The position numbers and the translations under genes were made by a program. Positions 1 to 64,000 of a stretch of DNA of 64,000 nucleotides are shown here, piece by piece; position 1 is the stretch's first letter, and each line of letters opens with the position of its first letter. Location of the stretch: assembly GCA_963833125.1 (NCBI GenBank), contig CAWHWX010000016.1, positions 384,001-448,000 on the forward strand. Reading direction: 5' to 3'. The DNA is from Candidatus Bathyarchaeota archaeon. Lineage in GTDB: Archaea > Thermoproteota > Bathyarchaeia > 40CM-2-53-6. The notes under the pieces were generated by a model. The model saw only the letters and a program-made list of their open reading frames with translations, searched no databases and was not told the DNA's origin.

Positions 1-1235
1 CTGGGAGGGTTAACGTCTGGGATGCCGTCGCGGCAGCCGCAGAAGGGCACGACAGCCGTCTCCCAACCAGATTCTACCTATACTCACCGGCTTCCTGGGA
101 TTCCGTTAAGAAACTCCTAGCCCAGTCATGGTCGGTGAATCTACAAACCCCCATTCCAGCAGCGAGTAGCGTCTCGGCAAACTGGTACGCTGGAATTGTA
201 CAGCCAGGTGCTTCAGTGAGCACGACTTTCGACATTCAGAACGCTGTCCAACCGTCCGCGCAAGCATATTCATACACCCTCATCTCCTCAACTACATCGC
301 GACACACGGCGAATTCTACGGTTACATGGGTCCAGATACCGAAGTCCTCAATTCCAACTAACGCGGACCTCATGAAAGTCACACTCGTATACCATTTCTC
401 AGATTTCGTGAACGCAACAAGTTACACCGCCAATAACTTGCTACTAGCGCAAATCTACGACACGAATTTCGATTCTGCAGGACATATTAGCAGAATCACT
501 AACGGCGCACCCTACAGCACGACCTCTGAACTCGTAGTTGGACGACCATTAACAAAGTTCCTCGGAGTGCCAGCGGTGAGAATCGTGAAACAAGGATCAG
601 CCTCCAACATAACGTTCGAATTAGTCTACCGATACTACACGCGGTCACCTTGGACCTGGATAACGCAGCTTTCAACCTCACAGAATTCTCTCACAGCAAC
701 ACTGACCGTTCCAGCGGGTACGAGCCCCGGTGTGTACGGTGGGTTTATCGGGGTATCCGATAACGGAACTGAAACCGTTATCCCAGTCTCCGTTGTAGTT
801 CCAATTGTCGTCGGAGGAACGTATGGCCACTCATCTCCTCCTGAGAACACGCCCTACGTTAATTTCGCGGTGTACGGAGCTTTCGATTGGTCGTGGCGTT
901 ATGAGGCGGGGGACTGGCGAACCTTCGCAATCATCGTTCCGCCGGGAACGAATGAGCTCAAGGTTCATTTGTCATGGTCTGACTCTCAGACTCTCATTCA
1001 AGAACATTTGACGGGACCCACGGGGTTTCTGGTAGCTTCTTCCGAATATCCTTCGAGCATTTACGTTAGTAGCGGAAAGTTCCGCTGGTATACCGACACT
1101 GGCGGGCCGGCACAGGAAATCGTGGCTTCAAGCATACAGCCAGGCATCTACTTTCTGGTATTACACAACGTACTTTTCGGCGGCTCATTTCCGAGCTATC
1201 CAGAAAACTACACCTTGAATGTTGAGATGGCTTAA
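1..1235 (+). CDS. S8 (subtilisin-like) serine peptidase, C-terminal part, 5'-truncated by window
   Basis: Frame from nt 3 reads GRVNVWDAVAAA, the typical end of an S8 catalytic domain, followed by beta-rich domains (GAFDWSWRYEAGDWR). Confidence 0.65.
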   Translation, partial: GRVNVWDAVAAAAEGHDSRLPTRFYLYSPASWDSVKKLLAQSWSVNLQTPIPAASSVSANWYAGIVQPGASVSTTFDIQNAVQPSAQAYSYTLISSTTSRHTANSTVTWVQIPKSSIPTNADLMKVTLVYHFSDFVNATSYTANNLLLAQIYDTNFDSAGHISRITNGAPYSTTSELVVGRPLTKFLGVPAVRIVKQGSASNITFELVYRYYTRSPWTWITQLSTSQNSLTATLTVPAGTSPGVYGGFIGVSDNGTETVIPVSVVVPIVVGGTYGHSSPPENTPYVNFAVYGAFDWSWRYEAGDWRTFAIIVPPGTNELKVHLSWSDSQTLIQEHLTGPTGFLVASSEYPSSIYVSSGKFRWYTDTGGPAQEIVASSIQPGIYFLVLHNVLFGGSFPSYPENYTLNVEMA

Positions 1236-3429
1236 GGTGAAACAGAAGACTCAAGTTCTCTTCATCGCTGTAGTCATTATTTTAATCCTCGTAGGAGAAG
1301 CAGTAGTCTACCTCCCGTCCCGCTCAACAACACGCAGCGTAGTCATCCAATCCTATCCATCAACCACCGCTTTGGTCCAGGCTCTCACAAACGGCCAGGT
1401 GGATATGGCACCCATCGATAACCCGTCACCAGACGCACTGTTGCAGCTGAAGAACAACCCCAACCTAAACGTCGTCCCAATAGGGAACTTCGGGTTCACA
1501 TACATTGGCATGAACCTACGAAACCCTCCACTCAACAACTCAGTCTTTCGGCAGGCCATGCTCTACGGTTTCGACCGGGAGCGTGTGCTAAATGATGTCC
1601 TTCATGGTTACGGGGAAACTCTAACTCCAGGGCTCTTCTCGTCAGCCTACGCGAACCTAGGTTGGCAGAACGGATCTATCGACTCATACCCGTACAACCC
1701 CGATAAAGCATCTCAATTGCTGGATAGTATCGGCTTCGTTCAATCGTCCGGTGGAGTAAGAATGGATCCTTCTACAGGCCAACAATTGCGCACTATGTTC
1801 ATCTTCAGCAAATTGACCGACACGCAGGCAGTTGCTGCTGCGAACCTATTCGCCCATGACATGCAAGCTATCGGCCTGCCAATCGTTAGCTTTCCAGAAA
1901 CTGACTTCGACTTCAACTCGCAAGTGAAAGTAACATATTATTTCGACATGTATATCGATACGCAATCGGCCGGACCCTCACCTACTTGGCTGTACGACCT
2001 CTTCGCCGGAGTAAACAACGTGTATCCCGTACCATACGCGACAAATCTGGTTGGTTATGACAACTCAACTTTTGACGAATATGCAAAGCAGTTAATGACC
2101 GCAACCGATTCTGGGTCAGCTCAAGCAGCCGCCGCAAGATGCCAGGAACAACTTAGCCTAAATGTGCCCGCCATTCCGGTTTACTCTAAGCAAATGCTCA
2201 TCGTCACACAGAAGAATTTTCCACAAATATCTCCCATCACGGGAAGCATACAGGACAGCATCGCTGCGACACTCACGAACATGACGGAGGGAAGTCTTGT
2301 TAGGATAGGTGAGGTGGCAGGGTTGACTGATCTAAACCCGGCAACGGTTCTGGCACCCGCAGACCTGCTGACGTTCAGGCTCATTACTGAACCATTGCTA
2401 ACGCATAATGCAGACGGTTCGCTGCAATCTGGATTGGTTGATCATTGGGAAATGAGCGACAACTCTACAACATTAACGATTGTCCTCCGTGAGGGGTTAA
2501 AGTTTCAAGACGGCAGCCCCATAACAGCCCATGACTTAGCGGCAACGCTCGGATGGATGACCAGAAATGTGGTTCCATCTACGCCACTCTATTCCACACT
2601 GAGTAAGATTAAGAGTATCAGTGAAGTGGACAGCCGAACAATCAGAATATCCCTACTTGATTCCAATCCTTTTGCCATAGACGCGGTCGCGAACGCATTT
2701 GCCCTACCAGCCACCCTACTGCCGACTACGAACGGGCCTCTTGCTTTGTTGCTGACTGGAGCGCTAGAGTCCTCAGGCCCGTTTACTTTAGTAAAATTCG
2801 TACAAGGGTCAGCGGTAGAGTTGAGTTACGGTCAACCCTCAAATTCAGGTGGCAGTCGTGCTGTCCTTTACGCTGTTCAAGGGCAAGAAATTTTCGGGTC
2901 GCGAATTGGCGGAAGCCAGGCTCAGGTTCGTTCTCAAGCACTCACCAACCAAGGCGAACCGCTAGATAATGCAACGTTCGCTGTACAAATCTACGATGCG
3001 AGTGGAGCCCCCGAGGCAATGATTCAAGGGTCATCTCTCGGGTTCGGATTCTACGGAGCCAATTTGAACTTCGATAATCAATCGCTTCCAATTGGAGAGC
3101 ACAGAGTTACCACGCAATTGTACGCACAGGTTCCGTCAGGGGCCGTTATTCAGTTCGGCGTGCAAAACCTGACAATCCTTCCCCCTCAATTTCTGTTACA
3201 AATCATAGTTTACGTAGTAGCTCTCATCGTGGTTGGAGTTGTGTTTTACAACGCCTCCTTCAGAAAGGCAAAGCCTCCGACTAGGAGACGGGCTGTTCAG
3301 CGCCGTGAAACCCGCGGTAGACGGTTGACATGGAAAGCACCACAGCGCCGTGGAGTACGCGTTGAGCAGTTGGGATGGAGAACACCACGCCGTAGAACAC
3401 GTGCTAGGATTTTGAGAAGGAAAAGATAG
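1219..3429 (+). CDS. ABC transporter substrate-binding protein family 5, circularly permuted, with N- and C-terminal TM helices
   Basis: FRQAMLYGFDRE and YNPDKASQLLD motifs precede LREGLKFQDGSPITAHDL and SSGPFTL; hydrophobic termini; Arg-rich tail. Confidence 0.8.
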   Translation: MLRWLKVKQKTQVLFIAVVIILILVGEAVVYLPSRSTTRSVVIQSYPSTTALVQALTNGQVDMAPIDNPSPDALLQLKNNPNLNVVPIGNFGFTYIGMNLRNPPLNNSVFRQAMLYGFDRERVLNDVLHGYGETLTPGLFSSAYANLGWQNGSIDSYPYNPDKASQLLDSIGFVQSSGGVRMDPSTGQQLRTMFIFSKLTDTQAVAAANLFAHDMQAIGLPIVSFPETDFDFNSQVKVTYYFDMYIDTQSAGPSPTWLYDLFAGVNNVYPVPYATNLVGYDNSTFDEYAKQLMTATDSGSAQAAAARCQEQLSLNVPAIPVYSKQMLIVTQKNFPQISPITGSIQDSIAATLTNMTEGSLVRIGEVAGLTDLNPATVLAPADLLTFRLITEPLLTHNADGSLQSGLVDHWEMSDNSTTLTIVLREGLKFQDGSPITAHDLAATLGWMTRNVVPSTPLYSTLSKIKSISEVDSRTIRISLLDSNPFAIDAVANAFALPATLLPTTNGPLALLLTGALESSGPFTLVKFVQGSAVELSYGQPSNSGGSRAVLYAVQGQEIFGSRIGGSQAQVRSQALTNQGEPLDNATFAVQIYDASGAPEAMIQGSSLGFGFYGANLNFDNQSLPIGEHRVTTQLYAQVPSGAVIQFGVQNLTILPPQFLLQIIVYVVALIVVGVVFYNASFRKAKPPTRRRAVQRRETRGRRLTWKAPQRRGVRVEQLGWRTPRRRTRARILRRKR

Positions 3430-5039
3430 TTCCTAAGGTGATGTGATGGGCTGCGATGAAGCCAGCATTCACCTCTAAAACATACATTGACTTTACATTT
3501 GGCATGACGACCGGGCAATCATCGGGTGGGCATGGCTTCAGATCAGGTTCAGTATAGACCACTTGTCTGGCTGAATTGAACCAGATTATGTCCAGCGGAA
3601 ATTTCATGTCAATCATCCAAAACATCCAGTAATCCTCGTGGTCGAAGACGAACAGCATTCCTTCGTTTCTGGGAAGTGAAGGCAATCCGGAGAGGCCACG
3701 CTCCTGGGCGGGGAGTGTAGTGGCGAGTTCAACCGTCAAATTTGTCCCCGCTATCACGATCTGAGCTGTAGAATTGCCTGCTGCGGGTTGTACCGTTGGA
3801 GCAGAATTAGCACCTCTGGTTACCGTAACTTCGTAGGAAGTCCCCGTTTGGCCTGATACCGTGATGGTCAGGTGGTGGCGGCTGTCAGTGAAGGTCTGGT
3901 CTAACTGCCAAACTGCGTTCGTCAAATCAGCAACGCCTGGATCACCATTAATTAGCTGGACCTTCCCAACCGTGAGGTTTTCGTTCACAAAGGTGATTAG
4001 AACACCGGAGCCGGGAAGGGCGGCGTCGAAACCGGTTTGTTTTCTGACTTCAACCAAATAATACTGACTTGAGTTTTGTGAATTGCCTATAGGTACTTTG
4101 ATGGCGTGAACATTATTCGTAGGGATCTCAACCGGGTCCACCAGTGTCGTGGATCCTCCAACTGGGGCCCTTTCAAGCTAGCGTGCCGCTAATGAAACCA
4201 AGTTGGATTTTTGCCCAGGCCGTCATATGAGCAGGAAGCGAACCAGGTGGATCGCCGTTCCAAGAGCCCTTATCCATAAGGTCCCATGGACCGAGGATCG
4301 TTTTGCCATTATTCGGACCATTCGTCGTATCGTAAAGATCTGGTACTCCCAGGTCATGAGCGAACTCGACGCACCAAACGCCGTTTGGGACATTTGGCTG
4401 CGCTTCCAGTTCGGAGACAATGCTGAATCTTGTTAGCATCTTCGATTTGGTTTCTATGGATTCGTCAAAGTAGGTTACTGACCAGATGTCGCTTTGCTTG
4501 AGGCTGGTTTCTTGACCAGAACCGGAGTGGATGAAGACGTAGTAGTCATAGTTACTGAAGTTAACGTCCTTCTCAGCTAACGGTACTGTGTCGTTTACAA
4601 TCTTCCACGATTGATTTGTTCCACTGCAATCAGGGTCGTTAATCCCTTTGCAATCTCTGCCGTAATATGATTCAGGGTGTGGCAGTGTATACCAACCGAA
4701 AACGTCGCCTTGAATCGTCAACTTTCCTAAGGAGATTTCATGATAATAGGCAGGGACGGTTCCAAACCATTCCTGCTTTATCCCATCGATACTCATGCTT
4801 GGCTTAACATCAGGGAAAGCCACAGCGATAACCAAGACCCGAATGATACCGAGAACGGGTGTGATTCGGGGAGCATAGCTAGCGGGTCCGACCTGCCCAA
4901 GGTATTCGGAAATGGAGGGCGCTTGACTTGCGACCGAGAGAGTTGGCCTAGTGGATTGGGTGAATTGCAATACTTGGAGGTTCGAGGCCAGTGCTAGAAG
5001 AACTAGGGCAACTGCCAATCGTCTGCCTATCGAGACCAA
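3404..5039 (-). CDS. M6 (immune inhibitor A-like) metalloprotease domain fused to DUF192 domain; frameshift near 4170
   Basis: VEFAHDLGVPDLYD, GPWDLMDKGSWNG, YYLVEVRKQTGFD; C-terminal QERGLSG...EGMLFVF...FWMIDMKFPLDIIW...YVLEVNAG. Confidence 0.8.
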
Positions 5040-5201
5040 AAGCCCACCGTCCGAAGTTAGATGCGGGTGTCAGAATTTTCATAAAGTGTTTAGACGCATA
5101 GGGAGATACACGGCTAATCGGATGAGCGATTTCTGATTGACAGAGTTGAAGCAACGCAAATGGTGATCGAGCCCAATCCGAATGGGCGGAATCAGCCACT
5201 C

Positions 5202-5384
5202 TCAACCTTGCTTACTCAGAAGTGCGAGCGTATGGTTTGTTCCCAACTCTTTGGCGATTCGTCTCAGATCAGGAATCGAGAGGCCATACCTGTTTTCCGG
5301 GTTGATACCGAAACTCGCCATGCCCGCCACATTTTCTTGGTTCGCCATTGACCTCAGGCGACTTAGTATTGTATCTCTATCCAT
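5202..5384 (-). pseudogene. Truncated DNA alkylation repair (AlkD-like) protein, N-terminal fragment
   Basis: ANQENVAGMASFGINPENRYGLSIPDLRRIAKELG resembles the AlkD-family N-terminus; no recognisable continuation. Confidence 0.6.
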
Positions 5385-5493
5385 TCGCGCATCACGATCG
5401 TTACTTAGCGATGATGGACTATCTTATGGAGGCTTCCGCATTTGGGGAATCCTGAAATCCTGGTTAGGCTTGCTGAGGGGTGGATTTGGTCTA

Positions 5494-6140
5494 GTGTCAG
5501 CAAAGGTCCAGTCGGACGGTTGGGAATTCTGGGTACATCAAGCTAGCTCAAGAGTAGGAGTAGTCTTGGTGCATGAAATATTCGGACATGACGAGTATAT
5601 TGAATCTGTAGCTTCGAAGTTGGCAGAGGAAGGAGTATCGGCCGCTGCTGTTGACCTCTACCGCGGTCAACATCCTTCCAGCCTTGAAGATGCGTTCAAG
5701 GTCCGGGCTTCCTTGAAAGAGGAACAAGTGGTCGACGCTCTCCGATCGGGCAGTCGAGTGCTCAAAGAGCGTCTTGGTGGAGAGGCCAAGGTCGGGTCGA
5801 TGGGTTTCTGCATGGGGGGAGGCTTTGCCCTTCTGGGAGCGTGCAAGCTGCCCCTAGCTTTCTGCGTTGACTATTACGGCATGCTCCAGCAAAGCGGACG
5901 ACGTTGAAGGAATTACGGGACCAATTCAGCTAATGCTAGCCTCGGAGGATGAACGAGTTACTCCATGGGCGTATCGAGAACTTCTTCCGGCCTTAACAAA
6001 ATACAAGAAACGCGTCGACCTCTATTTGTACCCTAATGCACGACATGCGTTTCACAATCCTGGATGGGAAGGGTATAACGCCGGAAGCGGCTAAAGACGC
6101 CTGGTCCAAGACCATTCACTTCCTTTCCACGTTCAAGTGA
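5494..6140 (+). CDS. Dienelactone hydrolase family protein; frameshifts near 5890 and 6085
   Basis: VHEIFG, GFCMGG nucleophile elbow, YPNARHAFHN. Confidence 0.85.
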
Positions 6141-6242
6141 ACCACCTATACAGTGATCAGACAACCCTTGAGCCCTCGCATGTCGCCCAGTATGCTTATC
6201 TGAACCATCAACCTTTTCGGTTCAAGCATTCGGTGATCGTAA

Positions 6243-6518
6243 TTGGCCAATGAGGTACACTGCGCACACATTCTGGTGAAATCTGAAAAGGACGCTCAGG
6301 CCGTGATTGAGAGGCTGGGTAAAGGCGAGAAATTTGCGAATGTCGCCGGCGAAGTCTCCCTCTGTCCATCACGAAAACGGGGCGGCGATCTCGGAACTTT
6401 TTCTAGAGGACGTATGGTTAAGGAGTTTGAACAGGCTGCCTTCACTCTCCAGAAAGGACAAACCTCAGGCATCGTGAAAACGCAATTCGGTTATCACGTA
6501 ATTCGACGGCTGGAATAA
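6243..6518 (+). CDS. Parvulin-type peptidyl-prolyl cis-trans isomerase
   Basis: CAHILVK, SLCPSRKRGGDLG, MVKEFE, TQFGYHVI. Confidence 0.95.
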   Translation: MANEVHCAHILVKSEKDAQAVIERLGKGEKFANVAGEVSLCPSRKRGGDLGTFSRGRMVKEFEQAAFTLQKGQTSGIVKTQFGYHVIRRLE

Positions 6519-6530
6519 TCAAATATACGT

Positions 6531-7013
6531 TCAACGATCGGGACGTGCGTCTTTCCACATGGCCTTTGACAGATAGTGCCAGGCCTGTGAATCTGCTCGC
6601 CTCTCGTCTCGAGCTATCTTGCGTAACCTGCCTTTAGTGACGGCATTCCTCGAATAGTAGATCATTAACCCCGTAAAATCGAGCCGTGAGCGGTTCTTTC
6701 CTACGGGTTCTATTTTGTAAAGGAATTCGGAATGGCGGTTGGGGCCGGATATGTGGACATTGGTCCAAGACAGTTGGGGCTTGTTGAGTCGAACTAGTTT
6801 CGTCTTGGTTATTGACTTCTTGTTTCTGCGAGTTGTTTCTGTTAGAAGGATCGTGTCTTTTGTAAGCTTCTGGATTCTTCGTTTGCCTGTCTCGTTCATG
6901 AGTTTAAAGTCGTAGGGCTTATAGTCCGTGCACCAATCGAAAGCCTCCTTCGCAGATATTTTGAAGGCCTGCTTGAAGCCATATTTCACAGAGTACACAT
7001 GCATTGCAATCAT
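6531..7013 (-). CDS. Hypothetical protein (possible SRPBCC/START-like fold)
   Basis: 160-aa ORF co-oriented with neighbours; fold guess from pattern only. Confidence 0.5.
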   Translation of the reverse strand: MIAMHVYSVKYGFKQAFKISAKEAFDWCTDYKPYDFKLMNETGKRRIQKLTKDTILLTETTRRNKKSITKTKLVRLNKPQLSWTNVHISGPNRHSEFLYKIEPVGKNRSRLDFTGLMIYYSRNAVTKGRLRKIARDERRADSQAWHYLSKAMWKDARPDR

Positions 7014-7024
7014 CTATTGTTGAA

Positions 7025-7596
7025 CTAAGCCTGAGCCATAACTATTTGCTGAACTATTTCCGGGATCTGATTCCACGAGTTAACGCGGGATATTCGAGGC
7101 ATTCGCGGAAACTCTTGCATTCCACGGCTGTGTATACAGTATTCCTTGTTTCCCGCACGATGAAAGTTGCGACATAAGTTCAGGGGAGTCGTCGATGAAA
7201 ATATTGTAATTCAGTATCGCTTTATCATTACTGCTGTTGGTTCTGACGAAAGAGCTGAATTGTATCCCTTGTTCCTTAAGCCAGGATTTAGCCGGAGCAA
7301 CCGTCTGAAGACTTCTGCCTGTAACAATGTCCACCTTACCAAATTCACTGAGCCGACCAACCTTTCTCGGTTAGCCTTTCTTCGGTTGGAGGAATAGTTG
7401 ACCATTCAAACCAAGCCGTGTCGAGTGTTTGGAAGAACTCCTCCTTGGTGATCTTCGCGATCTCCCACGCCTTCCAGCGAACGAAAGACGACACTTCAAA
7501 ATGTGTAGAGTGGCGCTGGTTGATCATTCTGCAGACCGGAAACATCGTATTAGCCAGAACTCCGTCTAAGTCAACTGCTATCGTGAACGTGAACAA
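7025..7596 (-). CDS. HAD-superfamily 5'(3')-deoxyribonucleotidase (NT5C-like); two frameshifts
   Basis: IAVDLDGVLA motif I, IFIDDSP motif IV, QPWN. Confidence 0.8.
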
Positions 7597-7614
7597 ACCC
7601 TCGTGTTGCGCTAC

Positions 7615-8109
7615 TCATGGCGGGTTCAGGAAACCTGCCGACTTCAGCCGCTCTATTGTCGAGCGAAGGTTTTCCGGAGAAATCGACAGCTCTGATGCGG
7701 CTTGCGATATGGAGATTGTGCCGTTATGCGCCGCAATGTAGTTTAGGACTTCTTGGTCGCCGGTCTGAGGCGGAATAGGATTAGCGGTTTCTGGGGTAGG
7801 TTGAGGGGTTTGCTGAGGGGTTCTGCAGTAAGGGCATACCTGTATCCCGTTGGGGATCCTGAGGCGGCACGAACTGCAAACCTGCTGTCGAGCCGCGTAT
7901 GGGTATTGAAAACTCATTCTTTGATATTGATCCCTTCTTCCGCTATCCAACAGGCTTTCCGCCCTGAATCGTATGTTTCGCTCCAGATTTCGTATAGACG
8001 CCATAAGGGGTTGGCGGGTTCTCGGGTACCCACAGTATTCGCATCGGTAACCTCTGCCGTCGTACTTGAGAGTGTAGCCGCATCGTGGACAGCGGGCAAT
8101 AGGTTGCAA
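7615..8109 (-). CDS. Zinc-ribbon plus winged-helix protein
   Basis: Four CxxC motifs; C-terminal ISISQAASELSIS...IERLKSAGFL wHTH pattern. Confidence 0.65.
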   Translation of the reverse strand: MQPIARCPRCGYTLKYDGRGYRCEYCGYPRTRQPLMASIRNLERNIRFRAESLLDSGRRDQYQRMSFQYPYAARQQVCSSCRLRIPNGIQVCPYCRTPQQTPQPTPETANPIPPQTGDQEVLNYIAAHNGTISISQAASELSISPENLRSTIERLKSAGFLNPP

Positions 8110-8283
8110 TCCTGTTTCCTCGAATTCAACGTCGATTGCGAATACTCGATATTACGCAACCAAGCCAAGTATAATCGTGACGTCCCTTTATCTCTCATGT
8201 ACGTGATCTTGCAAAATACGTTAGGATAACGGTTTCAGTAGTTTACGTGTTTTCTGATTCGGTTGTGAATAGTATGCATCGTT

Positions 8284-9697
8284 TCAAGGCATCGATTCCA
8301 TTCGCATTACTTCTTCCTGTGTCTTCAATAGGTATTGATCTGCCGTGAGGCCGTGACTCTTGGCAAGTTTACGAATAGCGTTTTCGACGCCGGTCCCGTG
8401 TTGAATTGCTTTCTTTCTACGCCAAACGATATCATCAGGTAAACCGTCCGCCTTGGCGACATTTCGCAACACCCATTTTCGCGTCGTATCATTGCCGGTA
8501 TGCACCTTGAATTCCGACGGAATCGTAAGAGAGAACCTGATGAGGTCAGGGTCGGCGAAAGGCGTGCGCAACTCTAATGGGAAAGGCGAGGTTGCCTGGT
8601 CATCTCTTTCGTAATTTACTTGGGGCGATTCGATAACGCTACGGTAAAGTTGCTTTGCAAGGGCTTGACGTCCTTTGGTGTCAAGAGTTCTCGCGTACTT
8701 GTAGTAGCCCCCGTAGAGTTCGTCGCTACCTTGCCCGCAGAGCATAATGCTGCAGCCGCGGCGAGCAGCAACCTTCGCCGCCCAATGCAAGGGAACCGCA
8801 ACGCTCACTTTCATCATGTTCGACTCCTCTATCAACCAAACCACACGGCGAACATACTCTTCAAGAGAATCCGAACTGAACGTTTCCACGGTTAGTGGTA
8901 ACCCAAGCCCCTCAGCAAACCTTTCGACTGTGGAAAGCTCTGAAGACCCAGACAAGCCCACACTTACTCCTTCGAGCTCAACTCCCTCTTTCAACGCTAT
9001 GGCGGCAGTGAGTGCACTGTCTAACCCGCCTGAGAAAGCCTACGCCGACCTTTCCTGCGTTGTGAGTAATCCTTCGAACGGATTTGGTTAGAAGGCGGGA
9101 TAGTTTCGCGGACGCTTGGCCAAGGGTCATCTTTCGCTCAATGGGGCGGTGGAAGCTGAACCAGACGCTTCTCGGTGATGCCCTTCTTTGTCAATGTGGA
9201 TACGGAGCCAGGGTGAATCGCTTGTGCGTTTTTCAAGCCGATCCTCCAGAGAGCTTTCCTCTCAGAAGCAAATGCTGTGAGATTATGGCGGTGTGCGTAG
9301 TATAGGGGTTTCAACCCGTTAATGTCCCTAAACGCGTGCAACAGGTTTCTTCGCGCGACTAGGCTAGCGAATCCACCGATCTCGTTCTCGATCTGCCGGA
9401 TAGCTTTGATGGGGGGAGAGCTCTCCGTTTGGCGAAGGACAAATCTGGCGTTTCCCGATTGGTACTTCGCTCGTACAATGAACCGTTGAATGCGACTATT
9501 GATTTCGGCGAATTGGCAATGTCCAGTTGGGTTTCGGGGTGTGTGGAACAACCTATTGCAATCGCGAATTCCTTCCCGCCGCCGATTGTCATTGCCTTGC
9601 ATTCGCTCCCCCGGTGCTTGAGCGCGCTTAGCATTGTCTCAACGAAAGGGTAAGGGTTGACGCTGTCATCAGTTGCAATGCCGACGATCGCACCCAA
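8284..9697 (-). CDS. asnB: Asparagine synthetase B-like protein; several frameshifts
   Basis: LKHRG, RDINGLKPLYY, AFASERKAL, AFSGGLDS, GQGSDELYGGY, LRTPFAD, RKKAIQHGTG. Confidence 0.8.
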
Positions 9698-9787
9698 AAT
9701 CAGCCGCTCACGATAATTACATCGTCAATTCACTCGTTTACATCGCAATTAAACGGTATGCAAATGGTTTTATGAGTAAATGCGAGG

Positions 9788-10504
9788 ATGCTTAGCAAGG
9801 TGCCCTTATTGCGAAATCGTTTCGCATTACTCATCGCGATCATATGTGCCGTGTCATTATGGACGACTGTCGGTAACGCAAACTACTTCGCTTCGGCTAG
9901 CCACCCCTTGCAGGTAATGACCACCACGGCAACCGTGGGCACCAGCTTCTCCACATCCCTAACGCAGTCCCAGCAACTCATCAACGGCCCCTTCACGGTA
10001 CTCTCTACGACAGGAACCAATCTACAATGCGAATTTTGGAGCTTCAACTTCACGGGCAATATGGGGCAATACGTTTCCGGGAATTTCACCTCAGATATTC
10101 CAGTCAGCTTCTACCTTGTCCAAAGCACAACCTATCAGAATTGGTCGAAACAAGGAACTTGCGGAAGCACTACTGATGCAATTGCAAGCCAACTGCTAAC
10201 CACGTCATACATCTTCAGCGCCGCTCTTCCCAGTTCAGGAACGTGGGTCATTGTGCTCGTCAATTCTTCTAACGCAAGAAATGCGGGAGGCTCCATCGTA
10301 GCCTATCTTTCCTCTGGTGGATCTACGATTACTGAACCTTTGCTCGCGACGATGACTACGACGGAAGCGTCCACGGCAGTATCGTCCGGAACCACAGTTC
10401 CGTCCTCAACGAATATACCAGGCTTTCCACCGGAGTCCCTACTAATCGGAGCCATAGTCGGACTGCTTGCACTGATGATATTTCGGCTCCGAAAACGAAA
10501 GTGA
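9788..10504 (+). CDS. Secreted/surface protein with IPGFP-TM-basic C-terminal anchor
   Basis: Signal peptide, Ser/Thr-rich linker, IPGFPPES + hydrophobic helix + RLRKRK. Confidence 0.7.
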   Translation: MLSKVPLLRNRFALLIAIICAVSLWTTVGNANYFASASHPLQVMTTTATVGTSFSTSLTQSQQLINGPFTVLSTTGTNLQCEFWSFNFTGNMGQYVSGNFTSDIPVSFYLVQSTTYQNWSKQGTCGSTTDAIASQLLTTSYIFSAALPSSGTWVIVLVNSSNARNAGGSIVAYLSSGGSTITEPLLATMTTTEASTAVSSGTTVPSSTNIPGFPPESLLIGAIVGLLALMIFRLRKRK

Positions 10505-10644
10505 TTACGGGATTCAATAGACGCAGAGCCCTAACCGGATAATCTCAACGGCTTTTGAGGCTGTTTCCCGGCTTTAATGCACGATCGGCTGGGAAGCCGA
10601 GTTTTATATTTGATGCAACTGCTAGATCCTTCACGGTTTTGCTT

Positions 10645-12015
10645 TTGCCGATACTGCCAATCGACACGGGTCGATACGGGAGCGTAGAGATGCGCCATGT
10701 ATTCGAAGAAGAGACGAGATTTCAAAAAATGCTTGATGTCGAGGCAGCCCTGGCACGGGCGAGAGCCGAGGTTGGAGATATTCCGCGATCGGCCGCTGAA
10801 GAAATCGAACGCTATGCCTCCACGAAGTACGTGAAGCTGGAGAGGATTCGTGAGATAGAGAAAGTTACTGACCATGAAACTATGGCGTTGGTCGAAGCAT
10901 TAGCAGAGGCCTCAGGAAAAGGGGGCGCCTACGTGCATTTCGGAGCCACTTCATCGGATATTCTCGATACCGCCCTCGCATTGCAGATGAAGGAAGGCCT
11001 CAGCCTTGTGAAGCGGAACTGGACAACCTCGAAGAGACGCTGATTGGTCTTACACGCAGGTATCCGCGAAACTATCACGATCGGCCGAACCCACGGCCAA
11101 CATGCTCTCCCCATGACGCTTGGTTTGAAATTCGCTGTCTGGCTGCGCGAGGTAGGTCGACATATCGAGCGATTGAATCAGTGTAGCGAACGTGTTTTGG
11201 TTGGGAAAATGAGTGGGGCGATAGGCACTATGGCTGGGCTAGGCAATCACTCTTTCGAGATTCAGGAATCAGTCATGAAGCAATTAGGTCTAAGGGCAGC
11301 CGACGTGACAAGTCAAATCGTGCAACGTGATCGGTATGCGGAATTAGTGTGCATCTTCGCGATGGTCGGCAGTTCGTTGGATAAGTTCGCCACTGAGATC
11401 AGAAATCTGCAAAGGCCAGAGATCGATGAGTTGGCTGAGCCGTTCGCTGAAGGGAAGCAAGTTGGCAGTTCGGCGATGCCTCAGAAGCGAAATCCATGGC
11501 GTAGCGAGAATATCTCGAGTTTGGCAAGAATGGAGCGTAGCCTGGTTGGCCCGGCGCTAGAATCCATTGTAACATGGCATGAGCGTGATCTCTCGCAGTC
11601 GGCAACAGAGCGTTTCATTATCCCCGAATCTTTCATTATCCTCGATCATATGCTGAACTCTATGATTGGGGTTCTAGGTGGGCTTCACGTAAACGAGAAG
11701 AGTATGCTTGATAATCTCATGAAATTCAAAGATCCCTTGATGTCAGAATCGGTCCTAACTTCTTTGGTCAGCAAAGGTATGCCGAGGCAGGAAGCGCACA
11801 GTCTACTTCAGAAGCTGGTTTTCGAAAGCCGAGAGAAGCATGTGAGTTTCGGCGAAACCCTCAAACATGATCCGGTTGTCACTAAGTATCTAACTACGGC
11901 TGAACTAGACTTGGCTCTGGATCCAAAGGCGTACTTGGGCATGTCCAAGGAACTTGTGACTTCATCGGTTGAAAGGGCAATATCCGAGCGTCGTGCTCGC
12001 GGCTTAGCTGGTTAA
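10645..12015 (+). CDS. purB: Adenylosuccinate lyase; frameshift near 11020
   Basis: HFGATSSDI, GRTHGQHA, GSSAMPQKRNP signature, WHERDLS. Confidence 0.95.
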
Positions 12016-14272
12016 AGTGTTTCATCTCGCTTGTAATCTGTGAGCAAGCTTTGCTCGGTTGTTTCGGCGCCTTTTGCGTTGAGCGTTTCCCATTCTTCCG
12101 CCTTTATGAGTCCGCCAACCTGTTCCTTAATTTTCTTGGCGAGTGACGGACCAATCAAGGGTACGTTCATCAGGTCTGTCACAGAGGCATGTTTCAAATC
12201 GGCCAGGTTTCTATAGCCAGCGTTGAAAAGTGACCTCGCCCGAACCCGACCTACTCCGTCGAGTTCGACCAATGGGACAAGTTCAGATTTCACCCCTTTA
12301 GCGCAACGAATTTGGAGTTCGTTGGCTTGGCTTAACAGGTCTTTATGGCCGAACAGTTCTGCCAATTGATAGGTGGCATGCAAGAGCCATCTTGAAGTAT
12401 CCACCATTCGGAGGATGTCGCCGGGCTCGACCCTGTGAACTTCTAGTATTCCATCTTCGGAGGTTTCGTTGATCCATTCATACATGACTCTCGCGCATTT
12501 GATTTCGGCGAGAAATTCTTCGTAAGTGATTCCATTCGTATCACCGTAATATTCCGGTACTTCGCACATGTACTCGTCTTGGTGCTCCTTAGCGAACAGG
12601 TCCAGCATCTCGTCTTCGCCGCGTCGAGGATACAGCTTGGGAGAAATGTCAGGCGTTCTAGAGATTAGGTGGAGGAAGCTAACGTCGGTGACGTGTTTTG
12701 CCCGAGTGTACAGTCCATCGCGAAGTATGACCCCCGAAACTGGGTCGATATAGAGTTCGGAGACGCGTCGGCCGAACCTAGTGGCCTTCAGCTCGTCCCC
12801 CGCAAACTCAACCATCTGCTCTCTGTGGAGGAATGAGAGTATCTCTCCCAATTTCCCTTTGATCATCTTAGGGTCATATTGGAATGCGTAGAAGGTTTTC
12901 GCGAAAAACCTTTCCAGGCCATCCTCTGATGTCGCAAACCTCGTAGCGATAGTCGCCAATACGTGCGGCCTCAAAACTTTCTCTGCTCCAAGCTTAGACC
13001 AGATTCTCTCGGGTTCGGCTAACGGGTAATTCTTCAGCAGGTAATCCTGCTCATCCTCAGTTCGTGCAATGAGGATTGCCTCCCCGAACTTATCGTATCT
13101 CGGCCGACCCGCCCTCCCACACATTTGCTTATACTCCAGGACGGAGATCGGGTACCGTCCATAGCCGGGTTCGTAGCGTTCATAGCTGCTGATGATTACC
13201 GTTCGTGCGGGCAGATTCACTCCGGCTGCAACTGTGGGTGTCGCTGAGAGGATCTTGAGCCGCCCACTCTTGAATGACTCTTCCACGATCCTGCGATGTG
13301 CGCCGGGCAAGCCGGCGTGGTGAAATGCTACTCCGCTGAGAACTTGCTCAGCGAGAGTTTCGCCAAGCCGTGTTCTCTCGCCTGTCGACAGGATTCGTTG
13401 TGCGATGTTTTCTAAGCCCCTGCGGTCAGGTTTAGCCAGGCTTCTCCGTAACACCGCGGCCGCCTTCTTTCCCATCTCGACAGCCGTGCGCCTGGTTTCA
13501 GCGAAAATTAGAACCTGACCTCCATCTCGTATGACGTCAAGTGCAGTTTCGAATATTGGGTTCGCTGCCGAATTCGGAATAGCTCTTGAGGAGCCGTCCT
13601 TGAATTGGATTTGTCCGTTGTAGAATACTCCTTCGCGAGGGGAACGGGTCGCCAGTCGGTTGTGATCTGAGCGGCTTGGAGCCATTCGCCGATCTCGGCT
13701 GCGTTCTTTATGGTTGCACTTAGCGCGATGATTTGCAGTTTCGGGTTAATCTTGAGCAGCCGTGTCAGAACCACTTCTAAGGTGGGGCCTCTATCCGCTT
13801 CTGTGATCAGGTGGATTTCGTCGGCTACAACAACGGTCACGTCGGCGATCCAAGGGGATCGATGTCGAAGGAGTGAATCAGCCTTCTCGTTGGTTGATAT
13901 GATTACGTCGTAGTTAGATAGGTGGAGGTCTGAGCTGTCGTAATCGCCACTTGTGATGGCGACCCTAACCTTACGGCCGGGTGATTTTTCAATTTCAGAG
14001 TACTTTTGAAAATCCTCGAACTTTTCACTTGCTAGCGCACGAAGGGGGGTGAGGTATAGTGCCTTCCCGTCATGCTCCAGTATTGATTTCAAAACGGCAA
14101 GTTCAGCCACGAGAGTTTTCCCTGAGGCTGTTGGGCTTGCGAGTACGAGGTTCTTTCCATCAAGAACCCCCGCTTTAATCGCGTCTTCTTGCGGCGGGTA
14201 CAGGGTTTCGTATCCCGCTTTGGCGACTACCGCCTTTACTGAGTCTGGGATAGGGAGTTCGTCTACTCGCAA
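12012..14272 (-). CDS. hel308: Ski2-like helicase Hel308/Hjm; frameshift near 13640
   Basis: PTASGKT, DEIH, LSAT, FHHAGL, QMCGRAGRP, HhH GVGRVRAR; C-terminal PIP-like QSLLTDY. Confidence 0.93.
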
Positions 14273-14287
14273 GTTTCTAAGCGTCTC

Positions 14288-16329
14288 TCAGGCTGCCGTT
14301 CGCTTCAGGTGGCCGGGCTTCGGCGAATAAAGGATTCCCTCCTTAACAAGTTGGTCAATGAGTCTTCTCGATTCATCATCCGTGAGGTCCACCTTGCGGG
14401 AGAGCGCTTGGTAGAGGGTTGAATCTTCAACGATACCAAGCTGCTTTTCCAAATCGGCGAAGGTACTTAGCACGATTTGCATCTTATCGCGCAAGCTCTT
14501 TGGTTTGCCCGTCATGATTACGTCAATGTCTATCTTTCCCGTCGTGGTATCGATGCCCACATCTTGGAGAGATAATGTCATTAAACGAATTATTGCCTGC
14601 GCATCCTCAGCTTCTACGCGGTCACGCAAGAAGCTTTTCGCCCTAGCCTCAGCAAGTCTCACCAACCCTTCCAGTTGTCTAGGAGTTATCACGACGGGGG
14701 ATTCGCTGGATCCGGATAGGGAGCGCATCTTCAGGTAATACTGCCGGATAGCATTCACTGAATCCTCGGTTAAGACGGGTTCTATGCGTTTTGCGTAGGC
14801 TATGTATTTGCGCAGCATTTCGGGAAGTAGCGGTGGCTCCTCTGGCGTCGTCTTCAATCTGTGAAGAGTCAATATGTGTTCGGACATTCGACTATCAGCG
14901 TCCACCTCGGGAACATCCTTCATGATGAAAAGAAGGTCGAAGCGCGATAGTAGGGTCACTGGAAGGTTGATGTTGTCAGTTAAGTTCCTGTACGGATCAT
15001 ACCTCCCCAACGCCGGGTTGGCGGCTGCTAGGACTGCCGCTCGAGCATTCAATGTAGCCACAATTCCTCCCTTCGCCACACTGACGGTGTGTTGTTCCAG
15101 AGCTTCGTGTATTGCTACTCTGTCCTCTGGCCTCATTTTGTCCATCTCGTCGATGCAAGCGATTCCTTTGTCCGCGAGTACGAGGGCTCCTGCTTCTAGT
15201 ACCATGCCCCCAGATTTTTCGCGCACTACAGCGGCGGTGAGTCCTGCTGCCGTCGTTCCTCGGCCGCTCGTGTAGAGTCCTCGTGGGGCTATGCGGGAAA
15301 CGTATTGGAGTAATTGGCTTTTGGCAACTCCGGGATCTCCCACGAGAAGGACGTTTATCTCACTCCTAATCGAGACTCCGTCTGGTAGTCTCTTTGGAAC
15401 TCCTCCGAATAGCAGGTAGAGTACGGCTTCTTTGATGTCACCGTAGCCGTAGATTGATGGGGCGAGCGAGGCGATGAGTTTTCGGTGGATGAACGGGTCT
15501 TTCGCCAGCTCCCGGATCACTCTCTCATCTTCAGGAGTTATCTCGACGACCTCAACCTCTTTGCCGACGATGTCTACGTAGTTCGCGTCGAGTTGGAGGT
15601 CGAATGTTCGCAGCCTGGCTTTGCGACCCACGTATTCCTGCTGAGCCCTTGCAGTGCCGGTTATTGAGACTCGGTCGCCTGGGCGTGCAATGTCTACCAT
15701 ATCCTCGGATAGTTTGATGTCCATTGCCCTGGGCAACTGGCCGGGGGGTAGGTCTTCGGGTCTTTCTTGTATTCGGATTTCCTGTGAGTTCATGAAGGTC
15801 GACTGTTTCTCGAGGAATTCAAAGACTGCGAGATCTACAATGAGCACAGACTCCTGGGCCGCGCATGAGCACCCCGGCTTGTTCGATGTAGCTCATTGCG
15901 TTGCATTTGCGGCATTGGAATGCGGCTTTGAGTAGTAATGGTTTGACGGAAGTTGATCGGACGATGATTCCATCTATGGATAGCAATCGCCCGATGTTCT
16001 CAGATCCGATTAGGCGGAGGGAGTGTTTCTCGGGAAGTTTCCTGCATCTGACGCGGAGTTTCTTTATGATTTCCGCAGTACTCTGGGTCTTCGATCTTGA
16101 GCTGTGCCCAACCACTTCGGTCCAGATATTCGAGATATTCATCGGGTTTGTCGAGAATAGAGCGGGCAAGTTCCGGATCGTATGCGATCAGGTCATCGAA
16201 ATCGACGACGAGTGAGCGTGAGCCAGATAAGGCAACATGACCAAGGCGCTTTCTATACTTGTATTCGCCTTCCGCCGTGAAAGAGCGGAGGAAGTCTTGG
16301 AAGCGTTCCTCCGGGTTTTGAGAAGTCAA
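14288..16329 (-). CDS. mcm: Replicative helicase MCM; two frameshifts
   Basis: Zn finger CRKC/CAHC, GDPGVAKS, IDEMDKM, LLSRFDL, TPRQLE. Confidence 0.97.
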
Positions 16330-16889
16330 GACTTCAGCGCACTTCCAAGAAGCTTAGTCTTCCAATCCATGATCGTCTTGTTCAGAATCAAGTATAGGAT
16401 TCGTTCTTCGTAGGTTAGCACTTGGATCAGTTCTTCGGAGGGTGTTGGAGATGCGGCAAGTGAGACTATTTTGCGGATTCTGCAATTGACGATGTCTCGG
16501 ACAAGGCTCTCTGTTCTCTCCAGCTCACGCAGCTTGACTTGGTCCTGTTTGCTCGATTCTTTGAGTTCGATTACGTGGCGTCTGAGTAGGCAGTAGAAAT
16601 TTGGTTGAAGTGCGGGCAGCTGCCTGGAAGCGGGAATTGTCTCCCGCCAGTGAATCTTGGAAAGAGTATTGTAATTGAGAACGTCTTCTTCGCGGAACCT
16701 CGCATATCCTAATTGAACAAGCTCTCTAGCCGTCCAGTATGGGACTTCAACTTCTTGTCCCATTTTGGATGACAGAATTCTGGATAGCCTAGGCGAAGTT
16801 TCAGGAATTTCGCGCGTTAATACGATCCTGGTTTGTGAATTTTCGAAATCGAAGTCAATATCCTCTACGGACATCAGGGCTTCCGACAA
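16326..16889 (-). CDS. gins23: GINS complex subunit Gins23
   Basis: EVEVPYWTARELV, RIRKIVSLA, LTYEERILY; overlaps mcm start as in TACK archaea. Confidence 0.8.
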   Translation of the reverse strand: MSEALMSVEDIDFDFENSQTRIVLTREIPETSPRLSRILSSKMGQEVEVPYWTARELVQLGYARFREEDVLNYNTLSKIHWRETIPASRQLPALQPNFYCLLRRHVIELKESSKQDQVKLRELERTESLVRDIVNCRIRKIVSLAASPTPSEELIQVLTYEERILYLILNKTIMDWKTKLLGSALKS

Positions 16890-17134
16890 GAATAAACCAC
16901 CAACTTTCCACTTCGCTTAGGTTTCTGAATTTAAGTTGTTCGAACGAGGAAATTTGAATAGGATACTACAAATTGCCACTGCAGGGAGAAACTGGACCAC
17001 AGAGGCCAATGAAACTGATCGTGGTTTTCCGTGTGATTACTTTGCTCATGTTTAGCTGGGGCCAAGGCTTTTGAATGACGCAAACGAACTGGGCCGCACT
17101 GGAAGTCCAAAGGAAATTCATACCGTGATTTTGA
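16890..17134. promoter_or_regulatory. Divergent promoter region gins23/rfcS with several GAAA(C/T) mini-ORB-like words
   Basis: gcagggagaaactgg (16981), ccaatgaaactgat (~17006), tccaaaggaaat (~17106). Confidence 0.3.
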
Positions 17135-18118
17135 ATGTTGAGTGAAACGGGCCTTATGTGGATCGAGAAATACCGGCCGCGAACCCTTGACGAGGTCGTT
17201 AATCAAAAAGAAACGGTTGAGGGATTGAGAGCCCTTCTCAAGTCACCCGCGACTATGCCCCACCTACTGTTCGCGGGACCGCCGGGCACGGGGAAGAGCA
17301 GTGTTGGACTTTGCATAGCACGGCAGTTGATGGGTGACAACTTCAGGAGGCTTGTGCTGGAACTGAACGCGTCCGACGAACGCGGCATTGGCGTGGTTCG
17401 AGAGCGCATCAAAGGTTTCTCGCAAATTATTCAAACTACAGCTTCCGGCGTTCAATTTGGGCTCGTAATTCTTGACGAATCTGACGAAATGACGAAGGAC
17501 GCACAGACCGCTCTCAGGAGAATAATGGAAACAGCATCCAGAACATGCCGCTTCATACTGATCTGCAACTACCAAAGCGGAATAATCGAACCTATTCAGA
17601 GCAGATGCTCGGTCTTCAGGTTTAGGCAACTTGAGGAGATTGACGCCACCAGTTACCTGGACAGAATATGCAAGTCGGAGAAAATAGAAGCAGACACGAA
17701 GGTTCTCCGAAGAATTTTGGAACTCTCAGAAGGAGACCTCAGGCGGGCGGTTAACTATCTCCAAGTTGTCGCGAGTAGCTCGAAGGGCGGACGATTAGAC
17801 CTCTCAGCTTTGGAAAAGTTTCAACCCGAAGCACAGAGTAGTCTCATACGCAATATGCTGACGCTGGCAATTAAGGGAGATTTCATCAAAGCTAGAGACG
17901 CCATGTACGAGCTGATGGGTAAGTATGGAGTGAGCGGAAGGGAGATTATTCGTGCGGCAAACCGGGAAATTAGCCGGATTCCCGAAGCAACCGGAGAAAA
18001 GCAGGTGGAGATTGTGCGCGCCCTGGGAGAGTGCGATTTCAGGTTAACGCAGGGAGCGAACGAAGACATCCAACTGAGCGCCATGCTTGCTCAAGTTGTA
18101 GAAATCGGAAGAAAGTAA
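17135..18118 (+). CDS. rfcS: Replication factor C small subunit
   Basis: WIEKYRP, GPPGTGKS, ELNASDERG, ILDESD, IQSRC. Confidence 0.96.
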   Translation: MLSETGLMWIEKYRPRTLDEVVNQKETVEGLRALLKSPATMPHLLFAGPPGTGKSSVGLCIARQLMGDNFRRLVLELNASDERGIGVVRERIKGFSQIIQTTASGVQFGLVILDESDEMTKDAQTALRRIMETASRTCRFILICNYQSGIIEPIQSRCSVFRFRQLEEIDATSYLDRICKSEKIEADTKVLRRILELSEGDLRRAVNYLQVVASSSKGGRLDLSALEKFQPEAQSSLIRNMLTLAIKGDFIKARDAMYELMGKYGVSGREIIRAANREISRIPEATGEKQVEIVRALGECDFRLTQGANEDIQLSAMLAQVVEIGRK

Positions 18119-18119
18119 C

Positions 18120-19920
18120 GTGCAAGCTCAGACGGAGCAGAACGTGGCCTGGACGGAGAAATACCGCCCACAAACCACCGCTATGCTGCTCGGAAATGAG
18201 GACTCAGTTGAGAAATTCAAAACGTGGCTAAAGCAGTGGACACTAAAGAAGAAACCAACTAAAGCCTGCCTGCTCGTTGGTCCGCCCGGCGTAGGAAAGA
18301 CTACTCTTGCTAGAGCCGCAGCCGGTGACTTTGGATTCCGGGTTGTGGAACTGAATGCGAGTGATGTTCGGACCGAGAAGACGATTAAGAAAGTGTTGGC
18401 ACCCGCAAGCACCTCAATGACACTCGACGTCTTCTCAACCGGGAGTCGAGGCAACCTAATACTCCTTGATGAGGTGGATGGCGTTTTCGGTCGTGAGGAC
18501 CGAGGCGGGTTGGGCGCAGTCCTAACAGCAATTAAAGACGCGCCCCTCCCCATCGTACTCACCGCCAATAACATTGACGACGAGAAATTTGACGACTTGA
18601 GGAAGGTCTGCGTCGTCCTCCCCATGTATGAAATCAGGCCACGCCTCCTCGTCTCGTTACTCAACTACATACTCACCAAGGAGGGGCAGTCGCTGCCGCT
18701 GAAAGTTGTGAAAAAGCTCGCTGGCGAGAGTTACGGGGACATTCGATCAGCGATCAATGATGCTCAGACTATGTCAACAAGCGGAATCCAAACTCTACGT
18801 TCAACCCGAACCAGAGAACTCAATGAGAGGAGTACGGTTCGCGGGATGTTCGCCGGGAAAGGTCTAGGCCGCCTCACGGCGTGTCCTTAACGAGACTGAG
18901 ATTCCCCTCTACCGCGACGAGCTTCTCCTACTAATCCACGACATCCTTCCCTACATCTACACATCACCAGATAAGTTGGCTAAAGCGTACGACGCGCTTT
19001 CAAGGGCAGATATGGGCTACGGACGGGTGGGCGCCAGGAGATCGCGAGGCATGATGCCTCCCCCATTCAACCTTCCACGCCGAGACCAAGTTCCCGAATG
19101 GAGCCTTCTACCCGTCGCTTTGAACGAGTTAGCTTCAGTCGGTACGGAGAAACCGGATGAAGATCCTGATCACGCGTTGCAAGTGGCGCCACGAGTTTCA
19201 ACAAAGACCGTTGACAGATTTCAATATCGACTCTGGGCGCTAGACCATCTTTGTGGCCGACTGGCCCGAGCCTGCCACCTCTCGAAACGCAAAGCACTTC
19301 TGGATCTCGTTCCATTCGTCGTGGAACTCTTTCGGATCAACGAGACTCAGGGCAGAGAGATCGCGCTTCAGCTGGAACTGGAGGAGCGCGACATCGACTT
19401 CCTAGTCTCCGAGTCGAAGGTTCAACCCGCAGCGACTGGGCCGCAGGAACTGCTTGACCCAACCGGTTTCAAACTGCCATACATGGGTAAGGACAAATTC
19501 ATCCAACTCATGAGAGCGGGAATCAGCTACGACCGAAACGGTGGGAAGTTTGTAGTCCGACGCCTCGACAATCTAGACGCAGTCGAGGAAAGGCTAGCTG
19601 GGATTCTGTCCAGCCCCGTCAAGTTTGTGCGACCTGAGGAAGTTGTAGCTCGCGGTGAAGGGGAAGCTATCCAGGAATGTTTCGTTGATGGACTGCAAGT
19701 TGTATGTGACAAATGCGAGTTCATTGAAAGCTGTCCAACTCATACAGTCACATCCTTGAAGTTCTGCCTGTGCGACGAAACGGTATCTGATCCGAAGAGT
19801 TACGAGAAGTATGTAGCGAAGAATGCGCCACCTACAAAGGCTCCGAAAGCAGCTAAAGCTGTAAAGCAGGACAGGGGCCGCAAGAAGCGTCAGGGACCTT
19901 TGGCTAGTCCAATTAAGTGA
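18120..19920 (+). CDS. rfcL: Replication factor C large subunit with extra C-terminal Cys-rich domain; frameshift near 18870
   Basis: WTEKYRP, GPPGVGKT, ELNASDVR, LDEVDG, GDIRSAIND. Confidence 0.9.
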
Positions 19921-20423
19921 CCCAACTCGGGGAGAATCAGTTTCTCCATAGCGGTCCGCACAGCATTCGGTGATCCGGGCAGGCAGAATATTGCTCTCCG
20001 CTTTATCGTGCCCGCGAACGCCCGACTCATCATGGCCGCAGAGCCTATCTCGTCAAAACTGATCTTTCTGAACAATTCACCGAATCCTGGAATCTCCCGA
20101 TCCAACATCGGGGAAATGGCCTCGAACGTAACATCCGTAGACGAGAGCCCAGTGCCTCCGGTGATGATCACTACGTCAACGTCCCGGTTCGAAAGCGCAC
20201 CTCTCGTAGCCTTCCGGATCATAGGCTTAGAATCTGAAATTAGTTGCCGTCCCGCAATTTTATGGCCGGCATTGGCAGCGAGCTGTTCAATGATGTCGCC
20301 CGACTCGTCGTCGGGGTTCTGTTTCGCCTTCAGCTGCTTGAATTTCGATGTGCTACAGGTGATAACGTAAACGGTGGCTGTTTCTGGCGATGATTGCTTG
20401 TGTAGTTTTGAAGTTTCGCTCAT
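19890..20423 (-). CDS. moaB: Molybdenum cofactor biosynthesis protein MoaB/MogA
   Basis: DESG, TGGTGLSSTDVT, IPGFGELFR, SRAFAG, LPGSPNA. Confidence 0.92.
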   Translation of the reverse strand: MSETSKLHKQSSPETATVYVITCSTSKFKQLKAKQNPDDESGDIIEQLAANAGHKIAGRQLISDSKPMIRKATRGALSNRDVDVVIITGGTGLSSTDVTFEAISPMLDREIPGFGELFRKISFDEIGSAAMMSRAFAGTIKRRAIFCLPGSPNAVRTAMEKLILPELGHLIGLAKGP

Positions 20424-20426
20424 TTC

Positions 20427-20867
20427 TCATCGCTTAATTTTCTTCGTGACCCGCAAGTTGGTGATCACGGTGCTCGGGTATTGTCCTTTCGAGTCCTTCT
20501 CGTATTGTTTGACCATGTCCCATATAGTGAGCAGGTAGGTTGAAGCAGCAGTAAGCGCCTCCATCTCCACCCCAGTCCTTGCTAGACCTTTGACGTAAGA
20601 CTCAACTCGCAACGTATTTCCTTGGAACGAATGCTTCGTGCGAACGGTCGTTAATGGTATCGAGTGGCAAAAGGGCAGTAGGTGGGGTGTATCCTTAGCC
20701 GCCATAATCGCCGCGATTTCCGCCGCCGCTACCGCATCACCCTTCGCTATTCCCCCTGACCTTATTCGCTTGATCGTGCTCGGCTTCAACCTGATTTCGC
20801 CAACGGCGAAAGCTTCTCTCGAAATGATGTCTTTCTGCGAGATGTCTATCATCGAGAACCGTTGCAT
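20427..20867 (-). CDS. moaC: Cyclic pyranopterin monophosphate synthase
   Basis: MIDIS, LPFCHSIPL, TGVEMEAL, IWDMVK. Confidence 0.95.
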   Translation of the reverse strand: MQRFSMIDISQKDIISREAFAVGEIRLKPSTIKRIRSGGIAKGDAVAAAEIAAIMAAKDTPHLLPFCHSIPLTTVRTKHSFQGNTLRVESYVKGLARTGVEMEALTAASTYLLTIWDMVKQYEKDSKGQYPSTVITNLRVTKKIKR

Positions 20868-20959
20868 TACAGACTACCTCTGAGACGATGATAACGCGTA
20901 GAGGTAAGTTATCTGTTGCGCCGGAACTGGATCCGCCGCGTAACTAGATTAATGGGTAT

Positions 20960-22184
20960 TTACTTTCGTTGGGACCGCTTTTTGCTCGTGGTTGCCAGTG
21001 CAGCCTCTAATTGTTCACGCATTGTGGAGGCGGGTATGTTCTGTAGGCCGAGTAGGGTTGTTTTGCCGCGGACGCCTTCCCCTGATTTTGAAGCCGCTAT
21101 GACGCCTATGGCGCTTAAGCCGCGGGCGTATTTCCAGATTTGCGTGTGTTTTCTGGGTTTATCGTTGTATTCCTCGCAGACGGCTTTGTATTCGCGTTCA
21201 ACGGTTCCGATGTTGGCGTAGGCTTCCTGCGACTCCTCAAGGGTCCTTGCTAAGGCTAGTAGCATGTATTTTTCGTGGGAAGATAGTGCGGCAATGTATT
21301 CGCCGCGCAGCATGGGGTAAACGCTTCCCGCCGCTTTGCGGACATGTTCGGTGAGAACTCGCTTTGAAGGTTCTGAATCCGCATACTTTCCTGCTCGCCA
21401 GATAAGTTCTATGGCGTATCGAGCATCACCACTCTGCCCTCCTACGTCAGCGACAAGTTCTAGGGCTTCGTCGGCTACCGCGTTTTCTTTGAAAGCTAAG
21501 CTGACGCGGGCTTGGAGTATATCGATTAGTTGACGGGAATTGTACTTGTCAAGTTTGACGATGTTCCTTTGCAGGGTATCGACAGTGCTTCTATCCAGTT
21601 TTTGTAGGTATTCGAGTTCGCGGAGTATGAAGATGAGTGATAGGCGGATTGGTTTTCCAACCCGTTCCTCTTGGATGCGGGTCAGGTTGTAGATTGGGGT
21701 TGACTCCTCCACCCTGATCAAGTGTTCAACTTCATCTAGAGCCAGTATGAGGTGCATGTTCTTGTCGTCAAGCATGTCCATTAGAGTGTGGAGAAGTTCT
21801 TCGGGTGCGAAGCCGCGTTTTGGAAATTCAGGTTCGAACTGCGTCAGAACCCGTTTGATGATCATGAAGAGGCTGCCTTTCGCTTCGCGGCAGTTGACGT
21901 GAACATAATGGAGATTGACCTTTCGCCCCCTCGCAGCCTTGACTAGGTCTGTGCCGAAGCGTTGGACCAAAACCGTCTTCCCAGTTCCCACATCGCCCGT
22001 GATCAGAACTCGTTGGCTTGTGGAGAACGGGCTGTCAAGGGAAAAACGGAAGAGTTGCGTTAGAAAACGCATCTGATCGTCGCGGGTGAGGAAGGTTGCG
22101 GGGTAGGAACTCCAACGAAAGAGGGGTTTCGTCCTTGAAAACTGTCGGTCTCTCTAACGTCTCTTTAACGATGTCGGAAGACAA
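20960..22184 (-). CDS. cdc6: Orc1/Cdc6 replication initiator; frameshift near 22085
   Basis: N-terminus VFKDETPLSLEFLPRNLPH read upstream of the called ORF; GDVGTGKT, ALDEVE, GDARYAIEL, C-terminal wHTH. Confidence 0.93.
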
Positions 22185-22384
22185 TTGAACGAGAGCCCCT
22201 ACTCTGGGCATGGTTTACAATACTCCCATTTTACGGTGTTTGTTGTCTAAGACGATAAAAATAGGAGAGCAGGGTGAAACTGATTGACGGGCTACGTTAA
22301 ACTTCTTAGTCTTAGGCGCAAGACTAAGTAAATTCTGCCTTCAGATGACGGTTTTTTCAGCACACCGAAACTAGGTAGGTGCTG

Positions 22385-22430
22385 AGAACTTGACGTTACC
22401 ACTAAGAAAGGCAACGGGGCGTTGTCGGTT
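22385..22430. repeat. Right-end / 9 bp / left-end junction 1
   Basis: agaacttgacgttacc-actaagaaa-ggcaacggggcgttgtcggtt. Confidence 0.65.
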
Positions 22431-22510
22431 TTGGATTGCTCAAGAGGTAGCTGACACCAAATTCACCGCTGACCTACGGCCATTTGTTGACATTGATTCA
22501 GAATGCAATC
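22426..22510 (+). pseudogene. IS6-like transposase remnant, internally deleted
   Basis: RFWIAQEVADTKFTADLRPF joined to LTLIQNA. Confidence 0.75.
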
Positions 22511-22556
22511 GCTAAATACAAAGAATCAAAGCAGTGAAGTTAGAGGCAATCCAGAT

Positions 22557-22772
22557 TTGAAAGGCTTGACAAGCAAGCAGCATCTATTCATGCGGGTAAT
22601 ACTTGTAGTCAGCCTTGCAAATGCGGCAATTTACTACAATCTCTTCTTGAATCCCCAAGTTGTAACTGTACCATGGCAATTCGCCGAATTTGCCGTATTG
22701 GCAACTGCCGTTACCCTCTTCGCTCTTACAGTAAATCTACTCTTTTGGTGGAAGTACCAACGAAGTACCTAG
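22557..22772 (+). CDS. Small two-TM membrane protein (cargo), paralog of 24909-25166
   Basis: MKGLTSKQHLFMRV...WWKYQ vs MKGLTSKEHLFVRV...WWKYQ. Confidence 0.65.
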   Translation: MKGLTSKQHLFMRVILVVSLANAAIYYNLFLNPQVVTVPWQFAEFAVLATAVTLFALTVNLLFWWKYQRST

Positions 22773-22991
22773 ACAAGATCACACCGCAGGTATCTGACAT
22801 ATGGAGAGCCGACGAACTATTCCTAAAAAGTAAGGGCAAACATGAAAGTACCTGTACGCACTCATGGACGATCAGACAAGATCTGGATAGGCCCAAATAA
22901 ATGTAACGTTATCTTCACTCATGCCTAGAAAGCAGGGATAGAAGTTAAGGGCAAAGACAGGTGGTTGACTCTGATTCAGAACGCTTCAAGA
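22763..22991 (+). pseudogene. IS6-like transposase remnants (first DDE aspartate region and 3' tail)
   Basis: KYLDKITPQVSDIWRADELFLK...MKYLYALMDDQTR; then degenerate end gtaacgttatc (22903-22913); then KAGIEVKGKDRWLTLIQNAS. Confidence 0.8.
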
Positions 22992-23117
22992 AACCCACGA
23001 CTCGCTGATCGTTCGCAACTGCGACATCGGTCTGGCACGCAAAGGTGTTCTCGGCTTTCGACGCATTACGTTAAATAGTCTTAACTTCATGGCGACGTGT
23101 AGTGGCTTGGGGAGCTT

Positions 23118-23618
23118 ATGGTTCAAAGATTCAGGTTCATTGCCGTTTCGATCCTTTCGATTCTGGTGCTCACGATTATCGGAGCCAGCTTAGTCTCACC
23201 GGCATACGCTCAAACGATTACGCTTAATGTTTCGCCTAACCCTGTATTGTCCTCAACAACATATTTCTCTCTTACATACTCTGGTACGCTCGCCCAGCGT
23301 CTGCTGATCTAATACATATACTCCTGTATTCAGGTTCTGGGTGTTCGGTGTTTGCAAACAGCTTTGTTGTCGTAACCGCTAACGGTATCACGGGCGCCTT
23401 CAGTAGGAGCGTTATCCCCAATAATGATCCGGGGGTCGTATAGCGCCCAGGCGGTGGACATTACAAATCCAGGTGTCCCCGCATCAGGTTGCGTGAACTT
23501 CACAATCGACCCCGCCTCTTCCATACCTGAATACCCAGTCGGCTTAGCGATACTAGCAATCTTCATGATAATCGCATACGGCGTAATCAGAAGAAAAACG
23601 GCGACGAAACAAAAGTAA
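23118..23618 (+). CDS. Small secreted Ig-like surface protein with IPEYP-TM-basic anchor (cargo); two frameshifts
   Basis: Signal peptide ...PAYAQ, ITLNVSPNPV, IPEYPVGLAILAIFMIIAYGVIRRK. Confidence 0.65.
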
Positions 23619-23644
23619 GAACCAATCAACGGCATGTTGCCGAC

Positions 23645-23756
23645 TTTTCAACCATCAACCGAACGGTAACAGTCTTAAGAATTTCATTCATCAACCGACA
23701 ACGTAACGTTACCACGAAAAAGGTAAGTGGCTGACCATAACTCAAAATGCGAGCCG
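23645..23756. repeat. Right end with subterminal repeats / 8 bp / truncated left end fused to transposase tail (junction 2)
   Basis: catcaaccgaac (23653), catcaaccgacaacgtaacgttacc (23689-23713), spacer acgaaaaa, ggtaagtggctgaccataactcaaaatgcg = KWLTITQNA. Confidence 0.7.
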
Positions 23757-23840
23757 TCGAATTTAATATCCGACGAAAAGCTAGTATGGTTTCGGGTTGT
23801 GGGGTCAGCGTAAGGTTGGAGCAGAAACGTAATCGTTGTC

Positions 23841-24290
23841 GTGCTACTTGCCGTCGTTGTTGCCTGCGTGATTCTGCCATCAGCGAGAGCAACTGTACCT
23901 ATCACCGTGACCATTACCCCGCCAAGTCCATCCGCAAATGCGTCTTTCACAATCTCTGGGCAGTTCGTGGGGTATGGAAGTGGAGTACACTGGATAATGG
24001 ATTTCGGCACAGCTCAGAGTCTGAATCCTTGCGTTCCCCTAAGTTACGGACCTTCGTTTAGTGGAACGACAGGTAGCGGTGGCACATACTCCCAGAGCAT
24101 TTCAGGCCGATCCCCAGGACCTTACACAGTAACCGTAAGAGACGAGTTTGGTGACAACTCTGGTCGCGTCTGTTTCACAATCGGTTTTGGCTCTACATTT
24201 AACATCCCTGAATACCCACTAGGATTACCGATACTCGCAATCCTCACCGTAATCGCATACGGCCTAATCAGACGCAGACCCCGAAACTAA
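23841..24290 (+). CDS. Small secreted Ig-like surface protein with IPEYP-TM-basic anchor (cargo)
   Basis: Signal peptide, ITVTITPPSP, GPYTVTVRD, IPEYPLGLPILAILTVIAYGLIRRRPRN. Confidence 0.7.
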   Translation: MLLAVVVACVILPSARATVPITVTITPPSPSANASFTISGQFVGYGSGVHWIMDFGTAQSLNPCVPLSYGPSFSGTTGSGGTYSQSISGRSPGPYTVTVRDEFGDNSGRVCFTIGFGSTFNIPEYPLGLPILAILTVIAYGLIRRRPRN

Positions 24291-24339
24291 CTGCTTTTTT
24301 GAGTCAAGTCCTGCCAGTTAACAGAACCTTGCATTGTTA

Positions 24340-24566
24340 GGTAAGCTCAAGTTGTATAATTCTGGTTAGTCGGTTGCGTCTGGTTAAGCAGTTGCAATTT
24401 TCTGACAAATGGAACGAAGTATGGTTAGGCTAACCATGCGAACCCGATTCCTACGCCTACATGTAAAACCCAGCGAAGCTCTCGCATTATTTGTGGCTGC
24501 TTTTCTCACCTTAACATCAACCCGATTTTCAAAGCATATTCTATCAACCGACAACTTCACGTTTCC
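24340..24566. mobile_element. Possible MITE-like empty unit of the same element family
   Basis: Left ggtaagctcaagttgt vs reverse complement of right end ggaaacgtgaagttgt (12/16); no clear ORF; internal palindrome atggttag-g-ctaaccat. Confidence 0.45.
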
Positions 24567-24586
24567 TGCGAAAGGGTAACGCGGCC
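24513..24586. repeat. Right-end / 8 bp / left-end junction 3
   Basis: atcaaccgacaacttcacgtttcc-tgcgaaag-ggtaacgcggcc. Confidence 0.7.
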
Positions 24587-24898
24587 AATTTCCATGAGGC
24601 TTACTTGCAAGAGTTTTGGACGCAGAACAAGGACACTAGAACCGAACATATTCGCCACATTCGGTTAGCAGGAGATCGCAACAACAACCGCATGGAACGC
24701 TTCAACGGAGAAGTAAGTCAACGGCAGAAGGTAGTGCGAACCTTGAAGCGGCCCGATACCCCGATACTATCAGGTTATCGCATTTACCATAACTACGTTT
24801 GATCACACGAAGCCCTAAGTGGAAAGACTCCCACAGAAGCCGCGGAATCCAAATCAGAGGAAAAGACGGATGGATGACACTAATTCAGAACGCAAGAA
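24585..24898 (+). pseudogene. IS6-like transposase 3' remnant
   Basis: NFHEAY...RTEHIRHIRLAGDRNNNRMERFNGE...YHNYV*SHEALSGKTP...WMTLIQNA, with stop and frameshift. Confidence 0.85.
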
Positions 24899-24908
24899 GT
24901 AACTCCGT

Positions 24909-25166
24909 CTAGTTCGAGTCCTCTATCTTCCGAGGAAAAAGCCAAAATCGCTGATTATCAGTTCTTAGCTGATACTTCCACCAGTACAGCAGGACTACCG
25001 TGAGAACGAAAAGCGTAGTGACGGTTATCCAAGCGGCGGCTTCAAAGATATTAGAGGTGAATGTTTGTAGGTTGCGTGAGATAGCGTAGAAGACAGCGGC
25101 ATTCAGAACAATGGTTACAGACAATACCCTCACGAACAGGTGTTCTTTGCTCGTTAATCCTTTCAT
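24909..25166 (-). CDS. Small two-TM membrane protein (cargo)
   Basis: Two hydrophobic helices; paralog of 22557-22772. Confidence 0.65.
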   Translation of the reverse strand: MKGLTSKEHLFVRVLSVTIVLNAAVFYAISRNLQTFTSNIFEAAAWITVTTLFVLTVVLLYWWKYQLRTDNQRFWLFPRKIEDSN

Positions 25167-25169
25167 CTT

Positions 25170-25361
25170 TCAAGCCCTCCTCCGCACGACAAAATAGGCT
25201 AAGGCCCCCGTCACCCAAGAGATCAACAAACCGACTCCTACGCCGCGGAAATAGGCGTTCCCTAAAATGTATCCGAGCGGAACAAAAATCATGCTCAAGA
25301 CAAACTCAAGCACTACGAGCTTGGCGCATGTAGAGCGCCATTTGTCTTTAGTTTCTGTCAT
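25170..25361 (-). CDS. Small two-TM membrane protein (cargo)
   Basis: Hydrophobic 63-aa ORF ending RRRA; tightly packed with neighbours. Confidence 0.6.
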   Translation of the reverse strand: MTETKDKWRSTCAKLVVLEFVLSMIFVPLGYILGNAYFRGVGVGLLISWVTGALAYFVVRRRA

Positions 25362-25388
25362 CGCATTTCACGCTTGTCATCAAACGCT

Positions 25389-25640
25389 CTAGGTCTTTGG
25401 GATGTGGCCTGAACTGCGACCCACAAGAAACATGCCGCCGCCAACGAATATTACGCCGAAAAGCACTAGACCGCTGGCAACTAGAAGCCCAAGGTTAAAA
25501 CAGTTAGGGCCCCACCAAGGCGAGCCGCATAGAAAAGTGCTCAGGCCTAAGACAAAAAGCACCCATCCAACAAGAAACACAAAACCCCCCAATACCCCCC
25601 ACGTATTGTAACGGCCGCGCATTTTCACTTCTGTCATCAC
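25389..25640 (-). CDS. Small two-TM membrane protein (cargo)
   Basis: Two TM helices with CGSPWWGPNC loop; shares a 19-bp start region with the previous gene. Confidence 0.6.
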   Translation of the reverse strand: MMTEVKMRGRYNTWGVLGGFVFLVGWVLFVLGLSTFLCGSPWWGPNCFNLGLLVASGLVLFGVIFVGGGMFLVGRSSGHIPKT

Positions 25641-25775
25641 ATTTCACCCACCATCAATGTGCCGCGTCTCGCTCTTACTGGTTCCCCTGTTTTTCACGAA
25701 TCGAAACATGGTTCCGTGTGCAAACGGCTAGAAACAGTAAGATCGAATCCCACCAAACGAAAGTAAACACCTCCC

Positions 25776-25836
25776 ACCATCACCGAACAGTAACATCGGA
25801 ACCTTACGTGGATTTCACCTAGGAGGTAACGTTACC
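25776..25836. repeat. Terminal right end of the array
   Basis: accatcaccgaacagtaaca ... ggtaacgttacc, same ~60-bp spacing as 23651-23713. Confidence 0.65.
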
Positions 25837-25859
25837 AAACTTCCTCCAGACCATTCACT

Positions 25860-26883
25860 TCATCCAGCTCGATAGGATTCAATCACTCTGTAAAGCTCAT
25901 CGCGTTCAGATGGCGCAACCTCCCTAACCGCCCCTCCGACCCCTACTAACTTTCTACCCCGGCTCCTCGGAGTCACGGTCCCAATGATTCTCGCTGGAAT
26001 GCCGCGCTGCCTCAGACTGCGTAGGATTCCACTGCTTTTGCGCCTATCCGCCACTATTAGGAGACAACCTGAACTCATCAGACGCAACGGATCCACCCGG
26101 AGAGCGGAGCATATCTCCTTCGTTTCCTGGCGAATCGCAATGCGTGATTCATGAATCACAAAACCCAACCTGGGACGCTTCTGCGAGCTCCCAGACACCC
26201 TGCAACAAGCCTCCCTCGGTGGGGTCATGCATTGCCCTAACTCCACCAGCCCGCACCGCTATCAACGCGTCGTCCACTACGCTGATCTTGTTCCTCAAAC
26301 CCTTAGCCCGTCTCAGAGATCGAGGCCCGATTTTCCGGCGAAGTTTATGGGCAAAGTCAGTGGCGAAAACCGCGGTACCTTCGATCCCGATGGTTTTCGT
26401 CATAATGATCTGGTCTTGTGGGCGTGCGGTGTGTGATGTGACGTAATTCTTTCTCGAGACTACACCAACCATATACCCGATCACGATCGGGCGCCTCAAG
26501 CCAGGCGTAACCTCTGTGTGGCCTCCCACGACGGAGACGCCAATTCCTTTCGCCGCTTTGTCGATTTGTTTCATGATCGTATCGACGAGGGCTATGGTCG
26601 ATCTCTCAGGAAGTAGCAGGTCGCATAGGAACCACTTGGGTTTCGCTCCCCTACAAGCTACGTCGTTGGCGTTCACGTGAACGGCGAGCCATCCAATATC
26701 AAAAGCCGTGCCTGTAACTGGGTCGGTCGTCAAAACCAAAACGTCTTTTCCGAGCGATACTAACGCCGCATCCTCTCCAACCGACGAACCAAGAATCACC
26801 GACCGATCCTTCGCTCCCTTGTAGCGAAACACGCTGCGAACTAGGACTTCAGTTGGGATTTTCCCAGTCCGAAAGAACGTCAT
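25860..26883 (-). CDS. AIR synthase-related (PurM/HypE-like) protein; frameshift near 26155
   Basis: GEDAA, TTDPVTG, NANDVA, GGHTEVT, MHDPTEGG, DPLRLMSSGCLL. Confidence 0.88.
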
Positions 26884-26956
26884 CTTGCACCAACCGCTAG
26901 ATGCTACATAATCATTTAAGTAATCAATCGAACGCTAGTAAACGCAGGTCGGATTA

Positions 26957-27298
26957 ATGATTAAGTCTATTATGGATATGGCCGTCGTAGTTTCGGACGC
27001 GAAGAAATCGGCGGAATGGTACAAGGAAAAACTCGGCTTAGAAATCAGAGACAACGAGGGACACTGGATCACCCTAGCGCCAAAAGGATCTAACGTGGTT
27101 CTACATCTTTGTGAGACAAAGCAATTGGAACAGGGAAATACCGGCATCGCATTCTCCGTTGACGACCTTGACAAGACGTACAACGAGTTAACTGCCAAGG
27201 GTGTCGAATTCACCACGAAACCAAAGAAGACCGAGTGGGGCAGCCACGCGATGTTCAAGGACCCCGACGGAAACGAGTTCTGGCTCTTTCCCGAGTAG
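26957..27298 (+). CDS. VOC/glyoxalase family protein
   Basis: WYKEKLGL, IAFSVDDLD, FKDPDGNEF. Confidence 0.9.
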   Translation: MIKSIMDMAVVVSDAKKSAEWYKEKLGLEIRDNEGHWITLAPKGSNVVLHLCETKQLEQGNTGIAFSVDDLDKTYNELTAKGVEFTTKPKKTEWGSHAMFKDPDGNEFWLFPE

Positions 27299-27343
27299 CA
27301 GCACCCTTATAGATTATCGGACGTACCACCCAAAGGCGCTGAA

Positions 27344-27538
27344 TTGTTATGCCACCGTCTCCCGCAAAACCCGGGTACAGTGTTCTGTGACAAATGTGGG
27401 ATGGGGAACCCAACTACCAACAAATACTGCTGGGGTTGCGGTAAGTCACTTGCCACATCTACGTGCTCCTACTGCAGCACCGTAAACCCACACTACTCTG
27501 AATTCTGTGGAGCGTGTGGGCGAAAACTACCTGCTTGA
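27344..27538 (+). CDS. Double zinc-ribbon small protein
   Basis: Four CxxC motifs (CDKCG..N...KYCWGCG; CSYC..N...FCGACG). Confidence 0.7.
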   Translation: MLCHRLPQNPGTVFCDKCGMGNPTTNKYCWGCGKSLATSTCSYCSTVNPHYSEFCGACGRKLPA

Positions 27539-27605
27539 TTCATGATCTATCAGCGGGACCTTCGGCTAAGTTATGATCTGGCTGAGAGCCTGTAGGCATT
27601 GAGCT

Positions 27606-28415
27606 ATGAGCCTCGAACGTGATCTTCTCGTTCGGCCGGGGAAGAAGTTCAGGCTAAGAGATCACAATCCTGACGATACCCTAGGCTACAAGAACGACGA
27701 TCAGACGCAGGCGGCGTTGAAGAAGCATCTCCAACGGCTAGAAAAGCTACAATATTTGCTGTATGCTTCAAAGAAATGCGCACTCCTGATCGTTCTTCAA
27801 GCTTTGGATAGCGGGGGAAAGGATGGAACAATACGGCACGTCATGTCAGGCGTCAACCCGCAAGGATGCAGAGTAACATCCTTCAAACAACCAACACCTG
27901 AGGAGGCTGCGCATGACTTCCTCTGGCGAACTCACAAAGCGGTTCCGGAGCGCGGCGAGATAGGGATCTTCAATCGCTCATATTACGAGGATGTCCTTGT
28001 AGTTCGCGTCCACAAGACGGTTCCGGAGTCTGTCTGGTCAAGACGGTACAAGGAAATCAACCGCTTCGAGAAGATCTTGGTAGAGAATGACGTGAAGATT
28101 CTGAAGTTCTACCTTCACATAAGCTCGGGAGAACAGCTGAAACGCTTCAAGCAGAGGCTCGAAGATCCTACCAAGCGTTGGGAACTCTCCCCAACAGACT
28201 TTCAGGAACGAAGATACTGGAAACGGTACATGGCCGCCTATGAGGATATGCTGAACTTCTGCAGCACCGAATGGGCCCCATGGTATTTGATCCCTTCCAA
28301 CCATAAATTGTTCCGGAACTTTGCCGTATCGCACATAATTGTAAAGACACTTGAAGACATGAACCTGAAATTTCCCAAACCTGCCTTTGAGATTTCTAAA
28401 TATCGACGAAAATAG
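27606..28415 (+). CDS. ppk2: Polyphosphate kinase 2 family
   Basis: QALDSGGKDGTI, HDFLWR, FNRSYYEDVL, APWYLIP. Confidence 0.93.
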   Translation: MSLERDLLVRPGKKFRLRDHNPDDTLGYKNDDQTQAALKKHLQRLEKLQYLLYASKKCALLIVLQALDSGGKDGTIRHVMSGVNPQGCRVTSFKQPTPEEAAHDFLWRTHKAVPERGEIGIFNRSYYEDVLVVRVHKTVPESVWSRRYKEINRFEKILVENDVKILKFYLHISSGEQLKRFKQRLEDPTKRWELSPTDFQERRYWKRYMAAYEDMLNFCSTEWAPWYLIPSNHKLFRNFAVSHIIVKTLEDMNLKFPKPAFEISKYRRK

Positions 28416-28444
28416 TTGTCACTGTCTCGTAAACTCTCTTTTTG

Positions 28445-30947
28445 CTAGGCTTCGGGGCTCACTCTTCGGTAGAAGAAGTGCTTCAACGCCTCAGCTAATG
28501 CGAGATAGGTGATTATGAATACTGCCAAGACCAAGTAGAAAGTGAGTGGGGGAATCACGAGGCTGAGTAATCCGCCTATTGGGGTGAATGGTAGCAGCAT
28601 CGGAACGATCACGGTGGCCAGAGTGCTAAAGATCAATGCTTTGCTTGGACGGCTTTTGTAAAATGGGACGTGCCTTGTTCTTATGACGAAAATAATGAGC
28701 GACTGGGTACTTATCGATTCGAGGAACCACGCTGTTTGGAAAAGTGCTGGTGGGGCATGGAATACAAATAGCATGACCCCGAAGGTCAGGTAGTCGAATA
28801 TCGAGCTCACAGGTCCGAAGAACGCCATGAATTGCCGCACGAAATGCATGTCCCATCGACGCGGTGCCTTCAGATATTCAGCGTCGACATTGTCTGTTGG
28901 AATAGCTAATTCAGAAATATCGTAAAGTAGGTTGTTAAGCAGAATCTGCGAGGGTAGCATCGGGAGGAATGGTAGGAACAGGCTCGCGCCGGCTGCGCTG
29001 AACATGTTACCGAAGTTAGAACTCGTGCCCATCATGATGTACTTCATCGAGTTTCCCATCGTCTTCCTCCCTGCCTGAACTCCCTGGGCTAGGACGGTCA
29101 GATCATTTTGCAGGAGGATGATGTCCGCTGCAGCCTTAGCAACATCTACAGCGTTATCGACTGATATGCCCACGTCGGCGGTTCTTATGCTGGGGGCGTC
29201 GTTTATCCCGTCTCCCATGAAACCAACCACGTGTCCGTTCTTGTGGAGAGCTATCATGATGCGGTTCTTCTGGTCGGGTGTGATGCGAGCAAAAATGTTC
29301 GTCGTCTCGACGATTCTTTGGAGCGCGGAATCGCTAGTCTGCCTAAGGTCGTCCCCGGTCACTATGGCGTCGACTTTGATGTTGAGCGTCTCGCAGAGGT
29401 GTCTTGCCACGAACTCGTTGTCGCCCGTCAGGATCTTCAGGGTTATTCCCGATTCTTTCAACATTTGCAGTGAGGCTGTTGCCGTTGGCTTGGGTGGGTC
29501 GGTGAAAGTCAGCAGGCCGACAAAGACCATATCCGTTTCGTCTTTGACCGTGTAGGATGGAGTCTTTTCGACTTGTTTAGTCGCTACGGCGAGTATGCGT
29601 CTTCCTTGCTTACTCATTTCTTCGTATTGGGTGCGTATTTTGTTCTTGATGTCGTCGGTCAACGGAAGTTGTTGGCTCTCGTTTTGGTATAGGCTGCATG
29701 TGCTTAGCATTTCCAGGGTGGCGCCCTTGGAGATCAAGAGTGTCTTGCTTCCGTCGCTTACAATTACGGAGACTCTTCGTCGGACAAAGTCAAACGGTAT
29801 TTCATCAACCCGCGCGTATTTTGTTAGGTCCAATTGTTGGTGCTTGAGTATTGCGTCGTCTAAGGGTGTGCGCACTCCGGCCTCAAGACTGCTGTTGAGC
29901 TGTGCCATCAGCAGAATGTTAGTCGTCTTCTTTGCCGTTGACGTTGAGGTGTGAGGTTAAGTCTATGGCGTTTTGGGTTAGCGTACCAGTTTTGTCTGTG
30001 CAGAGGGTGTCCATGCTTCCGAAGTTTTGTATGGCCGATAGTTTCTTGACTATCACGCCTTTCGCGGCCATCTCCATGGCTCCCTTGGAGAGGTTTATCG
30101 TAACGATCATCGGAAGAAGTTCAGGCGTAAGGCCAACGGCCAGGGCCACGGAGAAGAGTAAGGATGTTAGAATGTCGCGTTTGAACAAAGCGTTGATGAA
30201 GAAAACGAAGACTACGAGGAGAAGGGTAACTTGCATGATGAGGTAGCCGAACTTTTTGAGTCCTCTATCAAACTCGGTCTCAGGTTCTTTGCCAATCAGT
30301 TCCTTCGCGATTCCCCCGTAGGCGGTTGTGCTGCCTGTTTTGGTTATCATCATCGTTGCGGTTCCGCTGACAACTGACGTGCCCATGAACGCCAAGTCGG
30401 TACGGTCGAGGTCTTGCTTCGTTTTGTTATCTGGAGCCGCGTCTTTTTCAGCCGGGAATGATTCTCCAGTCAGCGCAGATTGATCAACGAACAGATCCTT
30501 GACTGACAGAACTGTGCCGTCGGCTGGGACCATGTCGCCAGCTGACAAATACACCAAGTCGCCTGGAACAATATCGGAAACTGGAAGCTCGACCTTTTTT
30601 CCGTCCCTGTTCACTGTGGCAGTTGTGAGGATTCTTGCCCTCAGGGCGGCCGCAGCGTTCTCAGCCTTAGACTCCTGATAGAAACCGAGGACTACGCTCA
30701 TACCGACGACGAAGTAGATTATTGAGGCGTTGACAAGGTCTCCGAGAAAAGCAGAGATGCTGCCCGCGAACACAAGTATGATGACTAGGGGGCTCTTGAA
30801 GTAAGACAGAAACATCGAAACTCGGGATCGTTTCTTACTACCGACTACAACGTTAGGGCCGTACGTCTTCAGACACTTCTCTGCTTCCTCCTGAGTCAGT
30901 CCACTAATAGTGGCGACAGCGACTTCGCTCATTGCTAACGGAACCAC
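28445..30947 (-). CDS. mgtA: Mg2+-importing P-type ATPase; frameshift near 29915
   Basis: TGES, PELLP, DKTGTLT, GDGINDAP, SSNFGN, QILLNNLLYD. Confidence 0.9.
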
Positions 30948-31124
30948 GAAAGCTTAGGTTCTAACAGGATATGAAACTTTCATGTTTGAGGACGGAACTC
31001 TGATTGTTAGTCGTCGAAGGTCCTTGCGTTGCGCTAATGTAGAACGCATTGATTTCGGTATAACTTTGCGTAGCGAGCTGCTCATATTGCTGAGTGTTAA
31101 TGCCACCAGGCTTTGGGGCTCAGG

Positions 31125-31980
31125 ATGAATTCAACCGTTTCCATCGTGTTGGCCTTATCTGCGATGGCGGGGTTCGGCGTAGCCGACTTCTTCACAAAAG
31201 TCATACTTTCCAAAGCGCCTGCGCTCAGAACTGCCTTGATCTCACAGGGAGTAGGTACTGTCCTGTTTCTCGGAGTGTCGTTATACTTCGACTTCGGAGT
31301 TCCAAGTAATTCTGTCATTTATCTGACTCTGCTATCTGGTGTACTGTCTGCAATCGCCCTGTGCAGTTATTACGTCGCCTTGAGTCTTGAGAAGGCCAGT
31401 CTAGTCTGCGCCAATTTTTGCATGCCTAAACGTCGTCGCGGTGGTCCTCTCTATTTCTCTCCTAGGAGAAAGATTATCAATTCTCCAGCTTTCGCTAATA
31501 GTATGCGTTCTCGCGGGGATTCTGCTCGTAGCGTTCGAAAGATCAGCCAATCCGTCAAACAGATTGGGTATCGCATTAGCCTTACTTGCAGCTCTTTTGG
31601 CAGGCGGTAATACAATAGTCCAGAAATTGATTGCTAACGGCGATCATTTTCTGATGAGCTTTTCCTTAACCCGTGTCTTCATGATGGGTTTCATGCTTGC
31701 AATATTGTTGACCTTCCGAGAAACCAAGAGGGGCATGACAGCAACAAATTATCGAAATATTGGGCTGCTAGGTATAATTGATGTTACCTCCTTCTTCGCT
31801 TGGTATCTCGGGCTTCATTTCGGCTTAGTCGCGATTGTGACGCCAATAGCAAACTCATCGCCCGTACTAACAGTAATTCTCGCCCATCTCTTCTTGAAAG
31901 AACGAATCGGCCTGTACCAAAGGCTTGGTATCATTGCAATCTTGGTAGGAATCACGACTCTCGTCGCCATTTCGCAGTGA
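31125..31980 (+). CDS. EamA/DMT family transporter; frameshift near 31410
   Basis: Two repeats of five TM helices with LLGERLS / FLKERIG motifs. Confidence 0.85.
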
Positions 31981-32118
31981 TCATCAGACATTCCGAATTG
32001 GCCGGCCTTCGGCATCCAGACACAAACGGAGAACCCACAACTAGAATAATAAAACAGGAATTAGCCCAAGCTCTGCATAGAACAAAATAACCGCAGTCCC
32101 GAACACGAACGACGAGCG

Positions 32119-32499
32119 ATTGCCGACAAACAACCTAAGACGCTAATTACTGACGGCGCACCAAACTTCCATGAAGCCTACGAGAAAGAGTTCTACACAA
32201 ACCGACTAGAAACAAGAACGGAACACATTCGCGATATTCGTATGGATGGAACGGTTCACCACAACAAAATGGAAAGAATGAATGGGGAAATTCGTGACCG
32301 AGAACGCGTCATGCGCACTCTCGAAAAATCAAACAGCCCAATAGTTGCGGGCTATCAACTATTTCACAACTATATTCGCCCACATATGTACTTAGAAGGA
32401 AAGACCCCCGCAGAAGCGGCAGGAATCAAAGTTGAGGGAGAGAACAAGTGGTTGACTTTGATTCAGAACGCAACCCGTAAAGGTAGAGATACCAAATAG
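32119..32499 (+). pseudogene. IS6-like transposase, 5'-truncated
   Basis: PKTLITDGAPNFHEAY (2nd D), NKMERMNGEIRDRE (E), HNYIRPH, GKTPAEAAGI, KWLTLIQNA. Confidence 0.88.
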
Positions 32500-32546
32500 C
32501 CCACGCATGCCAAAAGCTGCAATTTCTAAGGAAAGATGGTTGTGAA

Positions 32547-34335
32547 TTGGGGGCGCTAGGCGATTTTGATGCTCGTGCTGGCTTTCATTATCTGAGAAAG
32601 TGGGTTGTCGTAGCGATTGCCACTGGCATCGTCGCTGGTCTCGGAGCATTAGTCTTAATTCGAGGCATAGATTTCTTCACGAAACTATTCCTCGTCGGAA
32701 TAGTGGGATATGCGCCGCCGCTACCCGGTGGCGAGACACAAAATCATCTGATCACCATCATTATCGCCCGACCATGGCTAATACCAGTCTCCACAGGCTC
32801 TGGGGGGATTGCTAAGTGGCATATTGGTTGCGAAGTTAGCTCCTGAAGCCAAGGGTGTTGGAACTGACGCTGCGATAGGCGAATTCCATAAAGGACACGC
32901 TCTGATTCGCACTCGCGTGCCACTGGTTAAACTCCTCACCTCAGCCATCACGATAGGTTCAGGGGGTACTTCCGGCCGTGAAGGACCGATAGCCCAGATA
33001 GGCGCTGGTTTGGGCACGCAAATTGCGAAGTTATTCAACCTTACAGAGCGTGAGAGGAGAATCGCCCTCGCAGCGGGACTTGGAGCGGGTATTGCTGCGA
33101 TCTTCAAGGCTCCTCTAGCTGGGGCAATTCTGGGTGGTGAGATATTCTACAAACATGATTTTGAAGCTGAAGCCATGATTCCAGGATTCATAGCCTCAAC
33201 AGTAAGCTACACGATCGTAGGCTTCGTGACAGGATGGCAACCAATCTTCAGTACCGGAGTCACCCCAGTAGCATTCATACATCCAGAGGCACTGCTCCTC
33301 TATGGAGTGCTAGGGGTTGTATGCGCTGCGTTCGCGCACTTGCTCTTCAAAGTCTACTTCACGGTTCATGACATCTTTGAGAAGATTCGAATACCCCTCT
33401 TCATCAAACCTGCGATTGGCGGGCTTTTAGCAGGAGTCATTGGCATTTTCGTTCCTTCCGTCTTGGGCGTAGGTTATGGTTGGGCTCAGCTTGCGCTTAA
33501 CCAGAACTACCAAGTTTTACCCCCGACGATAATGATACTGGCTATTTTCGCTGAGATTTTTGCTATGTCGTTTACATTGGGTTCAGGTGGTAGTGGAGGA
33601 TTATTTGGTCCCTGTGTTGTTACGGGTACGATGATTGGTGCCGCTTTCGGTTACTATGCGCATCAAGCCTTTCCCGCAACTGTGACGAACCCATCTAACT
33701 TCGCCATTGTTGGGATGATGGCTTTCTTCGGTGGTGCCGCGAAGTCACCCTTAGCAGTCATCGTAATGATCGCAGAGATGACTGGCGGCTATGGTTTGCT
33801 CGCTCCATCAATGATCGCTGTGGTTGTTGCATACTTGCTCACTGGAAATTTGAGCATATTCTACAATCAGGTGGACAGTGTTGAAGAATCTCCTGCTCAC
33901 ATTGAGGAGTATGAGACGTTAGCCCTGAAGAGGATTAGGGTCGCTGACGTTATGACAAGGAACGTAGTATCGATAAAGCCAGCCATCAGCGTTCAAGTAG
34001 CTTTAGACTTGATGGAGGCGAACCTTGTAGGCGGCTTGCCTGTGGTATCGAACGGCAAATTGGTGGGGATGGTTACAAGGACTGACATACTGAAGCTTGA
34101 GCCTTCAAAACGCGCAGAAAAGACCGTTAATGATGTTATGACGGTGCAGTTGCTGGTCGCGTCACCTGAAGAAGACTTGTTTTTGGCGTTGACGAGAATG
34201 ATGAGCAGAGGCGTAGGCAGACTTCCAGTCGTTCCGAACGACAACCCAGAGGCAATGATCGGCATAATCACACGCACCGACATTTCGAAGGCAATCGAAA
34301 AACATCGTCTCAGCCAATCGTCTATGAGCAAGTAG
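32547..34335 (+). CDS. ClC chloride channel/antiporter with CBS pair; frameshift near 32805
   Basis: GREGP, FKAPLAG, GGSGGLFGP; two C-terminal CBS domains. Confidence 0.92.
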
Positions 34336-34352
34336 CGAGGAAGAAAAATCGG

Positions 34353-34625
34353 GTGACCTCGCTGCCAAGAACGAAACGAATCAAACAGGTTCGGAGAACA
34401 TTAGATTACTTGGCTTACGCCTCTCTCTTCTTCGATATCTGCATCGCAATAATTACCTCTATGAGCATCATTGGGTTTGGCGATAACCGCATGCTGTTTC
34501 TGGTTCCAATCAACTACCTCCTTACAGGCGTAGTTATCCTTTCTCTAGTTTCCTTTGCTACATTGCTGATTCTGAAACATGAAGAAACAATCCTCGTAAA
34601 GTTACTCCGCATCAAGAAATCTTGA
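34353..34625 (+). CDS. Small two-TM membrane protein
   Basis: Hydrophobic 90-aa ORF directly after clc. Confidence 0.55.
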   Translation: MTSLPRTKRIKQVRRTLDYLAYASLFFDICIAIITSMSIIGFGDNRMLFLVPINYLLTGVVILSLVSFATLLILKHEETILVKLLRIKKS

Positions 34626-34654
34626 GCAAGAATCTAAACCCGTATCTGGCGGAG

Positions 34655-34746
34655 ACTGGCGTTACCACGGGAGAACTCCCGCTGAAGCAACTGGAATACG
34701 CGTTGAATGTAAGAATAAGTGGCTAACTATCGTGCAAAATTCTTCG
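34655..34746 (+). pseudogene. Element right end plus IS6-like transposase tail
   Basis: ggcgttacc-acg followed by GRTPAEATGIRVECKNKWLTIVQN. Confidence 0.75.
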
Positions 34747-34792
34747 TGCGAGTATTCTTAAGTTACTGAGGCAGATTTCGCTGCGATAAGCC

Positions 34793-35250
34793 TTGTCAGC
34801 AGAAGAGAGACCAACGGTTGCGTTCGTCCTCTCACTGATTGGAGGCATCTTCATTCTGCTCGGCGGAGCAATGATGTCAATGATAGGTCCATTCGGGTTT
34901 GGCGGGATGATGAACGACTATGCGGTTACGGAGGATACGGAGGGAATAGTTGGTTTGGGGGAATGATGGGCCGATACTCCGGTCCAGCGTTCGGCATAAT
35001 GGGGGGATACGGGTTCGGCAGAATATTCGGCGTTGCAGGCGTACTGTTCGGAACAATCGTCGTAGTCAGTGCCCTAATGCTATACAACGAACCGATCGAA
35101 CACTTCAAGTGGGGCCTCTTGATTTTGATCTTCTCGGTCCTGAGTATACTCGGGAGTGCGATGGCAGGCTTCGGAGTAGGGTTGATACTTGGAGTTCTCG
35201 GTGGAATATTCGCGTTGATTTGGAGACCACCAAGCACATCGAAAACGTAA
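34793..35250 (+). CDS. Gly/Met-rich membrane protein (cargo); frameshift near 34925
   Basis: MSAEERPTVAFVLSLIGGIF...WGLLILIFSVLS...GLILGVLGGIFAL; followed by end-like gaaggtaatgttacc (35310-35324). Confidence 0.65.
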
Positions 35251-35569
35251 ACGCCCTTGGAGCTTAGCGATAAAGCAGACGAAAAGCAACAGCCCTCTGC
35301 GGCTGACGAGAAGGTAATGTTACCCTTGATTGGTTTCTCTCTAATCGCCTGTAACATTAAATCCTTCATCTACCCCGCGCGACTCGCATTCGTGTCAGTT
35401 GAAGAGTACGAGAAACAGGTTTTGGGGGTTGTGACGAAATTGGGAAGCTTCTGGGTATAAATTGGGCATAACCGGAAATATTCAGCCTGGAGCGCTTGAG
35501 TCAATTCTCTTACCTCTAATCGATAGATATCATTCGTGAGAACTACAACCGACAGGAGAGTGACAGCTG

Positions 35570-36649
35570 GTGCATACACTTGTTACGGGGGGCGCGGGCT
35601 TCATCGGTTCCCACATTGTGCAAGCCTTGGTCGCACGCGGGGACCAGGTTAGCGTACTCGACAATCTCAACCAGAGAGTCCACGGCGACGAGCCCCCAAA
35701 CTTCTCTGAGAACGTCAGATTCATTCATGGTGATCTCTTGTCACCCTCTTCAGTGCGTGATGCGGTCGGAGATGAAGTCGACGTGGTGTTTCATGAGGCT
35801 GCAATGGTAGGATTCGGAAAAGGCGGGACCGATGCACAGGACTATGTTACAACAAATGTGATCGGTACAATCCGGCTAATGGACGCCATTGCTAAGAATG
35901 GAAACTCCAAACACCCGCGTTTTGTTCTCGCTTCGACAATGGCCATCTATGGTGAAGGTTGCTATGTATGCAGCGCGTGCGGCGAAGTGCAAGATGGGGT
36001 ACGCCGACACGAAGACCTGGAGAATCTCAAATGGGACCCACTCTGCGTCAAGTGTGGAGAGAAACTTGACCCACGCCCGGTAACCGAAAGCCAGCCTCCT
36101 CGGCCTGGAACCGTCTATGCGATTACTAAGTTAAATCAAGAACTAATTTGCATGAGTCTTGGTCGCGAATCCAATATTCCTGTCGTCGCTCTTCGATATC
36201 ATAACGTTTACGGACCTCGGATGCCTCGCGACACACCCTACGCGGGCGTGGCATCCATCTTCAAGAGCCGCCTCCTCTCAGATCTTTCCCCCATCATTTA
36301 CGAAGACGGGAAGCAACTTCGGGATTTCGTCCATGTTGAGGATATTGTTCAAGCAAACCTTATCGCGGCAGACGCTCCCGAGGAGGATGTTGCCTTTGAA
36401 GCATTCAACGTGGGAACCGGACTGCCGCACGCAATCATTGACTTCGCACATGAATTAGCCAAATCCCTAGCTCCTGATATTCGACCCGAATTCCCCGGGT
36501 TATTCCGCTTAGGAGACGTACGTCATATCTTCGCGAATGTTTCGAAAATAGAGCGGCTGGGTTTTAAGCCCCGGGTTTCCTTTGAACAGGGTGTTTCAAG
36601 ATTCGCGCAAGAACCTGCGCGAGCCCCACCGAAGGTTGTGTTTTCGTGA
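35570..36649 (+). CDS. NAD-dependent epimerase/dehydratase (extended SDR)
   Basis: TGGAGFIG, YAITK, LRYHNVYGP, RDFVHVED; CxxC..CxxC insertion. Confidence 0.92.
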   Translation: MHTLVTGGAGFIGSHIVQALVARGDQVSVLDNLNQRVHGDEPPNFSENVRFIHGDLLSPSSVRDAVGDEVDVVFHEAAMVGFGKGGTDAQDYVTTNVIGTIRLMDAIAKNGNSKHPRFVLASTMAIYGEGCYVCSACGEVQDGVRRHEDLENLKWDPLCVKCGEKLDPRPVTESQPPRPGTVYAITKLNQELICMSLGRESNIPVVALRYHNVYGPRMPRDTPYAGVASIFKSRLLSDLSPIIYEDGKQLRDFVHVEDIVQANLIAADAPEEDVAFEAFNVGTGLPHAIIDFAHELAKSLAPDIRPEFPGLFRLGDVRHIFANVSKIERLGFKPRVSFEQGVSRFAQEPARAPPKVVFS

Positions 36650-37346
36650 CTGGGCACCAGGTTGCTGTAATTCTTCCTGCATTGAATGAAGCGCAAGCTG
36701 TCGAAGCCGTCGTTGAGGGTTTTCTTCGCGAGGGCATGCGCGTTATCGTTGTCGATAACGGAAGCACAGATGGCACGGGACCGACGGCTGCGCGAGCCGG
36801 GGCAGAAGTCGTATACGAAAAGACCCGAGGATACGGTAGCGCATGTCTTGCCGGTCTATCTTACCTCACTCCTCACTCCCCTAGCATTGTAGTGTTTGCA
36901 GACTGTGATGGAACCCTCGATCCTCATGATATTCGAAGGTTGATTGCACCAATTGAGTCGGGGGCTGCGGATGTGGTTCTCGGCCGAGCACGTCCGGGTG
37001 GAAAAAGGAGCTCTACCGACCCACCAAAAACTCGGGAACACAATTTCATGTATCCTTTTGCAAACATTGTACGGACTTGCTGTTAGGGATGTCCCACCAT
37101 ACCGCGCTCTCCGGTGGTCCTTCCTTTCCGAGCTAGGCCTTTCCGATAGGACCTATGGCTTCCCCGTCGAAACCGTTGCGCTTGCGGCGCGAAGAGGAGG
37201 CCGACGTTGAAGAAGTTGATGTAAGTTATCGAGTTCGAGCTACAGGACAGAGCAAAGTTACCGGGTCACTCAAAACCTCTCTTCGAGCAGGGATGATCAT
37301 GATAGTTTTACTGATAGGACTGCGGTTCAGGAAGCTGCCGAATTGA
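36646..37346 (+). CDS. GT2 glycosyltransferase (Dol-P-Man synthase-like); two frameshifts
   Basis: LPALNEA, VVDNGSTDGT, RGYGSAC, FADCDG, SKVTG. Confidence 0.88.
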
Positions 37347-38077
37347 AGAGGAAAGCAGTTCTTGTCTTCGCGCGAAGACCCGAACTTGGCCGAGTTAAGA
37401 CACGCCTTGAGACCTGTATCGGGGCTCCTAAAACGCTGTCCCTCTATCGAGCATTCCTCACCGACACCTTGCTCGCGGCGCGTGAATCTCGGGCGCAAGT
37501 AATATTGGCTCATACGCCTGGCCCTGATTTTCCCGAGCAAAGCTTTGCCGATGTTACGCTTGAACAGCGAGGTAACACGTTTGGAGAAAGATTCGACGCA
37601 GCTTTAGAGGACGCGGCTAATCAACTACCCAAGAAAACGCCCCTGGTATTAATCGGAGCAGATACACCGCATCTGTCACCCCAGTTTCTTCGAAGAACAT
37701 TCGGCATCCTTAGTCAGAATGATGCGGTGATTGGGCCAAGCACCGATGGCGGATTTTATCTTCTCGGATTCTCGTCCCGACCCATCCCAGTGTCTGAAGC
37801 ATTTTCTGAACCAAGCACGGCAAACTCAGAGGCTGTTCGACTCTTGCGCGAAGCTTGCATCGAACCCATATTCGTTCAAGAGCAGTTTGACGTTGATTGT
37901 CCACAAGACCTAATGAAGCTCATTCACCTTATCAATAACTTACAAGCGTCCCACGCTGATTGGATCCCTAAGAATACTCGAAAGGTGTTACATAATGAGG
38001 GAATCCTCGCTTTGATGGTCAAATTGGAGAACGCTCAGACGGCAGTAGGCATGGCGAGAGAATCCGTAGGGAATTGA
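37343..38077 (+). CDS. DUF2064 / TIGR04282-type GT-A-fold transferase
   Basis: FARRPELGRVKTRL, QRGNTFGER, IGADTP, GPSTDGGFYLLG, FDVD. Confidence 0.85.
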   Translation: MKRKAVLVFARRPELGRVKTRLETCIGAPKTLSLYRAFLTDTLLAARESRAQVILAHTPGPDFPEQSFADVTLEQRGNTFGERFDAALEDAANQLPKKTPLVLIGADTPHLSPQFLRRTFGILSQNDAVIGPSTDGGFYLLGFSSRPIPVSEAFSEPSTANSEAVRLLREACIEPIFVQEQFDVDCPQDLMKLIHLINNLQASHADWIPKNTRKVLHNEGILALMVKLENAQTAVGMARESVGN

Positions 38078-38141
38078 ATTAGATTAGTTTCCTTCGGTAA
38101 CATGCGAAAGCAGATAATTTGAACGAGCGTATGGATCTGAC

Positions 38142-39300
38142 TTGTTCCAAAGAACAGAAGCAATGATACATCACCTGGTTGCTCGAACGCCGTTAAGGAC
38201 TGTAATGGTTGTCGCGATCTTATCTCGACTATTCGTCTTTGTAGTAGCGGTTGCTTCTAACCATGTTTTCGGAATCAATCCCACCTGTCCCTCATTCGGC
38301 TGCTGGAGTATTGATCTTCCCTTCTTCAATCTATTTTCGCGCTGGGACAGCGGCTTTTACGCGGACATTGCTCGCTCCGGGTACGGAACTCAAATTTCGC
38401 CTAGGTGGGAATTCTTTCCGTTCTATCCTATCCTCATGGGAACTTTCGGACGTCTATTGGCATTAATTTCTCCCATCCCATTAGATTTGGCGGTTCACAT
38501 CGCAGGGTTCGCCATAAGCAACCTCGCATTCCTAGGCGCCGTTATCTTCCTGTACAAACTCTCGGAACGAATTTTGGGAGAAAAAAGGCTGGCTTCCGAA
38601 GTCGGCGATCTTACTCGCCATCTACCCCGCGGGCGTTTTCTTCTCGGCCACGTATTCCGAATCGCTGTTTCTATTCCTGACGCTAAGTTCTCTCTACTAT
38701 TGGTACGTGAAGCGAATAGGCAAAGCGGGAGTATTGGGGTTTCTTGCAGCGTTAACGAGACCAGTTGGAATTTTTCTGGCTGTCCCCTACCTGTATGAGG
38801 TATTAGTTGACTCGACCGAACGGAGATCGGCACGCATGTACTTGCCAGTTGTGAGTGTGTTGCTGGGATATCTTAGTTTCATGGCGTATAGTCAGTTAAT
38901 GACCGGAACGCTCTTCGCGAATTTTGCTGCTGCACGCGTCTTCTGGAAAGTTACGCCCGATGCAATTGCCATCCTGATTTTGGCTCGAAACGAGATATTT
39001 GACCATCCAATAATTGTCCCATATCTAGCGCTTGGCATAGGTGGAATAGTTGCTTCTCTAGCCACTGCGCAGAGCCGACCTGAAAAGGTGATGGGTCTGT
39101 ACGCGATCTGTTTACTTGCCTCATACGCTCCTATTCCCATAATCTCTTTCCCGCGCTATTCGGTTACGTTGGTGCCAATGTACTGGGGACTTGCGAAGTT
39201 GTCACGGTGGCCCTTGGTGAAGGGTTTAATTTACGCCATTTTCCTGATCCTACTCGCCGTTGGAACTGGGCTGTTTGTGAACTGGTACAGTTTCTACTAG
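38142..39300 (+). CDS. PIG-V-like GT-C mannosyltransferase; frameshift near 38600
   Basis: SRWDSGFYADIA, FFPFYP, YSESLF, LTRPVG, SFPRY; multi-TM. Confidence 0.8.
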
Positions 39301-39434
39301 AATTGCGTATGTTGCATTGCTTCAACCGCATTCAATCTTTGTGACAGAACTGAACTTTCAGGTGGTTTTCGGAACAGAATCTGGTCAAAGATTATTAGGT
39401 GACCGAATAGTCACGACTGGAGTGGAAACGTAGA

Positions 39435-40193
39435 TTGCCGGATCAAACGAGAACAAGCCCACAGAGAAGTAAAATGATTGTGGCTTCAGCAATCGTTCTC
39501 GCAGTGATTGTTCTTGGAGTAATAGGATGGCGCCTAATCCCGCCCGCGTCGACAGCATCAACCAGTACAGCCGTCACCCTTCCAACTTCGTCAAGTATGG
39601 CCGACGCTTCAATATCCGGCGCATCAAACTCGTCTAATTTGGCGTCCACGCTACTCGCAGGTTCTCCGCCGACATTGGGTTCACCCAACGCCTCGGTGAC
39701 AATAGTGGAGTTCGGCGACTACCAATGCCCAACCTGCGGCGCATGGTACAACTCGCAAGAAGCTTCGTTGATTCAGAACCTCGTCGATAGCGGGAGGGCT
39801 AAGCTAGTATGGCGGGATTTCGATTACTATGGACCTGACTCAGTTTCAGCGTCAGAGGCAGCGTACGCAGCGGGAGAGCAGGGCAAGTTCTGGCAGTTCC
39901 ATGACCTCCTCTTCCAGAGTCAACAGACTCCAAACAGCGGATGGGCTAGCCGACAAAACATGGAGACGTTCGCGAAACAACTAGGATTGAACATGACAGA
40001 GTTCGACCAGTCATTCAACAGCGGAAAATACGACCCACTCATCAACGCAAATCACGCCCTAGGAGTTCAGGCGGGAGTAACTGAAACACCCACATTCTTC
40101 CTCATCGGACCAAACGGTAAGATGATAACTATTGCGGGCGGTCAACCGGAATCAGTGTTTGAACAGGCCGTCGCCTCGCTGACTAGTGGGTAA
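39435..40193 (+). CDS. Membrane-anchored DsbA/BdbD-like thiol-disulfide oxidoreductase
   Basis: LGSPNASVTIVEFGDYQCPTC, EQGKFWQFHD, GVTETPTF. Confidence 0.9.
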   Translation: MPDQTRTSPQRSKMIVASAIVLAVIVLGVIGWRLIPPASTASTSTAVTLPTSSSMADASISGASNSSNLASTLLAGSPPTLGSPNASVTIVEFGDYQCPTCGAWYNSQEASLIQNLVDSGRAKLVWRDFDYYGPDSVSASEAAYAAGEQGKFWQFHDLLFQSQQTPNSGWASRQNMETFAKQLGLNMTEFDQSFNSGKYDPLINANHALGVQAGVTETPTFFLIGPNGKMITIAGGQPESVFEQAVASLTSG

Positions 40194-40698
40194 AATGGCC
40201 TCTCCGATCCTGGACACATTCAAAGACGCCAGATACGTTCTGCTTAGCCTGGTGATCATGGTTGGCTACGGAACCATGCTCCTCTTCTTCGATTCATTTC
40301 TCTTCTTCGTGCCTTACTTCACATTCTACGTCTCAACATCGGCGTATGCGAGCCTTCTGCTTGATTTGTTGTTGACCTTCTTGACGGCGATCGTGCTTGC
40401 AGTATCAATTAGACAGATTTCTCTTCAAAGGCAGGGCGGAAGCGCTTCCAAGACTGGAATGCTAGGAATCTTTGCAGCTCTACTTGCGGGGGCGTGTCCC
40501 TGTTACTACTTAATTCCCCTTTTAGCGGTTGCTGGCACGATTGGAGGAGCACTAGGAGCAGTGGGCATTCTTCTAAACGCGTTCCAAATTCCAATCAAGT
40601 TGGGTGCCATGCTGATTCTCGTAGTGGCGACGTACAAGTTGAACAAATCGGGAGTATGCAAAATTAGGCCTTCGTCTCACACTATCTTACAAAAGTAA
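40186..40698 (+). CDS. Four-TM membrane protein with CPC motif
   Basis: Abuts dsbA; GACPCYY in TM region and a C-terminal Cys. Confidence 0.6.
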   Translation: MGKMASPILDTFKDARYVLLSLVIMVGYGTMLLFFDSFLFFVPYFTFYVSTSAYASLLLDLLLTFLTAIVLAVSIRQISLQRQGGSASKTGMLGIFAALLAGACPCYYLIPLLAVAGTIGGALGAVGILLNAFQIPIKLGAMLILVVATYKLNKSGVCKIRPSSHTILQK

Positions 40699-40917
40699 TC
40701 GCTCAATTGACCCACAGTCTTTCGATGACATTATCGAAAATAGTGGCCGTACTGTTTAGTGGTGCCACTTGATTGGGCGAAAATCTGGTACAATTTGGGC
40801 AAAGGCTTTTCGTAAGCCCAAAGCAGACCCGCCATCGAACACTCTTGATGCAGGCAAGTCAAGCCGCGACTAAAATCGTCTCAAGCTTCTACCCGGTATA
40901 GCATTCCATCATGCAAC

Positions 40918-42000
40918 TTGACGGAGCGATGGATCACAGTCACCCTCAGCCACGGGATTTGGAGTAGATTATTGGTGCAAGGAACGTACGCCAGAAAGCT
41001 TGCACTTATACTGTTACTCATTTTGAGTGCTTCTTCTCAGGTGTGGGCGCCATCTTCTCAATCTTACTTGCCAGAGATCGAGCGTGCTGTCAGTTACTTG
41101 GTTTCACATTACAATTCGAAGGTTGGGTTAATTTATGAATCTGAGGACGCGGGGAAGACGCATTGGCTTGCTCGAACCGAGTACCCTAACTTTCATTGGC
41201 ATTACTCTCAGGTCTTTTGGTTGTACTCGGACAATCTGTTCGCCGCGTATGCTCTGTTGCCATATGATCCCGAATTAGCACATGAAATCAATGCTACGCT
41301 ACATCGCTACAACCCGCCGTTCAGCAACAAGTTCGAATCTGTGATAGGATTCCCAGTTGGCCCAGACAGAAGCGCCCGTGACGTAATTGTCAATCAATCC
41401 GACACGTTTGTGGTACTTTACAGGATTCATGACGGCCCCATCGGGAATCCTAAGATTCCGTTCGCAGACGCGATCATGTATCGTGCCCTCAGCGAATACT
41501 ACCTGGGCGAGACGGAATCGGCTGTAAAGGATGTTAATTGGGCTGCGAGCTTATGGAACGGCACTTGCCTCGTGGATCATGGAGTAACACAGAGTACCCT
41601 GACCGCCAGTGATGCTCCCTCGGACATTCAATGGTGTACGAACATGAAGGTGGCTCTGCTACTATACGGCGCACAAGTAATAGGCGTCAACCTGCCGAAC
41701 TTCAATCAACTAGAATCACACTTGTGGAGCATGCAAAACAAGGAGGGTGGGATAACTACACTGGCCACGGGGCAGGGGCAACCTTCGGGAAGCGCAAACT
41801 GCGAAACAACTGCGCTAACCCTACTCGTGTACAATCGAGCACTAATCAGTCGGTTGCATGAGCAACCTATCTCGAAACTAACTAACCTCCCCCGCAACAC
41901 TGTCGACCTTCACACCTTAACGCTCATGCATGTGTTAGAATATCTGACGAAGAAGACAGGACTGAGGGCTCAGTCGGCTTTTGTTTCAGCACGGTTTTGA
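40918..42000 (+). CDS. Hypothetical secreted protein (possible alpha/alpha-barrel)
   Basis: Signal-like segment; FWLYSDN, LWSMQNKEGGI, NCETTALTLL. Confidence 0.55.
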   Translation: MTERWITVTLSHGIWSRLLVQGTYARKLALILLLILSASSQVWAPSSQSYLPEIERAVSYLVSHYNSKVGLIYESEDAGKTHWLARTEYPNFHWHYSQVFWLYSDNLFAAYALLPYDPELAHEINATLHRYNPPFSNKFESVIGFPVGPDRSARDVIVNQSDTFVVLYRIHDGPIGNPKIPFADAIMYRALSEYYLGETESAVKDVNWAASLWNGTCLVDHGVTQSTLTASDAPSDIQWCTNMKVALLLYGAQVIGVNLPNFNQLESHLWSMQNKEGGITTLATGQGQPSGSANCETTALTLLVYNRALISRLHEQPISKLTNLPRNTVDLHTLTLMHVLEYLTKKTGLRAQSAFVSARF

Positions 42001-42248
42001 CCTTGTAGCTCAAGTATTCTTGTGGCAATTTCTTCATTGAAGTCTATGAAGGTCTCTTCGCCAACGATTACTACTGGTACATGAGTAGCCGAACCTGTAC
42101 GTTCAACTAGTTCCTGAAGCGCGGAACGGTTCCGATCTATGTCGAACTCTTCAAACGCCACGAGATGGTCTGAAAGAAACTTGCGAGCTGCATCGCACGC
42201 GGCGCATTCCGAACCATGTGCAAGAAGCTTCACCGTGAACATAGACAT
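41970..42248 (-). CDS. Glutaredoxin/NrdH-like protein
   Basis: CAAC, EEFDI, HVPVVIVG. Confidence 0.8.
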   Translation of the reverse strand: MSMFTVKLLAHGSECAACDAARKFLSDHLVAFEEFDIDRNRSALQELVERTGSATHVPVVIVGEETFIDFNEEIATRILELQGQNRAETKAD

Positions 42249-42567
42249 TGATACCTCTTCCTAGAGGATTTGCCTGGAGGTAAAATAGGTTCACCAAACT
42301 CATTCCCAAAAGAGACCCAAATCAAATTGGATCTAATGTTGATTCTGGTTTATCAAACAAGCTTAACGAATTGGTTCTGGTTCGGTTGACCGTCGAGCGT
42401 TATGGAACCCTATGTTTGATCTAAGCGTTAACCTAATGATCCTTCTCGTAGGGCCCAGGAGACTGCGGGCTCGCGCACTCAAGATGCGGACTCTCGAAGT
42501 GATATGTTTCCTTATTTTCCGCCGCTGGTGGATTGATGCCTCATGTAGGGATTCTGAACTTAAGGTA

Positions 42568-42591
42568 TGGCGCCGGGAGAGGGATTTGAAC
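42568..42591 (-). repeat. tRNA 3'-end fragment (probably tRNA-Ser), att-site remnant
   Basis: Reverse complement GTTCAAATCCCTCTCCCGGCGCCA = T-loop, T-stem, acceptor strand, G discriminator, CCA; no 5' half present. Confidence 0.75.
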
Positions 42592-42656
42592 TAAAGGTTC
42601 AAGCTCCCTACATTTGGGGTTTCTACCGGCCACCCTCCCCAGAAGGTACGCACCTG

Positions 42657-43879
42657 CTACACCAACATAGCTTTCAGATCAACTCTTGGGACTCTTTCCG
42701 AAGGTAGCTGGTGCTCTGTTCTCAGATCCACGTCATCCATTACTAGGGCCTTTAAGGCGTTCCGCATTCCTTCAGACACATCCGGTATTCCCAACTCCAA
42801 AAGTATTTCTGCGGTAAATTGCACATGCAACCTCGAAAATTGTCTTCCAGTCAGCGGAAGGGTCGAAATCGCTTTCGAAGATGCTTTTGCCTCTATCAGG
42901 GGGAAAGAAGTCACCTTCCTAATCTCAATGGTGATCGAGAAGGAAGCACTTCGATGTTTTTGAACCCACTGAGCTCTATATGAATCCTTTGCTGAGCCGT
43001 TACATTCCTGAACTTTAGGACTCTAACCGTATAGAACAGAAAGCTGCAAATGCGAAATACTATGTTCCCTACCCAAACAGTGTTGTTGTTCTCTAACGGT
43101 ATCGGGAAAGTCGAATGGAAATATCCGTCGACATAAACCTCAAAATGAATCGGTTTCTCGTATGATTCGAACTGATATCTATCTCGTCTTGGGGTAGTCT
43201 TGGTATAATCAATTAACAAAAACGATGGAGTGAAAGACGTAAACATCACAGCATTCTCCTTGGTTACTTTCAAATAATCATCAACTTTCGTGATCGGGCC
43301 CACTAGAATCTGAGCATTAGGGCCTATCTCCTCTCTCCGGGGGGTTAAGATCTGACTCAGTTTCCGTTCAAAATCTATCGAGGCAGTTCCAGAATGTTCT
43401 ACCGTTTTCATTGGTGATCCACTGTCATCTATTTCCAGATTCACGTTCCTGGCAAGATCGACCTTGTCCGCAAAATCGATTTGTTGAAAGTTGGCTGTAT
43501 CGAATCCAGTCTTAGATAGAATATCCGCTGATGTTCTCGGGATTTTTTGATACCGGCAAATCATTAATGCCATAGTAGCATCAGTTTTCTTTCGCTCAAG
43601 AGCCAGACCTACCTCCCACGTCATTTCGGTGGTTAGTTGAGCGTCACTGAGAACTAGGATGAAGATATTGCAAGAGGCAATTGCTTCATTTATCTGCGTT
43701 CTCCATTCATCGCTTAGATTCTTAATCGATTTTGGAATATCTTCGCTCGCAACAAATGCGCTGATGTTCCGCTTCACTAGGGCATGCCTAAGATGAATCG
43801 CGAGATCAATCCCCGTGGCATCTTCGTACGCTATAAAGACAGAGTACTTTGGTGGTACAGTGGTCAATTGACTCATCAC
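42657..43879 (-). CDS. TIR-domain protein with uncharacterised C-terminal domain; frameshift near 42912
   Basis: YSVFIAY, AFVASEDI, INEAIASCNIFILVLS, catalytic-type WEV. Confidence 0.8.
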
Positions 43880-43955
43880 ACCCGCGGTCTTTTTCTTTAT
43901 GCCAGCATTAAATTGCTTTCATCATTCGGGTTCTACTTCTTCGTCTAGTGAGGAG

Positions 43956-44363
43956 CTAATGCCCAGTATCTTCAAAGAATTGCAGAGCGACCTTGCAGAG
44001 ACGGTCTATTTTCGTAATGTCTTCCTCAGTAGGGTTTCGCCATATTCGTGAGGTGTGAGCGACATCTCCCCTTGTGTCCCATAGGTCTTTCAGATCCTTT
44101 GCTACTTGATGAGACACTAAGTTGAGATTCTCGCAAATGCTGAGTCTGGTCTTTGGTCCTCGAATGTCATCCAGTTCCGAATGTATCTTCTTCCACTTGG
44201 CCTCGTCAGGTTGAAGCCTGTTTGTGAGCAATGTTCTCGATCTAATGTCCATATAGATTGCAGATAGCAAAAGCGCGGAAATGTAGTCTCCCTTGCGCAA
44301 GTCATCTTTGATTCGTTTAATGGCATCTTTCGTAGTCACTTCTAGTTCGTTTAGATCCACCAA
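43956..44363 (-). CDS. HEPN-superfamily protein
   Basis: Helical 135-aa protein with Rx4H motif (LWDTRGDVAH). Confidence 0.6.
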   Translation of the reverse strand: MVDLNELEVTTKDAIKRIKDDLRKGDYISALLLSAIYMDIRSRTLLTNRLQPDEAKWKKIHSELDDIRGPKTRLSICENLNLVSHQVAKDLKDLWDTRGDVAHTSRIWRNPTEEDITKIDRLCKVALQFFEDTGH

Positions 44364-44653
44364 TTGGGAGTGCCTCCGAGTTCTGTATGCGTGTTAGCCT
44401 ACTATTCTGTCCTTCGACTTTAATGCCCACAATATCTTCGAGTTTTGCCGGTTGCTTTATTCATTAAGTTCAGATAAACCCCAGGAGCGTTCAGCTTCGT
44501 TGAGAGCTTCCGACTTTGGGAGTCTCTAATTGCCTGGAACCCTTTTGCCGAACCAAGTATTGCGTTGGGCCGATCTGAATCACGTCCCCTACGGATAGAT
44601 CGCGGACGTTTTTGAGTTACGAAGGCACGTAATTTCGCAAATATCTAATTTAG

Positions 44654-47600
44654 CTAAGAGGAACTTTCAAGAAAGGCAAGTTCCTTTTCTCTTTGCATAA
44701 TGTCAGGTGTCGCCCCGACCATGATGCGCCGATACTCTTCAAGCGAAGCTTCTCGCAAGTAAGGGGCGGATTGGGCTCCCGAAAGAACAGTTTCCAGGAA
44801 ATCTGCGCCTTGTTGGCTATCCGGCTCTAGAAACCTCTCCATCAGTAGTTCTGTCCATACTCGTGTCCCATGCGTGGTCGCCGCCACCTTGACAATATCC
44901 TTGATGGCCTGAAGACTGACGGAACTCTGAGCCAGTAGAAGAAGCGCACCCTCACGCAAATCCTGGGAATATTCAGCGTTTCCAAGAATCGACATGACTT
45001 TTTGATTATCGAGGGCGAGCCTAACAGGTCCGTGGTGTGTGCGTCGCAACAGGTATTCCAGAGGGCTCAGTATCTTGAGAAAACCAAATAACGCTTCGTT
45101 GGACTTCGTCGCAATGGCCAAAAGCTTCGCAACCGTATCTTCGTACGAGTGGTTCGCAGCGCGCGAACGAGCAACCGAGGTCATGAACGCATAGTCGCCC
45201 ATGTTCTTCGGAATTAAATTGAAGATTTCTAAGAGTTTACATGTATTCCAATTATTCTGGTCATTTTGTGCAAGCTTGGTCATTAGAGCTATTAGCGCAA
45301 ATTTCCTTGGCGTGTGGGCGAGCCTCTTTTGAACAGTATCACAGAAGATGGAGATTTCACGCACTAGGTCGGAATTTCCGTCATCTGCCCAGCTCAATGA
45401 ACACAAATGCTTCAGTGTTTCCAAGGCACGCCATTGCTGCGAAACATTGGAAGCGATGACGCCAGTCAACGCTGCAAAAGCTGCAACCACAAATGCGCAA
45501 GGAAGAGTGATATTTTCCAATTGGTGGTGATATCCGGTGAGTATTCGCTGTCCTGCTTTCACGTGGCTCACAGTAGTTGTCCCAGTTGAGCGCCCGTTCT
45601 TCGTGAGCACGACAGCGCCGAAGACTTCAGTAACCTGTTGGGTCGTTAGTGGATTAAGTGCTTGGATCTTTAGCAAGTCAATGGGGCTAACACCCTGCAG
45701 GTGGGTTCTTAGTTTATGCCGATCTATTGATTCTTTCACCTCGAGTATGGTCTCAAGCGGTGGGGCGTTGGTGGCATAAAGCACTTGATCGAATAATTCC
45801 ACGTCTATAGCATCTAGAGATGTCAGCCATGCAGGCAGAATCTTAGATAGTACATCCTCAGAAAAATAGAGAAAGCCCCCTCCCTTTATTACTAGCGCAA
45901 GAGCTGCCGCACGTAGCTCCAGAACTGCTGACGCATCAAGAACTATTTTTTGGGCGTCTTCCACGAGTTGATTGTGTATGTCACCACCTGTCGGGCCTCT
46001 GGTAAAGTCGGACGATCCTAAGAAGCCAATTATCTCCCACGCCTGCGCAATTTGACCTATAGCATCGGAAGAAATGGGAAACAAGCGTTCGGATAGTTCC
46101 TTGTGTACGAGAGAGGTAACGTTGCAATGGCATCGCCAAGTAGCTCGTGTGCAACTTCTTTTGATAGTCCAACCTCCCGCCACACCCTAGTTACATATTC
46201 AGGGTGGTTTAGGAATGGGAATAGGAAGAGTTGACGAGTCTCATCTTGTGACAAACTCAGGCACATCTTTCCAAATCTTTGGGCCACAAACCGAGGGTCA
46301 AGGGTGTACCTGAGAGATCTCTCCAGAAGGTACTCAGGACTGATGTCGTTTCTGGGATATTCTTGATAATTACTTCCTTCAACGGAGTTAAGTCATCGCA
46401 AACTCCATGATAGACTTCCATTACATTGAATCCGTCAGGGAGGTGAATCCTGTAAAGTCGTTGCCGGAGTATAGGTATCACATGTGATCCCAGATCCTCT
46501 GGTGGGAGCTCACGCAGTTTTCTGATTAGGTCATATGTCTTGGCAAAATCCAAATCGTCGTCGAGTAATGTAAGCCCATACTCGATGGCACTTCTTTGAA
46601 GGACCCGATCATGCCCAAATGATCGGTCAGCCGCGATCTCTAGAGCCAGCCAAGCACCACGTCTGATAAATAAGTCTGGTTTATGCCTATCAATTTCCCG
46701 GCAAGCCTCAAGTATGTGAGCAGATTCTTCCGAGAAACTTCGTCCAATTCGTCCAGCAAAGAATAGAGCGACATTTCGCCAATGCGGGAGGAGGGCTATC
46801 GCCGTAAACCTGTCAAACCGCTGCTTGTCGTCGCGAGCGTCTGCAAGATATCCAGCAGCGAAGAATTCTTGAATAGATCGCAGCTCAAATCCGAAAAACC
46901 CTTCGCCCAAACCGACGATGAGAACCAGTCTTTCTCTGGCCTCCTGAATCATTTGTGACGCCTTATTCTGGAGAACCTTTACGTCTGAGTACGGATCCTT
47001 GTGGCGTAGATATCGTAATACTTCAACAGCAAACTCGTCTTCTTTCATGTGCGATCTCGGATCAGAGGTTCCAGCTGCTTTGCTCTGGAGTATGTATCCC
47101 AAATAATAGTGAAGGCCGAAGAGCAATCTCTTCTCAGTCTGAATGATCGTCTTGGATTTCGATCTCTCGCGTTTTGTAGATGATTTCTAAGTATTCATCA
47201 AAAAGTTCTTCCCTCTGCCGCGGCGGGGTTCCCCCGTTAAGAATAATCAGAATGAAAATTGTTACCTGCAGAATCGTCGTCATCAATTGTGAAAAATGCT
47301 GATCGGTTAGGCAATCTTGCATGGATAAACGCAGGGAGTTACCTTTGGCAGTGTCAAGGCCCCGTGCCCGAATCCACTTTTCAGTGTACTCTGCGACTTT
47401 TTCCTTATCTAAATCAACGAGACTAAGATGCATGAAATGTGATGGATCAAATTCCTCACCGAATTCAGTGGGACGGGAAGTCGCCAAGACTTGAAGATCA
47501 GCCTTAAGAACGTCGTCACAGCGCCCCAAGAACTCCATGAGGAGCCCGAGCATCCGGGCACGCAAGGCCCTATCCGTGACCTCGTCCAAACCATCTAGGA

Positions 47601-48720
47601 CAAGCAAAGATGGATTAGCTTTCAGAACCTCTTGAACTTGGTCGGCCGAAATCTGACGACCAGCCCGCTCCTGCATGAGTCCTGCCAGAAAACTCTCCAT
47701 GGTGTATGGTCCCTTGGAGTCTACAATCCATTGTACAAAGTCTCTCAAAATTACGCGAAATGGGACTCGCACGACAAAAGGTGTCCACCTCCCCTGGCTC
47801 TCCCCCAAGTCAGATGTCTTGTCAAGGAGGTAGGCTCTATGGATTTGCGCGACAAATTGTCCCAGTGTTGACTTTCCTTGTCCAGGACCCCCTATTAGGA
47901 GGGCCCTAGGCACGCTGCGCCTCATTAGCAATTCTGTCGTGAGTACTGTTCTTTCGTGAATTCTCTCTGCCAGAGATAGTCTTCGTTCCGCCAACGGAGA
48001 ATAATCCCTATCGCCTTGTGTTCGGACGAAAAGGTCGATGAAGACTCGTCGAAGTTGCAGTGGTTTCTCATTGATTTCCCCGGCTTGGTCCAGTAGAGCA
48101 TATTGTTCATTTTCGAAGCATCCACGAACGTAAAGTAGAACCGTTTCAGCAAGTTGACTCTTGCTCGGTTTTCCTCTGTCCATCAGCTCTGCTATCAAAT
48201 CACCTGGAGTAATCAGGTGGAGGTAAGCTCGTCGAACATCGGCATAATTATCTATGAACCTAGCGAGATCATCATAGCCCCACACATGGATGTGTGGAAT
48301 CTTCTCCGAAAAATCTGGAATAATCTCCTCAGAAATTTTGTCGTGAGTTCCCAAAGCGGCTACTGACGAAAGGGGTACATTAGTGATGAGTATATAGTTC
48401 TGACATTGACGCTTATATTTGAACACGATTTTTTCCAGTTCATTTTTCAAATCCTTCATGATTTCCCTTCGTGCAGTATCAGGTCCGATTCGACTTATCT
48501 GGTGAAACTTGGCTTGGAAGACCCACGTGCCGTCCCACTGATCGGCTATTGATGGATATGGCGCCTTTCCGTGGAAAGTTGCCTCTCGACCACCATCAGG
48601 TCCGTCTCCAAACGTAATTGTGCCAAAGCCAATAATCTTTTTCAGAAGAGCTTGAGCCAGATGTTCGAATTCCTCATGGCCTAATCTCTCTAAATCATAA
48701 TTGGCCATTTGCGACGACAA
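44654..48720 (-). CDS. Mrr-like nuclease-NACHT/STAND NTPase with long helical C-terminus (NLR/Avs-like defence protein); frameshifts near 47130 and 46200-46260
   Basis: EFEHL..GPDGGREA..FQAKF; Walker A GGPGQGKST; Walker B LVLDGLDEV; TSRP; FELRSIQEFFAA. Confidence 0.85.
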
Positions 48721-49041
48721 ATACTGCTACGCGGGATTGTAAAACTTAAAGATACTTATCCCTGTAGATCGAAGGCATTCCGATCTCTTTTTGTGCGTAC
48801 GATTTAGACCACCCGTCAAACGCGAAATGGGCTTGGCATCGACCTGATGGTCATTCAGGTCGGTTGGGAGAGCTTCCGACTCTAGGAATTTCTAGTTTCC
48901 GGAGTGGAATCGCTTTTACATGTGTGAGGCCATCGTGGTCCAACTAACTGAAGAAGGCTAGAATCATTTTCATCGATCACTGACTCCTCGCCCTGCGATG
49001 ACTTCTGAGCTTATCCGGTAGCATTGTTTACGGCAAGTTTG

Positions 49042-49194
49042 ATGATTGGTGTGAAATGTCCGTTTTGTCTAATTGAACTTCTAGGTCAAGAGAACTATCC
49101 CTTGAAACGTTGTGACCAATGCAACCTCTGGTTTGAACTACAGAACGATGAGCTTGTGCCCTTACGGGCCGACCCACTGCATTTGCAGCGCTGA
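49042..49194 (+). CDS. 50-aa zinc-ribbon protein (not in ORF track)
   Basis: MIGVKCPFC...RCDQCNLWFELQNDELVPLR. Confidence 0.6.
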   Translation: MIGVKCPFCLIELLGQENYPLKRCDQCNLWFELQNDELVPLRADPLHLQR

Positions 49195-49205
49195 GTTGCA
49201 GTGTT

Positions 49206-49613
49206 TTGGAAATTGACCATTATTCGACCGATTGTCTCGATTGCCGCAAGCCACTAGTTTGGATAAGTCGAAGTAAGCGGTTACTTCAGGGTCTGGATGT
49301 TGATGAGTTCGGCTTCCGCTGCGACTCATGCAAACGTGAGTATCGATTCAGAGAGGGCAGGCTAAAGGAGCTGAAGATTGAACGAAACCCAGTCGCCGAA
49401 CGCATCGCCATGCAGAAGGCGGAAGTGGACACGGTCCGGAACCGGCGTTGTCCTCATTGTGGAGGACCACTCGATGATTTCCTGACCTGCGAGTGGTGCC
49501 ATGAAAGCTACTCGGTGGAGAGCGGAGAACTTGTACCTAGAATCGAAGACAACCTCCTCGAGCAGCGTAAACCTCAGATGAGGGAGTTCTATGCCCTTAA
49601 CGCGCAGCGGTAA
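49206..49613 (+). CDS. Double zinc-ribbon protein
   Basis: CLDC..CDSC and CPHC..CEWC. Confidence 0.7.
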   Translation: MEIDHYSTDCLDCRKPLVWISRSKRLLQGLDVDEFGFRCDSCKREYRFREGRLKELKIERNPVAERIAMQKAEVDTVRNRRCPHCGGPLDDFLTCEWCHESYSVESGELVPRIEDNLLEQRKPQMREFYALNAQR

Positions 49614-50124
49614 CCACTACACCCTCCGCGCCAAACGACCCTGCACTCAATGCCATGAGATAACAGACCAGACGGCGACAAGTTGTCGCTCCAGCGCTCC
49701 GGAAATACCTCAAGTTCCTCCTACCCTAATCAAACGCATCGAATGGTTATGCGACTGGTGCGGTAATAACGAGGAAGAGGTCAAAGAGACCCTTCAGCCA
49801 ACACAGAGAATAATGATTTTGAAACGGCTGCTTAACCTTCCGGAGGATTACGACGTGCTGGGCTTCACCCTAAGCTCGGAAGCGAATAATGTGATCTCAT
49901 TAAAGATTCGATTGCCCGACTTCGATATGGGCGAATTGAGGGCTATTCAGTACAAGCAGCAGGAGACCGGCTTCATAACCGTCGACGAACTCATCAAGGT
50001 GCAACGAGCCGGCTACCGACAACATACAGCCGTCCCTCCTAAACCTGAGCCCAGCGACGTGGTGACGCTTCGGAAGAAGGAGAAGCAGAGGGCATTCGTT
50101 GGGGACCTAAGGCCCTTGCGCTGA
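49591..50124 (+). CDS. Zinc-ribbon-containing hypothetical protein
   Basis: CTQC...CDWC; overlaps previous gene. Confidence 0.6.
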   Translation: MPLTRSGNHYTLRAKRPCTQCHEITDQTATSCRSSAPEIPQVPPTLIKRIEWLCDWCGNNEEEVKETLQPTQRIMILKRLLNLPEDYDVLGFTLSSEANNVISLKIRLPDFDMGELRAIQYKQQETGFITVDELIKVQRAGYRQHTAVPPKPEPSDVVTLRKKEKQRAFVGDLRPLR

Positions 50125-50238
50125 CAAGTTAGCAGGGAGAACACAGGATTCATGAGTGCATTGCACGTCGCCTTCGTGAGAGCAGTCAATCCTAAAGAGA
50201 ACAGATCGTCCATCGGACCTTGAGGTAGACTTACTCCA

Positions 50239-52068
50239 ATGATCTCCGAGAGTCAGACCGCATGGCTGGTCGGCGCGTATCACAAAGCAGACGGAGTCGA
50301 ACTCAGACTATTCACCTCACCCGACTTGAAGCCAATCGAATGGGTTGACAGAGACTTTCAACCCTACTACCTCACCAGGCATCAGCAGGGTGAGATGGTC
50401 AAGAAGATAGATCTCTTTACCGGAAATGAAATGGAACTAGAGAAGGTAACCCTCAGAGGAAAACCCGCAAAGGACATCAAGGGCTGGGAGGTGGACGTAG
50501 ACCCTGTCATGAGCTACGCGTACGATAAGGGGCTTCGATTCGGTGTTCTCCACCGCCTCACCAGCAATGGTTGGGTTCCGGAACCGTCACTAGACGAGGA
50601 GGCGAGTTCCCGATTTGAAGCATTATTCGGAGCGATTCGGCGAAGGGATCCACTCAAGTACGCATCTCTGAAGGAACTGTACACATACATCAGCCAACCC
50701 GTACCAAGAATTCCACAGCAAGACCCCCACCCAGCTGAAGTAGATTCGGACGAAGACTACCTCAACGCCTTCCTACTCAGCCGCATCGCGAACCTGCCGC
50801 TAAACCGAACCTACCGTAACTATTCCGTCTCAGACTGGATCCGCTCAATGCTCAACACGTACTACCGCTCCCATAACATACTCATCCCCAACCCTGAAGA
50901 ACTCAAACTCGGAGACACGAGAAAGCAGGTAACAGGCGCCCTAGCTATCGGGCCGGAGCCGGGTACTTACTTCAACATGCATGTCCTCGACTTCGAATCC
51001 CTCTACCCAGGGTGCATAGACGTCTTCAACCTCTCATATGAGACCATGCAATGCCCCCATCCAGAATGTCAAAGCAACCATGTTCCCGGCCAACCACAGT
51101 TGCACGTTTGTACGAAACGACGTGGAATTTACTCCGCTCTCGTAGGCGCTATCCGTGATTTGCGCCTACAGATCTACAAACCAGAGACCAAGAAAGCCGG
51201 CGAAGCTGATGGCAATGCGTTGGCCGCATCCAGACTTTTGAAACTATTTCTAGTCTCCAGCTACGGCGTGACTATCAGGATTCATGGCTTAGCCAGCCCA
51301 CTCCTCGGTGAGGCGATCACCGCCTATGGTAGGCATGTGCTCCAGTCAACTTGGGATTTGGCGAAGATGATGGATCTCAGGCCGAAGTATGGTGACACCG
51401 ACTCCGTCTTCCTAGACAACCCAACCGTGGAGAAGACGGGGAAACTCATTCAACAAGTCAGTAGTGAGTTTAGGCTTCAGTTGGCTTATGATCGCGTCTA
51501 TTCCGTTTGTGTTCTCAGCACCATCAAAGCCTACTTCGGCATCCTACCCAACGGCGAACCAGAAATCAAAGGCTTAGCCATCGCCAAATCCAACTCACCC
51601 CGATTCTTCCAACAAACCTTCCAACAATGCCTAACTCAACTAGCCAAAGGGCGCCGCTCACCTAACGACTTCGAAACCGTCAAACAGCAGCTCCCCCACT
51701 TAGTTGCTGAAGCGATCAATAGGCTTCATAGCAGATCCGTGTCTCTGGCCGACTTAGAGTATCGGGTTGAGCTTAGGGAGGAGCCAGCGGAGAAGTTACG
51801 ATCGAAGAGACTTGCGCAACCCTACCAGGCGGCATGGCTGCTGACAAGGAAAACGCCCCGAGCGAGGGAGACGATTGGGTTTGTGAAGGTGCTTCCGTTC
51901 AGATTACAGGGAAGACAGTTCACCGTCAAACCTACCTCACAAGCAAACCCGAAAGAGATCGACGTGGACGACTACGCCCTCAGCCTCTACGCCTCACTCT
52001 CGCAAGCCTTCGACCCCATGAACATTAAACTCGCACCGAATCCAACCAGCCTCTCAGATTTCGTTTGA
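50239..52068 (+). CDS. Family B DNA polymerase, PolB1-like, lacking the 3'-5' exonuclease domain
   Basis: Motif A VLDFESLYP, motif B variant KLFLVSSYG, motif C YGDTDSVF, KAYFG, IKGL; only 609 aa; C-terminal PIP-like TSLSDFV. Confidence 0.88.
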   Translation: MISESQTAWLVGAYHKADGVELRLFTSPDLKPIEWVDRDFQPYYLTRHQQGEMVKKIDLFTGNEMELEKVTLRGKPAKDIKGWEVDVDPVMSYAYDKGLRFGVLHRLTSNGWVPEPSLDEEASSRFEALFGAIRRRDPLKYASLKELYTYISQPVPRIPQQDPHPAEVDSDEDYLNAFLLSRIANLPLNRTYRNYSVSDWIRSMLNTYYRSHNILIPNPEELKLGDTRKQVTGALAIGPEPGTYFNMHVLDFESLYPGCIDVFNLSYETMQCPHPECQSNHVPGQPQLHVCTKRRGIYSALVGAIRDLRLQIYKPETKKAGEADGNALAASRLLKLFLVSSYGVTIRIHGLASPLLGEAITAYGRHVLQSTWDLAKMMDLRPKYGDTDSVFLDNPTVEKTGKLIQQVSSEFRLQLAYDRVYSVCVLSTIKAYFGILPNGEPEIKGLAIAKSNSPRFFQQTFQQCLTQLAKGRRSPNDFETVKQQLPHLVAEAINRLHSRSVSLADLEYRVELREEPAEKLRSKRLAQPYQAAWLLTRKTPRARETIGFVKVLPFRLQGRQFTVKPTSQANPKEIDVDDYALSLYASLSQAFDPMNIKLAPNPTSLSDFV

Positions 52069-52390
52069 GATTGTTGACTAATTGCCGAAAGCAGGTAAGC
52101 CACGGTTACCCCTCTCGGTCTTCCCTTTTGATTTATTCAACAATGGAAAAGCGTCGATCCATCCAGGCCAGTTTCGTTTCGGTCTCTGACCCAAGCGATC
52201 TGGATCCTCGAGAATGTAATCGCGGGCTCGCGCACTCAAGATCAATCTCACATTAAGATCAATTGGGCCAGACTCGTCATCGCCCGCCCCGATCATTTCC
52301 TCTTACGTGCTAATTTGCGTATCTGACTTGCATGCTTATTTCGCCGTAGCCCACTCTCGTGCCAACCACGAAAGTTGAAAGTGCGGAGAA

Positions 52391-53364
52391 ATGCCCATTA
52401 TTCATGTTACGCCAGTGGGCTTCGAAAGCCTAGGCGTCAGGTCCATGTGTACTTTTGTTGAGACGCCCGACGTTAGGCTGCTGATTGACGCGGGCGTAGC
52501 GTTGGGGCCTCGTCTTAGGAGGTTACCGCATCCACGGGAGTACAAAGCCGAAATGAATGCCGTGCAAGAATTCGAAACTACTCGGCGAAGGCAGATGCGA
52601 TTGTAATCTCACACTATCACAATGATCACCATACACCAAACTACACAGAAAACGTATGGCTCGGATCGAGTGCAGATGAAGCGGAAGAGATCTATCGAGA
52701 AAAAACTGTTCTCGCGAAAGATATTCGTAACGCAATCAACTTCAACCAGCGAAGGAGAGGCTGGATGTTTCAACGATTCGTGAAACGGATCGGCAGCAAG
52801 TGCGAGATAGCTGACGGTAAAACGTTCGACTTTGGAGCAACCAAGGTCACACTCTCGCAGCCTGTGCCGCATGGAGAGGAGAGTTCCGACTTGGGATGGG
52901 TCCTAATGACTTGCGTCAGGTCAGGAGAGGAAACTTTCCTGCACGCGTCCGACGTTCAAGGACCAATGACCAAGAAAACGGCCAGACTGATACTCGAAGA
53001 GAAACCAGACTGTCTAGTGCTTGGAGGCCCACCCACGTATCTAGAAGGGGTGAGAGTGGCTCAGGCTCCGATTCAGGCAGGCATCGAGAACGCCTCTAGA
53101 CTTGCAAGCAAGATACCGATCGTAATCTTTGAACATCACATACTCCGCTCCGAAAAATGGCGAGAGCAATCAAACTCGGTATATGATGCCGCCTCAAGCG
53201 CCGAGCATAAGGTCATGACGGCGGCTGAATACCTCAAAACCCCAAACATGCTTCTAGAGTCTCAGCGGGAACAGTTGTATGAGGAAGAGGCTCCATCGCC
53301 AGAGTTCATTAAATGGACTGAGCTTCATCGAGAGAAAAAACGGTTACAGACTCCTCCAGTCTAA
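52391..53364 (+). CDS. MBL-fold metallo-hydrolase (UPF0282-like); frameshift near 52550
   Basis: ESLGVRSMC, IDAGVALGP, SHYHNDH, VPHG, HASDVQGP, EHHILR. Confidence 0.85.
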
Positions 53365-53424
53365 GGCAGTTGACGGAGGAAAAGATCGGACCCAAGAAAA
53401 GGGTCCGCCAAGGATCTGGTTGGA

Positions 53425-53583
53425 TTAGGCGCCTGCCAGCTTTGTCGCCAGTCGGAATTTCTTTCCACATGATGGGCAGGAGAAGTGTTTGATGTGTAGG
53501 GCGGGGCCACGTCCGTCCTTTGGATGCATATCCCATTCTTTCGCCGGGCCAATTACTTCGCCACCGCATTTGAGACATTTCAC
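53425..53583 (-). CDS. Zn-ribbon Cren7-like chromatin protein
   Basis: MKCLKCGGEV..PAKEWDMHPK..GPALHIKHFSCPSCGKKFR parallels the Cren7 P.K.W.L.PK...F..P..GK.FR pattern. Confidence 0.6.
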   Translation of the reverse strand: MKCLKCGGEVIGPAKEWDMHPKDGRGPALHIKHFSCPSCGKKFRLATKLAGA

Positions 53584-53834
53584 CAAGAAGTCTTCACCTC
53601 GATGGGGTCGGCAGTCGGATGTTGGACACGAGGTGCGGAGCACGTTTGATGGTGACGCCACTTGGGTTTGGCTTGGGGGTGTGGCGTCATTGGGTGCGTG
53701 TTATCCTCGTGTCCAACGACGCTGACTGCCATGGACGGTCCATACACTTTTGATGGTATATTAATGTTTCATTTATGGTACGTTAATATACCGCCGTGAC
53801 TAATCTCTCTTAGAAATTTAGAGGAGGTTGCAAC

Positions 53835-53992
53835 ATGAACGGAGATTCAAAGCGAAGCTTCGCTGTAGCCCTTGCTTCATTCGCGATAGGCGCCGTAGTC
53901 GCCGGGGTACTCGGAAACCCGAAGACACGACAGCGCATCGCGGTCTGAGCAAGAAGCTGGCTAAGAGAGCTAGGGCAGCTGACCTAGCGTAA
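53835..53992 (+). CDS. Small single-TM protein (YtxH-like); probable frameshift near 53940
   Basis: Strong GAGGAGG RBS; SFAIGAVVAGVLGNPKTRQR; downstream hairpin ggagcgg/ccgctcc. Confidence 0.45.
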
Positions 53993-54140
53993 ACAACCCA
54001 CGGGAGCGGCAATCGAACCGCTCCTTTCCTCTCATTCTAAATTCGAATCTGATCCGGCCTCTCTGTTTTCCGTCCCGACTTGATGAAGCTTAGAGCCTTA
54101 GGAAGGCTTAATTCTCAAGTCCGAATTCTCCATTGCAATT

Positions 54141-54206
54141 AGGGCGCGTGAGTGGGGCCTCCCACCCGATTGCGCCAAACAAACCCCGGAGTAGGGAGGT
54201 AAATGG
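54141..54206 (+). ncRNA. Candidate riboswitch-like 5' leader of queT
   Basis: P1 GGCGC/GCGCC, inner GUGGG/CCCAC, A-rich linker, GGGG/CCCC pseudoknot option, CCUCCC complementary to SD GGGAGG. Confidence 0.5.
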
Positions 54207-54743
54207 ATGAAAGCTAAGAGTTCAATCAATATCGCATTGACCGCAGTATTCGCCGCACTTTATTCTCTAGGCGTAGTATTTCTTGCCCCGATCAGTTTTC
54301 AAATCTTCCAAGTTAGAGTAGCAGATGCCCTGCTGCCTCTCGCTATGCTATTTGGTTGGCCTGCCGTTCTAGGACTATCGCTAGGTGCTTTCGTGGCAAA
54401 CATATTCGGCGGTCTTGGGCCGGTCGATATGATCGGAGGTTCCGTAGCGAATTTCATAGCGACATTCGTTGCCTGGCGATTGGTAGCCAGTAGGGGAAGG
54501 CGTTGGGCGTTGGTTGGGGTTGGGGCGGAGATTGTTATCGTCACGCTTGTGGTTGGGTCCTACTTGAGCTACTTGCTCGCTATGCCGATAGAAATTAGCT
54601 GGTTAGGGGTCTTCCTTGGAAGCGTAATCGCGATTGGAGTGCTCGGATCGATACTGTTCTTTGCACTCTCAACCGAAAGAATTGCAGCCCTGTTGAGGTC
54701 ATACGGTCTAGGAATCTACACGCAGCGGCCCGAGAAGAAGTAG
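54207..54743 (+). CDS. queT: QueT-family transporter (ECF S-component-like)
   Basis: AVFAALY, PISFQIFQVRVADAL, GLSLGAFVANIFG, GPVDMIGG. Confidence 0.85.
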   Translation: MKAKSSINIALTAVFAALYSLGVVFLAPISFQIFQVRVADALLPLAMLFGWPAVLGLSLGAFVANIFGGLGPVDMIGGSVANFIATFVAWRLVASRGRRWALVGVGAEIVIVTLVVGSYLSYLLAMPIEISWLGVFLGSVIAIGVLGSILFFALSTERIAALLRSYGLGIYTQRPEKK

Positions 54744-54750
54744 GAAGGAT

Positions 54751-55430
54751 TCACCTCTTCGGTCTGGAGCTGATGCGCGAGGTCTTCGAGAGTAGAGTAT
54801 TCGGATCGCGAGCGAGCCGCCGCATGATTCGGATTGGTGGGGGCGCAGGTGGACGGCCTCGCAGGACCATTCGATCAATCCACAGAGTCGTCGGTGGTTC
54901 GACATTCAACTGCCACAACATCGCCTCAACTTCGCCAAGGTGGAGTAAGTGCTCCGTCGTGCACTGCGCTAGGGCTGCCTCGCGAGTTACCTTCAGAGGA
55001 TGCCCGAGCCGAACCCAACGGACGACTTTCTGAAGCGCTTGCTCGTTGTCCCATCGTGATAAGTAGTTCTCGGACAGGTCGGTGATAGTGCGCAGACGCT
55101 CTCTGACAGAGGCAATGTCGTTATACCGCCGCTTTGACACTTGGCAGAATCGTTGGGCCACGGCTCCGCTATACCCTGGCAGAATTTCGTTATGTGATGT
55201 TCCTCGACGTACGCGAGATGGAGAAACAGATTTCGAAACGAATTGAGGCTGACTTCCCGATTTCGAGTAAATTCCTTCCAACCAAGACTCGCGGCGGTCT
55301 CGAAGAAGTCGCCTCTTAGTTCATGCACAAACCGCAAGAGAGCGATTATGTTGACCTTCGTTCGGCGAGTCGGACCGTCGAAGTTTTTCCCAGTCAAGCC
55401 CATATTCTCCAGCACTGATTGGCGCGCCAA
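54751..55430 (-). CDS. DinB/YfiT-family protein; frameshift near 55140 (start uncertain)
   Basis: SFRNLFLHLAYVEEH and TEHLLHLGEVEAMLWQLNVEPP. Confidence 0.7.
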
Positions 55431-55514
55431 TGATAATTAGCTGTTTTCGCTTCCGTAGAATGTTGAGATATGGAATCGATAGAGTTTGATGCAAGGCTGT
55501 TCAGGTTGGTACCG

Positions 55515-56041
55515 TTGAGAGGTAGTCTGCGATCGCATCCATTCAACTGATCCTTGGCGACATCACGGGGCAGAGGGTAGACGCAATTGTGAACGCTGCG
55601 AATACAAGTCTGCTCGGTGGCGGTGGTGTGGATGGAGCGATTCATCGAGCTGCGGGTCCTAGACTGCTTGAGGAATGCCGTAAGCTGGGAGGTTGTCCAA
55701 CTGGTCAAGCGAAAATAACCACGGGAGGCAATTTACCCGCTAAATTTGTCATTCATACCGTTGGCCCGATCTGGAGAGGGGGCGAGAATCAGGAAGATCA
55801 ACAACTACGTGCCTGCTACTTGAATTCTATGAAACTCGCAGAGCAGAATGGGGTTCGAACAATCGCTTTCCCATCAATTAGCACAGGCGCTTATGGATTC
55901 CCGATTGAGAGAGCCTCAAGAATCGCTGTAGCCACCGTCCGCGAATGCCTCGATAAAACGCCACACGTTCAAACCGTTCTCTTCGTCTGTTTTTCCCAAT
56001 CCGACTATGAAGTTTACCAAGAAGCGCTCAAGGCGGAATAA
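55515..56041 (+). CDS. Macrodomain O-acetyl-ADP-ribose deacetylase (YmdB-like); start uncertain
   Basis: [41 protein letters not shown]. Confidence 0.93.
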
Positions 56042-56059
56042 GTTCGCGAGATCTGCGTG

Positions 56060-56850
56060 CTAAGAGTTTAGTTCGGCTTTGAAGACTGTTACCGCCTTGC
56101 CGCCGATGAAAACTCTTCTATCCCCCACTCTAACCCGGATTACACCGCCTCGCCTCGAAGCCTGGTAGGCTAAGAGTTCACTCTTGTGAAGCCTGGATTG
56201 CCAGAACGGTCCCAGGACTGAGTGGGCGGATCCGGTTACTGGGTCTTCATTGATTCCTGCTCGGGGGGCGAAGAAGCGGCTGACGAAGTCGTATGGTTCT
56301 GTTTTGGCTTTGGCGGTTACGATGAGCCCGCGGATGGGAAGTTTGGAGAGCAGGGTCAAGTCGGGTTTCATGCTGCGAACAGAATTCTCTGAACTGACTT
56401 CGACAATAGAATCGAACCTGCTTCTTCCCATGTACCTGGGCTTGACTCCAAGTGCCTTTGACAACCCTTTGGGAACCTTAACTTGTCTGTCCGGCAGGGA
56501 TGGGAAATCAAGTTCGATCCATTCGTCTCGCCGTTTCGCGGTTAGGAGGCCACTATGCGTGTGAAACCTGGCCTTATCCTCAAGACCAAGCAGCCCAGTC
56601 TCCCAGAGGATATGAGCACTGGCAAGGGTTGCGTGTCCACAGAGGTCAACCTCGACTAACGGCGTGAACCATCGCAAACCATACCCGTCCTCCCTCTTAT
56701 GGAGGAATGCCGTTTCGGACAGGTTCATTTCCTGAGCTACCTTCTGCATCCACCCTCACTACGCGGTTCCTGCAGGATGCATACGGCGGCTGGGTTGCCG
56801 CCAAACACCGTATCCGTAAAGGCGTCAACGTGAAAGATCGTCAGACCCAT
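56060..56850 (-). CDS. PhzF-family isomerase; frameshift near 56755
   Basis: VDAF, GGNPAAVC, NLSETAF, EVDLCGHATLA, EDPVTGSAH. Confidence 0.92.
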
Positions 56851-56971
56851 ATTCTCGGGGATAAGGATGCGGGCGTATAACCTTTGATTCTATTTCTGGT
56901 CATGGTAAGCTGCCGTTCCCTCCTGAAAACAGTGCCGCATTGGGTAAGCCATGAATGTCTGAAAAAGCATG

Positions 56972-57831
56972 CTATCTGCTTGAGCGATCATATTTTCTTA
57001 GAACATTCGGAAGGGCCTCGATAAGGTCGGAGGCGACCATATGGAATCCCTTCTGTTCGTAAACGATGTCCCCCGCCGCGCCATGAATGTACGCTCCCGC
57101 TACAGCTGCGGAGAATAGTTCGACACCTTGTGCGAGAAAAGCCCCGATTATTCCTGATAAAACGTCGCCAGCTCCGGCGGTAGCCATTCCAGGATTCCCA
57201 GTATGGTTAACCTTCGCTCGGCTTCCGTCCGTAACAATAGTGTCGTGTCCTTTCAGGAGAAGCACGCAACCATGTTCCTTGGCGAAATTCTTGCAAATAG
57301 GCAACCTATCCCGCCACAGTTGAGGCGCTTCCACACCGGAGATTGCTTTGAACTCACCCGCTGAGGCGTAATGAGAACGCCTTTGAGCGATTCCTTTGCG
57401 TCAGCGAGCGCTCGGATGGCGTCGGCGTCAATTAGGAGTAACTTGCCTAGCTTGCGAGTCTCCTTGACGATCAGCGGGATCGCTTGAATGGTTTCGGGGT
57501 GACGTCCGATTCCGGGACCTAACACAACGGCATCAGAGGCTGCAAGTAACCCAGAGAGTTGCTCGATCTGTTCAGAGTTGACTACGTCGCCGTGCAGTGA
57601 ATGTACGATCAGGTTGGGGGAATATCCACGAATGGTCGGAGCAACGGGTTTCGGTGCTGCAATAATCGCTAAGCCTACTCCGGTTCTTAGGGCGGCCATT
57701 CCAGCTAAGGCTGGAGCGCCAGAATAGACATCACTACCGCCTATGATTAGCAGGCATCCGAAATCTCTCTTAGACGCATACCGGCCTCTCGCCTTGACTA
57801 CGCCTCTAACGTCTCCAGGGCCAGAATACAC
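56972..57831 (-). CDS. nnrD: ADP-dependent NAD(P)H-hydrate dehydratase; frameshift near 57360
   Basis: IGGSDVYSGAP, GPGIG, IDADA, LLKG, GNPGMATAGAGDVLSG. Confidence 0.9.
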
Positions 57832-57972
57832 ATCCCATCCCCACGGTTGACTTGGACGGTATGTAGACGCCGCTTAACTTCTGCCTTGCCTCTTGGAGAG
57901 TAACTCACCTTTACCGACGGAACACAAAAAACGGTGTTCTCACCACAATTCGAACGAGGCGTTATCGCGGAG

Positions 57973-59690
57973 ATGAAGAACCAGCTCGTAGCTCAGATTC
58001 TTAACGAAGTCGCCGACATGCTCGATATGCAGGGCGTCGAGTTCAAACCACGTGCATACCGCAGGGCCGCACGAACCATAGAATCGCTTGGTGAACCCAT
58101 AGAAGAAGTGTACGCGAAAGGCAAACTCGAAGAGCTACCTGGTGTCGGCGAAGCCATCGCCAAGAAAATCGGAGAGATAATCGAGACTGGCTCACTGAAG
58201 TACCGTGACGAACTCAAGGCAAAGACACCAATGGATTTGGAAGGCATACTGGCGGTGGAAGGAATCGGGCCAAAGACCGCGGCCGTACTTTTCAAGAGGC
58301 TGGGAATAAAGTCGCTAGATGATCTCGAACGTGCAGCAAAAGAACATAAAATCAGAGAGATCAAGCGGTTGGGACCGAAGACTGAAGAGAACATACTCAG
58401 CAGCATCGAACTCGCCAAGAAGAGTAAAGCCCGCATACTACTTGGGGACGCGCTCCCAGTTGCTGAAGAAATATGCAAACACCTACGCGGCAACAAGAAA
58501 GGGGAAGCAACCCAGGTCGAAGCAGCAGGGTCCTTGCGAAGAATGAAGGAAACCATCGGTGACATCGACATACTCGCAACTTCGCCTCACCCGACTCAAT
58601 TGTCTGACACCTTCACCAAAATGTCAGACGTTCGAAAAGTTCTTGAAAAAGGAGAAACCAAATCATCAATCCTCCTACAAAGCAACCTTCAGGTCGATCT
58701 TCGCATCGTAGAACAACAGAGCTTCGGCTCGGCATTGATGTACTTCACAGGGTCGAAGGATCATAACATAGCGCTACGAAAACTCGCCATATCCCAGGGC
58801 CTCAAGCTCAGCGAATATGGTTTGTTCAAAGGCGACGCATCCAGTGGCGGGGCGCACCGAGGAGGAAGTCTACAAGAAACTCGGCCTGGATTACATTCCA
58901 CCCGAACTCAGGGAGGACCGAGGAGAAGTTGACGCGGCGATGAAGCATGAACTCCCCGACCTGATTCCCTACGACGCGATACAGGGAGATCTGCAAATGC
59001 ACACCAAGTGGAGTGATGGGCAGAGGACTATCGAGGAGATGGCTCAAGCCGCAAAAACCTTGGGCTATTCATACATCGCGATAACCGACCATTACAGCAC
59101 AATGCCAATCGTCAACGGCCTCAACGAACTGCGCTTGCGACGAGCAAATGAAGGAAATAGACCACGTAAACCAAAAGTTAGAAGGAATTACAGTTCTCAA
59201 AGGGGCTGAAGTGGATATTGCACCCGACGGCGAATTGAAAGGTGAAGAATCTGTCTTGCGAGAGTTGGATCTAGTCGTTGGGAGTATCCACGGAACTTTC
59301 AAACAAACGAAAAAGCAGATGACTCAACGTCTAATCACGACAATGGAAAGCGGCCTCGTTAACATCATCGGCCATCCAACGAGCAGAAAGATAAACGAAA
59401 AGAATCCATGTGAAATGGATTTCGATGAAATCTTCGAAGCTTCAAAACGAACCGGAACCTATCTTGAAATAAATTCATCTCCCCATCGACTCGACTTAGA
59501 CGACGCGAACGCCAGACTGGCTTTGAAAGCAAGGTGCAAACTCGCCATAAACACAGATGCTCATGACACAGATGAGTTGAGGAATATTCGGTTCGGAATT
59601 GGTGTGGCTCGAAGAGGCTGGTTGAGCCGAGCCGACGTGATTAACACAATGCCCTTAGAGAAACTGAAGACGATCCTGAAAAGGCACTGA
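57973..59690 (+). CDS. polX: DNA polymerase X with PHP domain; two frameshifts
   Basis: HhH LPGVGE, GSLRR, GDIDIL, VDLR, YFTGSKDHN; PHP MHTKWSDG, TDH, GHPT, TDAH. Confidence 0.93.
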
Positions 59691-59756
59691 ATAAGTGAAA
59701 GAATTCTCCAAAGTTTTATATTTAAAACGGACTAATCCGACTCTGAGGCAACCTCA

Positions 59757-60121
59757 GTGGACATTAGTCGGCACGATTATTCACCTAGTAATTGCTGGTA
59801 TTATTGGCGGAATTTTCGTCTGGCTTGCCGCAAAAGCACTGGGCGCACCTCGGGCGTCATATTGGCACGGCATTTTGACGGTTGTCTGGGCGATCATACT
59901 CACCGATATTATTGGCTATTTCATCGGCGGGTTGGGGATGGATTACGACAATAATCGAGATCGTCATAATCCTACTGTTGATCAAGCACTTCTTCGGTGT
60001 TGGCTGGATTAAGGCGATTGTAATCGCAATACTTGCTGTGATCATACTGATCATAGTGCTCTTCGTACTAGCGGCGATTGGAATCACAGTACTCGGCGGA
60101 ATGTTCCCGGGCCTCCCATAG
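59757..60121 (+). CDS. Multi-TM membrane protein; frameshift(s)
   Basis: Hydrophobic segments across frames; LIKHFFGVGWIKAIVIAI. Confidence 0.55.
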
Positions 60122-60165
60122 GCTGGATAGGGAGAAAGCGACGACTCGGCCTCACGTACTGGACC

Positions 60166-60465
60166 TCAAAGCTGAGATCTAGAAGTAGCCGATAACGCTA
60201 AGCGACTTACGATTCCTGAGTCGAAACTAGTTGCATTCTTCCGGCGGGCGAATCGTCGTCCCACCACAATGAAACTCCCTAACACTAAGCCGGCCAGTAC
60301 TGATTCTGGGGGGAAGCCTGGTATCGCAACCACCATAACGTTTCCTCTACCCTGCATAATCAAGAAAATTATGACTACTAGCGATATGAGGCTCAGAAGC
60401 GTGATTACTAGCAAAATGATGCCTACAGGCCCTCTGTCGCGGACAACCACTACCATATTTTCCAC
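60166..60465 (-). CDS. Minimal membrane protein with IPGFP-TM-basic motif
   Basis: TM helix then AIPGFPPESVLAGLVLG..RRFARRK. Confidence 0.55.
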   Translation of the reverse strand: MENMVVVVRDRGPVGIILLVITLLSLISLVVIIFLIMQGRGNVMVVAIPGFPPESVLAGLVLGSFIVVGRRFARRKNATSFDSGIVSRLALSATSRSQL

Positions 60466-60676
60466 CGATTAGCAGATCTTGCAGATTGGACGGTAAGGAC
60501 TTTTCGTTGCCACAAGAGATGGAAAGGGCAAACACCACCCACTGCACTATTGCAGTAGGTTGAACAACCAACTTTTACACGGCAAGACAACCCCCCCAAT
60601 ATTCGTAGCGCAAATGAAATCCTCTTGAACTCACTTGGTAGAGGGGCTGGTCTGGAGGTCGTTTCTTTGCCTTTTG

Positions 60677-61379
60677 TTAAAGGTAGAGATACGTGATGTT
60701 CACTGTTGCAGTGACTTGTTGTGGTCCGGAGTTTATCGGCGTCGGCTGTTTGGTCCCACTAGTGTTGCCGTATATGATTGGTTGTGGGACAATGCCGTAG
60801 CCATAGTTGGTCGATACAGAAGCGACTCCGAGAATCACCCCTCCTAATCCGCTAACTATCGCTGACGCTTGTGAGTTGGCGTCCTGGACCGCTTTATGAT
60901 ACGCTTGGCCTTGCAAGGTGTTGTAATTCGGGTCGCTGAACGTGAAGGAAATTCCGTCAATCTCATTTGCTCCCGCTTGTACTGCCGCGGTCGATGATTC
61001 TTCCGACGTTCGGTAAATTCTCAGTTCCAGTAACGATTACCTCCATTGAATTCAAGGCAACGTAACCGACGACCTCACTGTAATTGTATGCATCGTATGT
61101 TGGCGAGAGTGAGTAAGAGAGTGTCTTGATGTCGCTCTTGTTGACTCCGAGAGCAGCAAGCGAAACAAAGACCGCATTCGCCTGAACTCCGTTCTCCGCC
61201 GCCGCTTTGGCTGCAGATGAGTCTTGCGTGCGAATTGAAAACATTATGTCCGCTTCGTCGGGATACGCTGTTACGGTTCCTGTCCCGGTGACGCTGATTC
61301 TCGGCACCGCGACGAAGTACAGAAAAGACGCCAGGATAACTATGCCAACTAATCCTATGCCGATCATTCGTTTCTTCAT
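60677..61379 (-). CDS. SIMPL (DUF541) domain protein; frameshift near 60985
   Basis: ISVTGTGTVTAYPD, DIKTLSYSLSPTY, QVTATVNITY. Confidence 0.85.
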
Positions 61380-61476
61380 TGCGATCGAATTATCATACTT
61401 CTAATTGACCTAATAGTCTAGGCAATAGAACATGGTCGCATCACTGTTCTAATTCATAGTACCTATCATCTGAGGC

Positions 61477-62466
61477 TCAGTGGGTTCTACGATTGACCAA
61501 CTTCTTCCAGACTGGGCCAAAACAGTTCTGGGGTATCATGAGGCCTACGACCCAGTTGGGCTTATCCACAATCTCGTGTATTCTTAGATCCCCGGCTACG
61601 CTACAGAATATGTACGCCTCCTCCCTACTGATCCCGGCGCTTTCAGTTAGTTCGAAAATCATTCTGCTAATTGCTTGCCTGCACGCATCCATCAAGTCCG
61701 TCGCTATGCCCGTCGTCACGTAACTTCTCCCAACGGGACCCTCGGCCGCTGTGAAATAGTGTGGGGCCTCAAGGTTTGATCCCCTAATCAAACTGATTCG
61801 CACGGTGACTGCTCCGGGGCATTCGATGGCCGTCACGCAAACCTCCCCATCCCCCTGAGCTGCGTGAACGTCGCCGACTGAAAACAGGCCACCGTCCACC
61901 TGAACTGGGAGCAGGAGTCTACTTCCAGCGGTCAGATGGCGTATGTCCATATTGCCGCCATGAAATCCAGGGGGCATGACCTCCGTGGGCTGGTCGAGGT
62001 CCGGTGCCACTCCCATCACTCCGCAAAACGGCCTATACCGGACTCTCAACCCGTTCTTGAAATCCACCCAACTTTTCTTACTGATCTTCCACGTCCACAG
62101 GAAGGGTTCGTTGAATCCATCGAGCGCTCCAAGTCCGGGAATCACTGCGGACCAGCCCCAATCAGCAGTATTGACTTTCAATATGTCAACCATCAACGCG
62201 TCGCCTTTTCCAGCGCCCTTCACGCGGACTGGTCCAGTAAGAGGATAGAACTTGGCCACGTCAAGTTTGCTGATCTCACTGCTCGTGCTTTTCCGAGTTA
62301 ATTGGGACGACGTAACCTCATGAATCTGGAAGGTAACACGGTCGCCCGAATCGATCTCTAGGACGGGTTTATGGTTTTTGTTCCACATGTAGTGGGAGCT
62401 TTCCTTCTTCACGAGATAGGAATGTGGCAAGTTTTCTCTGCTAACAAAAGTTGCAAGCGTCGCCAC
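61477..62466 (-). CDS. Acetamidase/formamidase family protein
   Basis: LTGPV, PFCGVMGVAP, HGGNMD, GDVHAAQGDGEVC. Confidence 0.92.
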   Translation of the reverse strand: MATLATFVSRENLPHSYLVKKESSHYMWNKNHKPVLEIDSGDRVTFQIHEVTSSQLTRKSTSSEISKLDVAKFYPLTGPVRVKGAGKGDALMVDILKVNTADWGWSAVIPGLGALDGFNEPFLWTWKISKKSWVDFKNGLRVRYRPFCGVMGVAPDLDQPTEVMPPGFHGGNMDIRHLTAGSRLLLPVQVDGGLFSVGDVHAAQGDGEVCVTAIECPGAVTVRISLIRGSNLEAPHYFTAAEGPVGRSYVTTGIATDLMDACRQAISRMIFELTESAGISREEAYIFCSVAGDLRIHEIVDKPNWVVGLMIPQNCFGPVWKKLVNRRTH

Positions 62467-62621
62467 TATTTAACATCCGCATAAGTATCGCGTCTGTCGG
62501 CATCACATCCAGCAGACATCTCCGGCTAGTCTTCAGCGTTTTCCATCAGAAATTTGGAAGGGAGCTACATCTATTGGTGGACCTTTCAAAATCGGACTGT
62601 CGTTGTTTGAAAAGTGTGTGT

Positions 62622-63268
62622 GCGCACCATTAGTACCACACACACGAAGAAGTCCCACTCAAGCGACGATAAGACGCCATTAGTTCGCAATAGTGATTGA
62701 TGGAATTCTTATATGACATGAATGTAGTGCAGGAAATAACTATGCCACCAACTGAGGAGAATTGAATAATGGGAAAACGAAATCAAGTTCAGCATGTTAT
62801 CGAGTGGACTATCTCCGCCGGAAAAGCCGATGCCTTCAAAAATAGTGTCAGAATAATTTCAATTATGATCTCGGTTATTATCTTTTACACTTTTCTAGCA
62901 AGTCAATTAGGCAGAAATGTCTGGACGAGTACACTTCTAATGGTTCTGTTTGGTGTCATCGGAATAGCTGGACTTGTTAAACTTAGAAATCCTGTAATCT
63001 TAGAACTTGGTGCTATTGGTTTTGTGGCGGATATAGTGTGGGAGCTTTATGGAACTAGAAATCGATTGTGGAATTATTATCATTCGCCGTTTTACATGAT
63101 AGGTGGAACTTTGCCAATAGAAATAGCAGTGCTATACTTTTTCTTAGGGATGACTGCAGCTGTTTATGCGCTATACAGATTGGAAAAAAAGTGAATAGTG
63201 AAGGATCGCATTCAATCTGCTCCTATCAGTCACATAGTCCGGTGGTGTGTGTGGGTCTAATGGTGCGC
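62622..63268. repeat. 24-bp inverted repeats flanking one AT-rich gene
   Basis: gcgcaccattagtaccacacacac (62622-62645) vs reverse complement of 63245-63268 gcgcaccattagacccacacacac, 22/24. Confidence 0.75.
62769..63194 (+). CDS. Four-TM membrane protein, AT-rich
   Basis: Hydrophobic helices, WELYG..LWNY, LPIEI. Confidence 0.6.
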   Translation: MGKRNQVQHVIEWTISAGKADAFKNSVRIISIMISVIIFYTFLASQLGRNVWTSTLLMVLFGVIGIAGLVKLRNPVILELGAIGFVADIVWELYGTRNRLWNYYHSPFYMIGGTLPIEIAVLYFFLGMTAAVYALYRLEKK

Positions 63269-63475
63269 CGCCCCCGCCGCCGCCGGCGTTACGGTAGGTA
63301 CGACGACGACCACGACGAACAACTACGACGACGCTAATACGAACGAGGGTAGGAACGACGACGAAGCGGCGATGAATTATAAATTATAGAACTTGAACGA
63401 CATGAAAGCTACAATACGGCGGCGAAATCGACAAGTCGGATAGTTATTTTAAGACGCCTTTTTTCTAGGCTTGAG

Positions 63476-63694
63476 TTGGTGGAGTATTTGACATTCCCAA
63501 GAATCATTCGTGAGCAAAAGCAAGAGCTGAGGCGCCTCAAACAAGAGGAAAACGCCCTGCGACGAATTGGGCTCAAGCGTATAGGCAACAGCGATTGGTA
63601 TGAGTGCATAAAATGTGGGAAAACATGGAACTCGAAAAAAAGCCCGACACCTTGGACCTGCCCAAATAAATGTAATGAAAACGTCTCTAGTTGA
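63476..63694 (+). CDS. Small coiled-coil plus zinc-ribbon protein (MGE/virus-like)
   Basis: CIKCGKTW..K...P..CPNKC. Confidence 0.5.
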   Translation: MVEYLTFPRIIREQKQELRRLKQEENALRRIGLKRIGNSDWYECIKCGKTWNSKKSPTPWTCPNKCNENVSS

Positions 63695-63791
63695 CACCTC
63701 TGATAGTCACTCAGTTCCGCAACGCACACAACGCAGCATCATGCTAAACCTGTATGCTCTGCAATAACGCAACCTTACAGCAAACCTCACC

Positions 63792-64000
63792 TTACGGATA
63801 GTTCTTTCTTAGCGTTTCAACGAATCCTCTCAAAGCATTCAAAGTGTACTCACAAAGTGTGGGAATATCATCATTCGGCCAGTCTTGTAGAAAGTATTGC
63901 CTTTGGGGTGGAAAATCCAGCTTTTTAGGCTGAGGGGTTGAGGGTGAGTGAGCAGTAGAAATCACATTGCCTTTTTCATCCCTTGCCACAAGATATGCAT
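63792..64000 (-). CDS. Hypothetical protein, 5'-truncated by window
   Basis: Open frame running to the window edge. Confidence 0.4.
   Translation of the reverse strand, partial: AYLVARDEKGNVISTAHSPSTPQPKKLDFPPQRQYFLQDWPNDDIPTLCEYTLNALRGFVETLRKNYP

Follow-up and report, generated by a model that had tools for sequence, protein, structure and literature searches.

The transposases of IS30, IS911 and IS231 insert preferentially next to inverted repeats or into sequences similar to them; we know of no description of these cases as long arrays of elements with different cargo, spaced by the length of the target duplication. Transposase-less cargo elements with two ends are named mobile insertion cassettes (MICs). 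Transporter IS (tIS) are named in part of a review (PMC7986276). Similar forms occur among the archaeal elements studied here: a 1325-bp element of the relative G017 has both ends, a flanking target duplication, an M24 peptidase gene as cargo and no transposase, and MITEs are present in G000. Unlike MICs, tIS and MITEs, the elements studied here are stacked in arrays with a fixed spacing.

With the IS6/IS26 family these elements share an IS240/IS6-type DDE domain and an 8-bp target duplication, and one of their termini, GGTTCTGT, is identical to the opening 8 bases of the bacterial IS6 consensus GGTTCTGTTGCAAA given in part of PMC6807381. A further likeness is the tendency of IS26 to land beside another copy, as stated in part of PMC4196232. 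However, the transposase is about 390 aa long and is extended by SWIM and zinc-ribbon domains, the ends are bipartite and about 60 bp long as against about 14 bp, and the elements measure 2.6-5 kb whereas IS6/IS26 elements measure 700-890 bp. The elements studied here carry passenger genes as a rule, whereas ISDsp3 is the single IS6/IS26 member with a passenger gene named in the relevant part of the review (PMC7986276). IS26 arrays have one shared IS, whereas the neighbours studied here keep their own ends with a regenerated 8-bp repeat between them. The elements fall outside the strict IS6/IS26 definition of Harmer and Hall (about 0.8 kb, TIR of about 14 bp, H-HTH and DDE only). The traits of the family in the broad ISfinder sense, namely DDE type, 8-bp duplication and GG termini with G at position 7, are all present, with a score below the cut-off of the family model NF033587.

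Like integrons, the arrays are open-ended rows of small, mostly promoter-less cargo units at one chromosomal place, and their content varies between close relatives. Unlike integrons, they have no attC/attI and, among the window ORFs at 19-30 kb, no recombinase such as IntI; their units are transposons with inverted ends and a target duplication, the units occur in either orientation in the relatives, and no common promoter is evident. In tandem arrays of casposons and integrase elements the same target is also re-used and the duplicated target parts the neighbours, according to part of PMC6563490. The enzyme studied here, however, is neither Cas1 nor an integrase but an IS6-like DDE transposase, the elements are of much smaller size, and arrays are also found at arbitrary 8-mers by a resident end. 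No published description of arrays like these was found in the literature.

Organization of the cdc6 locus

The window, which is the whole stretch of 64,000 nucleotides analysed here, comes from a peat/soil archaeon and contains inserted DNA at positions 22289-25836, between cdc6 and an AIR-synthase-like gene. This region is very probably a decayed tandem array of non-autonomous, cargo-carrying IS6-like transposons. The cdc6-side insert is made of four to five degenerate elements, all in the same orientation, each of which has its own cargo, a right end of about 60 bp and what is left of a transposase gene, including the last codons. The features are as follows.

20960..22211, minus strand: orc1/cdc6, left flank (main ORF 20960-22072)
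22289..22400, plus strand: E0, a 112-bp element remnant without genes (right end, profile E 1.8e-7, partly circular)
22401..22409, no strand: spacer 1, 9 bp, ACTAAGAAA (read from the sequence)
22410..22510, plus strand: E1a, left-end remnant (22410-22430) fused to transposase fragments (repeat comparison, tblastn, tail motif)
22503..22772, plus strand: cargo 1, an 89-aa predicted membrane protein (ORF)
22763..22990, plus strand: E1b, transposase residues about 200-243 and the last ~17 codons, without left end (tblastn)
23118..23618, plus strand: cargo 2, a frameshifted gene encoding a secreted protein (ORFs 23118-23312 and 23424-23618)
23650..23713, plus strand: E1 right end, bipartite, with two CGGTTGAT boxes (profile E 1.9e-11, partly circular)
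23714..23721, no strand: spacer 2, 8 bp, ACGAAAAA (read from the sequence)
23722..23753, plus strand: E2, GGTAAG as sole left-end residue and the last 9 transposase codons (sequence, tail motif)
23841..24290, plus strand: cargo 3, a 149-aa secreted protein with an IPEYP-type C-terminus as in cargo 2 (ORF)
24515..24566, plus strand: E2 right end (consensus match, comparison by eye)
24567..24574, no strand: spacer 3, 8 bp, TGCGAAAG (read from the sequence)
24575..24898, plus strand: E3, GGTAAC and the C-terminal ~108 transposase codons (translation, tblastn)
24909..25640, minus strand: cargo 4, three small predicted membrane proteins of 85, 63 and 83 aa (ORFs)
25773..25836, plus strand: E3 right end, of another subfamily, with the terminal palindrome GGTAACGTTACC (profile E 1.3e-5, partly circular)
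25860..26883, minus strand: AIR-synthase-related gene, right flank, split in the window into two overlapping ORFs

The left flank matches the Pfam models Cdc6_lid (E 8.9e-22) and Cdc6_C (E 5.2e-17). Its N-terminal 45 or so codons lie in another frame (22035-22211), its open frame has 397 aa as against 417-422 aa in the relatives, and one base at 22084, in this region, is absent from the contigs of four runs. The right-flank gene matches AIRS (E 5.4e-22) and AIRS_C, and directly adjoins cdc6 in the relatives. In 10 of 13 same-genus relatives the spacer between the tblastn matches to cdc6 and the AIR-synthase-like gene is only about 230-390 bp long, and in the remaining three (G019, G016 and G006) the site is occupied by different DNA, so that its content varies among relatives. 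The empty site ends with ...GGGTGAAACTGATTGAC, which corresponds to window position 22288. None of the three outcomes that a preliminary description of this DNA had named beforehand as refuting it, which concerned the termini of intact elements, the frequency of end-8bp-end junctions and the variation of cargo, occurred.

E0 has a degenerate left end (GGGCTACGTT) and a good right end of the 'GTCACCT-box' subfamily, and is also present at the same site in G019 and G016. Two truncated elements together make up cassette 1. The E1a fragments correspond to transposase residues about 238-258 followed by the last 8 codons (tblastn identity of 83% to residues 238-260), and DNA matches of E1b to many intact transposase genes begin at 22762. 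Cargo 1 gave no match among the family models searched; DNA copies with 76-92% identity were found in nine other genomes and at G000 C16:179634, the latter beside another transposase remnant. The C-terminus of cargo 2 consists of IPEYP, a hydrophobic helix and a basic tail which recurs in cargo 3, and cargo 3 has an 80% DNA match in G012. The transposase gene of E3 is interrupted by an in-frame stop and a frameshift and is a pseudogene. Cargo 4 lies on the strand opposite to that of its element, its 85-aa protein is related to cargo 1, and a paralogous block adjoins the hsp20 site at G000 C16:134943-135751. A composite end like that of E3 is also found in G019:C1, followed by 8 bp and another end. 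As described before, a different cargo follows each junction, and no cassette is a duplicate of another.

Ends, junctions and decay of the window elements

Five ends sharing one 25-nt consensus had been described in the window. Four of them, at 22400, 23713, 24566 and 25836, are genuine, although they fall into three or four subfamilies; the 'degenerate' fifth, at 22913, lies inside a transposase remnant and gave no match in the profile search. Allowing up to 3 mismatches, the consensus was found at only two of the five places, 23689-23713 (0 mismatches) and 24542-24566 (2 mismatches), with none expected from 100 shuffles; the ends at 22400 and 25836 have only the terminal ACGTTACC in common with it. 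Because the profile was built from 13 ends that included three of the four window ends, the profile scores of these three are partly circular. The end at 24566, which was not among the seeds, reached a profile E of only 0.8 (profile positions 4-27) and matches, by eye, the ends at C4:221329 and L022:10125.

Inverse ends had also been described across the spacers of three junctions. At junction 1 such an end is evident, as positions 22410-22430 are complementary to 23693-23713 (81% over 21 nt) and to 24546-24567 (82% over 22 nt), across 9 bp. At junctions 2 and 3 the left end is reduced to 5-7 nt, GGTAAG and GGTAAC(G), placed exactly 8 bp past the end; GG(T/C)AA is thus found 8-9 bp past three window ends. 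The end profile detected none of the three left-end remnants in the window. Taken alone, the residues at junctions 2 and 3 point only weakly to left ends, and at junction 2 GGTAAG could also represent transposase codons (Gly-Lys). Ten intact transposase genes show homology to junction 3 from 24581 onward, immediately past GGTAAC. Since their left ends retain only 5-7 nt, cassettes E2 and E3 are relics and not mobilisable units. The three spacers differ from one another, one of them being 9 bp long, and do not match the outer flanks; because they are unequal, reuse of one 8-mer at the cdc6 site would need later mutation. By extension from the relatives, we infer that insertion at the window site was stepwise. 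A contig of another sample (run X2, record 9) spans 23521-24053 and thus crosses spacer 2.

The four transposase tails described before were all recovered, at 22484, 22962, 23728 and 24871, and a fifth was found at 32449 (chance expectation 0.01). Among 20 partial transposase remnants in G000, 18 reach the C-terminus and none keeps the N-terminal 189 residues; many other remnants in G000 have no neighbouring end. Decay would involve deletions that begin immediately within the left end and extend into the transposase gene, possibly caused by instability of the end-8bp-end palindrome, and would spare the final codons together with cargo and right end, as seen in the present state of the elements. 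Loss of the transposase after insertion, as proposed earlier, holds as an observed state and not as an order of events. Since the sole full-length transposase copy in the genome of the window carries a frameshift, the array is probably frozen there.

Intact elements in related genomes

An intact transposase of 393 aa matched PF13610 (E 5.6e-14, 52.9 bits against a cut-off of 27, profile positions 2-137 of 139) and a SWIM zinc finger (E 1.4e-6). By far its best NCBIfam model was that of the IS6 family transposase, NF033587 (E 4.7e-32, positions 1-200 of 202), with a score of 111.3 bits, below the curated cut-off of 125. The IS6-like DDE transposase proposed earlier is borne out by these matches. 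The layout of these proteins of about 390 aa comprises the SWIM zinc finger, a second zinc ribbon, an HTH and the IS240/IS6-type DDE domain. The family is IS6-like and resides in a Bathyarchaeia genus, with relatives in Nitrososphaeria.

Every intact element encodes the DDE transposase, with passenger genes before and/or after it. The termini are GGTAACGT or GGTTCTGT, with a GG start and G at position 7, and in each end this shared terminus is followed by two copies of a subfamily-specific box. Two 100% identical copies of 2748 bp in G011 start with GGTAACGT, end with ACGTTACC and are flanked by the 8-bp direct repeats ATCCCGAG and TTACGTAA, so that intact elements do share the termini. Of 21 candidate elements with an end on either side, 14 had identical flanking 8-mers, 2 had reverse-complementary ones and in 1 they were offset by one base. 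Perfect 8-bp repeats also flank 4 of 6 copies of the MITEs of G000 (185-187 bp), and an 8-bp duplication, AAATTAAC, was found at one of two copies in Nitrosopumilus. The identical direct and inverted copies and the reverse-complement 8-mers are compatible, at the level of sequence, with copy-in via a cointegrate.

Spacing of neighbouring elements and target choice

Of 84 profile-defined ends reaching the terminus, 23 pairs of neighbours face each other, 14 of them within 200 bp, and in all 14 the spacing is exactly 8 bp. In a separate pattern scan of 23 genomes, N8 accounted for 19 of 75 among the matches listed, with 1-5 for each spacer length other than 3, 8 and 9. Junctions of the end-8bp-end type are thus strongly enriched, and the central claim of the preliminary description, that cargo elements insert beside the end of a previous one, is upheld in the relatives. 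Since their loci were chosen for transposase genes or junction patterns, the fraction of ends in arrays is not an unbiased genome-wide rate. The arrays re-use one 8-mer as spacer. That of G017 consists of five consecutive elements with TTACGTAA between them, and those of G016 and G019:C18 have three and four. As we read the end boxes, those of the two ends that meet differ at 9 of the 14 junctions, which makes the neighbours different elements and not dimers of one.

The main hot spot of the family is not cdc6 but the region upstream of the hsp20 promoter. There, 14 of 23 genomes contain a total of 16 true sites, and at each of them the 8-mer is immediately preceded by an element end. For three genomes (G021, G004 and G019:C57) both the hsp20 site and an adjoining array were available, and in these the array spacers equal the site 8-mer of the same genome, TGGCGTAA, TGTCGTAA and TGACGTAA, and the same holds for the TTACGTAA arrays.

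Alternative explanations

The target could instead be a DNA word (TTACGTAA-like) or a host promoter/operator (GTTAC/GTAAC palindromes), arrays growing only via duplication of the word. Most hsp20-site spacers are indeed TTACGTAA or one or two changes off, TTACGTAA resembles the element terminus itself, and GTTACTAAAGGTAAC lies in the hsp20 promoter, 18 bp away; no empty hsp20 site was found among the 23 genomes examined, and a word or promoter target is not cleanly separable from end recognition there. We nevertheless consider a word or promoter target rather unlikely, since other arrays re-use the unrelated 8-mers TGTAAGAA, CAATTGAG, CAACTGAG and CTGTTGAG, the 8-mers of solo insertions (GTCCTGAA, GCTGTTAT, GTTAAACA, CTTTTCCG and ATCCCGAG) have no common word, and the spacer follows the 8-mer variant of each genome. 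An ordinary 'IS graveyard', in which insertions pile up by chance in a tolerant intergenic region, would agree with the degenerate elements and unequal spacers of the window and with the many G000 remnants lacking an adjoining end. The exact spacing of all close facing pairs, the GG(T/C)AA past three window ends, the uniform orientation and the same architecture in intact elements of relatives already disfavour it and make it quite improbable.

Targeted conservative incorporation of the IS26 type, or homologous recombination or tandem duplication between copies, might also bring elements together. The two transposases are members of one wider family, IS26 units prefer sites adjoining another IS26 (part of PMC4196232), and the reverse-complement 8-mers at 2 of 21 elements fit intramolecular replicative events or recombination of inverted copies. 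Yet IS26 arrays share one IS copy at a joint without duplication (part of PMC7986276), whereas each element here possesses its own pair of ends together with an 8-bp repeat, and both the differing end boxes and cassettes that are not mutual duplicates render this route very improbable. A true integron-like system, in which the 8-bp-spaced inverted repeat is the core site of a tyrosine or serine recombinase, is suggested by the appearance of ACGTTACC-N8-GGTAACGT. It is scarcely credible and already disfavoured, because identical copies lie at unrelated sites within 8-bp target direct repeats, every intact element has a DDE transposase, and no recombinase-like ORF was seen among the ORFs at 19-30 kb of the window, some of them Pfam-scanned. 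The integron likeness proposed earlier is apt as a functional analogy, but mechanistically the data indicate DDE transposition that duplicates the target.

Proposed mechanism

In the reading that we prefer, insertion duplicates 8 bp of target, as the direct repeats show, and new copies would favour the 8 bp that immediately adjoin a resident end on its outer side. The duplication would then flank the newcomer with the same 8-mer on both sides, so that the target would be regenerated and the array could go on growing. Neighbours would end exactly 8 bp apart, as they do in the relatives and presumably did in the window. The target would be marked by the resident end, probably through the shared terminus bound by the transposase; we infer both this recognition and replicative transposition from sequence comparison. 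It is possible, and we advance it tentatively, that archaeal DDE transposases read an integrated end as target, that insertion at exactly one duplication length (8 bp) from it recreates the target each time and stacks different cargo elements in open-ended arrays, with standing collection sites at hsp20 and cdc6, and that end-8bp-end palindromes trigger one-sided deletions which remove the transposase and fix the cargo. If true, this would be a gene-cassette collector made of transposons and not of a site-specific recombinase.

Inserted DNA beside cdc6

The decayed IS6-like elements of the window lie between two genes that adjoin each other in relatives. The tblastn matches to these genes were about 230-390 bp apart in 10 of the 13 same-genus loci fetched, and seven of these 10 short cdc6 sites were read directly at the sequence level. 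Comparison with the short sites of the relatives revealed that the conserved left flank stops at ...GGGTGAAACTGATTGAC, which is position 22288 of the window, and therefore 22289-25836 is inserted DNA. The landmarks of the site are as follows:

20960-22072, minus strand: cdc6/orc1 gene (Pfam Cdc6_lid and Cdc6_C)
22289-22400: E0, a gene-less element remnant of 112 bp, found in the same place in the relatives G019 and G016
25860-26883, minus strand: AIR-synthase-related gene, adjoining cdc6 directly in relatives

The content of the cdc6 site is variable, as it is also occupied in G019 (~2.7 kb), G016 (~1.6 kb) and G006 (~2 kb) by something different in each. Since E0 is common to G019 and G016 at this one site, it was an old insertion that came first, and the lineage-specific content was added later beside it.

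Some flanking genes showed irregular reading frames. The N-terminus of cdc6/orc1 (22035-22211) is in another frame than the remaining gene. The base at 22084 is absent from the contigs of all four metagenome runs compared, so the window may have one base too many at this point, through faulty assembly or a genuine frameshift. The AIR-synthase-related gene consists of two ORFs overlapping by about 100 bases; its halves gave only abutting matches in 7 of the 13 relatives' loci, which suggests a frameshift in the window copy. The matches were likewise overlapping or split in G016, G019, G018, G021, G007 and G017. A P-type ATPase-like gene is apparently split into adjacent minus-strand ORFs (29919-30947 and 28445-29908).

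The transposase and its element family

An intact transposase of 393 aa from the relative G017 matched PF13610 (E 5.6e-14) and a SWIM zinc finger (E 1.4e-6), and an IS1/IS1595-type zinc-binding stretch fell below the cut-off (E 3e-4). Its best NCBIfam model was the IS6 family transposase (E 4.7e-32, full model length), with 111 bits against a cut-off of 125 bits. IS6/IS26 is the closest family, alike in the DDE type, the 8-bp duplication and the GG...G7 termini. The gene was found in 17 of the 22 other genomes of the genus, which comprises Bathyarchaeia MAGs from peat and soil, with many open frames of 370-494 aa; 18 genomes of the order outside this genus gave no match at E 1e-10. Relatives of 43-63% identity occur in Nitrosopumilus, Nitrosotalea and TA-21 Thaumarchaeota, and one of 69% in an unclassified Thermoproteota MAG. 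The genome holding the window (G000) has a single full-length gene, with a +1 frameshift, in a 3067-bp element (C4:218254-221320) that has TTACGTAA on both sides. Among its 20 partial remnants, 18 extend to the C-terminus, and all 20 lack the first 189 residues.

Element boundaries were defined from identical copies:

G011: two copies of 2748 bp, with 8-bp repeats ATCCCGAG and TTACGTAA
G017: two copies of ~2.65 kb, in inverted order
Nitrosopumilus: two copies of ~2.83 kb whose inverted ends, 51 bp long, start with GGTTCTGT, and the repeat AAATTAAC at one copy

The Nitrosopumilus ends begin with the same eight bases as the bacterial IS26-group consensus, given in PMC6807381 as GGTTCTGTTGCAAA. 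G000 also has MITEs of 185-187 bp at C1:384210-384396, C12:151914-152098, C18:75109-75294, C18:132321-132506, C19:174398-174583 and C4:149330-149516. The MITEs have the same termini as the larger elements (GGTAACGT), and four of these six copies are flanked by perfect 8-bp duplications. More single ends of the MITE type were seen elsewhere in G000. Cargo lies within the ends: on one or both sides of the transposase gene are passenger genes for an aspartyl-protease-like protein, a V4R-domain protein and membrane proteins, and a 1325-bp element without transposase carries an M24 peptidase gene between its two ends.

Ends and junctions in the window

A preliminary description had placed element ends at 22400, 22913, 23713, 24566 and 25836. 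A crude clustering of GGTAACGT-like words in G000 was far too permissive, and an nhmmer profile of 13 seed ends, three of them taken from the window, was used instead. The profile identified the ends at 22400 (E 1.8e-7), 23713 (E 1.9e-11) and 25836 (E 1.3e-5); the end at 24566 scored weakly (E 0.8) and is accepted by its near-identity to ends in G000 C4, G021 and G016, and that at 22913 found no support. The 25-nt consensus proposed for all five fits at 23713 and 24566 (three mismatches at most, none expected by chance) and at none of the others. Each end is about 60 bp long and shows the common terminus and, after it, a box specific to the subfamily in two copies (CGGTTGAT, CGTTTGGT, CGTCTGCT or GTCACCT), the four window ends representing at least three subfamilies.

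As first described, spacers of 9, 8 and 8 bp follow the ends at 22400, 23713 and 24566 (junctions 1, 2 and 3) and lead to GG(T/C)AA. These spacers are unlike one another, which fits an old age, the ends themselves being decayed. The inverse end proposed beyond each spacer is recognizable at junction 1 as a 21-nt left end with an exact box, 81-82% complementary to two right ends (4-5 of ~21 positions differ), and junctions 2 and 3 keep only GGTAAG and GGTAAC(G). Diverged transposase coding sequence (the Lys-Gly-Asn region) was considered for junction 1 and rejected, as similarity to the gene is no better than random upstream of GAAAGG, the left side fits an end subfamily and the right side has the exact box GTTGTCGGTT at the correct distance. 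Ten intact transposase genes are homologous to the DNA of junction 3 from 24581 onward, immediately past GGTAAC; those genes have GATGGT at this place, and the hexamer is therefore not gene sequence, which also leaves internal GGTAAC-like pseudo-ends unsupported at this breakpoint. An IS26-like adjacent deletion by the upstream right end predicts an end abutting transposase DNA without spacer or GGTAA; this was rejected for junction 3 only, where the 14 nt past the end are unlike the gene at that place.

The transposase tail motif was found at the four places where it had been claimed, and once more at 32449. The first cassette proved to be two truncated elements:

first element: left end, two transposase fragments and cargo 1
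second element: two transposase fragments, cargo 2 and right end

A second cluster of the family in the window contains a 144-aa transposase remnant (32065-32496; PF13610 E 5.3e-5), a C-terminal remnant (34615-34752) and an element end at 35324.

Four further metagenome runs yielded contigs, from relatives at 90-99% identity, that overlap parts of the region. These runs contain at most 0.20 of the sampled words, and uncovered stretches and skips of unknown content (e.g. 22322 to 22927 in run X2) have no firm bearing on the presence or absence of cassettes. A 3.5-kb contig (X2 record 9) covers 23521-24053 and crosses junction 2, which is therefore no assembly artefact of the MAG. None of the contigs of the four runs spans the whole array.

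Spacing of neighbouring elements

What the preliminary description observed is largely borne out, and its central proposal, that cargo-carrying elements insert beside the end of a previous one, holds. We applied the end profile to all of G000 and about 35 loci from relatives, keeping 84 terminus-reaching ends; the loci from relatives were picked by transposase or junction matches, so that the share of stacked ends should not be taken as an unbiased rate. Twenty-three pairs of neighbouring ends face each other, and in all 14 pairs closer than 200 bp the spacing is exactly 8 bp. Judged from end boxes read by eye, the two ends differ in subfamily at nine of the 14 junctions, and the neighbours are therefore different elements rather than dimers or circle junctions of one. 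A separate scan of 23 genomes for GTTACC-N(2-14)-GGTAAC, in which each site appears on both strands, gave 75 matches listed and 126 further rows; among the 75 matches listed, 19 had N8, 24 had N3, nine had N9 and any other length had 1-5. The N3 matches are a different, operator-like palindrome.

Stretches between outward-facing ends (n=21) were flanked by identical 8-mers in 14 cases, by reverse-complementary ones in two and by 8-mers offset by one base in one. The two reverse-complement cases, loci L021 (G019:C18) and L023 (G004:C13), have the arrangement that intramolecular replicative inversion, or recombination of inverted copies, would produce. One 8-mer is reused within the arrays of relatives:

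G017: array of five elements spaced by TTACGTAA
G016: array of three
G019:C18: array of four, in which neighbours are spaced by TGTAAGAA or its complement

Target choice at the hsp20 hot spot

The main hot spot has the motif N8 plus CAATATTTATAT...GTTACTAAAGGTAAC, located in the G000 copy upstream of an Hsp20 gene (PF00011, E 1.1e-12); at 13 further sites the downstream ORF, read by eye, starts with similar codons. The motif was present in 14 of the 23 genomes, its 18 matches being 16 true sites and two unrelated three-mismatch matches. An element end lies directly ahead of the 8-mer in 16 of 16 true sites. Where site and adjoining array could be compared, the array spacers were the genome's own 8-mer variant:

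Spacers of arrays at the hsp20 site
G021: TGGCGTAA
G004: TGTCGTAA
G019:C57: TGACGTAA
G000, G011, G013, G016, G017: TTACGTAA

Since the spacers follow the 8-mer of each genome, it is the position that is used again, irrespective of the word. Solo insertions carry unrelated 8-mers. Both observations count against a DNA word as the target and favour recognition of the resident end by the transposase, as judged from these comparisons. Yet no empty hsp20 site was found among the 16 true sites in the 14 genomes with the motif, and the target word thus keeps some weight. The hsp20-site arrays of eight genomes, compared for promoter-proximal entry, have only transposase-gene similarity in common, from which no order could be inferred.

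Host-like promoters show 15-bp palindromes, GTTACC-N3-GGTAAC or GTTAC-N5-GTAAC, beside TATA-like boxes (G000 C12:19687, C17:24686 and C4:220085, plus the hsp20 promoters). Because their half-sites equal the transposon terminus, the operator of a host regulator may be linked to transposon end recognition or target choice.

Growth and decay of the arrays

We propose that a resident end, probably via the common terminus, steers a newcomer into the 8 bp that border it on the outside, and that the 8-bp duplication would restore the target after each insertion. The window array would have grown beside E0 by such end-guided insertion, an origin that we infer from the comparisons with relatives.

Concerning the decay, the deletions leave the first 5-22 nt of the left end, and they do not reach the tail of the transposase gene, the cargo or the right end. 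A like state is seen in G011:C3, where an end, 8 bp and ~18 nt of left end precede a heavily deleted gene with its tail kept. The palindrome formed by two ends and their 8 bp might tentatively be regarded as unstable and resolved by losing one arm. Alternatively, selection for the cargo could keep tail, cargo and right end, or a promoter in the 3' end of the transposase gene could explain the retention.

Cargo

No significant family was found for the window cargo proteins in Pfam or NCBIfam. The cargo here consists mostly of small membrane proteins and of secreted proteins with a common C-terminal anchor-like tail, which hints that surface variation is what the elements trade. Transposase remnants are often directly followed by genes for such secreted proteins (G000 C4:221619-222515, C19:159485-160150 and C30:42791-43597; window 23424-23618 and 23841-24290). 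Their tail, I-P-E-Y-P followed by a hydrophobic helix and an Arg-rich stretch, looks like a sorting signal; the two window copies had no match in Pfam or NCBIfam.

Comparison with known systems

The IS6 family review gives element lengths between 700 and 890 bp, names one member only that carries a passenger gene, and assigns the archaeal clades to Halobacteria, Thermococcales, Methanococcales and Sulfolobales (PMC7986276). Harmer and Hall argue for setting archaeal and long bacterial members outside the strict IS6/IS26 family (PMC6807381). IS26 units are described in part of one report as favouring sites beside another IS26 (PMC4196232), and their incorporation, in a portion of the review, as conservative, with one IS copy common to both and no duplication (PMC7986276). 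Tandem reuse of one target appears for casposons and integrase-borne elements in passages of PMC6563490, from which IS6 as a whole word is absent. The main text of a 2026 IS survey of 17,237 archaeal genomes (PMC13343696) is free of 'Bathyarchae', 'passenger', 'tandem' and 'SWIM'. A full-text literature search confined to main texts found no published account of such arrays.

The window array itself is a relic, and its interest is the family-level rule that it reveals. The family combines three traits uncommon among IS6-like elements: passenger genes as a routine feature, long ends with two boxes specific to the subfamily, and arrays that renew themselves at a fixed spacing of 8 bp. To our knowledge, little is known of gene gain and shuffling in Bathyarchaeia and other uncultured archaea of peat and soil. 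In bacteria, the habit of IS26 to land beside IS26 shapes resistance regions. If the resident end is indeed the target signal, it would represent a new route to gene-cassette arrays and a simple target-choice rule for a DDE transposase, comparable with that of IS26.

Follow-up and report, generated by a model that had tools for sequence, protein, structure and literature searches.

A conserved leader of archaeal queT genes as a candidate riboswitch for an archaeosine precursor

The queT leader and its distribution

In the window, the 64,000-nt stretch of contig CAWHWX010000016.1 from a Candidatus Bathyarchaeota archaeon that was analyzed here, a queT gene follows a short leader for which a translational switch had been suggested in a preliminary description. 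Is this leader a riboswitch, which structures would it exchange, and what would it sense? The element comprises positions 54143–54199 (~57 nt) directly 5′ of queT, and the strings named for it were all found at their coordinates (GGCGCG at 54143–54148, UGCGCC at 54171–54176, GUGGG at 54152–54156, CCCAC at 54161–54165, GGGG at 54154–54157, AAACAAA at 54177–54183, CCCC at 54184–54187, CCUCCC at 54158–54163, and GGGAGG at 54194–54199). The downstream gene had likewise been named correctly, as the ORF at 54207–54743 matches the QueT family of Pfam. Its in-frame ATG is at 54207; another ATG, out of frame, lies at 54203. The features of the locus are as follows.

54103–54115 (+): promoter-like region in which the TATA-like box CTTAATT(C) comes after a stretch rich in A; putative promoter role
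54137–54140 (+): predicted transcription start a few nt 5′ of P1, from the position of the box and the usual archaeal spacing
54143–54148 (+): 5′ strand of stem P1, GGCGCG, partner of 54171–54176
54149–54152 (+): junction UGAG, with G, A, and G invariant in alignment A3; putative pocket or docking role
54152–54165 (+): hairpin P2, GUGGG/CCCAC with loop GCCU, the state with a free Shine–Dalgarno (SD) sequence; closing pairs covary, inner pairs overlap the anti-SD strand
54158–54165 (+): anti-SD strand CCUCCC plus AC, partners 54191–54192 and 54194–54199
54166–54168 (+): CCG, invariant (129 of 129 sequences), putative 5′ strand of a small pseudoknot helix; RNAalifold partner CGG at 54187–54189
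54169–54170 (+): loop L2, here AU (A3 columns 32–33), mostly one U, followed by the U of the G-U pair that closes P1
54171–54176 (+): 3′ strand of P1, UGCGCC, pairing with 54143–54148
54177–54186 (+): loop L3, in which a C run follows an A-rich linker whose AAA is invariant; putative role in the pocket or in the groove of P1
54187–54189 (+): invariant CGG, putative 3′ strand of the small pseudoknot helix (alignment and RNAalifold), absent in the rare variants L178, L179, and L193
54190–54193 (+): spacer AGUA, whose GU is able to pair with AC at 54164–54165
54194–54199 (+): SD sequence GGGAGG, 7 nt 5′ of the start codon, covarying with the anti-SD strand
54207–54743 (+): queT coding sequence, 178 aa (PF06177, E 8.5e-27, 94.6 bits against a cut-off of 33.7)

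A 257-nt intergenic region precedes queT and, before that, there is a small ORF (~37 aa, 53836–53949) with a GGAGG of its own. The G+C-rich, terminator-like hairpin that follows this ORF (54002–54030) and the adjoining T-rich run match Sulfolobus sRNA133 at chance level, and the hairpin is probably the terminator of the upstream gene. Farther upstream, the sole match of a 609-aa ORF (50239–52068) is to the domain of family-B DNA polymerases (PF00136, profile positions 12–451 of 453), and no exonuclease part was reported for it in the Pfam scan.

The TATA-like CTTAATT noted earlier lies at 54107–54113, 30–36 nt before P1, and fits an AT-rich box that recurs in 133 unique upstream regions of the element. 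There, AT content is 0.74–0.88 at −34 to −28 from the first P1 base compared to ~0.55 elsewhere, and A is enriched at −40 to −36. In archaea, the centre of the TATA box is usually found ~26 nt from the transcription start. Combined with the box spacing, this distance would place the start ~3–6 nt before P1, and the element would then fill the whole 5′ UTR. The fixed distance of the promoter-like box argues against a leaderless mRNA. One metatranscriptome run contained 5% of the sampled words; its single contig equals 53950–54004, then diverges, and ends 5′ of the leader.

A protein search matched QueT-like proteins in 43 of 61 related genomes, from which 30 loci were taken. All 30 carry the same ~57-nt element just 5′ of the start codon; sequence farther upstream diverges, and QueT protein identity is 40–72%. 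Conservation is thus strong in the leader and lost in its flanks, as would be expected of the functional leader postulated in the preliminary description. A degenerate motif pattern was then scanned over one genome per prokaryotic species and retrieved at least 119 stretches, which together with the 30 loci of the protein search gave 149 pooled loci. A complete element with at least five of the six P1 pairs is present in 141 of them, corresponding to 129 distinct cores. The other eight are L023, a real but divergent copy (16.7 bits with the covariance model), and seven records titled as bacteria (L065, L075, L081, L086, L094, L096, and L109), which lack both P1 and queT and were discarded as chance matches; their number fits the rough expectation for the pattern.

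Judged by record titles, carriers among the matches listed are mostly Candidatus Bathyarchaeota or Bathyarchaeia, with some Nitrososphaerota, Thaumarchaeota, and Nitrososphaerales and, among the same matches, single carriers titled Methanomethylicota (L039) and Promethearchaeati (L083). Two further records, L087 and L093, are titled Methylomirabilota and Acidiferrales, both bacteria, yet carry the archaeal leader and queT, and the core of L087 is that of L009; they are probably misbinned contigs. With covariance model R1, 28 of the 151 genomes sampled from the phylum were found to carry the element, and the genes after the 29 matches examined were queT (26), a queE-like gene (1), and two without assignment. 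This taxonomic range is a lower bound, as the pattern left out variants such as the AAAACCCGG form of family f23. A search for divergent copies within the order of genome G208 returned mostly noise (16–20 bits), L193 being the sole copy counted as real because queT lies directly downstream of it. Across classes whose QueT proteins share only 30–50% identity, ~20 nucleotides of the element are invariant.

Alternative helices of the leader

Folded as a single sequence, the leader reaches a minimum free energy (MFE) of −24.6 kcal/mol with a z-score of −0.32, and 70 of 200 shuffled sequences fold as well. Single-sequence folding was rejected as evidence on this ground and, because the leader alone folds no better than shuffled sequence, the case rests on comparison across genomes. 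All structure counts refer to A3, the alignment of the 129 distinct cores.

Stem P1 is the most regular part of this alignment, with 99.1% of cells paired and changes on both sides in three of its six pairs. At its outer pair, GC, GU, AU, CG, and UA all occur; at the fifth, 96 sequences have G-C and 33 have C-G, a swap that amounts to only ~2 events on the QueT tree, and the G-U closing pair is replaced by A-U once. Of the GUGGG/CCCAC hairpin proposed to form within the P1 loop (P2), the two closing pairs are compensatory, the U-A pair being G-C in three sequences and C-G in one, but the inner G:C pairs are never swapped and are kept in length only: the G run is shorter where the C run and the SD are shorter (mutual information, columns 15–24). 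P2 has at least four contiguous base pairs in 115 of the 129 sequences. For P1 and P2 together, 98.5% of cells are paired compared to 93.3% in shuffles, double changes are found in 48 cells compared to 10.6, and none of 500 shuffles was as good.

The pairing of CCUCCC with the SD sequence GGGAGG (columns 21–26 with 63–68) was likewise found to covary; slid controls dropped to ~50% paired, and structures with this helix were not equalled by any of 500 shuffles. From the first to the last of these columns, the pair types are CG/GU/AU, CG, UA/CG, CG/UA, CG, and CG/UA, and a contiguous helix of at least 6 bp between loop and SD exists in 120 of the 129 sequences. Two additional pairs extend it: pair 27–61 is A-U in 112 sequences, C-G in 3, G-U in 2, and other in 12, and pair 28–60 is C-G in 106, U-A in 3, U-G in 3, and other in 17. 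If the invariant CCG:CGG is included, the anti-SD:SD and AC:GU pairs become an 11-bp helix with two one-base bulges, here called S2. P1 plus full S2 have 96.9% of cells paired (88.6% in shuffles) and 206 double-change cells (73 in shuffles), and again none of 500 shuffles was as good; in slid controls, 42–57% were paired. A blind mutual-information scan of all column pairs ranked 7–35, 24–65, 23–66, 21–68, and 3–39 among the top seven; the remaining two echo the same helix in adjacent columns, leaving no unexplained pair.

Since relatedness could inflate such counts, kinship was taken into account by a QueT tree of 114 rows and by independent contrasts. On this tree, at least 17 changes of the anti-SD type were counted. 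In 10 supported independent pairs, the SD type differed in the same direction in 8–9, in the opposite direction in none, and not at all in 1–2 (median p 0.004). Covariation of both P1 and the anti-SD:SD helix is borne out, phylogenetically independent contrasts included. Some complementarity between loop and SD would exist in any case, given that each is similar to the tail of 16S rRNA or to the complement of that tail. The advantage of a loop for its own SD is real but modest: helix length is 6.53 bp for own pairs and 6.14 ± 0.06 bp for permuted ones, with a maximum of 6.28 in 200 permutations. Non-standard SDs are, however, matched by their own loops, as in GCUCCC:GGGAGC (L137 and L152, the latter being the queE leader of the window's genome), CCUUCC:GGAAGG (L029), UUUCC:GGAAG (L174 and L175), and GCUCCG:CGGAGC (L193). 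These cases argue that the loop pairs with the SD and does not merely share a likeness to the rRNA tail. Insertion variants, e.g., L077 and L129, have extended loop:SD pairings of 7–8 bp.

P2 and the long helix between loop and tail cannot coexist, because both use the strand 54158–54165. The two mutually exclusive states of the preliminary description therefore stand, but one pairing changes: P2 alternates with the 11-bp loop-to-tail helix, which keeps CCUCCC:GGGAGG but has no GGGG:CCCC. For GGGG:CCCC, 48 and 56 of the 129 sequences have gaps at two of the G columns, 37 of 129 leave the fourth pair open, and compensatory changes are almost absent, CCCC being invariant. GGGG:CCCC should be replaced by the invariant CCG:CGG contact plus AC:GU. 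Nearest-neighbour energies are −18.5 kcal/mol for P1 plus P2, −15.6 for S2 alone, and −9.0 for P1 alone with no pseudoknot penalty included; on these values, which leave that penalty out, the two folds are close in energy.

RNAalifold predicted both the anti-SD:SD helix and CCG:CGG unaided. CCG and CGG do not vary, and their contact is put forward as a putative one; the proposed pocket nucleotides are invariant too. The linker from P1 to CGG is mostly 9–11 nt long and unpaired; its AAA never changes, nor does most of the C run, the first C of which can be U or A. P1 and S2 would thus form an H-type pseudoknot with an A-rich third loop. A nested MFE structure in which the C run pairs with the SD (GG-A-GG) was not adopted, as the C run shows no variation and changes in the SD go uncompensated in it. 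In three variant leaders, L178 (1501–1559), L179 (1501–1561, minus strand), and L193 (1501–1563, minus strand), the C run leads into AAAA and the strand on the SD side comes next, with no CGG directly after the C run; these leaders retain P1, the covarying loop:SD helix, and a downstream queT. Either CCG:CGG is dispensable or these leaders form a sub-class.

Controlled genes and the proposed switch

The genes after the 141 complete leaders are queT (122 loci), a queE-like radical-SAM gene (3), queC (1), and a gene for an unnamed membrane protein (6); of the remaining nine loci, eight have a QueT match by tblastn. The best NCBIfam matches of the queE-like proteins are all QueE models, below their curated cut-offs, and queC was assigned by PF06508 (E 3.6e-35). 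The window's own genome has three leader copies, two before queT and one before queE–queC, and also encodes members of the TGT and QueD/PTPS families. Three distant QueT-like paralogues in this genome have no leader copy. The copy on contig 27 (L152), which is followed by a queE-like gene and then by queC, differs from the window copy in P1 and in its GCUCCC:GGGAGC pair, so that compensatory changes occur within a single genome. This gene set covers preQ0 synthesis and uptake, and the presence of the element before queT, queE-like genes, and queC points to a 7-deazaguanine as ligand.

Two of these loci have peculiarities of their own. The queE-like gene of L152 (1501–2216) spans two overlapping frames (1501–1875 and 1800–2216), with queC at 2392, which suggests a frameshift or an assembly error. 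On contig 11 (11005–11604), the second queT with a leader encodes a protein 97% identical to that of the window, with diverged flanks; this copy could be a recent duplication or stem from a second strain in the assembly, the contamination estimate of which is 6.99%.

The unnamed protein has 230–240 aa and is multi-pass (L040, 5324–6022 on the minus strand; also L064, L070, L071, L110, and L116). No Pfam or NCBIfam match was obtained for it, and BLASTP detected no significant similarity to QueT (E 0.046 over 21 residues). Its nearest ESM Atlas cluster is annotated as “ECF transporter S component family protein” (score 0.94), which we take as a lead only. The protein is a candidate for a new 7-deazaguanine transporter.

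Most queT genes start with ATG, GTG, or TTG. At some loci, a near-cognate codon is found at this position: ACG (L074, L089, and L092), CTG (L041, L056, L103, L129, and L135), ATA (L093, L108, and L114), or GTT (L143). As the N-terminus after this codon is conserved among them, the sequences suggest that these loci may use weak, non-canonical start codons on a riboswitch-controlled gene.

The leader is probably a riboswitch that acts in cis and belongs to a hitherto undescribed class, in which two folds would compete and a preQ0-like 7-deazaguanine would lock the one that buries the SD. Conservation, covariation, the spacing of the promoter-like box, the gene set, and the lack of an Rfam match (see below) support the preliminary proposal of a new candidate class that controls queT translation by hiding the SD. 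In fold A, which would consist of P1 and hairpin P2, the SD would be free. In fold B, CCUCCC-AC-CCG (54158–54168) would leave P2 and pair with CGG, GU, and GGGAGG (54187–54199), and P1 and S2 would form a pseudoknot of the H type with an L2 of 1–2 nt, an A-rich L3, and a buried SD. A free 7-deazaguanine, most likely preQ0, may bind at the junction of P1 and S2 in a pocket made of the invariant UGAG, CCG-U, and AAA-C-run-CGG nucleotides and lock fold B, which would shut off translation of queT and, at other copies, of queE or queC. We infer this OFF direction from the controlled genes: as they make or import preQ0, end-product repression is the simplest logic.

With gene content as the guide to the ligand, the leader most likely senses an archaeosine precursor. 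PreQ0, with which QueC ends the synthesis, serves archaeal tRNA-guanine transglycosylase as substrate, and archaea insert preQ0 itself into tRNA; to our knowledge, they make no queuosine. Archaeosine is made from preQ0 in archaea (PMC5372724, in excerpt). The same riboswitch might instead respond to preQ1, 7-carboxy-7-deazaguanine, archaeosine base, guanine or another purine, or to a different substrate of QueT. The ligand is deduced from the controlled genes only, the QueT substrate is predicted and not measured according to the excerpted text of PMC5372724, and a membrane protein without a name stands behind 6 of the 141 leaders. However, the steps of the queE-like and queC products immediately precede preQ0, and queT is linked to this pathway as well; with archaeosine derived from preQ0, end-product feedback fits preQ0 best. 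Another ligand is therefore unlikely.

If a preQ0 switch is assumed, its implications reach further, and we lean slightly towards the following comprehensive reading. The element would represent a fourth structural class of preQ riboswitches and the first class apparently confined to archaea. It would sense preQ0 rather than preQ1 and act by a strand exchange that the ligand drives and that buries the SD. It would be widespread in Bathyarchaeia, occur also in records of Nitrososphaerota and Methanomethylicota, and mark the ECF-S-like membrane protein as a new 7-deazaguanine transporter. Bacteria commonly use riboswitches. In archaea, known ones are scarce (PMC5473149, in excerpt). If this reading is true, archaea possess riboswitch classes of their own, TACK archaea offer a clear case of SD-based translational control, and a new RNA fold for 7-deazaguanine recognition joins the three bacterial classes. 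In genomes of uncultured lineages, the element would also flag genes for making or salvaging preQ0, the gene of the unnamed candidate transporter among them.

Comparison with known riboswitches

Three preQ1 families are available in Rfam 15, which we take to be RF00522 (PreQ1, i.e., preQ1-I), RF01054 (preQ1-II), and RF02680 (preQ1-III). None of them matched at E ≤ 10 in 501 or 77 nt around the leader, at E ≤ 1 in 15 diverse loci, or at the gathering score in the whole window. The preliminary inference of a new class, by eye outside the preQ1-I consensus, agrees with the covariance models. The matches that Rfam did return (S4-Flavobacteria, Sso133, HCV_5BSL1, and GHRLOS) are to unrelated families at chance level, and a weak match of the tmRNA model in L152 (327–417) lies away from the leader. 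No earlier description of the element was found in full-text searches of the main texts of open-access papers.

PreQ1-I is an H-type pseudoknot with an A-rich L3 along P1, a short second helix, and the SD in or next to the 3′ strand (PMC8752633, in excerpt). The element likewise has a P1, a second helix formed by the 3′ tail, an A-rich L3 right after P1, and the SD in the 3′ strand. It might accordingly be regarded as a very divergent, enlarged relative of preQ1-I that has the same fold and pocket and a hairpin inserted in L1. We consider this quite improbable, as neither the 77 nt around the leader nor the 15 diverse loci matched a preQ1 model. Moreover, the element is with ~57 nt about twice as long as preQ1-I, an aptamer called “unusually small” in the title of reference 28 of PMC5372724 (in excerpt), and its L1 contains a hairpin in competition with the pseudoknot. 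L2 differs as well: in preQ1-I, it contains the specificity cytidine that pairs with the ligand (PMC8752633, in excerpt), whereas in the 129 sequences it is U, AU, or UU, i.e., 1–2 nt without any C. A cytidine of the L3 C run could take the part of the ligand-specificity base in the element. The H-type arrangement proposed for the element is, in preQ1-I, the one in which a flat ligand fills the gap in the stack from one helix to the other (PMC8752633, in excerpt).

The scarcity of known archaeal riboswitches (PMC5473149, in excerpt) could also be taken to favour a leader that is bound by a protein, be it a pathway enzyme or a dedicated regulator acting as translational repressor, or by another RNA, with no small molecule involved directly. 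The invariant single-stranded nucleotides might equally well be protein contacts. Yet ~20 nucleotides are kept across classes in which QueT itself has diverged to 30–50% identity, no conserved neighbouring regulator gene was noticed, and a pseudoknot with an A-rich loop and a buried SD is typical of small riboswitches; such a binding site has only a slim chance of being the right explanation. That the leader is a constitutive structure which tunes translation or mRNA stability without switching is scarcely credible: SD sequestration alone can lower expression, and many of these queT genes appear to have weak start codons, but two mutually exclusive helices are both maintained, ~20 invariant nucleotides lie outside the helices, and the element is restricted to genes of one pathway (141 loci).

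The preferred reading, a riboswitch for preQ0, has its functional counterpart in preQ1-II, the COG4708 or queT motif of Lactobacillales, in which an extra hairpin is embedded in the loop between the pseudoknot strands. Like preQ1-II, the element precedes queT (122 of 141 loci) and has its SD inside a pseudoknot helix, and its ligand would block translation. Unlike preQ1-II, it occurs in archaea, its L3 is a single strand of 10 nt that is rich in A and C and has no hairpin embedded, and its conserved nucleotides are other ones. With preQ1-III, it shares the pathway and an SD:anti-SD helix, a separate one in preQ1-III (PMC8752633, in excerpt). There, this helix is distant and orthogonal, whereas in the element it would be continuous with the aptamer helix, and the preQ1-III model does not match.

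The leader has general features of riboswitches, namely a conserved structure in 5′ leaders with covarying helices, genes of one pathway downstream, and mutually exclusive structures. For archaea, the excerpted text of a 2017 survey lists only TPP and fluoride riboswitches as common, with occasional FMN, Mg2+-I, and guanidine-II representatives; it names no preQ1 class, and Thaumarchaeota have a single example of any class there (PMC5473149). Like the archaeal TPP and fluoride riboswitches, the element resides in archaeal mRNA leaders (PMC5473149, in excerpt). Unlike these two classes, which are shared with bacteria, it is exclusively archaeal among the matches listed, apart from the two probably misbinned contigs with bacterial titles.
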